Shown here: positions 1 through 64,000 of the stretch, one piece after another
Layout of the letters: each line of letters starts with the position of its first letter
Numbering within the stretch: position 1 is the stretch's first letter
Source of the DNA: Rotaria magnacalcarata
Taxonomy: Eukaryota
Length of the DNA stretch: 64,000 nt
Direction of reading: 5' to 3'
Assembly (NCBI GenBank): GCA_965140935.1
Contig: CBCSLL010000157.1
Span: forward strand, 33,416 to 97,415
Notes under the pieces: model-generated
The model's database searches: none
What the model was told of the DNA's origin: nothing
Seen by the model: only the letters and a program-made list of their open reading frames with translations
Made by a program: the position numbers and the translations under genes

Positions 1-118
1 TTCGATGTGCACAAAATACTTACGATCATAAGTTTTGTCTCTTGAGTCTATTCATTGAAGTTTCTATTTACTAACGATCTTTTATATTGTAAATATAAAG
101 AATATTTTCTTTTTTTCA

Positions 119-562
119 GTGGCTTCGAACTCCAAAAGTGCCAAAATACTCATTCTGAATCAACCACATCTTCCCACAAAAGAATTAGAGAATTTGGTGG
201 ATCATTGCTTGAACATTGGCGAACTTCGGAAAACATTGGAAAAATACAATTCATTTTCACGCATCATAGCCTGTACATCTGCACAACTAACTGAATTAGT
301 TCCAATATTATCAAGAACACAGATTGATGCATTGTATATTCTTAATATAGGAGATGAAATGAAATGTTTGGGTGAACCATGGTGGAACCGAACAACAGTC
401 GTGTACACCGAAAGACAACTGATGCGGCATTTGTGCATGAAGAGTATGCTTTGTTGTTACAATGAAGGCCTTGAACACAGAAAACAAGGCGATTTCGGTC
501 TGGCTAACATAAGCTTTCTTGATTCTATTCGTGCATTGGATTATTCTGCTAAATTTATGTAA
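119..562 (+). CDS. Exon fragment (window-truncated gene) encoding the C-terminal half of the N-terminal non-repeat domain of a lineage-expanded family; paralog of 60837-61646
   Basis: The ORF is preceded by a polypyrimidine tract and AG at ~117-118 (tttttttcag|tggc). Its translation (RIIACTSAQLTELVPILSRTQIDALYILNIGDE) aligns with RIFFITSGSKGRMIVPSLIKNFPGTFVKDYWIYIFCAN of the 60837 ORF. Assignment to the family is from memory only. Stop at 560-562. Confidence 0.35.
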   Translation: MASNSKSAKILILNQPHLPTKELENLVDHCLNIGELRKTLEKYNSFSRIIACTSAQLTELVPILSRTQIDALYILNIGDEMKCLGEPWWNRTTVVYTERQLMRHLCMKSMLCCYNEGLEHRKQGDFGLANISFLDSIRALDYSAKFM

Positions 563-1398
563 TTTTATTTCTTGTACGACATAACGAGACTGTACAAAAC
601 ATTTATCAAAAACATATACGTATTGTAATATACCATGCTGATACGCATGTATGAAAATCTGTTGTTTTAGACTGCAAAAGCGTAGCTTGTCAAATGAATT
701 GTATTCATCATTTGGAAATGTGCAAAAACTACTTTTCAAGCAGAGTTTTACCAGGCATATAAGATAAATATTCAAAATCTTGTATTTGTAGAAAACGTTT
801 GTAAAATTGTGCAGAGTCTAAAAGTCATTCTATTGAAAATTCATAGGAAATTTTAAAAAGTAGTCTATCTCGTAATTCAAAATACATATTGATTTTCGAA
901 AGATCATTATATTTTCCTCTTTATTATGGTGTATTCTGTTGATTATCAAAGCTACTTTCTTAAACATGGCAAAATACATTTATTTTTAGTACTGTTACAT
1001 ACCAATGTTAGTTTATTCATTAAATATTATAAACACTATCGGTTAGCGGGAGTCAAAAAGCTGAAGTCTAGGGAACTTGGCATGCTGTTATCGGAACAAA
1101 AGCATGAATATTAAATATAGCTAAAAGAATAAATAGAACAGTTGTATATAACTTCGATCGCTACAAATAACAGTGCTCATTATTGAGAGAAAAGTTTGCA
1201 CGATTTTAAAAGAAAAACCATTAGAATACGATATGAATGACAGGATCTTGTGCATGAAAATATTAGAATAGAACTGTTCAACTTGAATTTCTTCACTTTG
1301 AAATTCATTCGACCAGAACTAGTCAATATGGAACCGAACAATGCTTTTGAAATCGTAACCATTCAAAGCAAGGGAGGAAACTCGACTTCAATGGGTAG

Positions 1399-1423
1399 AT
1401 TATATATATATATATATATATTC
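1399..1423. repeat. (TA)n microsatellite
   Basis: Uninterrupted tatatata run read directly from the sequence. Confidence 0.9.
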
Positions 1424-4400
1424 CTATGCCGACAATATCTGAACACTCTTGCACTGGTAAAACTTTACTAGTAGCCATAGTCTGCTGTATGAGTACAGAG
1501 TTCATCTCAGATAAATCTCATCGTTGTTGTATGCTATCTCAACTGCTATTCAGACTCTTTAACAGCAAACAAGTCAATAGCATTCAAATATAAACATAAA
1601 TAATCCACTTGAAATAAAACGACATATCGCCGAAGTCACCATCAAATAGATTCTCGGTTATGATAGTGTATAAAAATTAAATAAAAGAATATTCGAGTGT
1701 TATTCGAGTATGGTTTAGGTCAAATAATACGAAAGATACTTGAACACCATCACAGTGAACAACGCAAAATGTTTCTGTGACAACATACAACTTAACTCGA
1801 TTACAGCTGTTATTATACTAAATGCAATGGGGAGTGTTTTTAGTTAGAGTTCACCCAACTGAAGTTGAACCAATTCGTGGATATACGTAGATATAGAGCA
1901 TTGTCTTCGCTCACATCTACATTCAGAACATTAGTAGAATCTTGTGAAATGCTTCTTTGGTCTATTTTTACGAATAAATTGATAAAAATCGTTTAGATTC
2001 TTGCTAATGTTTGGTTAAGTCTTTTCTGGCGATAGTATAAAATTCAATTAATATCATTTTTTGATAAGAAACTGATACAAAATAGTCACAAACAGATATT
2101 TTGTAGTAGTTTTGTGCTTCCAAAATTTCTATTGTGATTTTTGTCACATGTGAAATTGAAAAGGAAATATCCTTCTAAACAAAGTTTCTTTTCATTGACT
2201 TTCACTGTTTTTATCTAATATGACCAAAACAGTGTTAATTGTACATGAGCGTTATTTTAATTGTGAAACAGACTGTTCGACGTAGTTTATGTTTTCAATT
2301 TGTAAGATGATGATATTTTTGATAATTGTAAGGCGTTCACAAAGATCTTTATTAATAATTTCAAAATTCTCGAGGGTGTTTTTTTAATCAAAAGATAGTT
2401 AAGACAATCGTTAAATCTTTAGAAAGATTATTTAAATATTCACGACTTGATTATTTAAGAGAGAATGTGTCTTTTTTTTATTGAACCACAGTAGTTGGTA
2501 TCTATATCTACAACTATTTATTATTGCTCGATTAGGAAATTATTTAATTTAAATATATTCAGAGAATTTCAAGGGCAGAACAGTAAGTCTCTGTCGATTG
2601 CCAACTTTTTAGAATTAAATTACAAGCATTTATTTTTTCACTTGTAAATTATTTCATTCAATAATTAGTTCTTGATCATGATTTTATGAATATTACTCTA
2701 GATACTAATTGTATATTCGGTAATCTAATGGGAAAATTTTATAAATCAAATTAATTATCAAAATATATTTACACATTTGTCTCGAATAGTCTCTCTCTGT
2801 ATAATCGTTATTTTTTACGCAATATAGCGATGATATTTTTAGTAATTTTCTTTTACGTTAAGTAAGAAAACATATGTTTGAATAAAAAAAATGGTTGCTT
2901 TCGTCTGATACGGTATCGTTTCGCGAAAGACCTTACAAAAATTGCTTTCACTGAAAGTAATAATAAAATATGTCACGTACTAAAGTGCAGATTATTTTTG
3001 GTTTCAACAACTGATCAACAGTCATTTTTGCAATAGATATGATATGGACGAGACGTCTACATAATAGTTTATGATAAAGTTAAATTGAATTCTTATTATC
3101 AGATATTTTTCATAGTATCACGTTGATAACAAATAATCGAAGTTCTAACCGAAACATAGGCAAGATAAAAGAAACTAAAATGAATGATCTAGATAGTATA
3201 TAAAATAATTTTGCATGCACTTCCCCTATTCTTTATCGCCTTTTTCGTTCCGTCTTACCACATTACAATCATATTCAACGTAAAGAAACTTACGGTATAT
3301 TTGATTGTTTGTGATTCTAGTTCAACCGCATTACATTTATAAATCAGTTGCCAGGTACCTGGCAATTCTATAGCCAGGAAAAAAATACAAGTGTTTTTTT
3401 TCTGCTCTTACCATGTTACATGTTTGGTGATTTTGCTGTTCTTTGACTGTATCAATAATCGTCTGTTACCTCGAATATATGTGTGCAAACTAAATTATTA
3501 ATAACAATATTTAATCGATTACCCTTGTCTCTGTGCTTCCAAGACCATCACAGAGAATAATCATTATTTTAGTAATATACGTATATATTTTTGCTCTAAC
3601 TAAACCAATATCTATATCATGTATTTCTTTTAAAAAACATTTTACTGCAGTTTGTAATTTATCAGCATTTGATTTATGTTTCTAAGTGAAAATATGTGAA
3701 CAATCGATATAACTAGGAACCATGTTGGAATTTTTCAGGGTTGACAAATAGCTTTAATAATCTAGAACAAAATCTCTACCTACATATTGGAATTAATAAA
3801 TTGTGTCGATCAATCATGTTTTGGTGTACAGGGTACATTCCAGGAAAAACATTGACTCTATATAAGCACTTGTAAAGCTATCAAGTAGCTGTCAAATATT
3901 GAATATTAACGGATTCTATTCGATTAAAGTCAGTTAATATCTAGTGAAATGATTATAATGTATTCGTATCAACATTCTTTTACGTAGAGTGTTGAATGCG
4001 AAACTAAGAAGTAAAATTTGATTTGCCGAGTAAAAATTAAAAAGATCATTAGGCCATTGCATTTAGTAGACAAACACTTCAAATCTATCGATACAGATTG
4101 ACAACTATCTCCATTTAGTTCTTAGAAAAATATTTTTGAACGAGACCATAGTAAAACATATTCCTATATCACCTAATTAAATAGATTGATCAATTAAAGA
4201 CAGCGTCATACCATTTCGCTTTCGTTTTATAATACAATTTGCATACTTTATTAAGATATACGTTTGGATAAAATTTGTTTTTTCTCACTACATTAATAGA
4301 GAATATGAAATATTTCGGAAGAAGCTCATCATCTATATAATCTGCATTTGTCCCAACTAAAACAATAATATGTCCGAAAGAAATAGTGAGTAAAGACTTA

Positions 4401-6339
4401 ATCAACTGACCGAAGATTATCAGAAATCTAGTGACAATTATCGGTCAGATGCAGCTAATCTTTTAAAACATGAAATAGAAAACCTTATCGAAGGTTCATA
4501 TTGTGATGTACAACAATCAGGAAATGCGATAGGCGATAATCATTAAAAGAAAACTGATTTCGTTTATTATAATGTACGAAATATCAAAATGTTGTAAATC
4601 TTTGTGCATATTACTATTTTCCTTATCTATATTTTAAGAATCATATTTACTTAATATTCATTGTATCTATTGTTCAACTATGCATTGTAGCTTATCTTCA
4701 TTTTCTATTCATGATCTTTGAAATATTCCAGTAACATTTGAATTCTTCACTCTAAGAAAACTCAAGTAAAGACTTTGCATTTGGTGAATAAAAATCTGTT
4801 AATATTTTCCGCGTGAATTAAACAAGATAAAAGTATGAGTTACCTGTGCAAACGGTTCATAGAAAAGTTGAACTGTATATCTTCATGCTAATACATCAGA
4901 TATCTTCGATAATTTCCACGATTTCAATGAAAAAATTTGAATGCACGTCTATTTATTCATAAGTTAAATTCTTTTCTTTTAATGTTTTTTACATTTATTC
5001 TCGAAACTCGCCGATTTGTAAATATTTTTTTGGCACTATTGTTTCCATCTATGTGCATTATATTTATGCATTTTTCTTCAAATGACTTCACCAATCTATT
5101 AATAAAATAAAATATCAAGATATGAGGCAGTGTCGATTATGGGATTATCTCGATCGAAACTATTGTCTGATATTGAAAGTGAACAGAAAATTAAACTTCA
5201 TAAGTTTTCTCATCATTAAGTAACGAGATATCTTTTAATAATTGATCCTAAACTGTGTCTCTTCAATATCATTTCATTAAAAAAGATTGTACCTAGCGCC
5301 TATTGAGATAATATACGACTGACTATATGATATTATTGAATGGAAAATTCAGTAGTGAACTCATTACGAAACCTTGAAAATTTGGTTTGAATATACTCTG
5401 ATATCAGCTGAAAGTAGAGCACTACGATGTAGTTTCGGTTACATTCCTGATGGGGCCAAAATTGGGATGCATAAATTTTCAATAGTAATCCCGATAGATG
5501 TTCTAGTCAAGAACGTTTCTATATATGTTCATATTTAGCTTTATATTTAAAGTGAGCACCTACACAAAGCATTCTTTTTTTTATCTATGATTCTGTCGGA
5601 TCGAAGTATTGATCTATAACGGTATTTTTTTCGATGCCAGGAATATCTTGCAGATCCTCAATAGTAATTTCAAAAAATAGGCATTCCTCTGTAGATCGTG
5701 ACTTTTAACATCGTCAAGGTTAACTTTAAACAAATCATAAGTGAAGATCGCTCATCTAGATGTTACAACCATGGTAAGAACTTTATGCGCTGAGAAAATC
5801 TTGCTAGTCAAAGGGATAGAGCTAGGAAACGTTCTAAATAGAAGAAAATAATAGTTTTCTATTTCCATAATTTTTCTTTCGAAATATCATATTCAAAAGA
5901 CTGTGAAAGACTGTGGGCTTTCTTTCCGCAACTGACTTCTAAATCGAAAAACAGCTTTCGTGAAACTTGAACTACTGACAGTTCTGGCACAAGCTGCACA
6001 TGAAACGCTAACTTTATTAAATAGTAAAATACAAAATAAAATCATCCAAAATATAATCTTTAATGTTATTTTTGATGTGTAATTAGTTGAATGCATCGCA
6101 ACCAAGCCTTTTTGATTTATACATTATTGAATACGATAAAAGCATTATCAACTAAATCAAGTATATTAGTGATTGTGCTATTTTAACAGGAAAAAATGAT
6201 TTATGATCGTACATAAAGCAAGAGCCATATGTAAAATGGAATGTTTGGACAATACGAGTTCAAGCATAAATAAATTGCATCTTGGTGGAAAATGTCAAAA
6301 AGGAAAACGCCGAAAATGTAATTCAATATATTCGACATT

Positions 6340-6430
6340 TTCTCTTTCACATTCTCTTGAATATTTTTATTTTCTGTGTTTCGACGTTTTCCTCTTCGAT
6401 ATTTTCCTTTTCGATGTTTTCCACCAACCC
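6340..6430. repeat. Three tandem ~13-bp units (ttcgaYRttttcc), member of a dispersed cgaaaa-type repeat also at 14585-14800
   Basis: Units ttcgacgttttcc / ttcgatattttcc / ttcgatgttttcc read directly. Inverted-orientation relatives at 14590-14650 (atatcgaaaggggaaaatgtcgaaaat) and 14755-14795. Confidence 0.6.
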
Positions 6431-6526
6431 CATACAATCGATAACATTCTATTGAGCATCTAGAAATTTTCATTATTAGAAAATGAATAAGGCGAAAAAT
6501 AAAAATTGAGCTCGAATCGAGTAGAA

Positions 6527-6770
6527 ATGTGCGGTGCGCGTTAACTGAACACCGTTTGACACCGACAATGGCGCCCAGTCCACACCGATAGGTTCAGTAC
6601 CACTGATGACGTGAGGCACACTGACTTCAATAAAACACATTTCTATTTACTTTGTTAAGTCAGCGGGCCTCGTGTCACCAGTGACGCTGAGCCTATCGGT
6701 GTGACTGAAAGTCATTGTCGGTGACAAAAGAGACGTTTTTTCAGCGTTGTCACTGACGTCGCACATTTGT
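6527..6770. repeat. GC-rich imperfect palindrome (hairpin-forming inverted repeat, MITE-like)
   Basis: Left arm ttgacaccgacaatggcgcccagtccacaccgataggttcagtaccactgatgacgtgaggc. Reverse complement of the right arm is ttgtcaccgacaatgactttcagtcacaccgataggctcagcgtcactggtgacacgaggc (~80% identity over ~70 bp), with a ~45-bp AT-rich loop. It is the only GC-rich island in a gene-free AT-rich stretch. Confidence 0.6.
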
Positions 6771-7877
6771 AAGCTCGAATAGTTTCCTTTTTTGTTTTCG
6801 CTTTTATTTTGTAATTGTTTATGACTTAGACTTCGAGCATGTTGGTCTATCAGACTGAAAGAATCCGTGATATTTAAGGCGTTCTCGATTATTAGCGAGA
6901 ATTTTTATTCGATAGGAGTATATCCTACATAATTGAGTTAAACTACACATTCTTCAATTTTAGAATTGAATTTGATACTGAAACGACTTAATAAAAAGAA
7001 GTCTTTCAATTTATACTTAATTGTGACACTTAAATATATTAATATTCTATATTCAATATTATATACTATACGCCAACATGTTGTTCTCTTCCTTATTCAT
7101 TATTAAATGTGATCTGCTGTAGTATAAATATGAAAAATAGTAAAATTTCTGATTAACCTATTTCAATATTGTGATAGATTCTTTACTGTGCTATTGTTTC
7201 TCTTTAAGTAAAATGACTGTAAGAACAGACTTCAAAAGTTAGCATGATATTGAATGAGCAGCATACTTTAATTTATTTGATTGTAATTTATTTAGATCTT
7301 TCTAATTCGATGGGTTAGATTTTTAAGTTAAAAACAAATCTTCGTTAATCAATGTATTTTTATCATCAAGCAGATTTCCTTTATAATAAAATGATTTATT
7401 CATACTTAGAAATTACTAGTAATGACAAGCTTTGAAATAATATGTCATGTGAAAGCACAGAGAAATATTCAACAAGACAATTTTTTAAAACTATACTTTC
7501 CATTCAGAATTAATTTTAGTATTTATTCATTCCACATTATGCATTTCAAGGTGATGGAGAAAAAGAACACTTTGGATCTTTTTATTTGAAGTTTTTTAGA
7601 GTGGTGCCTTTCTTGATATTCATTAATTTGTTGATGAAAAGTAATAAAGAAAATGAAAAGCAATAACGAGAATATTTTAATATGCTATGGCAACGATATT
7701 AAGCTGTGCCTCATATAAGATTGTGCATTAGCGTCATCTGTATACCGATCGTTTATTTTCCCAATCGAAAAGAGAGAACAACATAGTGAAAAACAAAACG
7801 GTTGAGAAAGTATTTACTACTAATTTACCCTTTGATGTAAACCATTAACAACTAGCAAACTTCTAGCAAACATCAAC

Positions 7878-8835
7878 ATGATAAATCATGGACCTTTCTC
7901 AAGGTTATTAAGAGCAGTATGGCAAAAGCTAATCCATTTGAATTTGTATCATGAAACACATCACTCGAATACGACAACAATGTCTGATCCAAGAATATTT
8001 CGTATGCAACTCTGGTCGACTAGACTTTTTCTTGTCACCATGTTCGTCATTATTGTAATACTAGTTAGTATTTCGGCCACAAAAAAAACATTTGGCAACT
8101 ATCACAGTTGAACACCCAACAGAACAAATCTATAACTCTCTTTATATGCAATACGAAGACCGAGTGCAGTGTCCGTGTTCTCGTATCGATACACCGTTAG
8201 GAGACTACGTGAATGTGACAATTACATTTCATCAATTATGTTCAAGTTATTTTGTATCTCAATCATGGATTGATCATTCTTATCACGTTAATGTATCATT
8301 CATTTGGCCGATGAATGCTAGAACGATCATTAGTGCACATGCACAGCTATTTAGATCTATGTGTAATTTGAGTCAGTCAATAATAGATGATGCTCTTTTA
8401 GGATTATCGTCGACTTTTCTCATCAATACAGAAATTGTTTCATTATACTTCTTAGCTACTGAAGCTAATACACGTGTTGATCAGCCTCTTATAACAATCG
8501 CAAGTTTTTTATCGCTACAATTAGTCACAATAAGACGTGTAAATAATGACAACCAACTTATATCTGACTTAGGAACTAATTCAATCGCAACGTTGCCAAC
8601 TATCGGCATGGCTGCCTATTATATGTTGATCGTAAGCAGTCCGGTATATTATCGCGCCTCGTCACTCAACGCAGATTGTGCTTGTTCAACACAACAGATG
8701 TGTAGTCTACCTATTGCGATCTATCCAAACGAACTAACTGTAAATGAGTCAATAAGAACTAATGGATTCATTAATCATTTTATTGTTGGATCGAACTCAT
8801 CGGTTCTAGTGCCGGGTTTAATATATTTCAAATAA
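7878..8835 (+). pseudogene. Membrane-anchored protein with a CPCS motif; two ORFs separated by a 1-nt frameshift in an A8 homopolymer (8081-8088)
   Basis: ORF 7878-8111 ends in a TM segment (RLFLVTMFVIIVILVSISATKK). ORF 8092-8835 begins ATITVEHPTEQIYNSLYMQYEDRVQCPCSRI. Removing one A from the A8 run joins them in frame (…SATKKHLATITVEHPT…). Confidence 0.4.
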
Positions 8836-11489
8836 TTAAACATGATAAATACTAAAAGTTTATGTATAGTGTGCAGAAAAAAGCTGCTCGAGATGAAATA
8901 GTATAGTAAGATGTACAGTAATGTTAAATATTTTATGAGTCAAAGTTGATCAAAATAGAGTGACCAATGATGTTAATGATGGATCAGCTTGGTTACCATA
9001 TACATCTATAGTAAGTATGTTATTGAATTCAATAAATATCAAATAAGAAGACTAAATTCGAATTGGATATTAAGAAATTTGATGTCTTCATCGAATTATT
9101 CATATTTTTATAGACTAGTGACAGCACATAAAAGTTTAATTTAATATGGGTTTTTTGAAGCAGAAACTAAACTTTTTTCATTGGTGATTGGTCTACTCGG
9201 AGAATTGGATACTGAAAAATCGACGGAAATGAGTAAAATTTGTAGGTATAGATTTCAAAGGTGATAATATATACAAATACGTAAGCGCACTTTACATTTT
9301 CTGATAACTAGAAAAATCGATGGAAAGAATTATCCATATTTATATTTTCACCATAAGTGTACTTCAAACAACACGTAGCTCGGTCATGTTTTGTCATATT
9401 TTTTAGCACAGTGATGCAATATACTGTACTTTGTCATATTTGCACTGCATACAGATTGATATGTGTAACAAGTCTCTGCAACATGGTCCGTATTTCTAAG
9501 CCAGATACTATATCAGACGACAGTTCATTTCCAAGTCATCAGTGAACTATCAATCGTCCTACCCAGATGAAGATACTAGATGTAAGATCTAAAACGACTC
9601 TGAATTTGATCTACCATGACTTTCTAAAATCAGAAGGACGAACCGTCGTCTCAAAAATCTTACGTTAAGTAGTATTTATAGATTCTTGAAAGCTCTTCTT
9701 ACACTATAATATTTAAGTATACGATTGAATCAAATCTTACGTAATAGCAAAATCTTTCAAGAACCTTATAGTACGAGCTGATGTAAGATTGCTGAGAGTA
9801 TGATTGTTTTCTAAGATGTTATGTCAGATTTCTCTATCTCGGTGCTATACCATTCGAAGTGATTAAAAGTAATAAATGCAAAATAATTAATCAATCTTTT
9901 TTTGTTGTTGAAATTAAAAGCTATTCCTTAAATATAATGAAATTTGAGGGCTTAAGAATGCATAAATAATACACTGAGAAATGTGATTGTATGCAAAACT
10001 AGATTATTTTCAATCGATATCATTCGTTTATTCAGTCTCGTCTTACTTGCTACACGAGAAACCAACAATATATAGAGACTGCTTCTACAAAGTATATAGG
10101 CAAGTTCAAATTGGCGAACGCTTAGTTTTCAATAAGTATCTGTTTCAATAACGATTAATTCGTGTTAAACTTTGACAATAGATTAGATAGAATGACTGAG
10201 AATTTTTCTCGTTAGACATACTTATGAGTTCAGCAAAATGACATCAAAATACTTCAGAAAGTTTCTCGATATACTACGTAGGCAACGTTACAATTAACTG
10301 AAAGTTGAGGCTGTAAAACAAGAGAATCAGAGTATCCACCAATTCAGTTAAATCGATGGCTCGTATCTGATCCTCTCTTACTTTACATTAACATTGTTCA
10401 TTGTCGTCCATATTTCATTTGATACTCGTTCATCTCTTTTAGAAATACTGCTATTTGACAGAGGGGAAAGTGTCGTCCAAGCAGTGCTACCGTAGCTAAG
10501 GAAATAACTCTACGTAAAAGAAATTCGAATATTTTTTAAATATTTTAATTACTATTTGTTAGACTTGATTTAATTGTCATATTGGTTAGTAGTCATATTT
10601 GTCATAATCAAAAAATAGCGAAAGAAAGATGTTGTAAACTAGTTAAACTTTTCTACTCAAGTGTGTAATAATTTCTTCGTTTTTTTCATTGTAAATTCTA
10701 TTCAGATGACAGTTCAGATCAAACAAAATAAAAATATTCCAAAACTATAACATAGAATATAAGTTTTGTATCATTTATATTACTTACAAATTTCGCTTAT
10801 ATCATTTCTGTCTCCTATCTGAAAAAATATCCTCTATAGCGATGTTTCAATTTTTTATCATTGGTTTATATAAGACTATAAGTAGAAACCTGAGTTTTCA
10901 TGTCATAAAAAGAAATTGATACATACTCAAGTTCTATTCAATTAGTATTTGATTTTATCTTTGAAAGGTGGTATGATTCTAATTGAAGAATAGCGGTGTT
11001 GGTCAATTCAAATAGACATCATTTTTATAGAGATCATTATTTTTACAAATTCTTTGTACATCGGATAGCTTTTATTGTTATCAATGTTTGGACCATGATA
11101 ATTTTTCGATAAGAACGGTGCCCTTTGTTATTAAGTGAGATAATAAAACGTAGAGTTTATCTATGACAAGAATTTTATTTATTGCTGAAAGAAAATTTTT
11201 CTCGTATTTCACTTCCTTTTTTTACCATCAACTTTATATGATTCGATAGTATTTGATTTAGACATAAGTAAGGATAATAACCATTATATTCAAATATTTT
11301 TTTTGTCAATTACATAACTTGTTGTAGTGCATAGTTAGCTATAAAAATATTTAAAACAGAAAGGAAAATTATTCGGACAGCTAATATTGAATGATAAATA
11401 AAAAATGATCGCTTGATAATTATTTATATTCTAGTTTTTTCATGTAATTTTAAATCGGTTTTTCGACAAGTTGTTTTATTTATTTTCAG

Positions 11490-12503
11490 ATGACTACATA
11501 TCCCATAATAGAGAACTTTACTTTATCTATTTCAAATATTTCAACTGAAATCTATCCTCTAATTAATTCAATTCGACCTGATTGGAATTCATCGAATACT
11601 CGTTTAGTAACTTTTACCGAGGGTTTAACAAATGTAATCGTAGGTCTTTTTGATAATAGAAATCCTGACGATGAATCTAAAACGTTGATTATTAAAATTT
11701 ATGGTGCTCAGACAGAATCGTTTATTGACCGAGAATCTGAAATCAATGCTATGAAAATATTATCCGAACAAGGTGTTTTCTCCCAACGTATTCTTATTCA
11801 ATTTAATAATGGAATCATATATGAATATGCATCAGGGCAAACATGTTCAAGAGAAAATGTAAGAAAAGAGAATATTGTACGTTTGATTGCGCTTAAACTT
11901 GCCCAAATGCATAATGTACCAGTTCAAAGAGCCGAAAAACCTTATATTATTATATCATTACGTCGATTTATTCAATTGCTTGATGGAAGTTCATTTGATT
12001 TATCTTCAATTCGATCAGATATTGATGCAATAGAAGAACGAATTCTTCCTAGTCTTATTCCAAATGCTGAATTAGGCAAAGATCTTGTATTATGTCACAA
12101 TGATTTACTTGTTAAAAATATAATTTATAACGAAAAAACGACAACAGTATCATTTATTGATTTTGAATATGCGCATTTTAATTATTCTTTATTTGATATT
12201 GCAAATCATTTTATTGAGTATGCTGGTGTTGATAATGCAGATTTTACTATATATCCAGGTCGAGAAGAACAAAAAAAATGGTTAGAAATCTATTTTCAAG
12301 CTCGTGGAATGAGTCAACAAATAATTGATGACGATCTATGTCATCTTGTTGACCAATTTTCGGCTTTAGCGCAGTTAATGTGGGGACTTTGGGGATTAGT
12401 TCAAGCTCGTATATCACAATTGAACTTTGATTATATAAATTATGCAAAAATGAGGCTAGACTGTTATGAAAATTTACGGTCAAAGCTTTTTGAAAAAGAA
12501 TAA
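11490..12503 (+). CDS. Choline/ethanolamine kinase (single coding exon, 337 aa)
   Basis: N-terminus IRPDW…FTEGLTNVIVG; Brenner phosphotransferase motif LVLCHNDLLVKNIIY; choline-kinase motif SFIDFEYAHFNY. ATG is preceded by ttttattttcag. Stop TAA at 12501-12503. Confidence 0.8.
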   Translation: MTTYPIIENFTLSISNISTEIYPLINSIRPDWNSSNTRLVTFTEGLTNVIVGLFDNRNPDDESKTLIIKIYGAQTESFIDRESEINAMKILSEQGVFSQRILIQFNNGIIYEYASGQTCSRENVRKENIVRLIALKLAQMHNVPVQRAEKPYIIISLRRFIQLLDGSSFDLSSIRSDIDAIEERILPSLIPNAELGKDLVLCHNDLLVKNIIYNEKTTTVSFIDFEYAHFNYSLFDIANHFIEYAGVDNADFTIYPGREEQKKWLEIYFQARGMSQQIIDDDLCHLVDQFSALAQLMWGLWGLVQARISQLNFDYINYAKMRLDCYENLRSKLFEKE

Positions 12504-12600
12504 AATTTTACTACTATTAGATTTGATGTTGTTTAAATAAAATACAATAAGAAATATTTAAAAATTTGTAGATAATAATCTGAAAGAGAATAAACAGTAT

Positions 12601-13731
12601 ATGTCATCGGCACATATACATGTTGCTGATGATAACGACTTATTAGCATAAATGCTTAGCTATCTTCTTGTACGATTGATATTAAATAAATTGAGCAAAA
12701 GTCAAATAATAACCATTGGTCTATCAGGTGGTTCTCTTGTTGATTTACATGCATCCATGTTACCTCGTTTACGATTACCCTGGGCTCGTTTAAAGTTCTT
12801 TTTTGTTGATCAAAGATTTGTTCCATTTACATCAGACGATTCAACTTATGGAAATTATCAATCAAAATTATTTCGACAGTTACCACTTACTGAGAATAAT
12901 ATTATTAAAATAGATGCAAATTTAGAAATTGTTGAAGAATATGCCAAAGATTATCAAAATAAACTACAAGAAGCATTGAACGGTGAAGATAAGGCTAGAA
13001 GGCTTGCTTTATTTTTATCTAGATAATAAAAATTTGATTTATTTAGTCGTTTGATATTGTTCTTCTCGGTATGGGACCTGATGAACATCAGAGCTGCCAG
13101 CAGACCAGCAAGAAAAGATCGTTGAACTGAAGTGTCTAATTTTTCAAATCCAACAAATCTCAAAGCTTTGGATTGACAAATTATTTTAACTGCAGCTATT
13201 AGTTTCTATTTTCCTAACGATAATCGAAAAATAAGTTCTCCTACACAATAGAAAATTAATAAAAAAAAGCTATTCCACACAGAAGACGCAAATCAGGTCA
13301 CTAAATTAGAACTGATCTAGTCTGTTAGCCTGGTTTAATATAATATGAACGAATCATGCCAAACTACAGTTTCAAATTCATCTGGCCTGGCAGGCCGGCC
13401 TGCTGGCATCTCTGATGGACATGTTGCTAGTCTTTTCTCAAACTGTTAGGCTGTGAATATAAATTAAGGGCTTGTTGCTTTTGTGAAAAATCCATCTAAG
13501 CCACCAGCCGAGCGTGTTGCATTAACATTACATACAATAAATCGAGCAAAATATAAAATTGCTGTTATAACAGGTAAAACTAAATCAACTGCTATCAAAG
13601 AAGTATTAAGAGAAAAAATAAAACTTATCCGATTTCACAAATTAATAATCTTGTTTGATATCTTGATAAAGCTGCTGCTAAACATCTATAAGCACTTTCG
13701 AGTAATCTTCTATTTAGGTACCTATCAGTAA
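12601..13731 (+). pseudogene. PGLS: 6-phosphogluconolactonase (PGLS) locus carrying multiple disabling lesions
   Basis: GLSGGSL, FVDQRFVPF, DIVLLGMGPD, DGHVASLFSN and NPSKPPAERVALTL…VITGKTKSTAIKEVL align along human PGLS. The N-terminus MSSAHIHVADDNDLLA is cut by an in-frame TAA at 12649-12651, directly before the ATG at 12652. A probable GC-AG intron spans 12994-13046. The exon coding GMGPD|GHVASLF is split by a 326-bp TIR element. TAG at 13447 and TAA at 13465 lie between the DGHVASLFSN and NPSKPP segments, where only a 24-nt candidate intron is available. Confidence 0.6.
13089..13414. mobile_element. hAT-like MITE (~326 bp) inserted into the PGLS coding exon
   Basis: Terminal inverted repeats cagagctgccagcagaccagc and (reverse complement of the right end) cagagatgccagcaggccggc match at 18/21 and start with CAGAG, hAT-like. 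Flanking 8-bp direct repeats atgaacat (13081-13088) and atggacat (13415-13422). Removing the element and one TSD copy restores ggt atg gga cct gat gga cat gtt gct = GMGPDGHVA. The element carries a GGCCGGCC palindrome. Confidence 0.55.
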
Positions 13732-14584
13732 GTTTCAATGATCTTGGTTTGCCGAGGCTTTTTTATGGGGGATATTTCTAATATTTATTGAATGCAATAC
13801 TATGGATAGTTGTTTATTTTTATTTTTGTTTCTGAACAAATAAAAGTTTGTTAGAATAGGAAAATATGAGTTTATTGTGTAACTTCGACAATGAAAACTT
13901 TATGAATAATACTTAAGATCATGGAATTGCCATGATTAAGTATAGTGAATAAAATTGTCCGAATTATTCAGCACAGAGAAAATCGACCCATACGAATAGA
14001 CTACTTTCCAGCATAACACAATTCAGCCTTTTTGCATTGATGTTTCGTGAAGTAACAATAAATATCCAGTAAAACTATAGAGAAAATACTTTAATTTCTA
14101 ATTATTGCTTAATGTTTAAACGGGAAAGAACCGATACATTTAGAAAATGATCAAGATTTTTATAGATTCATCTAAAAAGACTGCCTACTTCAAATGTGAT
14201 TAAATTATGGCAGAGATCAAAAGATGCTTGAGAGAAATATGTGAAATTTCTGTTTCTAAATCTTTGATATTAATTAAGTGTCAGACGAATCGCATGATCT
14301 ATCGAAAATTTTCAAAGCATGTCCTTTGAACATTGTAAAATTTTACTGCGTTTAAATGGGGAATTCATTGTGGTTTTCGTGATTAACGTGGATGTGTCTG
14401 TGATCACTATACTATTCGATAATGATGTCATTCTTTGGAAAATATGCACGGAGTCAATATTGGAGATAAACAATTAAAACAATTGATTTATCAAAGATCA
14501 TTCGAAATTGTATGATCGTTTATCATAGTTTAACTGCGATGAGTAGAAAATATCTAATGCGGTAGTGCATAGGATGGTATGATG

Positions 14585-14800
14585 GAAACAAGCAGAAAGG
14601 AAAGATATCGAAAGGGGAAAATGTCGAAAATAAAAATATCGAAAACAACATTGATACAAATGTAGATGAATAGAAATGCTGAAAACGAGAGTATATTGAA
14701 GTACAAGTCTCCTCCACCCTCAATTCAATCTTACGTGTTCATGTTCATCTCATATTCTCGTTTTCGACATTTTTCCTTTCTGCCTTTTCCCATCCACTCC
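14585..14800. repeat. Local inverted copies of the cgaaaa-type repeat family also seen at 6340-6430
   Basis: gcagaaaggaaagatatcgaaaggggaaaatgtcgaaaat…gctgaaaacgagagtatattga is followed by tcatattctcgttttcgacatttttcctttctgcc, which is its partial reverse complement. Confidence 0.45.
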
Positions 14801-17800
14801 ATAGGATGATTCAATGATGATGCGGACTCATCGTCATGTCAATATCAAGTACGCATAGTCCAGCTAGCTATTTTCAAATGATTGATCAAAGATGCAAGAA
14901 TTTTTAATTTACTTTTATTGGATGCAAAAAATATTCAAAATTAAGTTTGAATTATTTTGATTAACATATTAAAATTGGTAAAGCAGTACAGAGAGTTTAA
15001 AACGAAGCTTGCTTTCAGTTTACAGATATTTTTTAAATAGAACAATTTTTTTACATATTTTTATCACAGAAATGAAAATTTCTCAGCTGTCAAATTGTTT
15101 CTGAAGGCATCATAAAGATAGTCGAAAAGATTTTTGTATAAGAAGCTTATTTTTAAATATTTTTAGACATTACTGAACAGTTCAAAATATTGATGATATT
15201 TGATCTCTTTGTTCACTGGTCATTTTTTAAAGATTTTCCTGAATGAAGTTTTTTCTAAATTTAATACGAAAACAAATCGGATCAATTTGTGTAATAATGA
15301 TAGTGTGCAGGCGCATAGATCTAAAAATAATTGCTTACAATAGAATGAATTGTTATTATTTATTATTATGGTTCACATTAGTTTTTGGAAGAGAGAGAAA
15401 ACCTATTTCCATGTATCGTGAAATATTTGTTATAATTTATATGATACGGTTTTTCATCTATTCACCCACGATTTACTTACGAACTCTTTTTTCAACAAAA
15501 GCATTAACAACACGAAAGATTCTGTTGTAACACCGTATGTTGAGTAGATACGACAAATAAACAAAAGTAAAGCAATGCAAATCATTTAGCGAACTTCGAA
15601 TGTTTATCGATCCGTATCCTCGCACAATCATGTGTTGATAATGCCTCTTTTTCGGCAACAAGAAAACATACGAATAACGGAAGTCATTTCTACAGGATTC
15701 GTACAATTAGTTGACATATCGTGTTCATCGATCACCTTCGAATATAACTCTGCAGCTAAATCTTTTGTTTTTCAACAAACGATACTTATGTCTGTTGATA
15801 TAGAGCTTGACAACAACAGCATTAACCTAAATTATTATCAAGCCTACGATATAGACCGATATGATACTACGAATGTAACCGTCTTGTAATAACCAACAAT
15901 CACCGAAGTAATCCGATGCACACCTAATATCAACGCAGACAATCTATGGTTGACATTTCTTAAATAACGACCGAATGCAACTTACAAGTAGACACAAACG
16001 GCAATGACGATCAGCTTGCTTATTCGCTTCTGCTAGGTTTTTGGTAAATTGAGCAGTTTAAAAAGCGTGAGTAAAAATAGATATAATCCGAACATCCAGA
16101 CCTATTGTAGCGTTTCTCTACTATTGTTTCATAGAGTTCGACTCGTTACATAGAGTATTCGCTAGGTTGTTACAGGAGTAATTTCTATTAGACGTTAGTT
16201 GGTTTCTACTCGTTTCAATTAGTTCATCATGTTTAAAAGATTAATTTTCGTTGTGTAGAGCTGCTATTCATTGCTACAGTAAATACGATTTGATACATAT
16301 TCATGTGTTTTTTCAATATTGAGTAAATTGACGATTCAATGTAGTAAATAGGTAGAACTAGAATCAATTCTTAAGTTCCTAAATAAAGTTAGTAAATATA
16401 TCCAGTTTTAAGATGAGAAGTTCTAGTGATAGTTGTACTAACAACAATACTTACCAAAAATTAGTCTAATCTGTCGAAATCTTGTCGCGTAAAAATAGTA
16501 TTGAATGCTATCATGGTCCAAAGAGTATTCATCGTCTGATGTGTTTATTTTTCCCTTTCTATTGGAAAAGGAGTTATTGGTAGAGCTATTAATTGATCAA
16601 ACAGCATAAGCATTCGATTTCAAAATGAATTCAGAAATGACTTCACGCCAAAGTCACATACACTGTTTTATGAATTGTTGTTCATGTATCTAGATTAATC
16701 GGTAATCTATTGCATAGAGCCTATGTCTCTTCTTTAATCCTTATAATTTATTTTCGATGTCATGCATCTTGAAAGTAGAGATGATGAGTTCACAATTTGA
16801 GAAATGCATCAAAATAAAGAAATAAACTGTAAAAATTCTAAGTATAAAATAAACCTGTAGGGAAATGCCACTCCTAATCATCATTTTAGAATAGCTAAAA
16901 TAATATACATATCTTTATATATAAATAACATCTGATCTTTATATTTAGTTTTGTTGATTTGATTTAAGGTTTATTTGTAACTATTAGTGTGGTCATGTGC
17001 TGTTACATTGGGATATGAATAATTTATTAAGAAAATATAAAACGAAATAAATAATAATGATATGTATTTAACAGCAAACATATAATAATGTTTTCTGAAA
17101 TAATAACTACTCGTATTAATCATCGACATAGATTATATTTAGAGCATATATAAAACGTAATTTTAAAAGTTCAAACTAATACAATCATATACCAATCGAA
17201 TTCGAATAGAAATGAATTATTTTTTGTTGAAAATGTTTCGGTTAAATCTCATATAGTGTTTATTTTATGTTATAATGAATCGATTTGCCCGATACTATGC
17301 TCATAACAATTAAGTTGTGATTTGTTAATTTACTTCGAAAGATGCAAAATTTATCTGTGATAAAAATCTAAATCATGAAAATAATTTTTATTCGCATATT
17401 TTTAATATTTTGTACGATGTATGTATTTTACATTATACAAGTGTACGCGGTTACCTATCAACATTAGTATTTTTCTCACTTGATTGACATACATATAATA
17501 TACTAATTAAGAATAAGTAATATGGCGTATTTCCCTTAATTTTTGCTCGCATAGTATCTCACACAAATAGTCAACTTCAAATAATTAAGTAAATATATAT
17601 ATATAGGTTAATATTGAAAAGCGCACAAAACGTATATGCGCTACGTTTTCTTCGATTCCAATTGTATAAATAGTTTCAGTATGTTTATTTGTATCACTCT
17701 CTATACTTTGTTCGACAAAAAAGCATTTTCAGACATTACAAAACACTGTATAATTTTGAGTGAATATTCATAAAAATTCAATTTTAGTTGTTTGCTGAAA

Positions 17801-17842
17801 TTGTATATTTGTTTAACAAACTTTTACCAGATCAATTTAACT

Positions 17843-17925
17843 ATGGGTAACGAGTTTTCAAAGAAAAAATTAATCAACAACGTTAAAAAAAGTCACGATA
17901 TTCATTTCCGCTTAGTTCACAAGGT
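17843..17925 (+). CDS. Candidate first coding exon (MGNEFSKKKLINNVKKSHDIHFRLVHK), N-myristoylation-type start, followed by a GTGAAT donor; downstream micro-exons unresolved
   Basis: ATG followed by Gly, a 27-codon open frame ending AAG|GTGAAT, and a 47-nt AT-rich stretch ending in cag. The next exons could not be phased without stops. Confidence 0.2.
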
Positions 17926-20060
17926 GAATATTAAATAATTTATTTAACAATTTAAATAATTTCTCTCAGTTTTAGAGCAGAAATTGAAAAGAGAAAACTC
18001 CGAGATAAATGCAGTAGGTAAAAAGAGCTTCTGTTACTACACGCACATATTGATATCCTTGATTGATTGATTTTCTTTAGAACTAGGACAAGCACGAGAT
18101 GTAAGTTGACAATTACATGTATTTATTGACTATTTTCATCCGATATTCAGACCTAGTATCGCTCGTTAAGTATATCAATCTATCCTCCTATTTGTTTTGT
18201 ACGATGAACCATTTTAATTTATATTAAATAATATAGATTTCAACTTTTGAATTTGCATTTTGTTTTAACAACTGATACTTTCAATACATTTTAATAGTAT
18301 ATACTAATGAACGACAATATTTAATGTGACGTTGTGCGTTCTTTTAACCTTAAAAAATTGTTCCCAATTACTTTTCCGAAAAATTTTCTTCCATTCGAAA
18401 ATAAAAATAAAATCACAAATAGAACATCAATTAAACAAATATCATTTGGTGAAGAATAAACACAGTGCATAGAAGTATAAATGAAAACAAAATATCTATT
18501 TGTATGCTAATACAAGTTATGACAGCTTTCTTTCAATAGATTGTATAACGATTTATGTCATTTCTGACTAAACAATTTTGAATAACTCGCATTCAAAAAA
18601 AACTGTTTTGGCTGCTTGTATTTGATACAAAACTACTTTGTACAGAAGAAAGATTACATTTCATATTTTCATATCAAATCAACTTCGATGATTATATTTA
18701 TTTCTTGTTGAAGAATTTGTTAGTTGATCAGGTGAACTATTCAGTGCCATGTGAGAAAAAGTAAGATGGATGTTTTAATAGGTCATCTTAAGTTCTTACG
18801 TGCAAATACAACAATGATTTTTAGTTGATGCGAATGTTCACGTTGAGATCTACTTACGAATGTTAGGTTGATAAAGATCGAAAAATGGAATGATTATATT
18901 AAAGCAAACAAATGTTCAAAATGACCAATCTCTATAATATATTCAAATGTTTAGCTAGTTTGAAAAAATGAAAAGTAAGTTCAAGAAGACTAAACAGATT
19001 AAATAAAGGTAACTTTTTTTAATTTAACAGAACGTTTTATTACGATTACAATTGCAATTACATCATTATATTGAACTGAACTTAAGCTAAATCTGGTAGT
19101 TTTTTTTATATGTTAACAAAGTAATAATTAAGAAAGTGTTTGAATATTGTCATAAAATAAAAAAATAAATAATATTCTGACCATCTAACTATGATGATCA
19201 TAGTAATCGGTATTTCTTATGGAATCTATTCATTCAACTAATAAAAAAAATGCTAGTAAATATATTGCAGTTACTTACTAAAAGGATTTATTTCATTCTT
19301 TACACTAGCGTTCCTTAAAATACTTCAAAAAATATATATGTAATGCTCGTGCTACTTTGTTTTCTCTGAAATAATTCAATAAATCAAAATAATAAAGTAA
19401 GACTGATAGCTTTGACGGTGCTAGACATTTATTTTTCTAACCTTAGTATCTTTTCAAGTTTCAAGTATGATATATATTCAAATACAGTGACATTATGTTT
19501 TTTTAAGTTTGACTTAACAATCTGGATTATAAATATTATTTATAGATCGATTTCAAAATTAGTTTGCAATATAGATTATATTAACATATGTACTTAATTA
19601 TCAGATGAGTAATAATATTATAGCTCTTTCTACGATTCGAGCAAGGACTACCATTGATAACATAGATATATAAACTCAGTCGAATATTTTTCTTTGTGAT
19701 TTATGGTCAGATTGAATTGAAAGAAAATACTCTTATGTTCGTGCACTCTCACTCTATGAATATTAAACCTTTAACCTGAGTAACTCTAAGTAAGAGCTGT
19801 TGAAAATTATAATATTGCTTTGAATAGAATAACATTTTAATGCGATTGCGCTAATATTCGAAAGTTTTTCTTTCGTTACAAATGATTTATCTCTAATACT
19901 GATCATGATTGTCTAAATAATCAATTTTATTCAAATGTATTATTTTTCAAAAATTCACATTTATCCTCGTTTTGAACATAAATGATACATCGGAAAGAAA
20001 AGCTTATGGGATTGTTTATATTTTAAATGGCCTCATCTATTGTTCTAACCAATTTGTCTC

Positions 20061-20792
20061 CTATTTGACAAATGGAATAGCTGGTGCTAAACTAAAATTG
20101 TTATCGTCTAAAATACTTTTCGCTTGCACTCCAGTCAAAAAATGAATAAGAATTCCATAGGGACGCACATATGTTGGATCGTTCACCACGTAATATTCGT
20201 TCTTTGAACATTCTGGTACTCGAATTTTTTTAGGATGAATTCGACATTGTAAAGCAACTTCAACATAGTAAGATTTATTATACTGAATTGGTTTCGTTAA
20301 TCGACAATGTTCAATATTATCTGTCAAATGTTTGATCTTGGGTGTTAAAAATACACCTTTTCCACATGTTTTTTGATTAAATATAGATGCATTCTGTCCT
20401 ATATCGACTGAGGTTGTACCCCATTCACTATGACTGCCTTGAAAAACTTTGAAACCCTCAAAGGCTATTGATTTCATTACTTCTAAAACATCACGTCGAA
20501 TTCCATGAAAGCCAACTGCCCATTCACCAGCAGCACCATCACAGGCAAGCCAATGTGCACCACTAGAGCCAAATTTGTCGATATTCAAACCATAGCGTAT
20601 CCAACCACGAAATGGAGTGTAATAGTCCCATTTACCACGGATCAATTTTATTGGTTCTTCATTACAATATCGAAGATCACCTTTCTTATCAAATAGATAA
20701 GATGGAAGTCCGAAAAAATTTGCTGGATTAAAGCTTTGAATGACACGTTCGAGATCATTTTCCGCCCAATTGTTAGTCGCCATTCTAAACAT
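20061..20792 (-). CDS. Standalone PARP-catalytic-domain-like ADP-ribosyltransferase, intronless, 243 aa
   Basis: AVGFHGI matches LFHGS; TCGKGVFLT matches GxGIYFA; SKNEYYVVNDPTYVRPYGILIH matches tankyrase AEYVIYRGEQAYPEYLITY. An in-frame stop lies 4 codons upstream of the ATG, so there is no N-terminal extension. Single exon. Confidence 0.65.
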   Translation of the reverse strand: MFRMATNNWAENDLERVIQSFNPANFFGLPSYLFDKKGDLRYCNEEPIKLIRGKWDYYTPFRGWIRYGLNIDKFGSSGAHWLACDGAAGEWAVGFHGIRRDVLEVMKSIAFEGFKVFQGSHSEWGTTSVDIGQNASIFNQKTCGKGVFLTPKIKHLTDNIEHCRLTKPIQYNKSYYVEVALQCRIHPKKIRVPECSKNEYYVVNDPTYVRPYGILIHFLTGVQAKSILDDNNFSLAPAIPFVK

Positions 20793-22717
20793 ACATTTAT
20801 GTTAATCAGATTAATTTAAATAATCGATTCGTCATGTAAGTACGCTTAATAAACATGTATAAAAATAGATTCGTTTGCTCTTATAAAGATTCTTCGTATT
20901 ATGAACAAATTAAATATTCTCTTAAAATAAATTCGTAGATGGTTAATAAATATTTCTCATCACTCATATATAATCTTTCAGATTTTATTTTCATTTTACA
21001 AATCTTCGATGAAAGTGTACTATTTACATTAAACTTCGAATATATTTTTTTATTTTATTTATTCTTCAATGACTCAGAAACTGTTTCTATGACGCCTATG
21101 AAGCTACTAAATTTTGAAAGACTTCAATATTTGATAGAGAATAATTTGATGTTTTAATCTTATCACGAAATAAAACGTTTAAATAGATGCTGTTCCATAG
21201 CTGTGTCGGTACTTACTCGTTCAATTCTAGGATGTCTCTATCACAAATCGTATTAATTCTTGATTAATGTTTATGGAGGAAAAATCATGCTATCATAAGA
21301 AAAAAGTATGTGTCATAGTTTTAAGTTGGAAAAAATCGAGAATATTTTTACTGTCACATGGAGTTCGCAAGTAACTATGAATTCTGAGTAGTAAGAAAAG
21401 AAATTAAAAAAATGAATGTCGTTTTACATTACATTGCATTTTAAGTTTGTTTTTCTTTAGTATACTTTCAATGAAGATTGAGAAATCATTCTCAAAAAGA
21501 ATTTTTACTAATTTACTTCCATGTCTGACTGTTGCACATGCCTGTTTTATTTTGTTGTGGGACATTTTCCGATTTCTCTTCATTTTATTTTCAAAAATTC
21601 TTCAATTCTGATGCTCCCCTTGCAGGCATAAAGGTATATATCAAAGTGTTATTCTATTTTATTGTGTATAAACTAGTCAATACAAAGAAAAATAAGTTCA
21701 AGAGTTAGAGATAAGTTGTAGAAGAATTTTAATATATTATCTAATAGAAAGAGAATTTCGCTTTTTTCTATCAGTATTCATTTTTTCAAGGGGAAACGGC
21801 GGATTTTGAACTTGAAGTAACATTGAATTACTTTCAGAGGTAAACTTCGAAGAATTTTTCGACTTCAGATTTACTCGTAGTTACTTGAAGTTATACCAAA
21901 GTTGCAAAGCTACTTGTTCTTATTTCGGACTACTTGAGTTGTATTTTTAGCTACTGCAAGCATGTACTTTGACCTACTTTTCTACTTCAAGTCCACCATT
22001 TTCCCCTTCCATTTTTTACATGATTAATTTCAACTTTACTGATTTACTCGAATATTTTAAATTGTCTATACAAATATTGTATAAAACTATTCATTAGTGG
22101 ATAATTAATTGATGATTCGATACAAGTCAATTTTATAAGCCCATTGTAGTTCGTATTCAAGTAACTTATAACTAAATAAAAATAGGAAATATAAACAATA
22201 ATTTTATTTCTCCAGTCTTACTAGAAATGTTTAATAAAATGCAAAAACTTTGCATCATACAGAATAAACTATGTAAACTATTAACTTTTTAACTATTGAA
22301 TACAAATAGTTTTCGATGTAGTGAAATACATAATATGCAGAACAATCGTATGATTCAATATGGTAATCTTTCTATGTGCTCGTCAATGATTATTTTCGAC
22401 AAAAAAATATATCGAAACTTCATTTTTAGCAGAGAATCAAAAATCATTTTCAAATTGTGTAATTCAGCAACATGATGAAAATGATAATGAAAATAAAGTA
22501 CGCAGTGCAAAACATGGAGGCTTTATCAAACATATTTTGTACAGTAATAAACAAATGAATGATTTTAATGATAATGCAAACATATGATTCATAAAATGAA
22601 TAGTTCGAAACACTCTTTAAAAATTAAAACACTAATTTAAATATTTTCATTCGTATAAAAGAATTGTACTTCGATTAGTATTGAAATTCGACAATAAAAA
22701 ACAAATTTCATTTTTAT

Positions 22718-23029
22718 TCAGTAAACGGGAGGTGGTGGAATACTTGAATTCCATATTGGTTCGTTTTGTGATTGTGTTGATTCAACAAATTTTTCTGGAT
22801 CATTAAGTAATAATTCTATATTATACGTTAAATAAGTTTTACTCATCTCAGATAATTCTTTCAATTGATGAACTTGCGCAATTATATGTTGATGTTTATT
22901 TTGAGCCAGAATTGACCGAATTTTCATTCGACATAGTTGTTTCAATCGAAATCCTTTTTTCATACGTTCACGAACTTGATGAAGTAATGGTTCCAAAATA
23001 GATACATTTTGTTGATCATCTTGTCGAGA
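22718..23029 (-). CDS. Terminal coding exon of an uncharacterised protein containing a SOCS-box-like LxxLCRxxI motif
   Basis: Acceptor ttcttgctaaatag at ~23030. Translation …PLLHQVRERMKKGFRLKQLCRMKIRSIL…PPPPVY* ends with stop at 22718-22720. The motif is weak and upstream exons were not found. Confidence 0.3.
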   Translation of the reverse strand, partial: SRQDDQQNVSILEPLLHQVRERMKKGFRLKQLCRMKIRSILAQNKHQHIIAQVHQLKELSEMSKTYLTYNIELLLNDPEKFVESTQSQNEPIWNSSIPPPPVY

Positions 23030-23379
23030 CCTATTTAGCAAGAATTACTTTTAAATATTCATATTAAGAAACACAAAGCAGTCAAATATACAGCTTAACA
23101 AGATACATCGCTAACTCTATATATATTTATATAGGACTATATGAGTAGATGTGGCATTCATATGGGTTTTTAATAGTAGATTTTATTCTCAGACTTAAAG
23201 CTATATACAATAACTCGATAGAATTATGAATTCTTAATAATCTATATGTATTACTGAACTAGAAGCCTCAATTCAAACTATAAGAACACCTGATTAGAGG
23301 TCACCATAAGATTTGATTTGTTGATGAATAGCTATTCATAGAAAATGTGAAATTACTTTTCGACCTGTCCAAGCGTGGC

Positions 23380-24720
23380 GGAATCACGTTTTTTCATTTT
23401 GTATTTTGAATATCTCAACTTAATGAAATTAAATGAAGCTGAAATTTTCAGAATATATTCAAGTTTCATTGCTCTACATACCCTGAACGTTTCATGGAAT
23501 TCGAAACTTCCGTGAGAATGTTATGATTAAAATATAGATGCGTTGCGGAATCACCAAAAATGGTCTTCCAGATTGAGTCCTATGTGAAGAACTGAAAAAT
23601 TTAGCTCAACTAAAACTACGACGAAAAAACTCTCAATAGGAAAGCTATAGTGGAGGTGACATTCTATCTGTAGAAAAAAAGAAAATTAAAAATATGTAAA
23701 ATTATGCTTTTGAATAGTGGGAAAAACTTCGTAACGGAATCACCTTTTTAAACTGTTCATGTTCTTTTAGTGTCTATTTCTTAAGAAATTTATCTATAAT
23801 CCCCGAAACTCAACACATTTGTATTACTCATAGAGATGCACAAAATGAGTGCCGATTCAGGTCATCGGGACTGGGACCGAAAACATTAACTGTACTGAGT
23901 TTACGAACCCAAAAAACTTAACTATACCATGGCTGAGACCCGGATCAAAACAAGAGTGGTCTTGCCAAGAGGAAGAAAGTGTGACTTTCGTATTCCGGAG
24001 TCCAGGTGAAGTAGGAGAGGAGTACAGTAAAGTAGACCTAAGTTACAGCTATAGTAAAGAAATAAAAAATATGAGCATTGAAGAAACATTTAAAATGTGA
24101 GAAAGTAATGCTGAAGCATATTATTCTAAATAGGCACAGGCTGTAGATTAGTTAGAATCACATGAACGAAATAAAAAATGAAACTTCACCCGGATAAAGA
24201 CCAGAATTACAATAAGTGTGCCGGGACTTTGGTCGGGATAAGAACCAAAAATAATGCTGCCGCGCGTATCTCTAATTAATCGTGAAACAGTAATCAAGAA
24301 AGTCATTTTCCATTGACCATTCTGATAAAGTGAAAACTGTATTTCAGAAGTATAAGATACATATCAGATATCACCCATAAAATGGTATCTTCAATTGTGG
24401 TAAAACCGTCAGAAATCAACTTCGAAATTAAACAGTGAGGCTCTAAAACCTCATTACCTATATAAGAAATATAGCTAAGATGAAATATAAGAGAAAAAAA
24501 AATGTCTCTAATTTTCTTAGGGAAACGTACTTGTACAACCCAAAGGTGATTCCGTCACGCTCTCTGTAACGAACCAGAGATTTTTATCAAAAGCCAACTA
24601 GTTCTGTGGATAGAGCGGAAAAATCAGTGTTAGACCGCGCGTTCGTAGAATCATAAATATCTTGCTTTCGGCTAAGAGTGAGTTACAGTATATTTTCGTT
24701 ACGGAATCACAATCAAAAAT
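23380..24720. repeat. Cluster of five copies of a 10-mer ACGGAATCAC(C)TTTTT-type motif (four forward, one inverted) with related GC-richer internal segments
   Basis: ggcggaatcacgtttttt (23387), tgcggaatcaccaaaaat (23537), aacggaatcacctttttaa (23729), reverse-complement copy ggtgattccgtcacg (24545), tacggaatcacaatcaaaaa (24699). Related pairs cgggactgggaccgaaaac / gccgggactttggtcggg and gagacccggatcaaaac / cacccggataaagacc. Confidence 0.35.
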
Positions 24721-26771
24721 GAACTACTTTTGAAATATAAATATTTTTCTTCAGGAAAAACATTACCTGGATCTCTGCGTATAGTTAAAGAGCCTCCTCA
24801 TCATAGTTCTAAAAGATGTGATCAGCTTTGGAAAATATCATATCTGTCCGCATGAAAAAACACAAAATAAAAACTCTTGATAAATATGTATATTCATCGA
24901 TGTAGAGTGATACTTGTTGAACAATATTTTCCCCCTAAAATATATACAGCTACTGAGATTAAAAAAAATACACTTCTGTTTACTATCGATGATGCTCTAC
25001 AAGATGGTTATATTTATTTTACTCAATTTTGAAGTTCAACTTTGCCTACAAAGGTAGACCGTTACGTGGACAGGTCGTTTTCCAATAATAAAATAAGTCT
25101 AGTTTCATACACATACTAATGACACGAGTAGATAATTCGATAATTCATAAGACATTTTAAATTTCATAAATACTTCTTACTTTCTTATCACTTCTATGAT
25201 TTACTTTTATAGAGATTCCATCAAACATTTTATAGATTTCTACATCTATGAGACTCATCACACAGTAAAATTCATTCATTTTCTATTATCTGAATCAGAT
25301 GAAATACAAAGTACAAAAGAACAGTATGAACCTACCGCCTTAAACTCAACAACACTCTAGTCCTTGTAGAATTTTGAACCGTCAAATAACAATCGGCACT
25401 ATACATAGAATAATGATAATAATTTTGCTTGAATCCCTTTTAAGCAGATGATAAATTTTGTGTCTCGAAAATCAATTTATGAAATAATTTTAGTACTATA
25501 TAATGCAATAATTTTATTTTTTTCTTAATAGAGAAACTTTGAAATCGAGGCCTGTGCAGTTCAATATCAAAGTTAACATTTTCCATTATATACTTCCATA
25601 CATATTCTTTCTCCTAGAAATCCAGATATCTAACAATATTTTATTTTTTAGAAATTCAGTTTTTGTTGATTTCTTTCTGCTAACCGTTTTAGTAGTCAAT
25701 AGTTTACTCTTTTTATTTGCAAAAGATAGTACTATCATTGAAACTATAAGAAAAATCAAAGTACTCCCAAACTTTAGAGGAAATTAGTGTTTTCTTCAGT
25801 ATATTGAGCAAAACATTGAATTTATTTTTAATAAGAATTGAAAACTCTTCCCACAGAAATGATCCATGAAGAAAAACTCTATAATATGAAATGCTTAAAA
25901 ACGTTTTCGCTTACTTTGATGATTGATTCTCAATTCAATTGTTTTACGGAATGTTAAATTTAGCCACACGCGTTCGAATTAATTTATTGTAGAAGAACAT
26001 AATTAAAGATTCCACTTAACGAGATAGACTAACCGAAATTTAGATAGTCTAAATGAATCATTAAGCCAAAAAAACAGAGAAAATTTAATAATACTAAAGA
26101 ATTCTAAAAGTTTTCATTTATTTTTGCTGTAAACTATCAAAGTCTTTCTTTTAACTAAATAATTATAGTTTTAAATGAGGATAGGAAACATTGTAACTAA
26201 TGAACAACGACTCAGAGCTGTCGTCAATTGTTAGGGAAAATATTAAATCGTTCGATTAACATACGCTGAAGATGTTATTACTTTAGTTTTTTTGAATAGA
26301 TTAATTCTCAAACATCCAGTTGTTCAATAACTTAATGTATTATATTATAATGAAAACGTAGGAGATGTGCTTCTTCTAACTGAAAAATTGCTATAACTAA
26401 TTTTGACAAACCATACAAGATATATAAGTATTTTCACATTGAAAAATATAATTAAATCGTTTTACAGAAGCTATTGCTTAATCGAAATAAACTTTTCGCG
26501 TTCAAAAAATTCGACCCGAACTAATATGATTTTGCACATATAAGTATTAAATTGATCTCTACGTTTTTTTTCTAATTTCGTGACGACCTTATCTTTCTGT
26601 AAACATCTTTCGAGTAAAATTCGTTTCAAAGATATTTACAAATGCTAACATTGATTTTCTCACGAATGAACTTAAAATACTATTATAAACAATTCTGGAG
26701 CTTTCGCATCCGCATGTTTTATTGAACAGGACACTGTAAATATTGGATATTTTGCACTCTCGTAAAATATC

Positions 26772-27227
26772 TTACATATTAAATTCTTGCTGTTGTTGAT
26801 CTAAATATCGTTGAAAGCCTTTTGTTTCACATAGTGGTTCAATGATATCCACAAGTTTGATACGTATATTTGGCACACGAAGATGTATTAAAAAACAAAT
26901 TTGAATAATTTGTGCAAAATGTTTGTGAACATTCAATAAACGAGCAATTAACAATTGTGAAAGATAAACTCGTGGAACAGAATACGATTGATTAATTCCA
27001 GTTGGCCATAGAACATGAAAAAATGTTTCCATATTTGTAAAAGATAATAAATCTGGTTGGTTCGATAATAAATAATAAAGTTCATCTAAGAATGCTGAGT
27101 GACATGTTAATGGTAAAAATATACAACCAATAATAAGTGCACGTAAAATTGATTGTTGAGAAGGTATTTGTGAATTAAGACGAAAAACAATGCGCCGATA
27201 AAGTGAACGCGATGCGATATTATGAAA
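26772..27227 (-). CDS. Terminal coding exon of an uncharacterised protein (open frame of ~150 codons ending at stop 26772-26774)
   Basis: Reverse-strand translation …SLYRRIVFRLNSQIPSQQSILRALIIGCIFLPLTCHSAFLDELYYLLSNQPDLLSFTNMETFFHVLWPTGINQ…YLDQQQQEFNM*. Codon-biased island in AT-rich DNA. Upstream exons not located. Confidence 0.3.
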   Translation of the reverse strand, partial: FHNIASRSLYRRIVFRLNSQIPSQQSILRALIIGCIFLPLTCHSAFLDELYYLLSNQPDLLSFTNMETFFHVLWPTGINQSYSVPRVYLSQLLIARLLNVHKHFAQIIQICFLIHLRVPNIRIKLVDIIEPLCETKGFQRYLDQQQQEFNM

Positions 27228-28547
27228 ATATCGAGCTAAGATTTAAATTGAAAAATCTATACAATACTAGAGAAAAACAGCAATCACTTATAAAATGACG
27301 TTATTTTCTATCGCATTAATCTAATGTCTTGTATCGATTCGCATTTTAAAAGATGCTAATTTATGTAGGCTTGCTTTTTGTGTACTCAAAAAAAGTGAGT
27401 GCACTCTAGATTCGGCCAGTGTGTCCGGCCGGCCGTTAACACGATAACCTTTGAAAGCCTCACCCAATTGTCATGAAATTTTGTACACAGAATGATTTCA
27501 TCAATATCTCAGTCAAGTTCGAAGATGAGAGGGATTCGTCAAGAAATGGCTGAGTTATCGAAAAAATTGTCATTATTGACCTGACCATCCCTGACGGAGG
27601 GGGGGGGAGGGTACAGGGATTTAAAAAAAACATTTTTTTTCTCAGAATGATTCACAACATATATAAATTGACTCAGTTTTTCAAGTACACATAACGATCG
27701 GATGCAAATCCGATGTTTCCGCATTTATTTTCTCTTGATCAACTTATTATAATTATGTTCAATCAAATACTTTTATCTAACGAATCATTCAGAAGTCCAA
27801 TGAGACAACTACTTCAAATATTACTTTAGCTAAATGTAGCTATCAACTCACTAAGATATTGCTTTTTCCTTATGGAAATGTTTGATAGAGCAAACTTTCT
27901 GTGGTAGTCAGATTTATTTTTTCTATGATGTGATGATCACTTCATTTGAAATTATTTTTAAAGAATTATCGTGAAATTATGAGTTTCTATTGAAAGTTTT
28001 CTAGTTCAAATATTCACTGTAGTAAGAGTAGAATAGTAGACTCGAAGACTGTAGCAGATGTTAATTATAGAGAAAATCAACATAACTCATAAACTGTAAA
28101 CTCAAGACTCTTTAAGAATCCATAGGGTTTACATGGGTTCCCGAATACTAGAGAGATTTAAATATATTCTCCTAGGACGCAAGATGACTGCATGAGACTT
28201 AAAGAAAGAAGTTTTTATTTGTTTTCTTGTCAAAAAGAAGTCAGCTTCAACATAGTTTCATTATTTGAGAGTGTGCTAATCATTTTGATGCTGACTATAT
28301 GCTAAATGGTATGATAATGGTAAACTATATATATGGAAGTCTCTTCAGATAAAACAAAAACAATAAGTTTTAGGAGTAATCGATTTTGGAATATCATAAA
28401 GGCAAGTAAAAATCGTTTTGACATAGATGACCGGCGAATGCTATTTTTCGCGACGGAAAGATGATGTATGAATCGTCAATTTAATCTTTATAGGGAAGTG
28501 AAGAATGCATTCTAGTGACAGCTTCTCGTTCTATACAGACGTTCAAA

Positions 28548-29203
28548 TTATGTGTTCTGTATAACAAACTCATAATCGATGCGTTTCACTACAGGCAACA
28601 AATTTTGTCCAGAAATTAAATATATATTATTTGATCTAAAGAATTCTTTACCAGCATCTTGCAAAAATAAATCGATTTTTGATTGATCCGATTCTGATCC
28701 TTCTCGTATTAATGGAAATTTAAGTATTGATGTGCTGTCAATAATAGCCATGATTTGAACTTGTAATATTATTGGATACGATATAAAATGATCAGTTAAG
28801 TCCGCATAAACAATTTTATCTAAATACTTTTCTATTAACATTTTGTATTTAACATTATTATAAGATTCAATAAGTTCGTCAAGAAATGATATAAAATAAT
28901 GAACACGTTCATAATATTTATTCGAACACAATAAACCTATTTCGGCTACTGCCGATAGAAATAATGATCGTTCATGTATTAAAAACATTTCAGCTATATT
29001 TATTAATGAACTTATATATGAAGAAGAGATCATTTCAGACATTGATTTACCAATATCTTTATTCTAAATAAAAGACTCAAAAATAGATATTCAATCGAAC
29101 AGAAATAAAACCTCGAGAAGATCATCGGCAAATTGACGAGCACATTGGGCTGGTGTCAAATACGTCGGATGCTGTTGTAATACAATATCCATCAAAGAAA
29201 ATA
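28548..29203 (-). CDS. Small uncharacterised protein in 2 coding exons (29111-29203 and 28548-29063), ~197 aa
   Basis: Exon 1 follows acceptor tttgctttag, contains an ATG (MDIVLQQHPTYLTPAQCARQFADDLLE) and ends GAG|GTTTTA. A 47-nt intron leads to exon 2 NKDIGKSMSEMISSSY…KRIDYEFVIQNT*, with stop at 28548-28550. Confidence 0.35.
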
Positions 29204-29353
29204 TCTAAAGCAAAAATATTTATACTCTTTCAAATAAACGGAAAACCTTATGGAAATTCAAGAAAATATATCTAAATTATTTGAATTAAGTGTTTAAAAA
29301 ATAATAATAACTACAGGAAAAATAATTCATTATATTACTGACTCGTGTAACGA

Positions 29354-30111
29354 TTAACTTTCTTTCCCGTTTTCACTATGAATTCGAGCATGAAGAGTAT
29401 TGCATAGAGCATAAAATCCTCGATATTTTTCAAATAAGACATGAGCTTTGCCACATTCTGGACACAATCCATTGTACCCTGTAAGAGCTCTCGTACTTTC
29501 CAATCCATATAAATCTTTCGCATTACATTTAATTTTTGCTTTTACAAGATACTGAATACTACCCATATTTATGACTGTGCCAAGCAAATTAGATTCCCTT
29601 TGAGTTATTGTAGATTCACTACTCATAAAATTGTTCACTTCATCGGTTAGAGTTTCAATTTTTCTTTCTATTTGTTTAACTTGATCAATAGATGCATCAC
29701 CTTCATCAATAAGTTCTTTTATATTGGAAATAGTTTCAGAAATTTGTTCATTATATTTGCTTATATTCTTTTTCAAGTTTTCTAGTCGGAGATTATATTC
29801 TTCATCTATTTCGTGACATTTTTTTATTACGCCATATTTGTAACATAGCTAATGGACCAGTTTGTTCATTAGTTTGAATTTTCATCTTGACTGAAAATAA
29901 TAAATATTAATTTAATCTAAAAATTTCATAAAAACAAAATAAAATTTTTACGTTCATTAAGACGATCAGCCATAGGTATTAATTCATCATTTACTTGAGA
30001 TTGATGTTCATTGAAATGCTTTGAACACACATTCTTTTGACAATGGTGACATAAACAAGTGACTGATTTTTTACAACCCTTCATCGAACATACTGATGAA
30101 GATGAACTCAT
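29354..30111 (-). CDS. B-box-type zinc finger plus coiled-coil protein (TRIM-like without a recognisable RING), at least 2 exons
   Basis: Exon 1 (30111 down to ~29985) MSSSSSVCSMKGCKKSVTCLCHHCQKNVCSKHFNEHQSQ carries a Cys/His spacing typical of B-box. The downstream exon …NISKYNEQISETISNIKELIDEGDASIDQVKQIERKIETLTDEV… is heptad-rich, then a C-terminal Cys cluster LCPECGKAHVLFEKYRGFYALCNTLHARIH. The exact intron boundary between the exons is uncertain. Confidence 0.4.
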
Positions 30112-30493
30112 TTTATGTTCTATAAAATATATTATTTACAGATACTCTTCAATGTTTAGTTGTCATTTGCATTCTCTAGTAGAGTAGAGTAGACAGATTA
30201 GTTACAACATATATATGATTCATCATCGCTGCTTATCAACAGATGTCTCTGAACATTTAATTTTTATTTACTAAATAGGAAATTAGCAATTTTTATTACA
30301 ATATAATATTTTCTAGAACTTCTTGTTTAATGATTATTTCATAAAAACGTAGATGATCGTTTATCGTAATCTGTTGCCATGGCATTGATCATCTATTATG
30401 GTATTGAACAATTGGATGAATAGTTGATTAAGTGCCTCTATTCTTATAGTTTCTTATATTCTTTTTCCTATTAAGTATTTAAATTACGTTAAA

Positions 30494-30640
30494 ATGCCTC
30501 AAAGATTAAAGAAAAGAATCTGCGACGAACTACCTGATGATGACAGTGATTTGGAATCAAATAATGGAAATGATAGCTCAGAAAGTACTTTACCAACTGA
30601 TCCAACAATTCCTGGTCTCGCTGGACTTTCTCTTCTTGAC
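30494..30640 (+). CDS. First coding exon of a small acidic protein (MPQRLKKRICDELPDDDSDLESNNGNDSSESTLPTDPTIPGLAGLSLLD), donor GAC|GTACGT. A possible second exon at ~31029-31106 adds a hydrophobic tail
   Basis: ATG context, 49 codons open, and a canonical GTACGT donor at 30641. The intron starts with a (TTTTA)14 microsatellite (30651-30720). Candidate acceptor ttttcacag at 31028 gives LMILDEIFLFCSITSAATNASFFES*. Confidence 0.3.
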
Positions 30641-31374
30641 GTACGTATTTTATTTTATTTTATTTTATTTTATTTTATTTTATTTTATTTTATTTTATTT
30701 TATTTTATTTTATTTTATTTATTGATTGGTTTGTAACTAATCATACAGAATAATGTATATATTAAAATTTAATACATTACTGTGTATCTGACAATAAAAT
30801 ACTGTTAGTTATCTATTCCGTGGATAAGCTCAGAATTAATGTTAGAAATAAACAGAATGTTTTATTTCCTACACTGACCTTGATTCGTTTTTCTTACCTA
30901 TATTCACACTTTTGTATGCAATACTTTTATCTTTTGATCATATGGTTTTACAAAACAGAAAACGGAATCAATCAATTTTTGACATTATTATTCATTATTG
31001 AATGAAAATAAATGATATTTTTCACAGTTGATGATACTAGATGAGATATTTCTTTTTTGTTCAATAACTTCAGCTGCCACCAACGCATCCTTCTTTGAGA
31101 GTAGTTAAACTGTCTATTATAAAGTAATATATACAATATGTTGTCTTAGTTTGTTTCGATATTTCAGCGTGATCGAATTTAAAACGGTCTTGCAAGTGTA
31201 ATTATTTATATCTATAGATTAAAGTTTATATCTTATCCGTTATTAACGATTGATATTTTATATGATGACACCGAGTATTTCTCATTAATCTTTATTTCAT
31301 TTCTGCTTTAAGAATAAGAACAATATAGATAGTTTTGTACTCAAGTAGAAAAAATTCAAAATCAACAAACGTAG

Positions 31375-33717
31375 TTATTGTTCCTCTGTGTAAAGAGTCG
31401 TCCATAAGTATAACCATCGTTTATATTTTCGTGCAATTTCTTGTCCTTTAAGATCAATATCATCATATTGATTTGACAAATTAGATCGAGGTAGTTGTAT
31501 GACTTGATCTAAAATATCCATTCCTTGCTCAATAACTTTAGCAAGAAGTTTGCTTTTCCATTGATAATCGATTTTATCGGGTGCTATCAATGAAAATGAT
31601 TCATCCGGCATTGGTGGATCGGCATTTTTGTTTAATCTAGTTTTTCGGGATGATATTGTTTGAAGAAATTTTGCTTTAGCTCTCCATGTGTTACTAGAAA
31701 TTGATGAACGATATAATGAACTTGTTTCATCAAGAAAACTTGTTTGGCTTGATTTCGATGGTATGGATATCCAATGTTGAATCTTTTTTGTTAACAACTT
31801 TTCTATTTCATCTCGATAAGCTTCAATTAAAGATAATTGACCTTGAAATGAGAGACATTCTCTTAATGAACTATCTCTATGTAAAACATTATCAAACGGT
31901 ACAACACTTCCATATAAATGTTGAAGATGATGTTGTCGTTTTAAATTTTGTTTATCTTTTTCCATGATCAATATTAAATCTTCGCGTAATTTCATTTCTT
32001 GTACGGTTAGTTGTTCGTTTTGATCAAATATCTTTTTTGGCCATGTAAGAACTCCTAATTTCAACAATGCTGGTAGTAGTTGTTCGAATTCATCAGGAAC
32101 TTGTTCACGAATATCATCGAATTTTTTTTGATCACATTCAGATAACGATGCATTTAAATCAAGTAACCATAAATTTAATAAACGATATTTAACTGTTGAT
32201 GAACTTGTTATACTTGCAGAATTATCTATTGATGGTGCACGATGATAAATAGATGGTACTACAGGTAGAACTGATGAACCATATGACCGTGTTGCTAATG
32301 ATGATGATGTAACCGTTGAAACTGATAAAGCTCTGCCAATAGCTGTACGATGCAAGTTAACTTTGCTTATTGTTGGTGAATGAGTACCATCGTTATCTAG
32401 TAGTTCATGTTTAGAATTATTTTCTAAAAGATAAGAATAATGTAGAAAAACCTTAGTGACGATTGTTTAATTTCACTTCTTTGAAATCCAGTCAAACATG
32501 AAATTAAAAATAATTCAGTTCAATCGTGTATTTCAGAAATACAATAGAAATTTGATTAGTACGAAGAAAAAATGCGTGTTTATTTTTTGTAAAGTGATGA
32601 AACACACTCCGTCTGATTGAAGGGTTCTGTTTTTCCAAATGAAGATCTCAATTTCATTAGAAATATTCTTAGTAAATAAACTAATAGCATCAGTTCACAC
32701 AGTGAGAGGAAGATAGGTCACAATAACAACTGAAATAATTTATTATTTATCTGTTCAGTAACTGAGCTCATAATTACTACAATGTATTTAGCAGCTGGAC
32801 AATCGAGTTTTGTTTTTAAAACATCTTTTTTAGGGTTTTATAATATCTTTTTCCAAGAAAAGTTCACGATTTGAAAAACAATTTTTCGCCCATGGATCGC
32901 TAAAATCTTGTTATCGTTTATCCAAGTTGATTGACTTCAATTTCTCATTTATTAGTCATTCATTCAGAAATATTGAACTTGTTTTTCTGTTTCTTGGAAT
33001 AAATCTCTAGTTTTTATCTCGAACTATTCTTTAATTTCATAACATCAATAGATAAACATAATTAATCTTAAACAAAAATCAATCACTATCATTCATTATT
33101 TGAAAGTTGTTTTAAAGAAAAACTATCAAATTTTTAATTGGCATTGCTAAATAGTTGTGATTGATTGATATTCTGATGAAGACAAACAAATAGAAAAGCT
33201 AATATTTCCTTAAAGCAAGCAAATTTCTATCTTGAATAGAAAAAAGTGTATCGCATATCAGTAATCACTTTTACATACGACCTTCTCTAAAAGAATATAA
33301 TTATAACCTGATTGTGGTGAATTAACGGGAGCTAAATTCAATGCATGAACATATTGGTTAATATCTGATAATGAATTGGTTTCATTCGTAGTTAGTTGCG
33401 AAGTTTTTTCATCCTTATCTTCAATACTATTTGCAAATTTCACGCGTTTATTGGGTTCAGGTTTAACTGAAAGCCATTTTTTAATAATATCATTCGAATC
33501 TGGTACAAGAAGATCTTCCTGACTTAAACTTTTAAGTAGTTCAGATTGATTGTTATTTACAAGTTTTTTATTTGATTGTTGTTTTAATTTTGGTAATACC
33601 GTTGCTTTTGAAAGTCGAATAGATTCATCACTAGATTATTAATAGAAGAAACTTTGAATATTTCTATTAGTATGAAGATTTTTACCGTGCTGTATTTGTT
33701 TTCATTTGTGTCTTCAT
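31375..33717 (-). CDS. Uncharacterised serine-rich protein, at least 3 coding exons (33686-33717, ~33282-33630, 31375-~32451), stop at 31375
   Basis: Exon 1 MKTQMKTNTAR ends at donor GTAAAA and a 55-nt intron ends in aataatctag. Exon 2 …DESIRLSKATVLPKLKQQSNKK…NSPQSGYNYILLEK ends at donor GTCGTATGT. Last exon …VFLHYSYLLENNSKHELLDNDGTHSPTISKVNLHRTAIGRALSV…RWLYLWTTLYTEEQ*. No recognisable domain. Confidence 0.4.
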
Positions 33718-33831
33718 GTTTATGATCTTTGAAAAGCATGAAAAAATTCTTTTCTTTTTTATGATTCTTTTTAATGGGGCGATAAATGTTATCAGATAAC
33801 GAAAAACAAAAAATGTTGTAAATATTTACAG

Positions 33832-36800
33832 GACTCATCTCCAACGGGTGGAGGCGGTTTAGGTCAACGAACAAATGACTTCGATGGTTTAACATCGACT
33901 CCCACGACAAATCGTGAAAATCTTGTTAATAACAATCATGTTATGAAAAATATAATTGAAACAAAAAAACTTCAACGTGCTATTCAAATACTTAAAATTG
34001 AATTAAATCAACGAGACCTTTTAGTACAAAATCAAAAAATTCACTATGAAGAAAAATGCGAAGATTTAAAAGAAAAATTAGCTGATATGACATATCAAAG
34101 ACAATTGTTACAAACAAAAATTGATTCACAACTTCAAGTAGAATAAAAAATAATAATTAGTGCTCTTGGCTTTGTTACAATAAGTCTCTGTGACTTTTCT
34201 TTAGATTGATCGCAACCTAGCATTGCGTTCACAAGATGAAGTTCGTCAACAATTATCACAAATTATGGAACGACAACATCAGTTAGAAGATGTTAATAAA
34301 CGTTTAATATCAAAATCTAATGAAGTTCGACATAATTTACATAATAAAATTTTACCTACAGATGAAGAATATAGAATTCTAAAATCGACTAATATGAATT
34401 CAGAAAAAATGGCACTGAACGATTTTATTATGGTTTGTCGTTTTTGTTTAATTAAAACTAAATTTTTAAACAATCAATTTTTATTTCAGATAAAATTTTA
34501 TGAAACAGTACGACCATTAGAAATTGAAATTGAAAATTTAAGAAGAACACAAAATATCTTAGATAGTCAATTAGCAGCAACTGGACAAGATCTTATTCAA
34601 GCACAAAAAGTAAATAAATTAACTTTTATTACAAAATAATATCTTTCTAAATACAAAAACAATGACTGTAGAAAAGATTTATAAAGATATACTATGTATA
34701 TCATATTAAATGAGTCATTACTATGTTTTTAATTCTGATAGTGTTGCGTAGAAAATGTCATTCTCTACCAAAATATTTGTTTATCAATATTTTTTATTGT
34801 GATGTTAATTTTGAAAGATAAACATCATCAATTCAAAAATAGTGCCACACACATGCTTGTTTTCTCTGTAGATAAATAAAAAACCAGGAATTTCTCTCAA
34901 CATTCATCCATCCTACTTGCAGTAGATTTATATATCATATAACGATCATATATTGTTCGGTAACAAACGGAGGAATTTCATACGTTGTAAAGTCTTTAAC
35001 ATGATCATAAAAAATGAAACTATCTAAAAAAAAGAAAACAATTTTCAAGAAAGTAAGAAGAAAAAGAAAAAAAATATCGCATATTATATATATCAAACAA
35101 AATAGTAAGTTCCATCGAACGCTAACTATCAGAGAAAAAGAGGATGAATTTTAACATATGAAAATAATGATAGAGATGAAGACAAAACACATCTAATCTC
35201 ATCTTGAAAAAGTGTAAATTAGAACAAAATGAGTGGTAAACGCAAGGAGGAAAGTGCAGGTCTAGAACTCCCAGCACTTCGACACCTGCAGCATCCGCAG
35301 CACCTTTTCTATAGTGAGATTTACTTCGGTCGTATGGAAATGAATCGGGAAAACTACCTTCATTTTCAATAGTAGAGGTGAATTTTTTCTTGAATTATTT
35401 ACAGAATCTGAATGAGAATTATTTCAGAATAAAAAAGCCAACAGAAAAAAAAACATCCTTCGAAAGTAACCGTATATCAAATTGCAGAATGATATACCAT
35501 AACGTTTGATCCTTTTTTATTAGTGTGAGAACTAACACTGAGCTCTGATTATTTTTCAGAAGTTTATTTTTCATTTTATCACCATTGCATTTGTACCGCT
35601 TCTCCTTTCTCTCAGGTATAAAAAAAATATTGGACGAAATGCCATACTCTTTGGTAAAAAAAGCCTGCAAGTAATTTTATTAGCTTGAAAATCATCATTG
35701 AATTCTGATTATTTTCCAATTTCATTGTGTAGTTCATGAAAAATCAATTTTAAACACCTGGAGTCTCCCTCAAGGATCGAAAAACTTTTTCTGTTCTGGT
35801 TTTAATATAGATAGTTATATTTTCATAAAGCTAAGCTTTCTGATTACAATTATTGTCTCAGTTTTGAATTTCATCGAATAATAAGAAAGATATGAAGCAC
35901 TATCTGGGAGCCTTAAAAAACAGTTACTAACCTAAAGTTCCATGAATATTCGATTTATACTGTTTGAAAATAGGTCCGTTCGATGCACAATTTTTTTTTC
36001 CTATCAGAATATATAAGAACAACTTAGATATTCAATCTTTTTCCTCTCGATAAATTCCAAATACAACCCCGATCGGGTCATACAGCTGCAAATACTACTT
36101 TTATCAGTCTTATTAAGTGTAGTTTTTCGAGGTGTACCAGTAAGATTTTCTTGCCGGATACGTAATTAAATGTGCTCTTTCTAATGAAAGAGTTTTCAAC
36201 TTAAAACTCGATGTAATGTAAAGTGTTTTTGCTCCAATACTAGTGTTGGAATCGAATTTCTGTCATTACTTGACTGATACTTGATAGTTTCAAACAGAAT
36301 AATTCCTATGTGACTGAATATAAATATTATATTTTTTTAAGCACAAAATTTGAGTGGATCTAATTATTTCTATAGCTTTTGTTTTCGATCAGATTTTTAC
36401 GTCTGGTCCCTTTCAGGATCATATGAAAGCAAAATATTTTATTCAAAACAACTATTTGATTAATTATTAATTGATCTACTTTATCTCAAACATCACTCTC
36501 AAAGTTTGGAAACTTTTAACATTGTCCACATAGCTTTTGGAGTAAGTTTGTTTTTCGTTATACATGACGGGGACCAGGAGTGAAAATCTGACCGAAAACA
36601 AAAGTTGTAGAAATAATTAAATCGAATTAGATTTTGTGCTTAAAACAAATATAATATTTTAATTCAGTCAAATGGGAATTAATCTGTTTGAAACTATCGA
36701 ATATCGGTCACAAATGACAGAAATTCGGTTTCAAGCGTAGCATTGGAGCGAAACGCTTCACATTACAACGAGTTTTAATTTGAACATAGTTTAATTAAAA

Positions 36801-39800
36801 AGAGCACATTCAATTACGTATTCGGCAAGAAAATCTTTCTGGGAAACCTCGAAAAGTTACATTTCGGAAAATTGAGAATAACATTATTTCTAACTGCATG
36901 ACCCGATCGGGACGGTATTTAGCATTTATCGATAAAACAAAATTGGAATATCTAAGTCGTTCTCATATACTCCGATAGACAAAAACATTCTGTATCGAAG
37001 GAGCCTATTTTCAAACAGTAATAAATCGAATATTCATGAACCTTTGGGCCAAAGTTGTTGTTAAGTCTTCCCGAGAGTGCTTCAGGTCTTTCTTACCGTT
37101 AGTATTCAATGAATTTTAAAATCTAAGATGATATTTGTGATCAGGGAACTTAACTATATCGGAATATAGCTACTTGCACTAATCTCTGAACAAAAAAGGT
37201 TTTTCGATCCTTGACGGGTACTCCAGATGTTAAAAATTGAGTTTTCATAAAATACACAATAAATTCGTGGAAAATAATCAGAATTCAATGATGATTCTCA
37301 AGCTAATAAAATTAGATGCAGGTTTTCAGTGAGTTCAGGTTCCTAATTTGGCACATCTCTGTTTTTATTGTGGAATTAGTGTATTCACCAAGATCGAGGG
37401 AAAACAATGAGTTTAACAGAGAATTATGTCATCGTGTTGTATACTTCTCCTTTATTTTACTGTTCCTTTTCCACTACTACTAACATCTTTACCATGTTTC
37501 AGTATCTCTAGCACCTGCTCAGCACCTGCCCAGCACCTTCGGAAACTTTATAGTAAAAATTTGGTGCTTGGAGGCGGCACTTTCCCCCTTGGGTAAACGT
37601 TAAATATTCTACTTCGGCATATAAAAAAAACTTTTACCTTTCCTATTCCAACTGATCTTATTACTTTTTTTCTAGGTTAATAAAAGTCTTCAAGTTCCGA
37701 CAAGCAGTAAAATAGTGTTTTTGACTGTATCATGAAACCAAATCTTTTCATCGCTGAAATTGAATCTAGGATGATTGGATATACAAATTAAATTCTATAG
37801 AAACACTATCCTTGGCAATTTATATCCTTGAAGTATTTTACTTACTTTCAACTGATCTATAGAAATGATTCGAATCAGCCTTAACAGATGTTTTTCTTTG
37901 TTGTACTCGAGGTTTTCATCGGTCCAATTGAATAAAAAACCTAATCTAACTGACGTAGCTTCAAAGCAAAAACTATTTTTTTAAAAGATAAAGTTCCCAT
38001 TTTTCTAAAAACTTTAAAACCATTTGATTATATCCAATAAAAAGAGAAACTAAGAGAGAAGATTTTATTATAAAAAAGCCCATTATTTATTTCACTCATC
38101 AAGCTTTGATTTTCGAACTGATACAAAAACATTTTCTGTTTCTATTACTACTGACTAGAAACAGATTAGCAATAATTTCTCACAAGACGCACGACTAACT
38201 TATAATTTAATTCTAGAAACTGTTCTGAATATGTCAACGATATTCATATAATAATCACACAATGTTAAGATTAAAAATATTTAGTAGAGATTTCTATAAT
38301 AAGTGTCTTTTTCAACTTGATCATGAATCGAAAGATGACGTTAACTGTACGTTGTCTTACTCACAGATAAAACTAGTATGAAATATTCATTGTTATGCAG
38401 ATGATATGTTTGAAAAATCTTTTCAGCATGTTTATTAAATATGAAGTTGTATTTTGCTGTAAGAATAACCGAATTTGTTTTACTGTCTACGATGTGCTAA
38501 AGCATCTGCACAGCATGATTGCATCAATATGATTCTTCTTTTTATAATATCTCAAGAGTTTGAATCGTTTGTTGATTTTGTCATCTAAGGTGAGCAGTCA
38601 AATTATTAGTTGAGATAAGAGAACATGTTCACTGAAAAGAAATGACTCTGTCGACTGTTTTGTAAATAAAACATATCGATTAGTGTATCTATCATAAAGT
38701 TAACTTTACTGAGTCGTTTATTATTTATGAAATTATTAGTTTTACATGTTGGATAAATAATGAATTTACTATTAAAAGGTCTTAGATGAAGAGCGTCGTA
38801 CAAATCATGTTGTTCATATGCAATTACAAAAGACAGCATCGGAACTAAATGAATATAAAAATTTATCAGAACAATTGGACTTTAAAAAACAAAATTATGA
38901 TCGAATTAAAACGTAAATGAATTATTAAAAATTTATTGAAAACTTGTTTTCTTTGTTTATAGAGAACGAGATCAATATGAACGTCGTGTTGTTGAACTTG
39001 ATCGACAAATAACACAAGATGAATTACAAATACAAACACAAATAAAAGAAAAAGAAAATTTACTTCTTCAAGTATGCTTCTTTTGTAATATTTATGTTCT
39101 GTTTAAAGAAATTCTATATTTCTAACCTAGTTAGCTGAATTACGTCAAGAAGTTACAGTACTTCGACAAGATAAAGAATATTTAACACGACAATATAATG
39201 ATATACAACAAAAATATTACTCAGCTGAAGAAAAAATTTCTACACTCGAAGCATCACTAGATGAAACCAAACGAGCCAAAGAAATTCTTTATGAAAAACA
39301 TATTTCAACCAGGTATTTATATATATGTATATATATATATATATATGCTACAGGGGAGATTGAAATGCAGGGCTATTTAAAATAGGCCTTCGAGGAAATT
39401 GAAATTTCAATCTCACCTATGGCAAATTAAAATCTTTTTTTTTTCAGTGTAATTTATAAGAAAAATTGAATATTTTAGTTTCCCCTAGGGTAAATTAATA
39501 GTTTAGTTTCTCTTATGGGGTAGTTTTAAATAGCCCTAGTAGAAATAAATATATCATTTTTTCTATTCGCAAATTCTATATTACTATGAAAATGATTAAA
39601 TATTTCAAAATAACCTTATGTTTTCAAGCAAATAATCTTACAACAAAACAAAACAAACAATAGAAACGACCTACCTTACTGAAACTAACACACTTATATC
39701 TAGAAAGAAAATATCACATATTTGAGCACACGCATTTAAATCCAGTGGCAGAAGTATGCTACTGTAATGGCACATGTGCTACAAAGTCATGCCCATGCAA

Positions 39801-42800
39801 GACGAAAAATATTAAAAGTTGCACATAATGTCACTCAGAAAACAATATGAGTGTGCTCAAGTATGTGATATTTTCTTTCTAGATATAAGTGTGTTAGTTT
39901 CAGTAAGGTAGGTCGTTTCTATTGTTTGTTTTGTTTTGTTGTAAGATTATTTGCTTGAAAACATAAGGTTATTTTGAAATATTTAATCATTTTCATAGTA
40001 ATATAGAATTTGCGAATAGAAAAAATGATATATTTATTTCTACTAGGGCTATTTAAAACTACCCTATAAGAGAAACTAAACTATTAATTTACCCTAGGGG
40101 AAACTAAAATATTCAATTTTTCTTATAAATTACACTGAAAAAAAAAGATTTTAATTTGCCATAGGTGAGATTGAAATTTCAATTTCCTCGAAGGCCTATT
40201 TTAAATAGCCCTGCATTTCAATCTCCCCTGTAACATATATAAGGAAATCTTGGCGGTAATATAATAAGAATCAAGTTACGATTGTTTTTTACTAATGTGA
40301 GTAGGATCGGTTGAGTCAGAAATCGATTCATGAATGTTCACTCACGCGTATTCGTCGAGAAATATGACACAAGAGAAAGTAGAATTCTTTTTCGTTGTCG
40401 ATATGTTCCCAACAGGCTGTCCAATTAAAAGAATTTCACTTCAGTATAATATTAGATTACTCTCTGACTAGGAATAATATCAATGTTCTCACCACATGCT
40501 TCTTAATATTATTATGGAAATAGAATTAAGAATTAAAACATGGAAAACTGTTGTAAATAATCTATCAGAAATTGTATTTCAATCTATTTATAGAGACGCC
40601 TACAAAACTGAATACGAAAATAAATTGGCTGCTGAATTAGAACAACTTCGGTCAAAAACTACACTTGAAATTGATAAACTACGTGAAAGTATCAAAGAAA
40701 TGTATGATAGAGAAAATCGGTAAGTTATTTTTCTTGTTATTTTTTCTTTTCCAAACACATCTCTTATCAGAACATTTCAACACGCACGTGATGAAGCTAT
40801 AACTGAACGCGATCGACACATTCAACTTGAACGAGATTTACAACGAAAATATGATGAATTATTAAATGAGTAAGAATCAGTTTATTGATAATGAAACTTT
40901 TTTTGAAACGTATATCTATCTAAATAGATATCGTCAATATCAAAGTACAAACGAAGTTCGTTTAGGTGAATTACAATCAGAATTAAAATTGAAAACATTT
41001 GAACTCGATCGTCTGCAATTGTTATATGAAGAAAATTTAAAATCATTAAAAACAACACAAGTTGAAATTGAAAAATTACAAAAGAAAAATGATGTTTGTT
41101 TTTTTGTTTTTTATTTTCAAAGTTTCTTAGTTCTTATTTTTTGTATATTGTTTCTTACAGTTAATTCAAAAAGAATATTTTAATCTACAAGTTCAATCTG
41201 ATCGTCGCCTTATGGAAGTCGATACTGAATTAAACGAAAAAAGAACCAAATTACAAGTATATGAGAAGGTTGAACAAGAATTAGATGAAGTTGTTATGCA
41301 AGCTGCTCAAGGTAACGAACATATATTTTTTAATGACCTTGACCATTCAATTTTGTTTGAGAAATTTCTCAAAATTTAAGATTATTATCGAATAGATTGA
41401 TAGTAGAAAAATCGTCTTATTCTATCTATTTCCAGAAACGTGTTTCATTCTACTTTTAATCAATCTTGCAAAGATACAAAAGGAAGAGAATTCGTCAGTT
41501 AAAACGAGACATTATTGGTAGATGGTAATTGATTATAAGTCAACAGTAACTGATAGAGATTGAGGCGACGGACAGACAAAGTACTGCTAAGATATCTACT
41601 AATGGTTATGGGGATAGAGTGGCGTTATCAAGGATGTTGTTGAAGAGTTATCTGTAACAGATTTGTCATTTTGGGTAGAAGGAGAGAAAGGAATAGATTT
41701 AAATTTCTACTCCAGATATTTCAATACTTTTTTCTCTGCCGACAGGAAGATCTTCATGAATCATATTTATCTAAACTTTAGTACTTATGGTTAGAACATA
41801 TCTACGTAGTGACACCAGGAAAATTAGTGATAACACAAAACATGATCATGATTCATGCTGACTTTTATTCATTATACGATCTAGGTTTTTAGCAAAGATT
41901 TTTTACCATGAATATATTTAAAACAAGAACCTCTCTCCGTTTAAGTCAAGTCAATTTTAATTCGATAATTCCTAAGCTAACCAAATTATCAAATAATTCT
42001 CTAACTTTTTTCATAGACGAGTCTAATGATTTTACAATGCAAAATATATCTGAAAGTTTACTCAAATCTTTCATAATGATTTGTCAGGTGTAAAAGATGA
42101 TTTCGACCTTCTTATTTTATTGACAGACAACAACAACTTTTCGTTCAGATTAAGTGCTCTGAAGACTCTTTCGTGCGATACATATTTTAAGGTATATACA
42201 GCTGATTTTTTTTTGACAGTATCTAAAGTAATTCAATATACATTTGTCATAGTAAAATTAGTATAGTAACATTACAGTGTCTGGAAACATATTAACTCTT
42301 GTTTAGTCAAAGCATATCGCCGACGACAAACATTGCTCATCTGTGTTTAATCGATAGATTCGCGTATAATATTATCAATTGATGATTTGATGCTCCAACT
42401 TACATTTTAATTTATTAACAAGATGAATTTTGGGCTCTTTTCTCAAATATTATGTATTCGATAGGATTCTATAGAAAATTTCTATTGTTAATACTAGGAG
42501 TATCATGTCAATGTTGAAACAATTCAATATGATATGCTTAACTAGAAAATATATAGTCAATAATGTATGAAATCAAATATTGACAAATATTATTCGTTGA
42601 CTTATTAAAAAATAAAATCAGTCGACATTAAACTATTTTGTATCTTATGAAACTTTTATTATTATTTTAAGCACTTAATTTTGTGCCACTCACAAACATT
42701 TTCATGCATTTGTTCTAACCATAAATGTTATATTTCATACAAAAACAAAATACAATTCTGAAACATTGTAATGTTAACATTACAACGATATCGTTCAAAT

Positions 42801-44121
42801 TCAATTCAATAACGATTAGAAGTCATTTTCCTATTGAAAATTTCAGTGGTCCTTGATATACATAATATATTTCATCGATTTATTTTTCTTGCTTTTCATT
42901 TTATTAGAAAAAAAAATCAAATGCTTGTGTCTATATATCATGATAAATAGTATATTGTAAAGTTATTTATTGTCAGTCGAAACTCCAATGAAAATATAAA
43001 TCTTAGTCTAAGTTTAAAATCTCAGAATAACGGGTGTTCTACATTTGAAATTACAATTTCAATCTGATATTAAGAAGAAGAAAATATATATATATAGTCG
43101 AAGACACTAAAAAAATTTGAAAGCTTCTTGTTTGTGTAAGAAAATTGCATAATAATTTTGTTTTGTTTGAATAGTTGAAAACGATGCTGATGCAAATAAA
43201 ATCTTATTTTCTTATGGCTACGGCGCATCATTACCAACATCAGCAAAACGACGTCTTCAACATTCAGTGCATTTAGCTAAACGTGTAATTCAATTAGAAC
43301 AAGCAAATACATCATTACGCTTAGAATTGGACAGAGAACGCAAGAAAAAAAATGATACTCAACATGAGGTCTCTAGTCTTCTAAATATTATTTTTATATT
43401 TATTTGAAAAATATTCTAGTTGGAAAATGCGAATAGAATATTGGATCAAGCTCAGCAACCGTATGATTTTCTTATTGCCACTGTACGTAATAAGGACGTA
43501 CAATTGAAAACAATTCATGATACTATTGAACAACTAGAAAAACAACTTCGGTATTGTTTCTTTTACCTGATATAGAAAAAATTCAAGTAGCTTTTCTATT
43601 TTACATAGAGAATCTGAAAACGAACGACAATCTTTAACTAGAACAAATAATCAATTAACAAAAGATATTGAAAAATTACTTGAATATCAAGAGGTAATGT
43701 TCTGTGAGAAATTTTCTATTCGCAAAATAAACAAAAAGAAAGCGTTTGTTTAGCCATTGAAAGTAATGAAAAATGTAATTATGAATTTACAACATCAAGA
43801 TACACAGAAAGCAACTCATCGCTCACCTTCTCCACCATTGAATATTAAGTATCGTTCATTGACACCACCAACTCATCAATCAAGACGATCAGTTGGTTTT
43901 GTTGAACAATTTGATCAGCATCATAATCCACCACCAACAGTATTTGTTAGTTGAAAGCGTTTTCTTCTGTTATTATGTATTTATTTTTCATAATAAAATC
44001 ATGTTTATTTTTTTAGACATCCACAAGTCACGCAAAAAGTCCGTCAACAAAAATAATTCGAGGTCCACCCGCATCTCAGCAAGGAAAATATCGAAAGATA
44101 TATAAAGTGACCAATAATTAG
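33832..44121 (+). CDS. PIBF1: PIBF1 / CEP90 orthologue (progesterone-induced-blocking factor 1, centriolar satellite coiled-coil protein), at least 15 coding exons
   Basis: Exons (GT-AG, phases consistent, total 2328 nt = 776 codons): 33832-34137, 34205-34432, 34490-34609, 38779-38912, 38963-39071, 39131-39312, 40594-40719, 40771-40869, 40928-41093, 41161-41311, 43175-43368, 43420-43550, 43609-43693, 43754-43945, 44017-44121 (stop TAG). Colinear matches to human PIBF1: [12 protein letters not shown]~IQLLKIELSQKT; VRFYELVNPL~[10 protein letters not shown]; [38 protein letters not shown]~[38 protein letters not shown]; [34 protein letters not shown]~[34 protein letters not shown]; [16 protein letters not shown]~LNQTQQPYRYLIESVR. 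First in-frame ATG at 33943; the 5' end is otherwise unresolved. Confidence 0.8.
35665..37325. repeat. Large imperfect inverted repeat (arms ~760 bp, ~85-90% identity, ~130-bp spacer) inside PIBF1 intron 3
   Basis: Left-arm start cctgcaagtaattttattagcttgaaaatcatcattgaattctgattattttcca matches the reverse complement of the right-arm end cctgcatctaattttattagcttgagaatcatcattgaattctgattattttcca. The arms meet near gtctggtccc (36405) and gggaccaggag (36570). Confidence 0.7.
39351..40230. mobile_element. Foldback-type non-autonomous DNA element (880 bp; ~400-bp near-perfect inverted arms) with TA target-site duplication, in PIBF1 intron 6
   Basis: Ends caggggagattgaaatgcagggctatttaaaatagg… and …cctattttaaatagccctgcatttcaatctcccctg are exact reverse complements. 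Flanked by ta|…|ta (39349-39350 and 40231-40232), a Tc1/mariner-like TSD. A ~130-bp central loop contains a short Cys-rich ORF fragment [23 protein letters not shown]. Confidence 0.7.
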
Positions 44122-45972
44122 CAAATCTTGTACTTTTAATTTTTGATAGAAGATTGAATTTGTTTTTCTTTTGTTGTTTTTAATTAGTTGTTCACTGTAT
44201 TTCATGTGTAATTATTCAAAGATCTTTTTTTATTACTATTATTATTGATATTAGATTATTTATCGAATAGATATGTGTGTTGTGTTGATATCCAATTAAA
44301 TATGCTTTAATCTAGTATTCTATTTCCAATATATTCTGTTAGCTGCTCAACAAGTACAATATGAAATTTATTTGCTAATCATTCGTGAGAATGAAAAGTG
44401 AAAATAAGATTCACGATGATATCTACATCTCACTATAAGATATAATTATCATTGTATAGTAACCTTTCTTTTTAATGTATTAGAGCTAAACATAATTAAT
44501 TCATACAGCGTAGTTTTATAAGGTTTTTATTGAATGCTGAATAATGAATGATCTCATACAATCCGTGTTGTTAAGTATAATTTATCAAAATGAACATGAA
44601 AATGCCTACGATCGTTAATTGATATGCAAGAACAACTAATAAAAATGAACTTCTCTCGATCCCAATAAATGAGAAGATTCCTAAACTTATTAAATAATCT
44701 TACATATCAATTAATACAATAATTATTTAATTAAAAAATACTTCTTTGGTTTTATCGATATCAGAAGAAAAGATATTTTCGTTTCGATTCATAAGTAGGC
44801 AGAGATGACTTTTTCTCAAATTTACTAACAGGTTTTAGATTGAACAATTTTAATTATTCTTATTTCTTTTTATAAATTTCTCATATCTTGTTTCCTCTTG
44901 TATTATTTCAACTGCAACATTAATTTTTTTTATACAAACAAAAGATAATTGGCGAAAATTGATGTTTCTAAAAAAGAACAACAACTAGAATATCAAATCG
45001 TCGCAAATAACTTCATCGGATTGTTGAATGAAAATGTAAAACTTTCTCATATTAAGAAACGATTCCTTCCACATAGAAGAAAATGATCATGGCTTTGTAC
45101 TTGAATAATTTATGTTAATCAGAAAAATTTATAAACGAAACCAACGTTGGATCATTGGTGAGGAACACATGCCAACTAATTGATTGTCTCTGATTTGACA
45201 CTGTTGAATCAACTATGATTACTGTGACAAAAGATGAAATCAAGGAGGAACAAGCAAGACTCCTCGTACTTCGAATTATGGAAGTTTCACTTTAATGTTG
45301 TTAACTTACTGCATTGTTGCACTATTTTTCCCATGAATGTCGTAATGCTCTTTAGAAGCACTGCAAAAAAAAGCGATTTTCACATTTTAACTTGCAATTT
45401 TGTACCGAGTCAGAGTTTGGCTACGTAGTATAGTGGGGTGTGGAAATTTCAGATCTTTCTTCCATTAAATACCAACATAAAATCTGACTTTTTGTTTTAA
45501 AAATGTTTAAGAAACCGTACTATCATTGTTACGTTTAAAACAGAAAGAACGAAAACATAACAAACATTCAATATAAACTATTCTGACTAAGATTGATCTT
45601 TATGCAAAGTTTTAAGTTAAAATTGTAAAATACGTTCTTCGTGTGGTTGTTAGAAACAAAAATTTTATTCACTTAAAAATACCATTAAAATCCAACATTT
45701 TCACAACAACAAATTAATATATTGTTTTACCTTTAAATGTCAGAATGATTTTTCTACACTATTTTATTCTTTATGTCATAAATAGTTTAATAAGAGAGTT
45801 CTCGAAGAATTTAAAATAGACTAAATAGTATTTAGCAAATTTTGACTTCCTTTTAATATTATCTACACACTTTTATCGTGTTTTCATTTTTTATTATAAG
45901 AATCGATCAGTGAATTATATATCAAAACAAGTTCGATTCGACATACATGTCCATTATTTATTGCTTAGTATA

Positions 45973-47044
45973 CTATTTTGATACGTTGGTGGTATTATGA
46001 ATGTATTTTGATGGATAATTATCTGATGCACTGGATGGATACATCTTTATTTGATTACTCGGCATTTCAGTAAATGGTTGAACTATTCGATTTCGTTGAT
46101 GTGAATCTAATTGGACATAAGCCCAAAATAAAGTCATCATAAATGAAATAGTAAGCACTTTTAATAAATCCATGATATATGAATAATCAGTAAAAAGTAA
46201 ATAAGCAAAACTTACCCTTCATAGCACTAACTAGAAAATGAAAAAATATAGAATCTTTTCAAATGTTAAAATATGTTTGATTTACTTGTTACAACTATGT
46301 AACGTAAATCATAAACGAAATGCATACACGGTTGATGGCTAATTAAAGAAAAAGAAGTATGAAATTCTGGCATTTTATTATAGTGAATACGTACTGATAA
46401 ATTTCTGTTGCATTTATTGTAAAATATTTTAAAAATTTCAGACAATTTGAAGCAAAATTTCGATAAAAGTATTGGATTTCTTGCAGAGATAAATTTTTAT
46501 TCTTATCAATACCACAACATTTTCTGTCTTTAATGGCATGATAATATATCATCAAATTCCAATCATCGGGTACGCTTCCATCCGGATATTTTTCTATCAA
46601 TTCATGAAATTTCTGACGACTGTGGTCAACAAAATGTTGTAGAGCAATTAATTCGATGATAAATAAGATAAAAATTATGACTGAAATGAAGAGAGAAAAA
46701 AACCTGTTCATAAAATCTATAGCAAATTCAAGGATGAACATAAGGATATTCACAATATACCCTTCGGTTTATGAATTATTTTCAAAAAACAAACTATGGG
46801 AAAGATACTTTTTAAAATATAACAAACCAGTGTTAATGATATTAAATATTTTCAGTTTCTTGAAATTTGTTGTTAAACACAAAACAATGACGAAATTTAT
46901 CTGTACCGAACTTAAAATGATTGCTGTTATTATTCGATCTAATGTAAATCCTTGGAAAAGACCTTGAAAAGTAAATAATACTGGTGTAGCAGGAATTGAT
47001 AATGAAAATACAGCAATTAAAAAAACACGTAATATATCAACCAT
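45973..47044 (-). CDS. Tetraspanin-like four-TM protein, at least 3-4 exons
   Basis: Exon 1 46828-47044 (MVDILRVFLIAVFSLSIPATPVLFTF…ITAIILSSVQINFVIVLCLTTNF…NIINT) covers TM1-TM2 and has donor GTTTGT. A 66-nt intron leads to exon 2 ~46395-46761 (G YIVNILMFILEFAIDFMNRFFSLFISVIIFILFIIELIAL = TM3, then loop …HAIKDRKCCGIDKNKN…NFASNC with the tetraspanin CCG motif) with donor GTACGT. A 3' exon near 45973-46157 codes TM4 (LLKVLTISFMMTLFWAYV) plus tail and stop. Intermediate micro-exon structure unresolved. Confidence 0.5.
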
Positions 47045-48482
47045 GATCAAAACAATAGAAAAATATTCATATAAATGAAAAGAGTACTCTTTGAATATTA
47101 GCGCTTTATTACTGTATTTTCTTTATATGGATGCCTCATGAAATGATTCCATTGAATTTGAAACAAGAAAATAACCTAACTGTAAGTATAATCAATGGAT
47201 TGATTGTAATTGATCTTGTGAGTCTTGAGATAAGACTAATAACTTCACAAGAGCAACTAATAGAACCCTTCACTATGTGTAAATTAAAATGAACATTAAT
47301 AAAAGTTATTTACATGGGCTTGTTGCCTAAATAATAATATATAGATGCAGCAAACGAATTTTCATGATGATGTTAGAAATCATGATGATCGTCTATATCA
47401 AAGTTCTGATGTGATGGTAGTTTTACATCGAAAGCTCAACTTTATTTAAAATAAAATAAAAAATAAATGAATTCATTTGCTGCATCTATATATTATCATT
47501 TAAAATGAACAAGCTTGAGTTTCTTTCTGACATGTTTGCATGATCAATTTGAATTGCATAGGCAAAATATTTCATTTGATTTACACGAAACTAGAATTTA
47601 AATTATTAGAACTTCATATTTCTAGTAGGGTCTATTATGATATAGTGGATAGTAAAGAGAATATTTGGTTCATGAGATAAGAGAATGGCAAATTTTAAAT
47701 GTTTCTTATTGAAAATGGTGACGAGGGATTGTTCCAGTATCTAGTCAGTTTTCATTTTATAAAAAGCTCAATTTTTACTAGTATGTTTCAATACTGTTTT
47801 TCTAACTAGAATATTTGTTTTTAAAACGATAAATACATCAACAATAGAAATTTATTTGAAAGATATCATAGAAGATGAATTTGAAGCGAAACGAATAAAC
47901 AATATGAAATAAAATTTCTATTAAGAATTTCTATTGTGTACGAATGAAAGAAATTAGTAAGTGTATTCGCAACATATTTCTGAAATTCTGTCTGAATTCC
48001 TATCGACCATAACGATATTAATGAAAAACAATAATTATTTTATCTGTCAATACACAACGAGTAGTTAATAATAGATTGATTTGATTATAAATGCAAGTTT
48101 TCCGTCTTTTACTTTAGCCATATAATATATTCATTTGGGAACTGAAATATTCATTTTTATAATCGATCAAGCTATGTGCTTCATTGTCTCCAAGAACCTT
48201 ATTCTTAATTTCGAACCAACTTCATCCTTCATATAGAAGAAAAAAGTTTCTATTTTTTCTCTAATGAAATCGTATGCTGTTGAGATCCACTTTTATATTT
48301 TTCCAAAGCTGTAAGATTCACAAGATACCTATATTTTGACATATGAATAAGAAATGTTTTATGGATTGTTGCGATAGAACAGATGCATTCACATGCAGAA
48401 TGATGCATTTGGATTCAATCATTTGAACTGAAAAATATCAAACCCATCTCATTTATTATTATTTCAACGAAATCAATGTTGA

Positions 48483-50001
48483 TCATTGAAAATGTTTTGA
48501 AGAACATGAACTTCGATCAATATCAAATTTATCAATGCGGCCAGTACCATAATTTGAAACAAATATATTTCCATGTTGATCAAATGCTAAATCATTTGCT
48601 TGACTAAGTGTATATTGCTTTTCACCGATAATGATTGTACCATTGACACTATACCGTGTGAAATGCATAACTCTACTGTAATATCCATCAATAGAATAAA
48701 TATTACCCGATTGATCTAGATGAACTGCTCGAGGCCATCGCAACTTTCCTACAATAATTCCTTCTTTTGCATCTTCTGTCCATTTCATAATTCGATCATT
48801 AGATTGATCCGCTACGTATACAGTTCGATTTTGATCAACAAAAATAGCTGAAGGTTCATTGAATTGATCAAGTCGATTACCTTTACCGTTTCCACCAGCT
48901 ACTAGCCGATCATGCGCTATATTTTCTCCTAATATCCATCGTGTAACTCGATGATTATCATGTTCAGTAATATAAAGTAAAGCTTGGTTATCTAATGCTA
49001 AACCGGTACAGTATATATTATTGATTAGTATTTCTCCTTGTTGGGCACGCCTTGCCCATCGAATAATCCGTCGATTTCTTGCATCACATATAATTAAACT
49101 TCCATCTTTTGGGTCCATCAATATATCTGATACCTAATCAAATGTAATCTAGTTTTTGAACGAAGCTAACACTCCTTTTTCTTCTACTTACCCAACCAAG
49201 TTGATCAGTTCTATTTCCTTCCCCGTTACCTCCCGCTATAACATTTCCACGCTTAGCAGCTGGTTGCCACGTTACAATACGTGCGTTTCCATTATCAGAA
49301 ACATAGAGAGTATTTGTTTTCAAATCAAATACAATGGCAGTAGGACTTCGAAGTTGATCGAGTGCTGTACCACTATAGTTACTGCCAGCAACAGTTCTAC
49401 CCTGTTTAGCCCAGCTTACATTACGACAAACCACCTCAGCTGGTATCGGTGATAATGTAGATGAACCTATTCGATATCAAGGTAGAATGGAAAACATTTC
49501 GTTTCACTAGAAAATTATTTTTCTACTTGAATTTGTCTGCAATGGCGGACAAAGATCTAGTGCAGCCATACCAGTTGGATAACACAATGGTTGACCTATT
49601 GATAACTTTGGATGATGAATACAAACAGTATATGGTTGATCACAATAGTAATTTATTTCATTGCATGTTCTTAGTTTTGAAGCATTTAAATGAAGATATG
49701 CACAAATTCCACTTTGTTCACCTGCTGATGAAAACGGAAGACAGCCACAATCAGGATTAGTTGAACAAGGAGCATAGAGTGGTAAATTTCGACATGTTTG
49801 ACCTCTTGTCAAAACTAAATGAGACGAAATACAATAATCAAAATACAATTAGATAATTAGCAGTGTTATACCGAATAAGCTAAACCGTAATAAACAAAAA
49901 AAAATGAATAATTAAATAATTATTTTATGAAAATATTTACCTTTGTAATACAATGAATGCGATAGTAGAAGGAAGAAACATTCTATTAATCATTTTCATT
50001 C
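48483..50001 (-). CDS. Secreted NHL-repeat protein (six NHL blades) with a Cys-rich N-terminal domain; 4 coding exons, 420 aa
   Basis: Exons 49943-50001 (MKMINRMFLPSTIAFIVLQ signal peptide, donor GTAAAT), 49527-49804 (Cys-rich: GQTCRNLPLYAPCSTNPDCGCLPF…CDQPYTVCIHHP…LCPPLQTNS), 49192-49466, 48483-49133 (stop TGA). Phases sum to 1263 nt. Six units of the type AGGNGEGNRTDQLGWVSDILMDPKDGSLIICDARNRRIIRW and AGGNGKGNRLDQFNEPSAIFVDQNRTVYVADQSNDRIMKW. Confidence 0.75.
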
Positions 50002-53000
50002 GCAAATAATGGCACACGATACGAATCAGATCTATTTATCCTTCAATTACTGTTATTTGATATGTGTTGGAATTGGAAAAACATACGAATAAAAACGATG
50101 GTATTGCCAAGAATAAGCTTTGAAATGATGATGGTAGCTTGAAAGGAAAAAAGGATCCCATTAAAAATTGATTTTGTCACATCATCATCTAACTAGTAAT
50201 AGATGACAATGATTGTTTCACTGCAAAACGAAATCAAATATAATAATTTACCGCATTATCGATATCTTTGAGAATAAGAAACATAAGTGTTCAATGCTAT
50301 TATTATAGTCATTTGTGAAATTTCTATGACAAAGTCGAGCATCGTTCGTCAAATAGGTGTATCAGTAACGAATTAGCTGCTTGATAACCTATTGATCGAT
50401 GCACATAGCGATTGTTTGAGAATTTCGTTTCCATTTTATTTCTTCGTACTATATGCGAACACTTCAATATTTTCTTCATCTAGGGAGCTTTTCATTTTTG
50501 AAAACTTGGAAATCAATCATCATATACAGTTGGAGCTATCACAAAACAAAACGTCGTAGAAACGAGCAAGATTTTAAAAAACCACACGTTATCCTTCGAA
50601 AATGTTTGTTTGAGTTTTTAAACGATATAATATAAATTTGCAAAAGTTGCAGTTCAAAATGGATTTTAATGTCACTTGTATGATTGTGAAGTTCATTGAC
50701 CTTTGAGTTAAGTAAAATTGCTAGCAGAATGCTGTATTTCATCAAAATCATTTGTAATTTAGTTAATAAAATGAACCAATGAATATCAAAGTGAAGTAAT
50801 AGGGTGAATATTGTCTTACAAAGAACAAAATTGTCAATGTTTAATTTTGTTTCTGAACTTCTACCACGTGATGTATATTCTTGTTTTAGAACAATTATAG
50901 AAATACAGTTTTTACAGTTGATATAATAAAGACAAATTCTTTTAGCCAAAGTCACGAATGTGAACCGGCAGTTCTAAACAAAATTCGTTCAGCGTGTGAA
51001 ATTCATAAAAATCAGTCACATTCTGTAGCTTGCCAACAATATTTAATGGACGCGACTCGGCTGCATTAGCAACACTCTTCCACTACTCATAAATGATACT
51101 CACTTTTTATCAATCAACAAAGAATTGAGACATATTTTGATCAACCAAAACAAAAGATCATGACTTTTATACAGTATCGATTTAGGTAATTTATGTATTC
51201 CCCACTAATATACGTATGCAACTGTATATATTCATATTCTATGTTTCGATGTCAATAATCTCTCCAATACAAATCAGACAGCGCTTCAATTACTTCGAAG
51301 CGTCAACGACTTCTATTGTCGATTATTTTTTTAGTAATTTCATTCTTTGATTAAGTTTAATCTTGAAATTATCGTGAATGATTGTCAGACAATAATGAAT
51401 CTTGCAAAATCTGCCAAAGGATGTATAATTGAAAATTGAAAATTTATTTATACAACTTTATATCGAAATAAAATGTTCTTGGAAGCTCTTGTTTTTCGTG
51501 ATTATTTACTCAAAATAGTATTGCATTTAAAAAAGCATGACCCACTAAAAACTTATCAATCTTAGATATGCTACGTTATAGAGCAGATCATACAATACAA
51601 ATTGCAATCGAACTTCAGTACATGCTTGAATACACTGGAGAGTACGTTCAATATATTCCACAAGTTTTATAATATAAAAAACTGACACCCAATTCTTCCA
51701 GCTTTATATCTCTACAGCTCGAGATTGATATATTTAACTTGAGATTATGGTTCGAAACGATAGTCCGATGAGCAACTAAGAATTTATTATCGGAATTAGT
51801 GTAAATGAACTTGAATAATTCTTTAATTTGAAGGCAATGTTAAACGATTTTATTCAATGCTTGATTCTAATCTAATCTATTCATTATCATCGTCCTTTAC
51901 TATGCCGCATAGATATATATACTTTCATGTTTTTATTTTGTAATGAAAATTGGAAAATTCTTCATATTTTCAAAAAACAATTGAACTTTTGTCCAAAATC
52001 TCACAAAAACGATTGTGATTCTCTGTATCGTTGTATTCACTGATCGAAGTATCGATTCCATACAATCTAATAATGAATTGGAAAATTTTTAAGTGAGTCA
52101 ACTTTTCTTGAGATATGATCTCTTCTGATAAAATTTTATTAGACTCAAAAAGATCTCGTCAGAGTATCTGAGTACAATTTAAGTATAGGTTATGAAACTT
52201 CTTTGAATAAGGGACGACAATATTTTTGCAAATTTACTGTATCATCATTTTCCTATTTAGTTTTTACAGTTTTTTCGCATGTCTTTACTGTTCATGTTTT
52301 GCTTTGGATATATCGATAACAACATTTAGTTCCAAATCATAAAAGACTTTAGAGAAAGTTTTAATCGTTGTGTTTTATAAATAACAATATGTTCCAAGCT
52401 AATGTGTAAAAGAAGACCAAAATTTAGAGTAAGGACAACGTAATTTATTCTGTGCCATCCGCTATTGTCTTAGTTTAATTATAATTGCAGGGGGATGTTG
52501 ACTCGCTTCCAAAACTGTAGATAAGAATTGAAACCTAATGTATACATCGACAATGATAGTTCGTAGATTTTCGCTATTACTCTATCAGCTCATTTATATA
52601 ATTGAAACCCGGATCTGATCTATGCTTGATTTTTCAAAAATTGGAAGACAAACCATATAAAATTCTTTCTCTGAATATAATATTTCACATCAAACTATGA
52701 TAAATATCTATCTATTCTACGAACATTCAGACTTGAACTAGAAATTTCTCAAACCAAGACTCTAAGAGCTAGATAAAAGGGTGTGTCCATGATCACGATG
52801 TGTCATTGTCGGTGTTTTTTGCAATTAAATTCTCACTCTGAGAGTCTACTAGTCATACATCATCACATATTAGCTATCGTTAAACTGCCCCTCCTTCCAA
52901 CGATCTCACAGACTAAAATCTGACATTGCACAGTCCCATTCTCATCAGCAGTCTATTATTCTTAAGACGTGTTTTCAAAGCACTATTCACAGGATTACGT

Positions 53001-53787
53001 TTGATTTGCTGCTAGTAATACGAAAAAGAAAATACGAGAATTTAATCTTAGTAAAAACGATCTATATTGATTTGTAACTATTACTCAAAGATAGCAATGT
53101 TTTTTCTTATTTTTTACTTTAATTTATATTCAAAAACATATATATGTTGATAACTATGAAAGAAGCAAGTACAAATGAGTTCAATAACAATAACTAAATC
53201 AATACTAATCAGAACAGAAACTTATTTGATTTAATTCTTAAGCATAGTAAACCAAAAAAAGAATTGTTATTTTAAAAATTCGACTACAATATAAGCTGCT
53301 TATACCATATTTTTAAAATAATGCAGATATACACAATGACCTACATATATCATGCGTTCAAAAATGCTAGCTGTGTATCATAAATCGTTATACAGAAACA
53401 AGATAAAATGTTAAGCTATCAAAATAAACGTTTTCTGAAGTGCAAATTTCAAAGCAATATCACTTCGAAGTTATTTCAATAATTGGAGCAATATTTTCAA
53501 AAGAAAATTGAAGGATTTCATTTTTTTTTACTTTTGATTATTTTCGTATTTATATCAGATCAAATTTCACGAAATCTCTGCCAATCATAAAAATTAGAAC
53601 TATGCTTTTCTTAGCTCTAATCATGAATATACAAGAGCTTATGAGCATCAAGCTCTCAAGTTTCTAATTTGATTTCTGAACATCTATTTAAATACAAGAG
53701 CTTAAATTCGATATTGTCAAACGAGACAAAAAAGGAACAGACAGAAATACACTCATCTCGGACGTGTGCTTTTCAAGACACTAATCG

Positions 53788-54801
53788 ATGAAGTTAATTT
53801 TACTATTGTCGATTGTTGCGATCGCAAGTGTACACTCATGGACATTAGACTATGCTGGCGCTAAACAAATATCATCACCACATTTCAATCGTGGACGCCA
53901 AGGTCAGGCAATCACATGTAAGCATTTTTATTCTTTCGTTATTTTTATTTTTATCCTTATTCTTAACTGTTTCGTGTTAAAATACTATAGGTTTAGTTCT
54001 TCATGGTACCGCCGGCGGTGGCACTATTGAATGGTTTCAAAATCCAACAAGTAAAGTTTCAGCACATTATGTTGTAGGTCAAGACGGATCAGTTACACAG
54101 ATGGTCAGTGAAGATGATACTGCATGGCATAATGGTACGTTTCACTTTTTATCTCCACTACATAACAAATATGTTACTAAAAAAGAAACAACTTTTTCAG
54201 CGATAGTAGTTGAAACTTTTTAATGAATCTTAGCTGTTTTGTAATGGTAAAAATCTAGTTTTTTTCCCGGTACGATTCAATAAAAACTTAAGTAACATTT
54301 TTATTAGTATTGAGCTCATCTTTTCATCGTACATGAGTTCAACAGACTAATTCTCGATAGAAATATGTTTGATGAAAGTACATCGTGTTTTTATGAATTG
54401 AATCATCAACTTAATTTTGAAGATAAGTATATGAACTTGAATTTGTGTATCGATTTAAAAAAAGTTTAAGTAATCAACTCGATTTTTTTCAGAATGCGAA
54501 TTCAGCCTAGAGAATATTAAAATTTCAATTTTCTAAGTCAATCATTCTAGGCGTTGTAACAACAAACTCACAGTTTTATGGTCGCCCAAATCCAAATCTA
54601 TGGTGTATTGGTATTGAATTCAGTCGCAATATACAAAACAATAATGTAATGCCTGAAGTACAAATTCAAGCTGGCATTCGATTAGTTGCTGATATCAAAC
54701 GTCGTTACAAAGGTATTAATATTCATACACACGACCAATTTAGCGTTGGGCGCACATGTCCAGGCCCAAATTTCCCACTTGCTCGATTCAAAAATGCTTA
54801 A
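53788..54801 (+). CDS. AmpD-type N-acetylmuramoyl-L-alanine amidase (Amidase_2 fold) with a eukaryotic signal peptide and two spliceosomal introns
   Basis: Exons 53788-53917, 53991-54134, 54551-54801 (GTAAGC and GTACGT donors, tatag/ttctag acceptors; stop TAA). Signal peptide MKLILLLSIVAIASVHS. Matches to E. coli AmpD: SPHFNRGRQGQ~SPHYDCRP; KVSAHYVVGQDGSVTQMVSEDDTAWHNG~RVSAHCLIRRDGEIVQYVPFDKRAWHAG; NLWCIGIEFSR~NDFSIGIELEG; THDQFSVGRTCPGPNFPLARF~GHCDIAPDRKTDPGPAFDWARF. Confidence 0.8.
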
Positions 54802-55510
54802 ATATCAAGCCTGAATAACTCATCTATTTAATTGTATGCTGCTCTTGTTGTACTTAAATGTTTATTTCATAAATAAATAAATGGAAAAAGTTACCTATGT
54901 AGAGCAATTAGCATTTTAATATCACTTTGCTTGATTTTCTTACATTCATTGTATTCATAATAGAAAAATTAGAGAAGTCAGATTCTGACTCACATCTTCG
55001 ATATTCTTTATTGCAAAAATAGTCGGAACGAAGATTATGTTTTCTATGTGGGATATTGAGTTTTTATGATAAAAAATTGATTTGAAGGTACGTAATAGGA
55101 ACATAAAGACATATGACGAATCTTTAGTTGAAAAGAAACTGTGGATTTTCATAATAAAAATACGTAATCTTTGAGCTAACTTATAATGAATGGAGATACC
55201 TTGAATCATTATGAGTCACGTATCGATGGCAAAATAGCGTAAGAAAGAATCTCACTAAAATCCAACATCACAAAATCAATTAACATAACAGATCAATCAA
55301 TTGAGATGTGGAGTGAAACCGAATGAATTTATTTCTAATTCAATCAGACAATATGAATCTTTATAGAACTCTTACAGCAAAGTTAAATAATCTTGTTATG
55401 GATTTAAAAAAAAGTATACCAATGCAAGTGTTGATTCGGATATAATTACTCGAAACAATAGATAGATCTAATTTTTCTTGTTTAGTAGATCAGAAAATAA
55501 AAATGATGAA

Positions 55511-55864
55511 TTAATATCGATCATGATAACCAGTAAATCTATAAATGTTATTCATATTTGGCTTATGATTACTATAACCATGACGATTTGATTTATTTAC
55601 TATTCTATAGCAGTGTAAGACATTTTTTCCGAGGTTCTCTTTTTCGATTTTCTTAAATTCTTTTTCACCAATTATTTCAGTCAAGAGACTAATATTTACA
55701 TCAGCTAATGGTTGCCAACAAAAACTTGCCATTTCATTATTATATAATGGAGAATATCCAATTTGATTTGTTAATAATACTACTAATTTATCTTTATTTG
55801 TTACAACATTCGCATCTTGATCTGTTTCATTTTTTTGTGGTAAAACTAATAAATTTTTTATCAC
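55511..55864 (-). CDS. ORF immediately 3' of the vWA ORF, in the -1 frame; possible C-terminal continuation if a 1-nt indel is assumed
   Basis: This frame is open from just after the vWA stop (…CLGNRDNSVTFNFTSETIRIVTYKILNAKTLEGFGGLLRKYCPKRCGPVFSEVIKNLLVLPQKNE…HDRY*). One extra T in the ttt run at the vWA stop (gtt tag g) would fuse the two frames. TFNF recurs on both sides of the junction. Confidence 0.3.
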   Translation of the reverse strand: MIKNLLVLPQKNETDQDANVVTNKDKLVVLLTNQIGYSPLYNNEMASFCWQPLADVNISLLTEIIGEKEFKKIEKENLGKNVLHCYRIVNKSNRHGYSNHKPNMNNIYRFTGYHDRY

Positions 55865-56013
55865 TTCAGAAAAAACTGGACCACAACGTTTTGGACAATA
55901 TTTTCTTAATAAACCACCAAAACCTTCTAATGTCTTGGCATTTAAAATCTTGTATGTAACGATACGTATTGTTTCAGATGTAAAATTAAATGTTACGGAG
56001 TTATCACGATTAC

Positions 56014-58482
56014 CTAAACATTAATCATTAAGAAATTAAATGTTGAACGAATTTGAAAAATCTCTTTTTCTTTCATAGAAAATTTACCTTGAATGCTTTC
56101 ATCGATGACAGTCAACACATTTGATTTTGTTACATTTTTTGGTACAGTATGATCGAAATATAAAATCATTAATAATTCCTTTCGTAAATCATCATAATCG
56201 ATAATATTTTCAATATAATTTTCATTCATATCGCAATATTTCAACATATTTTTAATAACAACGGGCACACCGAAACTATTTTCATTATCAATAGTTTTTA
56301 AAATATTTTTAATATATTCAACTTCAGCTTCATGAGTGATTAATTTTCGATCTTTACCTGTGACTGTTTCTGGAATCAATTCGATTGGTTTACACATTTC
56401 ATCATGAAAATACTGAATGAAACTTTTTTCAACAAAATCAGGATCTTGCTGATTTATATCAATACCAATTGTGTCTTGATTACTTGCAACCGTTTTAACT
56501 CTTTGACTTTCATCACCATATAATAATCGTTCGATAATATTAATTTTGTCGGTAGGCAAATTTTGATGTAAATATCGTCGGAGATATTCATAATAGACTG
56601 GCATTAGAATAGTCTTTAAATCGCCTATTAAATATCCAATAATCAATGGAATACTTAAATCATATGTTCCATTTTGTCGTCCATGAATACTGCTAATAAA
56701 ATTTTTCAAGGTTTTTTCACCATACGCACTTTTGAAACCGATGGATTCAGTCACAATAAAATGACAGACTTTTTCGAATTCAGTTATCAAGTTTTTATTT
56801 CTTGTTGTACCAGTACGCAATATAATGATGTCATATAGTAGTTTAAGTAAACCAATTTCTTGTTCTTTATCATAACCATATGAATCTAAAGTAAACATAT
56901 ATCCTAACCAAATACCTTCTAAAATACGTATACGTTTCATGTGTTCATAATTAATATACAGTGGTATTACTGCATTGATTTTTTCATGTAATTGACCAAC
57001 TACACAATAGGTATCATTAATTCCAGCAAACAATCCGTAATTACTATCATCCGCTTGTTGTTGTTGTTGTTGTAATAATTGCTGTTGTGAATTTTTCGTC
57101 AAAGTCATTGCAGCAATAAATGAATCATATGAAATCAAGGTGTTTGACACACTAATCAATTTTAATCCTTTCGTTGGTGATGTAATGGCTTGTTCATTAC
57201 GTTCGATTAATATTCCTAAGCACATGATATTATCCGAAGTTTTTCTCATCATTTCATATATATCATCACTAGAATATGTACAAACCCAGTCAGATTTCTG
57301 TTCTTTTATTTTATTCCAACCTTCTTGATCTATATTTTTTCTATAACCCTCTAATATTCCACTAATATCTGTTTTCCGAAAATAATCAACATTTTTATTA
57401 ATACGTAAATCTAATTTTTTACGTCGCTGTGCATTAGCAAACGTAGCATCGTGTCTTAATGCACTCAGTTTTAATTTGACTTGTTCTGGAACTTGTCCCA
57501 TTTTAATTTGTGTAAATAATTTTGTGTATTCCATCATTCGTTCGTCAATTTCTTTTTTAATTTGCTCTAATTCTAATTTTTCCATAAGATCAGCACTTGC
57601 TGTTGGAATAATTGAATTTAAATATGTACGAATTTGGTGAACGGATTCTTCGTTATCTGGAGAAACTAAAGTTAATGCACGTATAACATGAATTGGGCGA
57701 ATAGGTTGCATAATTTGTAATGGAATTTTTGATTCACCATCCGGCGATTTAAATATAATTTCTTGAATTCTCGTATTATCAATCGTCATATTGTCAATTA
57801 AAAATCCAACTGTTTCTTCATTACTACTTGATGTATACGATTGTCCATTAATAACTATTGTAAATTCTCTAGCCGACATTGCATATTCAAACATATCGTT
57901 GAAATTGCTTTGTAATTCTGCTGATTGAGTTGAATATCGAAATAAACCTTCTTTTGTGCCAAATTTTCGAACTTGATCCAAAAAATTATTATTCACTTCA
58001 CCAAAGCCAATGACATGAAATATAATAATAATTGTTTTTGAGAGTCCACTGATTGATAATTTTAACATTTGAATAGCTCTTTTCAATGCATCTTGTGAAT
58101 CAGTATCTTGACCATCAGTCATAAAAATAAATGTGGTTGATTTTTGATTATTAACTAAATGATTTTGAATAGCAGTAAAGATTGAACTGAAACTAGTACC
58201 ACCATTTGCATCTAAATCTGTGTTCTCAACAGATTTTATTGTTTTTGTCGTGTCTGCCCTTGTATTATAAGTGAACAATGGATATTCAATTTTTGTACGT
58301 TGATAAATATCTTTTAAAACTGCACAAACATTACGAATAGGACTGCCGCTCATTGAGCCTGATACATCTACACAACAGATTATATTTTTGCCAGATGATG
58401 AATCGACTTTTGGTACTTTAACTTCGATGTAATGATGTTCACCACCACCAACAGTAAAAGGAGTTTTGAAATATGTAGCCAT
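56014..58482 (-). CDS. Intronless 822-aa protein with an N-terminal von Willebrand A domain (intact MIDAS motif) and a long uncharacterised C-terminal region
   Basis: MIDAS DxSxS = CCVDVSGSMSGSP; second metal-site motifs TSFSSIF and FMTDGQDTD. No signal peptide. An internal (CAA/TTG)n run encodes QQQLLQQQQQQ (~57054-57080). Longest uninterrupted ORF in the window. Confidence 0.7.
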   Translation of the reverse strand: MATYFKTPFTVGGGEHHYIEVKVPKVDSSSGKNIICCVDVSGSMSGSPIRNVCAVLKDIYQRTKIEYPLFTYNTRADTTKTIKSVENTDLDANGGTSFSSIFTAIQNHLVNNQKSTTFIFMTDGQDTDSQDALKRAIQMLKLSISGLSKTIIIIFHVIGFGEVNNNFLDQVRKFGTKEGLFRYSTQSAELQSNFNDMFEYAMSAREFTIVINGQSYTSSSNEETVGFLIDNMTIDNTRIQEIIFKSPDGESKIPLQIMQPIRPIHVIRALTLVSPDNEESVHQIRTYLNSIIPTASADLMEKLELEQIKKEIDERMMEYTKLFTQIKMGQVPEQVKLKLSALRHDATFANAQRRKKLDLRINKNVDYFRKTDISGILEGYRKNIDQEGWNKIKEQKSDWVCTYSSDDIYEMMRKTSDNIMCLGILIERNEQAITSPTKGLKLISVSNTLISYDSFIAAMTLTKNSQQQLLQQQQQQADDSNYGLFAGINDTYCVVGQLHEKINAVIPLYINYEHMKRIRILEGIWLGYMFTLDSYGYDKEQEIGLLKLLYDIIILRTGTTRNKNLITEFEKVCHFIVTESIGFKSAYGEKTLKNFISSIHGRQNGTYDLSIPLIIGYLIGDLKTILMPVYYEYLRRYLHQNLPTDKINIIERLLYGDESQRVKTVASNQDTIGIDINQQDPDFVEKSFIQYFHDEMCKPIELIPETVTGKDRKLITHEAEVEYIKNILKTIDNENSFGVPVVIKNMLKYCDMNENYIENIIDYDDLRKELLMILYFDHTVPKNVTKSNVLTVIDESIQGKFSMKEKEIFQIRSTFNFLMINV

Positions 58483-60498
58483 TGGTTAAGAAAACCACAA
58501 AAAATAGTTTACAAAATCTAAAGTTAATTTAATTATAAAAAAACTATTCAATCCAATGTACTGTCATCGAGCTTCTAGTGGAAAAAGATCTCTTATTTAA
58601 ATGGATTTATTTTCTGGAGCACTTAGAAAATCTCCAAGATATAATTAAATTGGGTTAAGTTTTCTCTCGTATTATCTCAATTCGTACCAAAAATTATAGA
58701 GTTAACTCATCATAAAATAGAAAATTCTATCAATAACACATCGTTATATGCTACTTGATACTAATTTCATGAACTTCCGAAGAAACCAATTTTTTTCGAA
58801 TATCTGTATTCATAGGTGTTTTAGAGAATACGATAAAATAATAAAGAAATGAGTGACCCTATATATAGAAATACTGATAGCATGTATTAGTTTCTTTGAA
58901 TTTCAATAGTGCGTTTCATACTACAATGCTTATTTAGATATGTAATAGAACAATTATTATATTCTAAACAAAATTAGTGCATCTAAAATGAATAATTTTG
59001 TACTTGCGATTGAAAGAAGTCGTATGTGTTGTGTTTTAATCACACATAGAATTTCTTTAGAAATATATATCATTGAATATTGCACAACATTGGAAAATGT
59101 GCAATGACTGCAAGATGAAATTTCCATATGTGACGCAATACCAAAAGAAAAGCAATAAATAAAAAGAATATGCTTCTGTTTTTATTAGTCTATCATAAAA
59201 CCAATGTTGACAACAGGTATAAATCTAATTAAAAACGAAACAAAATGGTAGAGACCTCGAATTCTTTGAAAAATGACGTAATAGTGAAAAATCCACATAA
59301 CATGTCTTAGTGAAGAGTACAATTTTTAAGTTTCTTTTGTTTTAAGATCTTCATGAAAAAAGCAATAATTTTGACTGTGTACATTTACGAACTCTCTTCA
59401 AATGAAAGAACTATGCGCATCGTCAACATGATGTGTTGCCGATTGTCAGGTTTTCATCAACAATTTGATACGACTCATTATTCTATTCTCATGACGAAGA
59501 CGAATGTATTTCGGAAGATCATTTATTTAAGCTGAATTCATCAGAAAAACAATTTGACAAATCCAATTAGACATATTTCAAAGCATCTTTATATCATATT
59601 TTCTCGTTTTTTTAGATGTCATAAACAAAGTCATCGTTATCGTTTAGTAAATATAAATCTGAAAACTAAGCCCATATAATCGATCTGGCTATTACAAATG
59701 TGTTGAAGTAGTCTCAGAAACGGCCTAGCAGACGATTGTCTCTCAAACTTATTAATTTTCAAATTTTAAATAATTTCAAACATTTCCATAGTATAACATT
59801 TTTTCTTGACTACAGTGAGCAAGTGCAATGCGTCATCTTTTGTTCTCTCCTGAAATAGTCAACTAATATTAATGAGATGATATTGTGCTGCTTCTTAATA
59901 TATATGTAGATCTTAATATACCACCCGAATTTGAAAAAAAAGAATGTTCTCATGTATTTGCTTCATGATTTTTATGAAGCGTAGGTCATTTTGTTTTGGA
60001 TATTTTGACAGTATTCAGTGACGTCTAGCATCACCGAATCAAAGGTGGGTTTGGGTGCAGATGTAGGGTATGAAGTTGGTTTTAAATCGATGGTTTCAAC
60101 GTTTACACCCTATCTTAACGTAATATTTTATATTGTATTCTGAAAATCTCCTTAAAAATCCGCTTTCTATCATACTCCACATTTTGAAAGATAGTTTCTA
60201 TAGTTTCCTACATCAAATTCATAGAGATCAATATTGACCGAAAAATTTGTAACAACTCAATTAAATTCACAAAAAAGCAGTCTGAAATGACGTGTTAACT
60301 ATAGTGTACCAATCATGATCGAATTCCGAATTGAATTATTCGTCAAAATGTGATGTATCTCATCAAGACATGATTCTAAATCAATCAAATCTAATACCAG
60401 TTTTTGTTTGATTTCATAAACATTTTATCATCATCATATGTCTTGAAATACTCAATTCTACAATCTATGGATAATACAAAGGAATATTTTCTCCGTAC

Positions 60499-60740
60499 AA
60501 AGTTTGCTGTCATCTTTTGAAACTACTGTCGTTCCATCTCGTATTGGTTGATCGTTTAACCAAATAGTTGATTTTGCTTTTCTGTCGTCAATTATATAAT
60601 ATCGACATATTTATTAGTGTACTTTATATAATAGAATATCATGATATTCTTCTGCTTCGTTTTATTTGTTTTATTCAACTTCTATAATAACTCTTTGTTT
60701 CATAGGTTACATTATTTACTTCAAAGGTTACAATCAATTG
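60499..60740. repeat. Copy A of a ~240-bp dispersed/duplicated segment lying just upstream of a gene start (copy B at 63160-63360)
   Basis: gtcatcttttgaaactactgtcgttccatctcgtattggttgatcgtttaaccaaatagttgatttt … ataactctttgtttcataggtta is shared with copy B at ~85% identity in direct orientation. Confidence 0.7.
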
Positions 60741-60836
60741 GGCGTTATTCTATTTTTCTATTTTATTTTAAATTTAAATTTAAATTTAAATAGAAGAATA
60801 AAATAGAAGAGAAATAAATAATGTAAAAAAATCGCT

Positions 60837-61646
60837 ATGTGGCACTATATTTATTCTAGATCAGCGATGGAACAAGCTGGCATGCATGTCAATAATTCTA
60901 CGAATGAACACAGAAATAATAATCCGAATCATTTTATTATTTGGCTGGATAAACATATTGGAAAACCTGACGAATGTATTCTATTAAAATGTTCTTTATT
61001 CATGGCAATAGATCCGACAACCGGTTTGTATGAAAAACAACTTAACAAAGATGATATTGATCAGAGTATTCTCTGTGAAGCTAGCCTTCTTGTACGACTC
61101 GATGAGGTTGAATTCATGTTTCAAGCTTTTGAAGATGTAGAGAAATGTTTTCTCACTATTGAAAAAAGTCGTCATAAACGTATCTTTTTTATTACCTCTG
61201 GTTCCAAAGGAAGGATGATTGTACCAAGTCTCATCAAAAATTTTCCAGGTACATTTGTAAAAGATTATTGGATATATATATTTTGTGCAAATATGAATAT
61301 GGCAGCAGTTGCAAATGCTGAACCACCAACCAATACTTGGGCACTCGAGTTTCTAGATCATGTTTTGATGTTTAACCATCAAGATGACTTAATGGCTCGT
61401 ATGGTAGTGGAGATTGGTAATTATTTTTTTACGGAAGCGAAACGTCTGGATACAGATAACCAGTTTGATAGTGCTTATGAGTACTATCGGTGGTCAAAAA
61501 CAATGTATCAACGATATGAAATAATGGAGAATAGAAGAAAGTCTGATAGAATCGAAGAAATTGATCAAAATATCAAGATTATTGAAGAACGACGCCAAGA
61601 GCAAGAAGACAACGAAGACAATCATGTGGGCAAAGCACCTTCTTGA
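60837..61646 (+). CDS. 269-aa protein consisting of the N-terminal domain of a lineage-expanded family whose members usually continue into repeat/effector modules; single ORF
   Basis: Motifs HFIIWLDKHIG, RIFFITSGSKGRMIVPSL, DYWIYIFCAN. I recall this architecture from bdelloid-rotifer-type proteomes; this is memory, not a search. Stop TGA at 61644-61646, and a GTAAGT donor 27 nt downstream is out of frame. Confidence 0.5.
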   Translation: MWHYIYSRSAMEQAGMHVNNSTNEHRNNNPNHFIIWLDKHIGKPDECILLKCSLFMAIDPTTGLYEKQLNKDDIDQSILCEASLLVRLDEVEFMFQAFEDVEKCFLTIEKSRHKRIFFITSGSKGRMIVPSLIKNFPGTFVKDYWIYIFCANMNMAAVANAEPPTNTWALEFLDHVLMFNHQDDLMARMVVEIGNYFFTEAKRLDTDNQFDSAYEYYRWSKTMYQRYEIMENRRKSDRIEEIDQNIKIIEERRQEQEDNEDNHVGKAPS

Positions 61647-62247
61647 AAATTCATTACAAAGTTTGCTTTTATGTAAGTATGTCTTCCAGTTAAATTAAAT
61701 AATCACGGACAAATTTATAGATTTAGATGCATGAAATACTTATCTCACCATATGTGATTTGATTGCTTTGCAACTAAAATTTATTTGGTCATATAAAAAA
61801 TGATGCTTGTGACGATTCTGAAGTTCTAATAGCATATTTCAACGAAAATTTATTAAAAATAAGATTCTTTTAGAATTGTTCATGTCAAAAATGCAACCAA
61901 ATTTGAGACGGGAGACATTCATGTTAAATCACACTCAAATCTTCCCAATTTGGGCTTGCATCATTACAGTCGTATCTTCTAAAAGATGATTCTTCTTGTA
62001 GAAACAATAAGAAAACTTCAATGATCTAAATTGACTTGTGACGTCTTTGTAAACAAGAGAGAATTACAAAGAAATAGCATGGCAACTACAACTGTCCCAC
62101 TCCATTGTTTTTGTTTCATTTGTTTCTCATTCGTTCTTATTCAAAAAGCTTCAGTATTTTTTGTTGATTCTCCTATTTTGTAAACCTCTTATATGTCTTT
62201 TGGTTTCAACGATCACTTTCCGCCGAAACAGTTGTCGTTATTCTTAA

Positions 62248-62411
62248 CCCTTTACGGCCGGCTGTTGCCAAATAGCAACATACAGCCATTCAACATAGAA
62301 GCGCCGTTCAATTTTAAGAAATAGTTTTTAGCTATCTCTATGGTAGGATAAGAAAATATATGCAGAAGAAGAGTTTTAACTATGTCGCTTCTGGGAGTCG
62401 GCTGAAAAGGG
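62248..62411. mobile_element. piggyBac-like MITE (~164 bp) flanked by TTAA
   Basis: TTAA|ccctttacggccggctg…cagccgactc…ctgaaaaggg|TTAA. The termini ccctttacggccgg and (reverse complement) cccttttcagccga are imperfect TIRs beginning CCC, as in piggyBac. Contains a GGCCGG core. Confidence 0.4.
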
Positions 62412-63159
62412 TTAAAACTGTAAAAATCGAGTATGTCAATACTTGGTTATATAGACACTTTTTGAAGAATCAAAAGGATAATCAGTTTCCAAACTCGATG
62501 AATACAGACGTTAATGTGAAATAGTTTGTATTTGATTGATGCTAACCAATATTTGTCATTTATTTCACAAAAAGTCAGTGTCTACTATTATCTGCTCATT
62601 ATGATCGATTAGAACTCTCAATAACAAAACTTATAGTAAGAAGTATAGCATTTTGATGGCATCAAAGTAAATCGTTATTGTACACGGTGATTTTTAAATT
62701 CCACATGTATAAAAGTTGTCTTCACCTGAAATATGACTACGAATGATGAAGGTTTTCCTAATTTCAATTTTGTACAAGCCGTGAATTTAAAGACCTGACA
62801 GTTTTACAAAGAAAAAGTGAAACATAGATATTAATATGATTATTTTAATTTTATGACATCTGTTATTAGGTTAACAAACACGAGAAATACTATCGACGAA
62901 TAGACTATAAACAATACGATTGAACGAGTTCCAGAATAATATCACTGGAGATCTTCCTCTTCATGAGTACAACATGGCATACACATTAGTCTATAAACGA
63001 TTCTATCAATCATTACTTAATGAACAAGATCCTGATTTAGCAACGAAAAAAATGCACATATTGCTATAATAGAAACGATAAAGAAAATAGACATACGCAT
63101 ATTTAGTTTCTGGCGAAGAACAATTCATTTAGAAGTAATAAATGTTTTTTGTTCATTTA

Positions 63160-63360
63160 CAATTTGCCGTCATCTTTTGAAACTGCTGCCGTTCCATCTC
63201 GTATTGGTTGATCGTTCAACCAAATAGTTGATTTTATTGTTATGTCGTCAATTAATTATATAACATAGACATATTTATTTGTTTTCGTCTTCGTTTTATT
63301 CAAATTCCACAATAACTCTTTGTTTCATAGGTTATACTGCTTACTTTGAAGTTTACAATT
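63160..63360. repeat. Copy B of the ~240-bp duplicated upstream segment (see 60499-60740)
   Basis: Direct alignment with copy A. Followed at ~63389 by ATG AGA CAA CGT TGG TAT CAT CTT CCT GTT G|GTACGT, a short first exon with a canonical donor. Confidence 0.7.
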
Positions 63361-63388
63361 AAATTTACAGATATTACTCTTTAGAACG

Positions 63389-63947
63389 ATGAGACAACGT
63401 TGGTATCATCTTCCTGTTGGTACGTGTTTCTGCTTACCCTTTCAAATCTTTCACCGTTTATTTTGTATAAATTGTGCGTTGACCTATTTTTTTATTATTC
63501 TGCCTTCGTCAGCCAGCTAGTTCATGTTTTTGAACAAGATATGACAAAAATGCTTTACCTACACTCATTACTATTCGATTTTCTCACTATTGTGAAAAAG
63601 CGAGATGGATGCTCGACCTTCTACAACATGTATCAGCTCATAAATCTACTAGCGAACAATCTGAAAGTTTACATAATGATTCTCATCAGTATATTGAATG
63701 TCCACGTTCTATTCTAACACATATGGTCACATCTCTGTGGCACACTAGTGAATTTTTATCAAGTACACCAGTGTACATAAGACGAGATAAAAATGTTTTA
63801 AAAGACTCTTCTGATATCATGCATTACGTTAGTGGTGAATTGTGTAAGCTAAACAACCAAACACATTACCCAATTCCTGAAGTAGAAGAATTAGAGAGCT
63901 ATTTTAATCAGATACTTGGTGTACACGTACGTCGCTATGGTTATTAG
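63389..63947 (+). CDS. Uncharacterised gene: short first exon (MRQRWYHLPV, donor GTACGT at ~63419) and downstream ORF(s) to stop at 63945-63947; exon phasing unresolved
   Basis: ATG followed by a canonical donor. Downstream open frames (…HYCEKARWMLDLLQHVSAHKSTSEQSES…PVYIRRDKNVLKD…GVHVRRYGY*). No recognisable domain. Confidence 0.25.
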
Positions 63948-64000
63948 CTGCTGTTTCAGGCAGATGATACGGAGAATGAATTACGTAATTGCTGGCTACG

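Follow-up and report, generated by a model that had tools for sequence, protein, structure and literature searches.

The 64-kb window of Rotaria magnacalcarata DNA analysed here (the whole stretch of 64,000 nt) contains an intact choline/ethanolamine kinase gene and, immediately downstream on the same strand, the relic of a 6-phosphogluconolactonase (PGLS) gene, whose active-site motif is interrupted by a small element with terminal inverted repeats (TIRs) (Table 1). The ATG of the relic lies 97 nt 3' of the kinase gene, and the same gene order, with a spacing of about 100 bp, is found in R. sordida and in Rotaria sp. Silwood-2. The protein sequence of the kinase is identical to that of R. magnacalcarata CAF1446829 and of other entries of the species, and is present on 14 of its contigs. 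The window is 99.6-100% identical to the corresponding loci of six R. magnacalcarata assemblies (L006-L011), has a GC content of about 30% and holds stop-free open reading frames (ORFs) of up to 822 codons under the standard genetic code.

The initial annotation had recognized a PGLS locus, an identification now secured by full-length collinear homology, by a Pfam match and by orthology through synteny. Once the intron, the 326-bp insert and one copy of the target site duplication (TSD) are removed, with stops read as X and one frameshift corrected, the repaired translation matches PF01182 (Glucosamine_iso) with E=4.9e-53 and 180.7 bits (cut-off 27), over profile positions 2-217 of 225. In the alignment of the relic with PGLS the motifs GLSGGS, FVDERFVP and LLGMGPDGH(T/V)ASLF are collinear, and this collinearity extends over the full length of the PGLS/SOL/DevB family, for which structures are available from, e.g., Thermotoga maritima (1PBT), Mycobacterium tuberculosis (3ICO) and Trypanosoma brucei (2J0E/3E7F). 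The top protein matches all come from bdelloid rotifers: the relic is 78% identical to the intact 234-aa PGLS of R. sordida and 76% identical to that of R. sp. Silwood-2, and two short gene models of R. socialis follow with 82-83% aligned identity. Like its intact paralogue and the intact orthologues, the relic has a single intron at the same position and a choline kinase gene upstream. Unlike functional PGLS, which has an uninterrupted frame with the GxGxDGH and DER motifs, it carries four in-frame stops, a frameshift, an insertion that splits the catalytic motif and a DER to DQR replacement. Judged from the sequence, no full-length PGLS product would be encodable by the relic, and a non-functional state of this PGLS locus is supported.

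Table 1. Features of the PGLS relic and its neighbourhood, with the intact paralogues (positions refer to the window unless another locus is named).
Feature	Position	Strand	Remarks
Intact choline/ethanolamine kinase gene (synteny anchor)	11490..12503	+	337 codons; Pfam Choline_kinase E=1e-61
Unprocessed PGLS pseudogene, 'B' paralogue	12601..13691	+	Ancestral ATG to ancestral TAA stop (13689-13691)
Nonsense TAA at codon 17	12649..12651	+	All rotifer orthologues have GAA/Glu; TAA in each of the six R. magnacalcarata loci
CAA, Glu>Gln in conserved FVDERFVP (DER>DQR)	12811..12813	+	E71Q; arose on the R. magnacalcarata branch
Single 53-nt intron, GC donor instead of GT	12994..13046	+	Comparison with orthologues and paralogues
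Left TSD copy ATGAACAT, one G>A change	13081..13088	.	Single ATGGAYAT in sister species
Non-coding TIR element, 326 bp, hAT-like, non-autonomous	13089..13414	.	TIRs 13089-13103 and 13400-13414
Right TSD copy ATGGACAT, ancestral sequence	13415..13422	.	Encodes part of D-G-H; orthologue comparison
Nonsense TAG	13447..13449	+	TCA/Ser in orthologues
Nonsense TAA	13465..13467	+	CAA/Gln in R. socialis, Gln/Glu across orthologues; polymorphic within R. magnacalcarata
A-run with 1-bp deletion, -1 frameshift	13612..13617	+	6 A here vs 7 A in R. socialis and R. sordida
TGA in place of conserved Trp TGG (LVWYLD motif)	13656..13658	+	Orthologue alignment
Intact A copy P0127, R. magnacalcarata	L015 6001-6767		GT-AG intron at the same codon as in B
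Intact A copy, R. socialis, 237 aa	L037 5268-6034		GT-AG intron at the same position; no lesions

At least seven disabling or damaging changes have accumulated in the relic. The early TAA at codon 17, already noticed in the initial annotation, is present, and so are the two stops that had been placed between the last two homology blocks, where no intron could remove them: both are sense codons in the orthologues, none of which has an intron at the aligned positions. Five further changes had escaped attention, namely the frameshift in the A-run, the TGG to TGA change, the DER to DQR replacement, the GC donor of the intron and the G to A change in the left TSD copy. A GT donor is present in B of R. 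sordida and Silwood-2 and in the A copy of each of R. magnacalcarata and R. socialis, and a GC donor in the relics of the latter two species. GC-AG introns can undergo splicing, and the deposited gene models P0013 and P0126 both splice this one. Within R. magnacalcarata one haplotype, represented by L007 and L010, still has CAA at the codon at 13465 and has lost 8 bp (12991-12998), a deletion that removes the exon-intron junction. Because one nonsense codon and this 8-bp deletion are polymorphic within the species, the decay of the B relic is still in progress.

The element that splits the active-site motif is bounded by CAGAGCTGCCAGCAG and CTGCTGGCATCTCTG, which form 15-bp inverted repeats matching at 14 of 15 positions, and excision of the element with one TSD copy rebuilds ...LLGMGPDGHVASLF... 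in frame, exactly as had been claimed at the outset. The rebuilt codons include the His of the D-G-H motif, conserved across the aligned orthologues, which we take to be the catalytic His of PGLS. The element itself has a GC content of 37% and is closed by stops in all six frames. An origin from an RNA gene or a tRNA was considered and rejected, since an Rfam search gave only a sub-threshold match to snR63 (20 bits; gathering score 50) and a search for tRNAs was negative.

Members of the hAT superfamily produce 8-bp target site duplications, have TIRs of 10-25 bp (PMC8961557) and insert at targets with the consensus 5'-nTnnnnAn-3' (PMC10368747; PMC8961557). In the present case the TIRs are 15 bp long, the duplication measures 8 bp when compared with the empty site, and the target ATGGACAT carries the T and the A of this consensus at positions 2 and 7. 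Small size and the lack of an ORF are further traits by which the element resembles non-autonomous derivatives of the Ac, hobo and Hermes type. Its termini start with CAGAG, as do the TIRs of hobo and Hermes (CAGAGAAC...). Unlike established hAT families, whose autonomous members encode a transposase with a BED finger, a DDE/RNase H-like domain and a hAT dimerisation domain, it has neither a transposase-encoding relative nor another copy in the sequences searched: no second copy was found by blastn in the 64-kb window or in the fetched loci of R. magnacalcarata, R. socialis, R. sordida and Silwood-2, and no transposase domain was found in the 17 window ORFs scanned against Pfam. JGI metagenomes were scanned both for the two TIRs separated by a gap of 281-311 nt and, separately, for a 21-nt degenerate TIR, and returned only 21-nt chance matches in GC-rich, presumably bacterial contigs. 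Of the original designation as a hAT-type MITE, the first half is supported by structure, which justifies the label of a putative hAT-like non-autonomous element; the second, which implies a multi-copy family, is not yet justified by the single copy seen in the sequences searched.

The proposal that a transposon had entered coding sequence is confirmed by comparison with related species. The boundaries of the element fall exactly at those of an indel against five loci of R. socialis, three of R. sordida and that of R. sp. Silwood-2, all of which are syntenic and have one uninterrupted ATGGAYAT each; chance does not account for this. With a nucleotide identity of about 92%, the R. socialis loci (L001-L005) align collinearly with the window and keep the order of kinase and PGLS; their empty site reads GGACCTGATGGATATATTGCA, with the 8-mer present once, and those of R. 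sordida and Silwood-2 contain a single ATGGACAT. Because empty sites with a single 8-mer occur in three syntenic sister species, the alignments show that the element truly inserted into the active-site motif of PGLS. It was found in all five R. magnacalcarata assemblies that could be resolved at this position (L007-L011), in which it is 99.7-100% identical, the sixth assembly having an N gap. Two of the carriers, GCA_905319835.1 and GCA_905321285.1, stand in the isolate table of PMC7943196 and are read as isolates MAG3 and RM15. As the element is present in every resolving R. magnacalcarata assembly and absent from R. socialis, the insertion is younger than the split from R. socialis and older than the point at which the sampled R. 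magnacalcarata lineages diverged; it also appears to be fixed in the species, as sampled by five assemblies from at least two wild isolates. On the question of whether the insertion is fixed or allelic, which had been raised with the initial annotation, assembly comparison thus points to fixation.

A functional PGLS copy had been expected elsewhere in the genome, and one that is intact by sequence, P0127, was found. This A copy is 237 aa long, has all the motifs, occurs on 11 contigs and is also present in the same assembly as the relic (GCA_965120345.2). The counterpart in R. socialis, which differs from it at 8 of 237 residues, was missed by protein searches and located via its TMEM163 neighbour, so that the idea that R. 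socialis has no intact PGLS was rejected. The A copy lies 3' of a second choline kinase with 66-69% protein identity to the kinase of the window (tblastn, two segments); R. magnacalcarata and R. socialis therefore both have the choline kinase/PGLS block in duplicate. Neighbour-joining placed the B clade outside a group uniting the Rotaria A copies and the Adineta sequences. Together, the two-gene collinear block and this tree suggest that A and B derive from an old duplication, possibly the bdelloid tetraploidy. Between the A copies of R. magnacalcarata and R. socialis the Nei-Gojobori dN/dS is 0.31 (8 nonsynonymous and 7 synonymous differences), and the A copy is read as being under purifying selection; because it is also intact, the lactonase step of the pentose-phosphate pathway would be covered.

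The B orthologue of R. socialis is also dead, although it lacks the element: it has a +2 frameshift in a T-run, a -1 frameshift, a replacement of the catalytic His by Tyr and one of Arg by Pro, none of which is common to the relic in the window. All the frank disabling lesions are thus lineage-specific, and the GC donor is the only candidate lesion common to both species. Between the two B relics the Nei-Gojobori dN/dS is 0.95 (37 nonsynonymous and 11 synonymous differences), a value that derives from 48 substitutions only and is compatible with a brief period of constraint after the split. The same method gave 0.18 for the adjacent choline kinase in the same pair of species (13 and 18) and 0.21 for the intact B copies of R. 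sordida and Silwood-2 (24.5 and 29.5). The ratio of the relics fits the neutral ratio of sites (binomial p=0.86), and their substitution counts differ from those of the kinase (Fisher p=0.002). When the changes were mapped by parsimony, 26 nonsynonymous and 8 synonymous substitutions fell on the R. magnacalcarata branch and 12 and 3 on the R. socialis branch, and the stem preceding the split of the two species received about 23 and 37, with an omega of roughly 0.18. On these counts both relics are taken to have evolved neutrally since the species split.

Loss of constraint bears on the claim that a nonsense codon and a MITE had inactivated the locus. The lesions are there, but a sole or causal role for them is improbable, as at least seven changes are present and the R. 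socialis copy died without the element. Since that copy is dead, the GC donor is shared and dN/dS is 0.95, we infer that the element probably landed in a gene that was already unconstrained, and was secondary to an earlier loss.

The history that we favour, with a probability of about 0.75, is that a redundant duplicate was pseudogenized, that its constraint was lost before or at the species split, and that the element was inserted later. The B copy would be the decayed member of an old choline kinase-PGLS duplicate pair in the degenerate-tetraploid R. magnacalcarata, and constraint on it would have been lost at or just before the separation from R. socialis. The first hit may plausibly have been the GT to GC mutation that both relics have at the donor of the sole intron, a step deduced from its distribution. 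The B copies of both species would then have drifted neutrally and gathered independent lesions; in the R. magnacalcarata lineage, cut-and-paste integration of the 326-bp non-autonomous element would have duplicated ATGGACAT through an 8-bp staggered cut. By chance the element would have landed in the catalytic Asp-Gly-His codons, where it may now be inert DNA. The timing of the loss of function relative to the insertion is deduced in this scheme, no unambiguous disabling lesion being present in both species.

For this same reason the insertion may instead have been the primary inactivating event in R. magnacalcarata, the R. socialis copy having died separately and the GC donor being a harmless shared variant. 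We consider this unlikely, though it deserves to be weighed. Every frank disabling lesion is lineage-specific, the GC donor, sole shared candidate, is spliced in the deposited models P0013 and P0126, and a knock-out insertion would have been tolerable given the intact A copy; against this, the same copy would have to be lost twice independently in sister species, and a dN/dS of about 1 over both entire terminal branches (26:8 and 12:3) implies that relaxation began at or near the split. The match of the two TSD copies at 7 of 8 positions and of the TIRs at 14 of 15 implies that the insertion has some age, not that it came first. Far less probable is a useful truncated protein of 124-141 aa read from the ATG at 12652 and deposited as a 'Glucosamine/galactosamine-6-phosphate isomerase domain-containing protein'. 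Of the six R. magnacalcarata assemblies read, five do have gene models that start at 12652 (P0124-P0126), and the ORF at 12652-13026 is open for 124 codons, but the fragment would lack the region of the first beta-strand and the entire catalytic half and would carry the DER to DQR change, its substitutions are neutral, and the ORF is not conserved, being broken by the +2 frameshift in R. socialis and by the 8-bp junction deletion in L007/L010.

That the lesions are unreal, whether as assembly errors, through a variant genetic code or because the element is spliced as an intron, is an explanation to which we give next to no credence. A TGA at a Trp position and TAA at Gln/Glu positions superficially recall stop reassignment; however, the same lesions recur in independent assemblies from several isolates, long ORFs are open under the standard code in AT-rich DNA, and the neighbouring genes end in TAA. 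Reassignment of TAA, TAG and TGA as in ciliates was rejected: standard ORFs reach 822 codons, a relaxed stop set barely lengthens the longest of them, and the DNA is that of a rotifer. Clean splicing of the element, named beforehand as the finding that would overturn the initial annotation, is excluded by inspection of the sequence. None of the nine possible 334-nt excision registers, each removing the element and one TSD copy, runs from GT to AG, and one has AT...AC ends that do not fit the U12 donor consensus. Nearby GT/AG pairs around the element break the frame, and the other stops and the frameshift would persist after splicing. An introner-like element would have functional splice sites bounding the element plus one TSD, and such sites are lacking here.

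The preferred reading, that of a duplicate already released from constraint and then hit by the element, makes the locus comparable to the pseudogenes left by fractionation after whole-genome duplication, which degenerate-tetraploid bdelloids are expected to have. As in those, the intron, the neighbour on the promoter side and the synteny are kept, the sister paralogue is intact and dN/dS is about 1. The parental intron and context, the intact paralogue and the neutral pattern of substitution are also what characterizes an unprocessed pseudogene. In annotation, fractionation is seen in the retention of B as the intact copy in R. sordida and Silwood-2, and of A in R. magnacalcarata, R. socialis and Silwood-1. 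Compared with other fractionation pseudogenes there is nothing unusual, save that the loss is recent enough for the relic still to be 76-78% identical to functional orthologues.

The B copy has decayed in R. magnacalcarata and R. socialis, which are non-desiccating, and is intact in the desiccation-tolerant R. sordida and Silwood-2. Within the same 20 kb, R. magnacalcarata and R. socialis also differ by other small TIR-bounded indels, which would fit mobility of a family. Two related and more far-reaching ideas can be formulated, both of which we regard as doubtful and as distinctly speculative: the element might be the first known representative of a hAT-like non-autonomous family, so far undescribed, whose members moved in R. 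magnacalcarata once it had separated from R. socialis, and the loss of B might reflect a relaxed need for NADPH and the pentose-phosphate pathway once desiccation tolerance was lost.

On the whole, a redundant duplicate has here become an ordinary unprocessed pseudogene with a lineage-specific DNA-transposon insertion, and current understanding is unchanged. Whether gene redundancy lets bdelloids tolerate genic insertions has been asked before, with the conclusion that most insertions are costly (PMC7943196). The locus does not contradict this conclusion, because the target gene was most likely already non-functional. The deposited proteins of 112-141 aa in R. magnacalcarata and of 146-149 aa in R. 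socialis, named 'Glucosamine/galactosamine-6-phosphate isomerase domain-containing protein', are to be regarded as pseudogene fragments and not as genes to count. If such mobility of a family were real, a DNA transposon would be added to the evidence that transposition is still taking place in an animal of putatively ancient asexuality. The locus in any case adds one well-documented DNA-transposon insertion with empty-site controls. It also offers a clean and datable instance of how a duplicate gene is lost in an asexual animal that is a degenerate tetraploid: two species have a candidate first hit in common, their copies later decayed independently, and some of the lesions have remained polymorphic.

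The intact A copy of the 6-phosphogluconolactonase (PGLS) gene is also present in R. socialis, where it is annotated as a 237-aa protein at positions 5268-6034 of the A-block locus L037. This protein differs at only 8 of 237 residues from the R. magnacalcarata A-copy protein used as query (P0127) and was returned by neither of the word-indexed protein searches; that such a search does not return a sequence is therefore no sign that the sequence is lacking. In R. magnacalcarata, the surroundings of the A copy differ between assemblies. In GCA_905321285.1 a 1061-aa gene model with a reverse-transcriptase domain (RVT_1) lies upstream of the intact gene (positions 1-2744 of the A-copy locus L016), while in GCA_965120345.2 this position is occupied by a methyltransferase and a choline-kinase paralogue. 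This could reflect either a polymorphic retroelement insertion or a difference in assembly.

Fragments of the B copy, the PGLS pseudogene of the window, have been translated into public protein entries (window 12652-13026; deposited models P0124-P0126, P0013 and P0014), including CAF1589487, CAF1446822, CAM4760029 and UniRef A0A815ZY79. They carry the name 'Glucosamine/galactosamine-6-phosphate isomerase domain-containing protein', and the gene model of P0126 extends into the transposon by 13 codons. Decay of the B copy was seen in R. magnacalcarata and R. socialis, the two non-desiccating species examined, while R. sordida and Silwood-2, which tolerate desiccation, have kept it intact. Any correlation between its decay and the loss of desiccation tolerance would be weak, since for Silwood-1, which is also tolerant, only an A-type protein was found among the search results. 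Since the split of the two species, 34 substitutions have accumulated on the R. magnacalcarata branch and 15 on that of R. socialis, an approximately twofold difference that refers to the relic sequence only.

Comparison of the window with the orthologous region of R. socialis (L002) revealed three more structural differences on the R. magnacalcarata side, listed below together with the insertions particular to R. socialis and the other features of the window.

Features of the window and of the R. socialis loci L002 and L037
Feature	Location	Size	Remarks
R. magnacalcarata-only segment	window 10257-10372	116 bp	vs R. socialis
Stretch replacing non-homologous 1.1 kb of R. socialis	window 14256-16142	1.9 kb	
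R. magnacalcarata-only segment	window 17083-17341	259 bp	vs R. socialis
Interspersed repeat	window 27371-27738	~365 bp	
Copies/fragments of this repeat	L037 11993-12322, 14017-14321, 14317-14515, 14930-14983		82-96% identical
NHL-repeat protein	window 48483-49121		
vWA-domain protein	window 56014-58482	822 aa	exact sequence not recorded as gene product
ORF	window 60837-61646	269 aa	no match in Pfam scan
R. socialis-only insertion	L002 8839-8964	126 bp	ends CCCTAG...CTAGGG
R. socialis-only insertion	L002 11944-12180	237 bp	ends CCCTAATCCGCCCACC...GGTGGGCGGATTAGGG, TTAA either side

The interspersed repeat, with four copies or fragments in L037, is a genuine multi-copy family, in contrast to the element inserted in the PGLS relic. 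At the ends of the two R. magnacalcarata-only segments no obvious terminal inverted repeats (TIRs) or target-site duplications were seen. The TTAA flanks of the longer R. socialis insertion are piggyBac-like. Small TIR elements have evidently been mobile in both species after R. magnacalcarata and R. socialis separated.

Follow-up and report, generated by a model that had tools for sequence, protein, structure and literature searches.

Does a short, intronless open reading frame (ORF) of the bdelloid rotifer Rotaria magnacalcarata encode a PARP-type ADP-ribosyltransferase (ART) that consists of little more than the catalytic domain, and if so, is it an enzyme and where does it come from? The ORF lies in a window of 64,000 nucleotides, the whole stretch of DNA analysed here, which is AT-rich (26–33% GC). 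The ORF list and the sequence both place a 243-codon ORF at 20061–20792 on the minus strand. The strand had not been given in the initial annotation. At 30% GC about 8% of codons are expected to be stops, and a 243-codon open frame has a probability of about 1e-9 per start position; the ORF is far above chance. The frame is closed upstream by an in-frame TAA at 20804–20802 (minus strand), three codons ahead of the first ATG, which is the upstream stop that had been reported earlier. AATAAA at 19926–19931 (minus strand), 130 nt past the stop codon, is a candidate polyadenylation signal. The neighbouring genes are ordinary eukaryotic ones: a choline kinase, a 6-phosphogluconolactonase/GlcN6P-isomerase-like fragment, an NHL-repeat ORF and a VWA protein. 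No second copy of the domain was found in the window by a six-frame HMM scan, and a scan for sigma-70 promoters and terminators, bacterial signals that are irrelevant for a eukaryote, returned background level only.

Judging from the homologues, translation probably begins at the second ATG (20783). The annotated orthologues and most metagenome relatives start with MA(T/S/A)... at this position, which has an in-frame stop seven codons upstream. The probable coding sequence is 20061–20783 (minus strand), which begins with MATNNW and gives 240 residues followed by a TAG stop, as supported by ortholog models and dN/dS. The first ATG and the following TTT AGA (20784–20792, minus strand) belong to the mechanical ORF and are probably untranslated. 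The product is probably 240 aa because the orthologues start at 20783 and because the ATG-TTT-AGA overlaps a conserved TTTAG|A. Residue numbers below (H96, F148, E199 and others) follow the 243-aa numbering.

Four bdelloid genome annotations (Rotaria socialis, Rotaria sp. Silwood1, Rotaria sp. Silwood2 and Adineta vaga) carry single-exon models of exactly the 240-aa-type length from this Met, in agreement with the single-exon call of the initial annotation. The R. socialis orthologue (P0001) has 240 aa and is 98% identical, and comparison of the window gene with the R. socialis assembly gave 98% amino-acid identity and a dS of 0.04. The protein database search returned 28 close homologues, the full-length ones being 66–98% identical; all those with a name come from Rotaria or Adineta, and the remainder are metagenome proteins without a label. 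Pairwise dN/dS values (Nei-Gojobori) among the window gene, three Rotaria orthologues and A. vaga were 0.16–0.30. The gene is real and conserved under purifying selection across Rotaria and Adineta.

The sequence directly in front of the second ATG deserves separate attention. The pattern (T)nTTTAG|A stands immediately 5' of the ATG in five bdelloid loci (the window, L001, L008, L011 and A. vaga L010), and apart from it the upstream sequence has diverged among the five. In the window the TTTAG occupies 20789–20785 on the minus strand and resembles a 3' splice acceptor. PMC1925144, where it cites Pouchkina-Stantcheva and Tunnacliffe (2005), gives more than half of bdelloid transcripts as receiving a 23-nt trans-spliced leader. 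Because the acceptor is conserved and the leader is frequent in bdelloids, spliced-leader (SL) trans-splicing is the simplest reading. The mRNA would then probably be trans-spliced at TTTAG|A and carry a 5' UTR of one base, a reading which would argue against an upstream coding exon. Put more generally, some form of splicing, cis or trans, probably shapes the 5' end of the mRNA, even though the coding sequence is contained in a single exon.

Homology to PARPs was not visible in direct searches. The protein itself had no match in Pfam, NCBIfam or the PDB sequences even at E ≤ 10, so a profile hit of the kind on which the initial annotation had staked its proposal was missing at this level and was obtained only through the family. 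An exhaustive phmmer search of 1.84 billion representatives recovered 549 relatives at E ≤ 1e-3 and 94 at E ≤ 1e-10, and a search with the family profile recovered 515 clusters at E ≤ 1e-8. The Pfam PARP profile PF00644 was matched by five of the 34 aligned family members. The relative P0089, which matches the window protein at E 1.8e-12, reached 31 bits against PF00644 (E 2.2e-7) and exceeded the gathering score of 26.7. When the family profile was aligned by hhalign with five human PARP catalytic domains (PARP1, TNKS2, PARP10, PARP14 and PARP15; references confirmed by full-length matches to PDB chains, with about 2.2 bits per residue), the probability was 90% and the E value 1.7e-6.

Structure prediction, which had been proposed as a check, pointed the same way. 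The AlphaFold2 model built with 34 sequences had a pLDDT of 84 and a pTM of 0.84. PARPs made up all of the top 50 Foldseek matches, with modest scores (best E 1.8e-3, TM 0.3–0.4), and among all ARTs the predicted fold is nearest to PARPs. Because of the phmmer relatives, the PF00644 matches of family members, the hhalign result and the model with its Foldseek neighbours, the fold call stands despite the null direct searches. The protein is a very remote PARP relative by sequence and predicted structure, and the earlier assignment of a stand-alone PARP-type catalytic fold is correct at that level. That the locus is a real gene encoding a PARP-fold homologue is very probable. Three other candidates were rejected. 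The eIF2B-gamma matches were chance matches that appeared only when the PDB sequences were searched with P0089 alone. For the tRNA 2'-phosphotransferase Tpt1/KptA, the family profile gave only a non-significant match against the PDB, and neither the profile nor the closest fold pointed to this enzyme. An R-S-E ART of the cholera-toxin-like or ecto-ART type (PF01129) was indicated neither by an R-S-E motif nor by the closest fold.

The PARP-like ART domain comprises residues 29–219 (20136–20708; this and all following coordinates are on the minus strand). The protein of 240 aa is this domain plus short tails, and it has no other Pfam domain; the lack of WGR, helical-regulatory, ankyrin and zinc-finger modules claimed earlier is thus borne out, as no Pfam match to any of them was found. 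The previously noted motifs F-H-G, G-K-G-V-F, NEYYVV and RPYGILI all stand at the claimed places. H96-G97 (20502–20507) aligns by hhalign with H862-G863 of PARP1, the His-Gly that anchors NAD+; the third residue of the H-G-[ST] motif is Ile or Leu in place of Ser/Thr. A long loop (residues 98–143, 20364–20501) follows where PARPs have the donor (D-) loop, as judged from spacing and lower pLDDT (63–77 in 10-residue block means). The spacing from the His to the GKG is 48 residues, close to the 50 or so estimated before, versus 30 in human PARP1, and the D-loop is 18 residues longer. G144-K-G-V-F148 (20349–20363) aligns by hhalign with G892-K-G-I-Y896 of PARP1, which places Phe at the triad Tyr. 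In the hhalign column of PARP1 Y907, the second nicotinamide-stacking Tyr, the protein has N159 (20316–20318).

N198-E199-Y-Y-V-V (20184–20201) is the putative counterpart of PARP1 N987-E988-Y-I-V-Y, the catalytic Glu strand. The global hhalign alignment stopped short of a variable insert before this strand. The E199-E988 register comes from the best local profile alignment (ungapped, NEYYVVNDPTYVRPYGILIHF against 21 protein letters), whose E value of 0.44 is not significant alone. For the triad proposed in the initial annotation, the His and the Tyr-to-Phe replacement are thus confirmed by hhalign, and the Glu is placed in the proposed register, with weak support. The resemblance to tankyrase motifs is also real at the level of H and E at aligned positions. 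R210-P211-Y212 (20157–20165) is the most conserved motif of the family (IRPYGIL) and starts the last beta-strand; R-P-Y-G-I-L-I runs downwards from 20165. The C-terminal tail (20064–20135) is specific to the rotifer subfamily according to the homologue alignment and the model, and consists of a helix (residues 218–227, with low confidence after it) and then a conserved PAIPF.

The relatives define a family with the consensus RGGxxYYxPxGWxRxGLxV...WL...EWAVAYHG...CGxGVYxxP...Y...QCRVxPxxIRxP...[DE]YWxVN...IRPYGILxK. In 130 of 154 non-rotifer members the domain ends at most 15 residues from the C-terminus, in proteins of 200–990 aa; their N-terminal regions are K/N/E/I-rich and returned no Pfam domains. 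P0210 has two tandem domains, and P0157 combines a B-box with a degenerate copy of the family domain and a PF01129 R-S-E ART. The contigs of these relatives are mostly AT-rich and eukaryotic (protist-like), and they carry no taxonomic labels. The long ones carry eukaryotic neighbours (kinases, dynamin, copine and polycystin/REJ), and neither L005 nor L007 has telomere repeats at its contig ends. A scan of 185,579 prokaryotic species genomes (GTDB) and IMG/VR, sensitive only to the motif [DNH]IRPYGI[LC]..., confirmed no relative among prokaryotes or viruses. The only rotifer paralogue found, P0185 of A. vaga (UJR19776.1), is 523 aa long, 26% identical and has a canonical H-Y-Y-E. The Pfam PARP profile, on this sequence evidence, captures the family only marginally.

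A census of the active-site positions compared 180 non-rotifer members with a 31-sequence rotifer stand-alone subfamily, with denominators that vary by column. At the position of H862, His was present in 150/171 non-rotifer members and in all 27 of the rotifer sequences. The first Tyr (Y896) was kept in 139/166 non-rotifer members versus Phe in 28/29 rotifer sequences, and the second Tyr (Y907) in 126/164 versus Asn in 27/29. At the third position (E988), the non-rotifer members had mainly D (43), E (36), N (17) or Q (10), and the rotifer subfamily had E in 19 sequences and Q in 9; both named Adineta orthologues are among the Gln variants. The wider family can thus be written as H-Y-Y-[D/E] and the rotifer stand-alone subfamily as a fixed H-F-N-[E/Q]. 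The signature H-F-N-E/Q also occurs in P0030 and P0182, which are 45–51% identical to the window protein, about 230–245 aa long and outside the 31-sequence subfamily set. The residues with the highest conservation family-wide are not the catalytic ones: R52-G53, Y57, P60, W81, E90-W91, R184, P187 and R210-P-Y212. In the IRPYGIL motif of the non-rotifer members, R was present in 167, P in 158 and Y in 161 of 168 sequences, and in alignment A2 R210 and Y212 are invariant and P211 is nearly so. By this comparison, the predicted nicotinamide pocket of the rotifer subfamily is specifically remodelled, its D-loop is lengthened, and it is under purifying selection.

Taken whole, the best explanation, which we hold as probable with modest confidence, is a stand-alone PARP-type mono-ART with a remodelled nicotinamide pocket. 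Such an enzyme would bind NAD+ in a donor site of the PARP type, with H96-G97 as the anchor of the ribose and of the nicotinamide amide, F148 as the stacking partner of the nicotinamide and E199, which is Gln in Adineta, as the residue that stabilises the oxocarbenium; one ADP-ribose would then be handed to some acceptor. Because the pocket is remodelled (Y to F, Y to N, longer D-loop), the activity may be weak, redirected or lost. Enzyme activity as such therefore has to be called doubtful, and that the protein is an active mono-ART is a tentative proposal, about as easily wrong as right or slightly more so. Poly-ADP-ribosylation of the PARP1/tankyrase type appears unlikely, because regulatory and acceptor modules are absent and E to Q is tolerated among orthologues.

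A close rival, possible at a somewhat lower level, is that the protein is a pseudo-enzyme, in which the PARP fold would serve to bind or scaffold NAD+, ADP-ribose, protein or nucleic acid and no transferase activity would be left. The census bears on it from both sides. At the two stacking positions, where the wider family keeps Tyr, Phe and Asn have become fixed among the rotifer sequences, and Gln replaces Glu in 9 of 28 members of the subfamily, a combination that one would expect in a pseudo-enzyme; that the hydroxyls or rings of both tyrosines are gone speaks for it in particular. The D-loop that exceeds that of PARP1 and the position of the catalytic residues outside the most conserved ones add to this. 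In contrast, a His-Gly that is strictly kept and a third position occupied by nothing but E or Q speak for a working site. The side chain at the third position never goes beyond E or Q in 28 sequences, which suggests constraint on it, and a Phe at F148 is still able to stack on nicotinamide. Mono-ART PARPs with H-Y-I/L/Y triads, moreover, are active without the Glu. We keep the mono-ART with a remodelled pocket as the working explanation in what follows.

The origin of the gene is a separate matter. The initial annotation had raised horizontal acquisition, and the form considered here is that an ancestral bdelloid took the gene from a protist carrying the larger family; this is compatible with either functional reading and plausible, but on balance less likely than not. 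In a database of which NCBI nr and UniRef are part, the named matches come only from Rotaria and Adineta. Relatives by the hundred are found on eukaryotic contigs rich in AT and encode K/N/E/I-rich proteins, and bdelloids have reportedly undergone massive horizontal gene transfer (Gladyshev et al. 2008). However, the relatives are unlabelled and may therefore include other animals. GC3 is 0.18–0.23 in all orthologues compared, so that the composition is fully host-like. Any transfer must also be old, as both Adineta and Rotaria carry the gene and A. vaga has in addition the H-Y-Y-E paralogue. The motif scan returned no relative among prokaryotes or in IMG/VR, and within the reach of that motif no evidence of a prokaryotic origin was found. 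Vertical descent with loss elsewhere fits equally well.

A bolder version, which we consider improbable, joins these points: the gene would be the animal branch of an essentially undescribed PARP-related clade, transferred to an ancestral bdelloid, and its pocket (H-F-N-E/Q with an enlarged D-loop) would serve a non-canonical chemistry. If true, the pocket would have kept a function, for instance with another nucleotide as donor or with a nucleic acid or small molecule as acceptor, and the clade would comprise hundreds of members in AT-rich protists, with tandem domains and with a B-box plus a second, R-S-E ART.

That the ORF is instead the final exon of a longer spliced gene, or a piece of a multi-domain PARP that arose by retro-copying, a process raised in the initial annotation, is highly improbable: the acceptor-like TTTAG|A is conserved and in most other family members the domain forms the C-terminal end of a longer protein, but the acceptor is accounted for by SL trans-splicing, the in-frame stop lies seven codons 5' of a Met that is conserved in all orthologues, the four single-exon models start from this Met, the remote P0030 and P0182 are also short, no poly-A tract follows the 3' end, and the nearest rotifer paralogue found is too distant for a recent parent gene. 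The retro-copy is thus unsupported, also because both Adineta and Rotaria have the gene, which must accordingly be old. The four models, the conservation of the Met and the shortness of the remote homologues make a larger gene with this as its final exon unlikely.

The protein and its family matter for several reasons. PARP censuses rest on the Pfam PARP profile, for example those of Citarelli 2010 (PMC2964712) and Perina 2014 (PMC4245714). The rotifer protein misses PF00644 and only five of the 34 scanned members match it; a family of more than 500 clusters has therefore probably been overlooked by such censuses. What is new, as far as sequence comparison goes, is a divergent subfamily of predicted PARP fold whose pocket reads H-F-N-E/Q; the sizeable family around it is barely captured by the Pfam PARP profile. 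The rotifer subfamily amounts to a natural experiment, in which a PARP fold reduced to the domain is under purifying selection with both nicotinamide-stacking tyrosines replaced. Settling whether it binds or uses NAD+ would help set the minimal requirements of the PARP donor site, and would reveal whether bdelloids, which tolerate DNA damage and carry foreign genes, employ an unusual ADP-ribosylation enzyme. If the protein were a pseudo-enzyme of vertical origin, it would be a modest addition to the catalogue.

Several known systems resemble parts of this arrangement. The 'Clade 3D' orphan PARPs of the ciliate Tetrahymena (Citarelli et al. 2010, PMC2964712) have no domain other than a C-terminal PARP domain, and their third triad residue varies; both properties recur here. 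They were rejected as the same family: their sequences in the PMC2964712 supplement are ordinary mono-PARP-like (KIERIQN, LFHGT, YGRGTYFH, YIVYHNSKAYPYYLI) and contain none of the family's signatures. NEURL4 carries at its C-terminus a eukaryotic, PARP-related ART domain with a non-canonical H-Y-[EDQ] triad (de Souza & Aravind 2012; Cardamone et al. 2022, PMC8932523). The family is like it by description only, in being C-terminal, PARP-related and non-canonical, and no neuralized (NHR) repeats were found in the long family members scanned.

The nearest system is formed by the mono-ADP-ribosylating PARPs (ARTD; PARP16, PARP10, PARP14/15 and the ART domain of PARP4; PF00644). The His-Gly and the G-x-G-x-[YF] align, a C-terminal strand motif of the NEY-VV...Y-I-L type is common to both, and both are without the helical regulatory domain. 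In contrast, the identity to the PARP chains matched is 9–17%, with no direct Pfam match of the rotifer protein, and the family has its own signatures, RGGxxYYxP, GWxRxGLxV and EWAVxxHG in the N-terminal hairpin and strand together with IRPYGIL. The rotifer protein also differs from the mono-PARPs in that the triad Tyr is replaced by Phe and the second Tyr by Asn, its D-loop exceeds that of PARP1 by about 18 residues, and it has no accessory domain at all.

With PARP1 and tankyrase, which have the full H-Y-E, the protein shares H and, putatively, E at aligned positions, the E being weakly aligned. Unlike them, it has no WGR, helical, zinc-finger, ankyrin or SAM modules, it carries F for Y, and its third position varies between E and Q; the E to Q change in the Adineta orthologues is incompatible with the obligatory elongation chemistry of PARP1 and tankyrase. 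The inactive PARP domains of PARP13/ZAP, the TASOR pseudo-PARP and plant RCD1/SRO1 keep the fold and have lost canonical residues of the NAD+ pocket, as is the case here. In these proteins the His is lost and/or the cleft is closed. In contrast to them, the rotifer subfamily has an invariant His-Gly and keeps a Glu or Gln at the third position.

The PARP-like gene of the window is preceded by an acceptor-like site, TTTAG|A (window 20784–20792, minus strand), which directly adjoins the start codon and is conserved in bdelloid loci. The same site was found in the stretches before the orthologue starts of R. socialis (L001, 9921–10000) and of A. vaga (L010), Rotaria sp. Silwood1 (L011) and a further Rotaria locus (L008), each at 7921–8000. 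It is kept across Rotaria and Adineta, and the remaining upstream region is divergent. TTTAG|A probably serves as an acceptor for spliced-leader trans-splicing, or else for the splicing of a 5'-UTR intron. Splicing at this site would probably give a 5' UTR of one base.

Elsewhere in the window, a single-exon choline/ethanolamine kinase gene (337 aa; window 11490–12503, plus strand) is followed by a 6-phosphogluconolactonase/GlcN6P-isomerase-like fragment (12652–13026, plus strand). The R. socialis assembly (L001) likewise has this pair flanking the PARP-like orthologue, with a gene for a MULE transposase immediately past it. The window further contains an uninterrupted 822-aa ORF (56014–58482, minus strand) with a VWA/CoxE-like VWA domain at its N-terminus, and about 600 of its residues have no Pfam match. 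In Silwood1 (L011), a gene about 6 kb upstream of the PARP-like orthologue encodes a product of 953 aa whose VWA matches are faint. A 212-aa ORF with NHL/beta-propeller repeats (48483–49121, minus strand) is probably a single exon of a bigger gene.

Over about 550 relatives (alignments A2 and A5), the top-conserved residues are R52-G53, Y57, P60, W81, E90-W91, R184, P187 and R210-P-Y212, and the canonical H-Y-E triad positions are not among them. This conserved set may mark a binding surface particular to the family. Many non-rotifer members exist as more than 100 near-identical copies each (clusters of P0279, P0323, P0318 and P0303), on contigs of 1.6–1.9 kb, little more than gene length. Such repeated gene-length contigs are consistent with transcripts or gene-sized chromosomes from an abundant AT-rich protist using the standard genetic code.

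Unusual architectures also occur in the wider family. The environmental protein P0157 (935 aa) contains, in order, a B-box zinc finger, a PARP-like domain and a C-terminal PF01129 R-S-E ADP-ribosyltransferase. Its PARP-like copy is degenerate, with His replaced by Tyr and Lys at the third position; because both domains are present, two distinct ART folds are found within one protein. In P0210 (L007, 24–1640), the PARP-like domain is present twice, in tandem. P0210 starts with MGACDSS, and several further members have an MG(x)C start. These N-termini look like an N-myristoylation/palmitoylation signal, which, if true, would suggest membrane anchoring of such members.

Follow-up and report, generated by a model that had tools for sequence, protein, structure and literature searches.

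An 880-bp foldback in a PIBF1 intron of Rotaria magnacalcarata is probably the relic of a long-TIR DNA transposon

Introduction

The closest described systems are transposons of the long-TIR or foldback type. Goblin, a long-TIR MITE of Aedes, derives from the Tc1/mariner element Ozma and arose via a microhomology deletion plus a second, inverted copy of its 3′ subterminal sequence; Tc7 of C. elegans and Galileo of Drosophila also belong to this type (PMC3814204). Ginger2 elements, described by Bao, Kapitonov and Jurka in 2010, have TGTNR termini, generate 4-bp duplications at the preferred target RTATAY and carry TIRs of 45–297 bp (PMC2836005). Among bdelloids, the insertion of a foldback-like DNA transposon is reported as the one large indel in gene-rich contigs (PMC2861651).

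Here we analyze an 880-bp foldback noticed in the sequence at positions 39351–40230 of a 64,000-nt stretch of R. magnacalcarata DNA, referred to below as the window. The source, a bdelloid rotifer, is borne out by a neighboring 326-aa ORF with 100% identity to P0001, a protein of R. magnacalcarata at NCBI. Like Goblin, Tc7 and Galileo, it is non-coding and shorter than 1 kb, its arms of hundreds of base pairs appear to come from terminal and subterminal sequence of a parent element, its short unique center holds a piece of a putative parent ORF beside a stop codon, and microhomology probably took part in a later deletion. Unlike those elements, it is represented here by one copy, too few to fix the termini and the target duplication. 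With Drosophila FB elements it shares long inverted arms, a short or absent center and the potential for arm-mediated inversion and deletion, as well as the bdelloid precedent; unlike in FB, the arms are mostly unique sequence, in which a 14-nt motif recurs three to four times close to the tip, and there is no 9-bp duplication. Human Y-chromosome palindromes are large, and gene conversion makes their two arms evolve together. The present locus resembles them in that arm-to-arm identity lies well above the sister-species divergence of the same sequence. It differs in scale (hundreds of base pairs versus tens of kb to Mb), in its probable transposon origin and in having no genes in its arms.

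Structure and setting of the foldback

The foldback consists of two arms around a loop and lies close to the start of an intron:

39314–39350, forward strand: 5′ end of the PIBF1 intron, with the donor GT at 39314–39315, a (TA)n tract at about 39319–39346 and TGCTA adjoining the element
39346–39350, forward strand: TGCTA, part of the outer extension of the inverted repeat; its mirror, TAACA, is at 40231–40235
39351–39735, forward strand: left arm, 385 nt, with 99.2% identity to the right arm once that is reverse-complemented; complementarity already begins at 39340
39353–39366 and 39392–39405, forward strand, and 39404–39417, reverse strand: subterminal 14-nt motif GGTGAGATTGAAAT, with mirror copies at 40164–40228
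39736–39846, forward strand: central loop, 111 nt of unique sequence
39847–40230, forward strand: right arm, 384 nt; complementarity continues to 40241

Over 385 nt, the arms differ by three mismatches (39517/40065, 39721/39861 and 39732/39850) and a single indel in a T run at 39435, an inverted repeat far above chance expectation. An earlier interpretation made from the letters of the window alone (the sequence-only reading) had described near-perfect arms of ~400 bp. Their near-identity in an 880-bp foldback is confirmed; their length is 385 nt, or 390–396 nt when an outer extension is counted. The repeat runs past the apparent ends CAGGGG and CCCCTG, where TATATATGCTA (39340–39350) is complementary to TAACATATATA (40231–40241) over 11 nt with one mismatch. 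The predicted RNA fold of 39340–40241 has an energy of −655 kcal/mol, compared with −163 ± 8 in shuffled sequences (z = −64). Eight of the 25 window matches to the 14-nt motif fall within the element, the whole-window expectation being 13 ± 3.5, and the subterminal copies are candidate transposase-binding sites. The ORF list contains no frame of more than 39 codons that overlaps the element, and an Rfam search of 38500–41500 returned just one sub-threshold snoRNA-like match, outside the element. Short-read assemblies all break within the element.

The last base of the upstream exon, exon A (LAELRQ...HISTR), is 39313, and the element begins 37 bp downstream of the splice donor, after the (TA)n tract. 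Metagenome relatives of the downstream exons carry the JGI name progesterone-induced-blocking factor 1. The placement proposed in the sequence-only reading, in a PIBF1 intron adjoining a (TA)n microsatellite and a splice donor, is upheld by the donor GT and the position of the tract. A search with the PIBF1 C-terminal region for a contig across the right junction found only short contigs that begin after the element. A neighboring intron of PIBF1 contains a clean transposon insertion (35243–37591) with a perfect 8-bp duplication, GGTAAACG, and the corresponding site in R. socialis is empty, which indicates that such elements have been mobile in this lineage. The terminus of the foldback resembles that of this neighboring hAT-like element (AAATGCAGGGCTA versus AAGTGCAGGTCTA), a weak lead to which we attach no weight.

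Termini and target site

The ends of the element can be read in two ways. TGCTA and TAACA may be flanking sequence, with a TA duplication at 39349–39350 and 40231–40232. Alternatively, TG...CA may be the true terminus, with a TATA duplication at 39342–39345 and 40236–40239. The target-site duplication is ambiguous, since a (TA)n tract reads alike on both strands.

The first way of reading the ends corresponds to a recently inserted foldback MITE of the Tc1/mariner type, comparable to C. elegans Tc7 and bounded as TA-CAGGGG...CCCCTG-TA. TA is indeed present on both sides, the CAG start is as in Tc1-like elements, and the size and arm length are like those of long-TIR MITEs such as Tc7 (PMC3814204). 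Outgroup introns weakly resemble ...TGCTA/ACATATATAAGG in a low-complexity alignment, and TGC/ACA could be native flank. We nevertheless consider this origin unlikely. Only one copy is available, a TA inside a (TA)n tract is nearly uninformative, and the inverted repeat continues for 9 nt past the TA, or 11 nt past the ends proposed here. The one related ORF found (described below) ends in a cysteine cluster and, over the C-terminal ~200 codons present on its contig, shows no Tc1/mariner domain or similarity to a transposase, and an orthologous remnant in R. socialis speaks against a recent insertion. The sequence-only reading had called the flanking TA dinucleotides diagnostic of Tc1/mariner integration; that diagnosis is not supported, and the same bases fit TG...CA with TATA, the Ginger2 pattern, equally well.

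A non-autonomous element of the integrase-type Ginger2/TDD kind, with ends TG(C/T)TA...TAACA, an ATATAT target and a 4-bp TATA duplication, is a tentative option that we regard as doubtful. Set against the Ginger2 termini TGTNR...YNACA, TGTTA on the right and TGCTA on the left show one mismatch, provided that the boundary is placed 5 nt outside CAGGGG. The arrangement A-TATA-TG...CA-TATA-T fits a 4-bp duplication in RTATAY, although any (TA)n tract would trivially do so, and the pre-insertion site would be pure (TA)n, as outgroup introns have here. On this reading, TG...CA ends, a 4-bp duplication in an alternating AT target and long TIRs would be shared with Ginger2/TDD, a group that also has short non-autonomous derivatives, for example Ginger2-1N1_NV. 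Unlike in Ginger2/TDD, the left end is TGC rather than TGT, the arms (390 nt) exceed the listed maximum of 297 bp, the searches turned up no integrase (H2C2 or DDE), and Pfam gives no match for the related ORF fragment.

Two further assignments were rejected. For hAT, the 8-bp flanks ATATGCTA (left) and TAACATAT (right) agree at only 1/8 positions as direct repeats; CAGGG at 39351–39355 conforms to the hAT terminus YARNG, which is a weak criterion. For a Drosophila-type FB element, each arm has three to four dispersed copies of the 14-nt motif and no tandem subrepeat arrays, and over 9 nt the flanks, TATATGCTA and TAACATATA, do not form a direct repeat. The element is MITE-like in having no coding capacity, inverted repeats and an interior 80% identical to the 3′ end of an ORF elsewhere in the genome.

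The loop and its dispersed relative

Two features in and around the loop bear on a parent element:

39664–39828, forward strand: relic ORF, read stop to stop, 54 codons plus the stop
39737–39920, forward strand: segment homologous to positions 890–1068 of contig L011, comprising the loop and the inner 74 nt of the right arm (80.4% identity over 184 nt, E = 6e-41)

The relic ORF contains the cysteine spacing CxCx3Cx4CxCx7C, with one more cysteine two codons past the stop. A Cys-rich mini-ORF had been noted in the loop before; it exists, and its third gap is x4 rather than the x5 then given. The ORF is related to the protein P0034 (CAF5174241.1; phmmer E = 2.4e-7; 26/42 residues identical in BLASTP), and the homology to this longer ORF reads through the stop (T, stop, CHS versus TKCHP). 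P0034 is encoded on L011, a 1331-bp R. magnacalcarata contig, where the ORF extends ~200 codons upstream. This homology identifies the loop as what remains of the 3′ end of a longer coding sequence. A single match links the loop together with the right arm to the final ~37 codons of the Cys-rich ORF and to its 3′ flank. The match spans just the loop and the inner arm and includes no terminus; in L011 the homology ends at a reverse-transcriptase fragment. Relative to L011, the boundary between left arm and loop is a novel junction.

Database searches placed this ORF in no described family. Pfam gave no match for the loop ORF or for the L011 ORF, of which the C-terminal ~200 codons are on the contig; with the latter, a PDB sequence search returned only noise and a viral-contig search no match. 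Lacking a Pfam or solved-structure match, the L011 ORF has putative status as a transposon gene. A word-indexed protein search with the loop ORF gave no candidate, an exact look-up of a 34-aa ORF of the element in public assemblies gave no record, and a tRNA scan of L011 and the window found none. The cysteine cluster, CxCx3Cx4CxCx6-7Cx2CH, corresponds to no Pfam family, and of 1.84 billion representative proteins only one could be detected as related. It is preceded by a GDLVxLxIxxVDR... segment, which we take, as an impression, to resemble an integrase C-terminal region. The parent may represent an undescribed bdelloid DNA-transposon lineage and, alternatively or additionally, the hairpin may have been kept to supply small RNAs against that lineage; we consider this proposal distinctly improbable.

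Further copies were sought in several collections. Self-BLAST found no second copy within the window, and none with the same termini occurs in ~240 kb of fetched Rotaria DNA. An exact scan with two conserved 24–25-mers gave no match in a metagenome collection, and one with the first of them gave none in prokaryote-genome and viral collections; these three collections hold no Rotaria genome, which makes the scans uninformative. Nor did an autonomous partner emerge from the DNA and collections covered. The sequence-only reading had said that a lack of other copies would favor a local palindromic duplication. Such a lack applies in part: L011 is a partial relative, without the termini. A local palindrome made from native intron sequence was rejected; the arms are absent from three outgroup introns, and the inner part is related to L011.

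Species comparison and age

In R. socialis (L003 and L004), the orthologous left end lies at the same junction, ...TGCTACAGG..., and includes the left-specific TGCTA variant. About 108–110 nt of the left arm are present and are followed directly by the right flank, at TATAAG/GAAATC. The junction coincides with a short repeat in R. magnacalcarata:

39455–39460, forward strand: left copy of the 6-bp microhomology TATAAG; the right copy is at 40238–40243

The 783 bp missing from R. socialis (39461–40243) lie between the two TATAAG copies, and the chance probability of a 6-bp microhomology is ~6e-4. The remnant is 91.7% identical between the two species and the flanking intron 94.2%. The element is absent from the three outgroups, Rotaria sp. 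Silwood1, R. sordida and sp. Silwood2 (L005, L007 and L008). Their introns likewise open with GTATATATATA and then hold 400–860 bp of unrelated sequence at the element's place, with no clean empty site; homology to the window restarts at ~40235–40242, which is the element's end.

Because R. socialis shares the orthologous left end, the insertion predates the split between R. magnacalcarata and R. socialis. A complete insertion cannot consist of a solo end that lacks its inverted counterpart, so R. socialis has probably undergone a deletion. The converse, a 783-bp insertion in R. magnacalcarata with a TATAAG duplication, was rejected: the segment has no inverted ends, and this reading would also need an inverted copy of adjacent native sequence inside it. 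Had the arms evolved independently since the split, four or fewer differences between them would have a probability of 2.5e-6 to 6.5e-10. An insertion this old whose arms are still 99.2% identical points to arm-to-arm gene conversion having kept them alike. The sequence-only reading had offered a recent insertion or gene conversion; the 91.7% identical R. socialis ortholog contradicts the former, and the latter fits.

The flanks and the species comparison also bear on whether the foldback ever transposed as such. The end of a transposon fragment, together with ~11 nt of flank, could have been copied in inverted orientation by fold-back or template-switch break repair, giving a palindrome in situ. 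The flanks beyond the TA are inverted rather than direct, the left 8-nt flank agreeing with the reverse complement of the right one at 7/8 positions, and the left-arm/loop junction is the novel one. Moreover, the R. magnacalcarata/R. socialis lineage lost 400–860 bp of native intron here, as break repair would cause. We find such an origin improbable, however. Six of the 11 flank bases are the self-complementary TATATA, which reduces the real evidence to 4/5 bases; the left end in R. socialis means that the event must predate the species split; and gene conversion would still be required for 99% arm identity.

A functional explanation would have selection preserve the identity of the arms for the sake of an intronic 385-bp dsRNA whose small RNAs would silence the parent element. 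The hairpin is predicted to be extremely stable, the similarity of the arms far exceeds what neutral divergence permits, and RNAi gene families are described as expanded in bdelloids (PMC7943196). We rate such a maintained hairpin-RNA locus as highly implausible, given that R. socialis deleted the hairpin without replacement, that gene conversion by itself accounts for the arm identity and that no Rfam match lies in the element.

Origin and fate of the element

From the way the element is built, from the species that have it whole, as a remnant or not at all, and from the L011 homology, we infer an origin by transposition. It is probably the fossil of a DNA transposon, non-autonomous and with inverted ends of great length (foldback/long-TIR type), which we assign to no particular superfamily. 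Such a fossil would comprise the 3′ end of a longer element twice, in opposite orientations. The left arm could be the parent's own 5′ inverted repeat, brought next to the loop when internal sequence was deleted, or template switching in the course of gap repair could have produced it as an inverted copy. Insertion into the (TA)n tract, where the PIBF1 intron begins, would have taken place in the ancestor that R. magnacalcarata and R. socialis share. Gene conversion between the R. magnacalcarata arms would then have held them ~99% alike, and the whole unit may flip via recombination between them. In R. socialis, the unstable palindrome would have been lost by the 783-bp deletion between the TATAAG microhomologies, which left the solo left end. 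Today the element is most likely immobile. Its transcription would be confined to that of the intron, in which a 385-bp RNA hairpin would form and then be spliced out.

The element is real but ordinary; it leaves the general picture of transposons and of PIBF1 unchanged. It is of use for transposon annotation in Rotaria genomes, with the caution that an insertion of this kind cannot be dated from arm identity. As a small and well-bounded example, it illustrates the behavior of a palindromic, probable transposon relic in the genome of an asexual bdelloid: the arms appear to have been kept ~99% identical in one lineage long past speciation, whereas its sister lineage appears to have removed the palindrome by a microhomology deletion.

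Anatomy and setting of the foldback element

The host gene of the element is PIBF1: JGI labels metagenomic relatives of the following exons progesterone-induced-blocking factor 1. The preceding exon codes for LAELRQ...HISTR, and the element starts 37 nt past the donor GT (39314), directly behind a (TA)n tract, just where the sequence-only reading had placed it. The window has a G+C content of 29.6%, and a 326-codon ORF at 31375-32355 (minus strand) is 100% identical to the NCBI R. magnacalcarata protein P0001. At 38954-39034 (plus strand) in the upstream intron, the C/D-box snoRNA family RF00536 scores 25.5 bits, below its gathering score of 43 (E = 0.87); this match is probably due to chance.

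Parts of the element, from self-alignment
39351-39735, plus strand: left arm, 385 nt, aligned with the right arm
39736-39846, plus strand: loop, 111 nt between the arms
39847-40230, inverted relative to the left arm: right arm, pairing as 40230-39847

Aligned over 385 nt, the arms are 99.2% identical (three mismatched positions and a 1-nt indel within a stretch of T), which confirms the inverted repeat. Its proposed limits, CAGGGG and CCCCTG, are present, but complementarity runs 11 nt further out, with one mismatch between TATATATGCTA and TAACATATATA. As intron RNA, 39340-40241 is predicted to fold into one hairpin (-655 kcal/mol versus -163 +/- 8 for shuffled sequence, z = -64). Each arm has three copies of the 14-nt motif GGTGAGATTGAAAT in its outer 70 nt, and 8 of the motif's 25 matches in the window fall in the element; the copies are candidate subterminal binding sites, a pattern that singles out no family. 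No ORF longer than 39 codons overlaps the element. The cysteines of the mini-ORF described in the loop are there, spaced CxCx3Cx4CxCx7C rather than CxCx3Cx5CxCx7C.

Age of the insertion and identity of the arms

We reached the PIBF1 locus in other assemblies via orthologues of a neighbouring gene and compared contigs from R. magnacalcarata (L001, L002), R. socialis (L003, L004), Rotaria sp. Silwood1 (L005), R. sordida (L007) and Rotaria sp. Silwood2 (L008, L009). R. socialis has the left junction as in the window (...TATATGTGCTACAGGAG...), including the left-specific C of TGCTA, followed by 108 nt with 91.7% identity to 39351-39460 that run straight into the right flank GAAATCTTGGCGG. The insertion therefore predates the split of the two species, contrary to the recent insertion that arm identity had suggested. 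The 783 bp absent from R. socialis correspond to 39461-40243, and TATAAG stands at both edges of this gap in the window (39455-39460 and 40238-40243), a 6-bp match with a chance probability of ~6e-4. Since it lacks an inverted end, what R. socialis retains is a solo end, the product of a deletion, rather than a small complete element.

Neutral divergence between the two species at this locus is 6-8%, so that 22-32 arm differences would be expected had the arms been independent since the split; four were found (P = 2.5e-6 to 6.5e-10). Near-identity therefore provides no date for the insertion; it indicates gene conversion between the arms, which the sequence-only reading had named as its second option.

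In the outgroups (Silwood1, R. sordida and Silwood2), the orthologous intron contains no inverted repeat and nothing similar to the element. Similarity to the window intron picks up again at ~40235-40242; in the element's place lie 400-860 bp of other intron, conserved among the outgroups themselves, which therefore offer no clean empty site. The intron 3' of the element is ~60% conserved in all five Rotaria species, unlike the remaining intron; its window part contains no ORF and has no Rfam match.

Conserved downstream intron
Window 40244-40540
L005 5566-5243 (Silwood1)
L007 5652-5415 (R. sordida)
L008 3831-3527 (Silwood2)

In Silwood2 (L008 3083-3220, L009 3-140), the exon behind the element's intron is opposite in strand to the preceding exon and lies beside an N run; the cause is a scaffolding error or else an inversion that broke within this intron.

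With the left flank as reference, L002 carries the loop and every arm variant the other way round: although this contig is reversed overall, its positions 1-619 match 39623-40241 in the same orientation (99.8%). L001 (1-223) carries the same variants, likewise inverted. Either inter-arm recombination flipped the segment or the assembly is ambiguous here. The short-read contigs, that of the annotated protein P0010 among them, all end within the element or at its edge, and PIBF1 is therefore annotated there as two partial proteins; P0010 starts only at 40496, past the element.

Contig break points in window coordinates
~39563: L001
~39959: L002
40213: L010 (Logan contig, ERR2135451)

A relative of the loop ORF

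The 54-codon loop frame, run as a full HMMER search against 1.84 billion representative proteins, had one meaningful match, the R. magnacalcarata protein P0034 (CAF5174241.1; E = 2.4e-7), with 26 of 42 residues identical in an alignment that passes through the window's stop codon. Its contig, L011 (1331 bp), matches 39737-39920 over 184 nt at 80.4%, a segment comprising the loop and the adjoining 74 nt of the right arm; similarity breaks off at the start of a reverse-transcriptase fragment. The L011 frame extends ~200 codons upstream with one in-frame stop, just upstream of which there is an apparent short intron, and ends ~20 codons into the part that corresponds to the window's arm. Neither Pfam families nor solved structures gave a match to this ORF. 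Since the homology spans the loop and continues into the right arm, the two form a single contiguous piece of a longer unit's 3' end, and the boundary between left arm and loop is a secondary junction. The reverse-transcriptase fragment (L011 1069-1331, Pfam RVT_1) in our judgement resembles an RTE/BovB-type retrotransposon. At the other end of the contig (1-75), a tRNA-like T-arm sequence was not called by ARAGORN.

Origin and affiliation

The element has the anatomy of a non-autonomous derivative, and the L011 ORF is a candidate transposon gene. A parent with long inverted ends may have lost its interior; alternatively, the parent's 3' subterminal region may have been copied inverted during gap repair, a route on record for the MITE Goblin (PMC3814204). 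No further copy of the termini was found in the window or in ~240 kb of other Rotaria DNA. Exact-pattern scans of metagenome, prokaryote and viral collections, uninformative since none holds a Rotaria genome, gave no match.

Any superfamily assignment rests on one copy within a self-complementary (TA)n tract, where three readings fit the bases. The Tc1/mariner-like boundaries first proposed, TA|CAGGGG...CCCCTG|TA, are thus one fit of several, and we consider them unlikely to be the true ones. A Ginger2-like element, TATA|TG(C/T)TACAGG...CCTGTAACA|TATA in ATATAT, is a tentative possibility: it agrees with the termini (TGTNR), 4-bp duplication and target (RTATAY) described for Ginger2 (PMC2836005), and leaves a pure (TA)n tract as the pre-insertion site, as in the outgroups. 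An inverted copy of one end and its flank, made in place, fits too but seems improbable. We regard two further ideas as long shots: an undescribed lineage of bdelloid transposons, of which the Cys-cluster ORF would be the mark, or a hairpin maintained as a source of small RNA. We favour, with reasonable confidence, a non-autonomous DNA transposon of foldback type, old and now dead, whose arms were homogenised by gene conversion and whose R. socialis copy was truncated by a microhomology deletion.

Other insertions and foldbacks at the locus

Another PIBF1 intron holds a 2349-bp insertion (35243-37591) with a perfect 8-bp duplication, GGTAAACG, at 35235-35242 and 37592-37599, and inverted ends CAAGGAGGAAAGTGC / CAAGGGGGAAAGTGC; in R. 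socialis the empty site is intact (GAGTGGTAAACGTTAAAT). It is a non-autonomous element of hAT type that inserted once the two species had separated. The 880-bp element, in contrast, lacks such a direct duplication: its 8-nt flanks are not direct repeats, so the hAT pattern fails and this identity was rejected.

Inside the 2349-bp insertion lies a second, larger foldback (35660-37326, 1667 bp), whose arms of ~810 nt share only 76.6% identity and enclose a centre of ~45 nt. L001 and L002 contain it, R. socialis does not, and its sequence has no similarity to the 880-bp element. A 247-bp segment (37723-37969) is also absent from R. socialis; no clear inverted ends or duplication were recognised in it. 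The outgroups contain several more long imperfect inverted repeats in and around PIBF1.

Outgroup inverted repeats
L007 (R. sordida): 927-2190, 3601-3969, 8414-9487
L005 (Silwood1): 8500-9050
L008 (Silwood2): 8008-9699

Foldback-like structures seem to be common in Rotaria introns.

Follow-up and report, generated by a model that had tools for sequence, protein, structure and literature searches.

The window analysed here, a 64,000-nucleotide stretch of the Rotaria magnacalcarata contig CBCSLL010000157.1, carries on its plus strand (53788..54801) a gene with three exons encoding a protein of the Amidase_2 family. Exon 1 (53788..53917, 130 nt) comprises codons 1-43 and the first base of codon 44, and its length is identical in the sequences L001, L014 and L015. 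Exon 2 (53991..54134, 144 nt) codes for the zinc ligand His48 and the SAHYVV..AWHNG blocks, and exon 3 (54551..54801, 251 nt with the TAA stop codon) for Glu114, His152, Arg159 and Cys161 of the predicted catalytic and zinc site. The exons are separated by two GT-AG introns, both in phase 1: intron 1 (53918..53990, 73 nt, 22% GC) and intron 2 (54135..54550, 416 nt, 27% GC). The spliced coding sequence of 525 nt yields 174 amino acids, and a TAA codon lies in frame 6 nt 5' of the ATG. The product is identical to the auto-annotated R. magnacalcarata protein CAF1446711.1; public gene models of this species were made with RNA-seq-guided BRAKER (PMC7943196). Within the window the gene is present as a single copy, no second amidase copy having been found there.

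A TATA-like element, TATTTAAATA (53685..53694, plus strand), was read from the sequence ~95-100 nt 5' of the ATG. At the aligned position the orthologue of Rotaria sp. Silwood1 reads TATATAAAA, and the 5' flank can be aligned with that species over ~230 nt; the element is a putative core promoter of the amidase gene. On the other side, an AATAAA polyadenylation-signal consensus occurs 71 nt past the stop codon (54872..54877, plus strand) and may act as such; the 3' flank is conserved with L001 up to about 54881. The upstream neighbour is an NHL-repeat beta-propeller gene (48432..50199, minus strand) and the downstream, convergent neighbour a VWA-domain gene (55473..58560, minus strand), both syntenic with Rotaria sp. 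Silwood1. Other genes in the window encode a choline/ethanolamine kinase and a 6-phosphogluconolactonase (6PGL). An NCBIfam scan of the neighbouring ORFs gave a weak ScyF-like NHL match as its sole informative result.

Intron 1 has an identical position in Rotaria sp. Silwood1 (introns of 61 nt and 58 nt) and in Adineta steineri (58 nt); at the site of intron 2, the orthologues have introns of 388, 879 and 62 nt. Between orthologues the exons are conserved and the introns diverged, intron 2 being largely diverged from its Silwood1 counterpart. The idea that intron 2 is a repeat or transposable element insertion was rejected, as it had no other match within the window. The exons are joined exactly at the two predicted junctions in a pair of intron-free contigs (L017 and L018, from the IMG samples 3300030784 and 3300030799), which may represent transcripts, processed copies or orthologues lacking introns. 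The gene model put forward in the earlier note (174 aa, GT-AG introns of 73 and 416 nt) was rebuilt exactly, and the reality of both introns is supported by their conserved positions in Rotaria and Adineta and by the exact L017/L018 junctions.

The first part of exon 1 (53788..53838, plus strand) encodes the N-terminus MKLILLLSIVAIASVHS, which is followed by a tryptophan and contains one basic residue and a hydrophobic core of ~12 residues. Judged by simple rules (hydrophobic core, -3/-1 rule), this region resembles a signal peptide with predicted cleavage before W18: its 10-residue Kyte-Doolittle mean is 3.4, with V at -3 and S at -1. The extension is missing from the prokaryotic relatives described below and from one group of rotifer paralogues (group B). 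The prokaryotic relatives start at 'MTDY', which corresponds to the rotifer 'TLDY' at residue ~20. These observations agree with the eukaryotic secretion signal proposed before, and support the view that the predicted signal peptide was added ahead of the original start after transfer.

The protein matched the Pfam family Amidase_2 (PF01510) with E=1.1e-24 and 87.6 bits (cut-off 26), covering profile positions 2-131 of 131. An AF2 model (pLDDT 91.2, pTM 0.86, with low pLDDT for residues 1-20) is predicted to adopt the mixed alpha/beta fold common to T7 lysozyme, AmpD and PGRPs. With this model as query, the top Foldseek match was AmpD (2y28, E=4e-12, TM 0.76), with phage and Bacillus endolysins ranking next; PGRPs appeared from rank 20 (E~6e-5), and T7 lysozyme was also matched. 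In the AmpD alignment, H48, H152, C161 and E114 align with AmpD H34, H154, D164 and E116, the last label being our own assignment. The numbering of the AmpD zinc triad follows PMC2829048. H48, E114, H152, R159 and C161 are invariant in all 22 family sequences aligned, and the predicted site, with its His/His/Cys zinc ligands and catalytic Glu, is intact. Among four genes dN/dS was 0.077-0.197, which supports strong purifying selection on the amidase gene and retention of its function. We counted the gene as functional because of this low dN/dS together with the intact zinc site and catalytic Glu. Arg159 replaces the Lys of the K-x-C motif found in more distant prokaryotic relatives (outgroup); T7 lysozyme presumably likewise has Lys at this position, and we take the spacing of its K128-x-C130 to equal that of the rotifer R-x-C. 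We know of no characterised enzyme with R-x-C.

We then compared the protein with the known amidase families. HMMER alignments showed that the blocks SPHF, VSAHYVV..AWHNG, IGIEF and CPGPNFPLARF match AmpD and AmpDh2 residue by residue. Against the PDB, the family profile retrieved AmpDh2, AmpD, AmpDh3 and AmiD at E values of 1e-16 to 1e-11 (~1e-16 for AmpDh2 and AmpD), whereas no PGRP or T7 lysozyme chain was found at E≤10; with the single sequence as query, no PGRP chain was found at E≤1. Identity was 27-30% to AmpD/AmpDh2 versus 11-20% to PGRP structures. Profile, fold and tree results therefore all agree with the bacterial, AmpD-like rather than PGRP affinity claimed in the earlier note. 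Its label 'AmpD-type' was nevertheless too narrow: the quoted blocks do align with AmpD, but the protein scored 67.5 bits against the cut-off of 143 for the AmpD equivalog model (NCBIfam NF008758), and Cys161 sits opposite AmpD Asp164, so that the His-His-Asp triad is not present. Relative to the family profile, AmpD Lys162 is inserted and has no counterpart here, Arg159 aligning with AmpD Arg161. AmpD is also cytoplasmic without an export signal, whereas the rotifer protein has a hydrophobic, signal-like N-terminal extension. Assignment to AmpD proper was therefore rejected. The same applies to an AmiD / AmpDh2-type lipoprotein amidase: the chain ends 13 residues past Cys161, with a tail of ~100 aa missing, and both a Cys at the predicted cleavage site and a lipobox are absent. 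The C-terminal tail is a defining feature of AmiD (PMC2829048). Phage endolysin families were matched too (phrog_7698 with E=3.5e-19, and 13 further lysis-category PHROGs), and the PHROG endolysin match of 70.7 bits is as good as the match to the AmpD model. Relatives were found in 120 phage records, at identities of 37% or less and mostly annotated as endolysin or lysin A.

The closest prokaryotic proteins are 50-61% identical to the rotifer protein over the whole catalytic domain. These close relatives (P0010, P0017, P0018, P0020-P0023, P0026, P0030 and L008), none of them characterised to our knowledge, share with it the invariant H, E and H and the R-x-C-P-G-P signature. They differ in having neither signal peptide nor introns, in lying on contigs of 52-68% GC and, often, in carrying additional domains of unknown family at the C- or N-terminus, with protein lengths of 234-695 aa; a search for accessory domains in the long closest relatives found no Pfam family other than Amidase_2. 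One close relative lies on a gene-dense bacterial contig of 63% GC and another adjoins a CHAP hydrolase on a phage-like 100-kb contig (L007). Beside the closest relatives no convincing holin was found, L007 having only the secreted CHAP protein upstream. A further one comes from an uncultured Chloroflexi MAG (CALBSQ010000192.1, a 4-kb contig), the sole match in GTDB genomes. The GTDB scan for a donor used two narrow peptide patterns, so absence from the other genomes is weak evidence, and the candidate donor lineage rests on this MAG and on metagenome contigs. The family is rare: among 1.84 billion cluster representatives, 23 have E≤1e-30 and 937 have E≤1e-10. Bdelloids are the only eukaryotes named in the family hit lists, and no other animals, including monogononts, seisonids and acanthocephalans, are named there.

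These findings suggested a transfer, but prokaryotic nearest non-rotifer relatives would also be expected if the locus were bacterial contamination or lay on a chimeric scaffold. Several observations make this exceedingly improbable. The gene has two GT-AG introns and a GC3 of 25% in an eukaryotic window of 29.6% GC, versus 52-68% GC for the contigs of its prokaryotic relatives. Some 17 kb of the window (46.0-63.2 kb) is collinear with a 1.33-Mb contig from the independent assembly of another species, Rotaria sp. Silwood1. In R. magnacalcarata assemblies, 13 contigs encode the exact protein, and orthologues occur in at least eight bdelloid species (five or more Rotaria, three Adineta, and Didymodactylos). 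The flanks, with animal-type neighbours and Silwood1 synteny, likewise bear out the claim that the gene sits among ordinary animal genes. Descent from a native, fast-evolving animal PGRP is scarcely more credible and remains very improbable. PGRPs do have the Amidase_2 fold and a His/His/Cys zinc site in common with the rotifer protein, and they enter the Foldseek list from rank 20; yet the family profile that found AmpD and AmpDh2 at 1e-16 left PGRP chains undetected, the low identity to PGRP structures compares with 50-61% to prokaryotic metagenome proteins, and a native animal gene would sit poorly with hits that name no non-bdelloid animal. Together these comparisons support a foreign (bacterial or phage) origin of the amidase gene. 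The proposal that a foreign gene was acquired and then eukaryotised is upheld by its prokaryotic/phage relatives, host-like composition, introns, synteny and selection.

The rotifer sequences fall into three paralogue groups: group A has a signal peptide and introns, A' a signal peptide, no introns and a basic C-terminal tail, and B no signal peptide. In an NJ tree built on 151 columns, the three groups are monophyletic (67.5% bootstrap) and nested among prokaryotic sequences, with P0020/P0022 as sister at 29% bootstrap. These modest values, the different intron content of the groups and the repeated uptake of foreign genes by bdelloids (PMC4632278) would allow A, A' and B to stem from at least two independent transfers from related donors. 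We consider this unlikely in comparison with a single transfer and later duplication: the N-terminal extension and a 'WT(L/V)DY' junction, both lacking in the prokaryotes, are common to A and A'; one intron of group A lies no more than 1 nt away from one of group B, for which the P0015 locus was used (codon 44, phase 1 versus phase 0); and all rotifer sequences group together in the tree. The comparison of gene structures indicates that intron gain followed the transfer and took different positions from one bdelloid lineage to another.

The explanation that we favour, with a probability of roughly 80%, is that the locus holds a functional bdelloid nuclear gene derived from a prokaryotic or phage Amidase_2 gene and domesticated as a predicted secreted peptidoglycan amidase. 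The ancestor would have been a prokaryotic or phage zinc-dependent N-acetylmuramoyl-L-alanine amidase with the Amidase_2 fold, transferred before Didymodactylos, Adineta and Rotaria diverged. Once in the host, the gene would have adopted its base composition, gained a signal peptide as an extension of the original start and acquired lineage-specific spliceosomal introns; duplications would have produced at least three groups of paralogues. For the mature protein, ~157 aa long, we predict secretion and hydrolysis of the amide bond that links MurNAc to the L-Ala of the peptidoglycan stem peptide. Catalysis would involve the His48/His152/Cys161 zinc site, with Glu114 serving as the general base and Arg159 standing in for the catalytic Lys.

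The most likely role of the enzyme would be the breakdown of walls of ingested or invading bacteria, in digestion and/or antibacterial defence; the digestive and the immune role are not separable from sequence data. Foreign peptidoglycan-catabolic enzymes have been reported in Rotaria, with a digestive role proposed (Eyres et al. 2015, PMC4632278). The amidase gene was not found in those parts of the supplementary tables of that study that were available to us, and our literature search found no description of a bdelloid N-acetylmuramoyl-L-alanine amidase family. It is possible, though we think it the less probable option, that immune-regulatory scavenging or antibacterial action, and not digestion, is the main task of the secreted amidase, in the manner of catalytic PGRP-LB/SC, tick Dae2 or aphid AmiD. 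The catalytic residues and predicted secretion signal fit such a role equally well as digestion. In other animals, transferred peptidoglycan amidases take part in host-microbe management: aphids upregulate AmiD in their bacteriocytes (PMC2829048), and the infective larvae of hookworm express amiD (PMC4617383). The signal-less group B also suggests roles beyond digestion in the gut lumen. On the other hand, bdelloids feed on bacteria as filter feeders. Eyres et al. favoured digestion for the foreign peptidoglycan-catabolic enzyme class, and classical immune families were little induced in a fungal-challenge study, the scope of which did not include the amidase gene. Actions of an immune enzyme would be the degradation of immunostimulatory peptidoglycan fragments or the killing of bacteria on epithelia.

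More tentatively, a phage-endolysin-like domain from a rare, Chloroflexi-associated lineage might have given rise to a small bdelloid gene family with divided roles, comprising secreted lysins and a cytosolic form, with independent intron gains. Taken jointly, and as doubtful as the mainly immune role, its parts would be a pair of secreted forms, with and without introns, that serve as 'animal lysins' in lysis or digestion, a cytosolic form without signal peptide that processes peptidoglycan fragments inside cells, and introns gained independently at different sites in Didymodactylos and in Adineta plus Rotaria. If true, the family would be a dated natural experiment on the gain of introns and of a signal peptide by a foreign gene.

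Under our preferred reading, that of a domesticated secreted amidase, the locus offers a traceable case of a prokaryotic gene turned animal gene: the original start is still visible with a predicted signal peptide in front, the base composition is fully reset, introns occupy lineage-specific sites and the predicted catalytic site has been kept under strong purifying selection. The products are candidate small secreted lysins of ~157 aa without a binding module. The general picture is unchanged, since massive gene transfer into bdelloids and foreign peptidoglycan-degrading enzymes of Rotaria were already known and the gene was already auto-annotated. A Cys-type, endolysin-like amidase would join the short list of bacterial peptidoglycan hydrolases in animals, where tick Dae2 and GH25 lysozymes are further enzymes taken from bacteria.

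Among solved structures, AmpD, AmpDh2 and AmiD (PDB 2y28, 1j3g, 4bol, 2bh7) are the best relatives by sequence and fold. They have in common with the rotifer protein the first His, the Glu in the IGIE block, the second His and the xPGPxF C-terminal block, while AmiD and AmpDh2 have a C-terminal peptidoglycan-binding domain that is absent from the rotifer protein. Phage Amidase_2 endolysins have Lys where the rotifer protein has Arg. Unlike these endolysins and lysin A, the rotifer protein is a stand-alone catalytic domain without a cell-wall-binding module. Endolysins are released via holin from a phage lysis cassette, whereas the rotifer gene is nuclear, lies between the NHL and VWA genes and has a product with predicted Sec/ER export. 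Catalytic PGRPs (Drosophila PGRP-LB/SC, human PGLYRP2) are secreted amidases that cut the same bond with the same type of His/His/Cys site. Animal PGRPs have the same fold as the rotifer protein but no detectable profile-level sequence relationship to it.

The aphid and mealybug AmiD genes, hookworm amiD and the Trichoplax AmiD/AmpD-like gene follow the same pattern, that of a bacterial Amidase_2 in an animal genome. Such animal-acquired amidase genes have gained introns and are expressed (PMC2829048; PMC4617383). They represent independent events from other donors, Rickettsiales-like in the case of the aphid. The genes of aphid/hookworm type are AmiD-type, with a His/His/Asp triad and a C-terminal tail, whereas the bdelloid family is Cys-type and much shorter and, in contrast to these genes, combines a predicted signal peptide with expansion into three paralogue groups.

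The amidase gene model was re-derived from the window sequence, and the three exons (53788-53917, 53991-54134 and 54551-54801, plus strand) and two GT-AG introns (73 and 416 nt, both phase 1) proposed in the earlier note were recovered exactly, giving a 525-nt coding sequence and a 174-aa product. An in-frame TAA lies 6 nt upstream of the ATG and a TATA-like TATTTAAATA about 95 nt upstream of it, with an AATAAA 71 nt downstream of the stop codon. The GC content is 40% in the coding sequence (GC3 25%), 22-27% in the introns and 29.6% in the window, which carries a single amidase copy in its 64 kb. Pfam PF01510 (Amidase_2) is matched as a full-length domain (E=1.1e-24; score 87.6 bits, cut-off 26). 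The protein is a 100% match to CAF1446711.1 and other R. magnacalcarata entries titled "unnamed protein product", which makes the window DNA of a bdelloid rotifer; it was found on 13 contigs, with the UniRef name N-acetylmuramoyl-L-alanine amidase. The gene is already auto-annotated publicly, the R. magnacalcarata annotation having been made with BRAKER guided by RNA-seq (PMC7943196).

Orthologues within a 73-90% identity range were detected in Rotaria (R. socialis, R. sordida, R. sp. Silwood1 and R. sp. Silwood2), in Adineta (A. steineri, A. ricciae and A. vaga, UJR32510.1) and in Didymodactylos carnosus, which the annotation authors chose to cover the deepest known bdelloid divergence (PMC7943196). 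The public models P0003, P0143, P0146 and P0160, from Rotaria sp. Silwood2 and R. sordida, are 189-205 aa long; in P0003, the one model read, about 15 added residues fall precisely at the position of intron 2. These long models point to an alternative splice-site choice by the pipeline or to genuine alternative splicing.

Bacterial contamination of the scaffold was ruled out: positions 46.0-63.2 kb align collinearly to a Rotaria sp. Silwood1 contig of 1.33 Mb, with the gene order NHL-repeat gene, amidase, VWA gene, and further ORFs of the window correspond to a choline/ethanolamine kinase (E=1e-61) and a 6-phosphogluconolactonase. The adjoining NHL-repeat beta-propeller gene (48483-49121, minus strand, part of 48432-50199) finds its best NCBIfam match in cyanobacterial ScyF/ScyE-type NHL proteins (E=2.9e-12, far under the cut-off) and also matches SGL and SBBP propeller repeats. 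The downstream VWA-domain gene (56014-58482, minus strand), 84% identical in DNA to its Silwood1 orthologue, matches CoxE-like and DUF2201-like VWA and contains an unbroken ORF of 822 codons, for an animal gene an unusually long stretch free of introns. Elsewhere, an unbroken 243-aa ORF (20061-20792, minus strand) gave zero matches in Pfam and NCBIfam scans.

In R. magnacalcarata, two Silwood1 genes and A. steineri alike, codons 44 and 92 are each interrupted in phase 1, by introns of 58-879 nt. In the Didymodactylos orthologue, whose gene model was predicted without RNA-seq (PMC7943196), introns lie elsewhere: by its own codon count, one interrupts codon 56 (phase 1) and the other codon 118 (phase 2). 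The differing positions suggest independent gains after transfer. The two Didymodactylos introns (L013, 5001-5650) are short, 62 and 57 nt, and a Uma2-family (PF05685) protein is encoded beside that amidase; this family is associated with bacteria, so the neighbour may be another foreign gene.

Two intron-free environmental contigs from other bdelloids, L017 (906 nt) and L018 (2324 nt), carry contiguous 174-aa orthologues with about 90% identity. The window exons are 80-87% identical to them, and both contigs join the three exons exactly at the two predicted junctions; intron 2 can hardly be aligned to the corresponding Silwood1 intron. L017 and L018 could be assembled transcripts, processed copies or orthologues that lack introns. 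Whichever origin they have, the exact contiguity of their exons shows the intervening segments, as predicted from sequence, to be non-coding insertions at precisely those boundaries. In both contigs a convergent gene lies only 100-180 nt beyond the amidase stop (L018 627-2165 and L017 735-905, both minus strand), the L018 neighbour being a long contiguous ORF that is catalase-like by eye. As neither neighbour matches the window, these contigs represent either other loci or species, or transcript assemblies that are chimeric or overlap. The dN/dS ratio was 0.077 for the comparison with the Silwood1 orthologue and lay at 0.11-0.20 for the rest.

Kinship with bacterial enzymes rather than animal PGRPs, as claimed earlier, held in sequence, profile and structure searches. 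A single-sequence search of the PDB returned AmpDh2 (1e-8) and AmpD (4e-8), followed by a Clostridium phage amidase, AmpDh3 and AmiD, with no PGRP at E≤1. A 22-sequence family profile gave AmpDh2 (1e-16), AmpD (2.6e-16), AmpDh3 (6e-13) and AmiD (1e-11), then endolysins and XlyA, and neither a PGRP nor T7 lysozyme appeared at E≤10. The AlphaFold2 model (pLDDT 91.2, low solely at residues 1-20) matched AmpD best (E=4e-12, TM 0.76, 27-28% identity), with endolysins next and the first PGRP at rank 20 (E about 6e-5, 11-20% identity for PGRPs).

The active site was examined by invariance over 22 rotifer and prokaryotic members and by HMMER mapping onto AmpD. His48 (AmpD H34) and His152 (H154) correspond to zinc ligands, Glu114 to the catalytic Glu (E116, a number assigned here), Cys161 (D164) to the third zinc ligand, and Arg159 (R161) stands in for the catalytic Lys; all five residues are invariant in 22/22 members. 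The third ligand is thus predicted to be Cys, not Asp. The clade of these rotifer and prokaryotic members has the motif R-x-C-P-G-P, compared to K-x-C-P-G in more distant prokaryotic relatives, and the R-x-C spacing presumably matches K128/C130 of T7 lysozyme. AmpD triad numbering follows PMC2829048. AmpD Lys162 has no counterpart in the bdelloid/prokaryotic family, and PHROG endolysin families scored 70.7 bits, about equal to the 67.5 bits of the AmpD model. The label "AmpD-type" was therefore over-specific and was dropped; given these scores and the lysin-type relatives, the domain is better assigned, on sequence grounds, to a rare lysin-like clade of bacterial/phage Amidase_2 catalytic domains. 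Apart from this wording, the earlier interpretation as a whole is supported.

The nearest non-bdelloid proteins are metagenome-derived and share 50-61% identity across the entire domain. One of them, P0010, lies on a densely packed bacterial contig (63% GC) with H+-PPase, TGT and CoaE genes; another, P0020, comes from a contig of about 100 kb that looks phage-like or mobile, where it is placed directly after a secreted CHAP hydrolase gene and near SSB, RNA ligase, methylase, MazG and serine recombinase genes. Exhaustive scanning of 1.84 billion cluster representatives yielded 6939 proteins at E≤1e-3 and 23 at E≤1e-30. A GTDB scan of 185,579 species genomes with two narrow peptide patterns gave one match, an uncultured Chloroflexi MAG (68% GC). 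Many close relatives are long and modular, and their additional domains matched no Pfam family. Among annotated phage genomes, 120 records contained relatives (≤37% identity), mostly labelled endolysin or lysin A, with hosts among Actinobacteria and Firmicutes.

The prokaryotic relatives start at "MTDY", aligned to rotifer residues ~20-22 ("LDY"). Rotifer amidases have an additional hydrophobic N-terminus of ~18 residues, whose character is kept while its sequence varies by species; in the window gene it comprises K2, a core of ~12 residues and V-H-S ahead of W18. This extension, lacking in the prokaryotic relatives, fits a candidate cleavable signal peptide, in line with the secretion signal proposed earlier.

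The bdelloid genes fall into three groups. Group A, with the window gene, has the signal peptide, two introns and 174 aa. Group A' has a signal peptide, no introns and 180-211 aa; it includes an R. sordida protein, the metagenome loci L009 (3765-4358) and L011 (6001-6543), and the proteins P0007-P0009, P0011, P0014 and P0019. Some members bear a basic C-terminal tail (GRKRH..RRRNFNKSF), and the genes sit on rotifer-like contigs beside TIR, BTB, LDLa (LDL-receptor-A) and U-box/kinase/LRR genes. This group could be a retrocopy of spliced group A mRNA, or a lineage that never bore introns. Group B (L016 6001-6656 in Rotaria sp. Silwood1; P0012, P0013, P0015, P0016 and P0126) has two introns and 161 aa and is presumably cytosolic, because it has no signal peptide. 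One of its introns is 1 nt off group A intron 1 (phase 0 versus phase 1), which could reflect intron sliding or a separate insertion into the same proto-splice site. An NJ tree (151 columns, 200 bootstraps) unites the rotifer groups in a single clade (67.5% bootstrap) nested among prokaryotic sequences, with Didymodactylos sister to Adineta+Rotaria within group A. The simplest history, which is moderately supported, is a single transfer before the bdelloid radiation, then duplication, acquisition of the signal peptide on the A/A' stem, and intron gains that differ between lineages.

An animal chromosome thus encodes a zinc-amidase domain that is conserved, selected and intact, preceded by an extension of export type at the N-terminus. 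The protein would enter the secretory pathway and, after signal removal, an enzyme of ~157 aa would hydrolyse the MurNAc-L-Ala amide bond of peptidoglycan, most likely in digestion and/or killing of bacteria. Foreign peptidoglycan-catabolic enzymes, mostly ancestral, have been reported in Rotaria by Eyres et al. 2015, who proposed improved digestion (PMC4632278). The amidase may also be an immune effector or scavenger, for which catalytic PGRPs and aphid AmiD could serve as models; the sequence data do not tell digestion apart from these roles.

That bdelloids have taken up foreign genes on a massive scale is textbook knowledge; no paper describing the bdelloid amidase family was found. Transferred bacterial Amidase_2 genes are known elsewhere, in aphids, mealybugs, hookworms and Trichoplax (PMC2829048, PMC4617383). 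Both phenomena being established, the bdelloid family is an addition to that kind; unlike the transferred amidases of insects and nematodes, it is Cys-type and endolysin-like, has an added signal peptide and has expanded into three groups.
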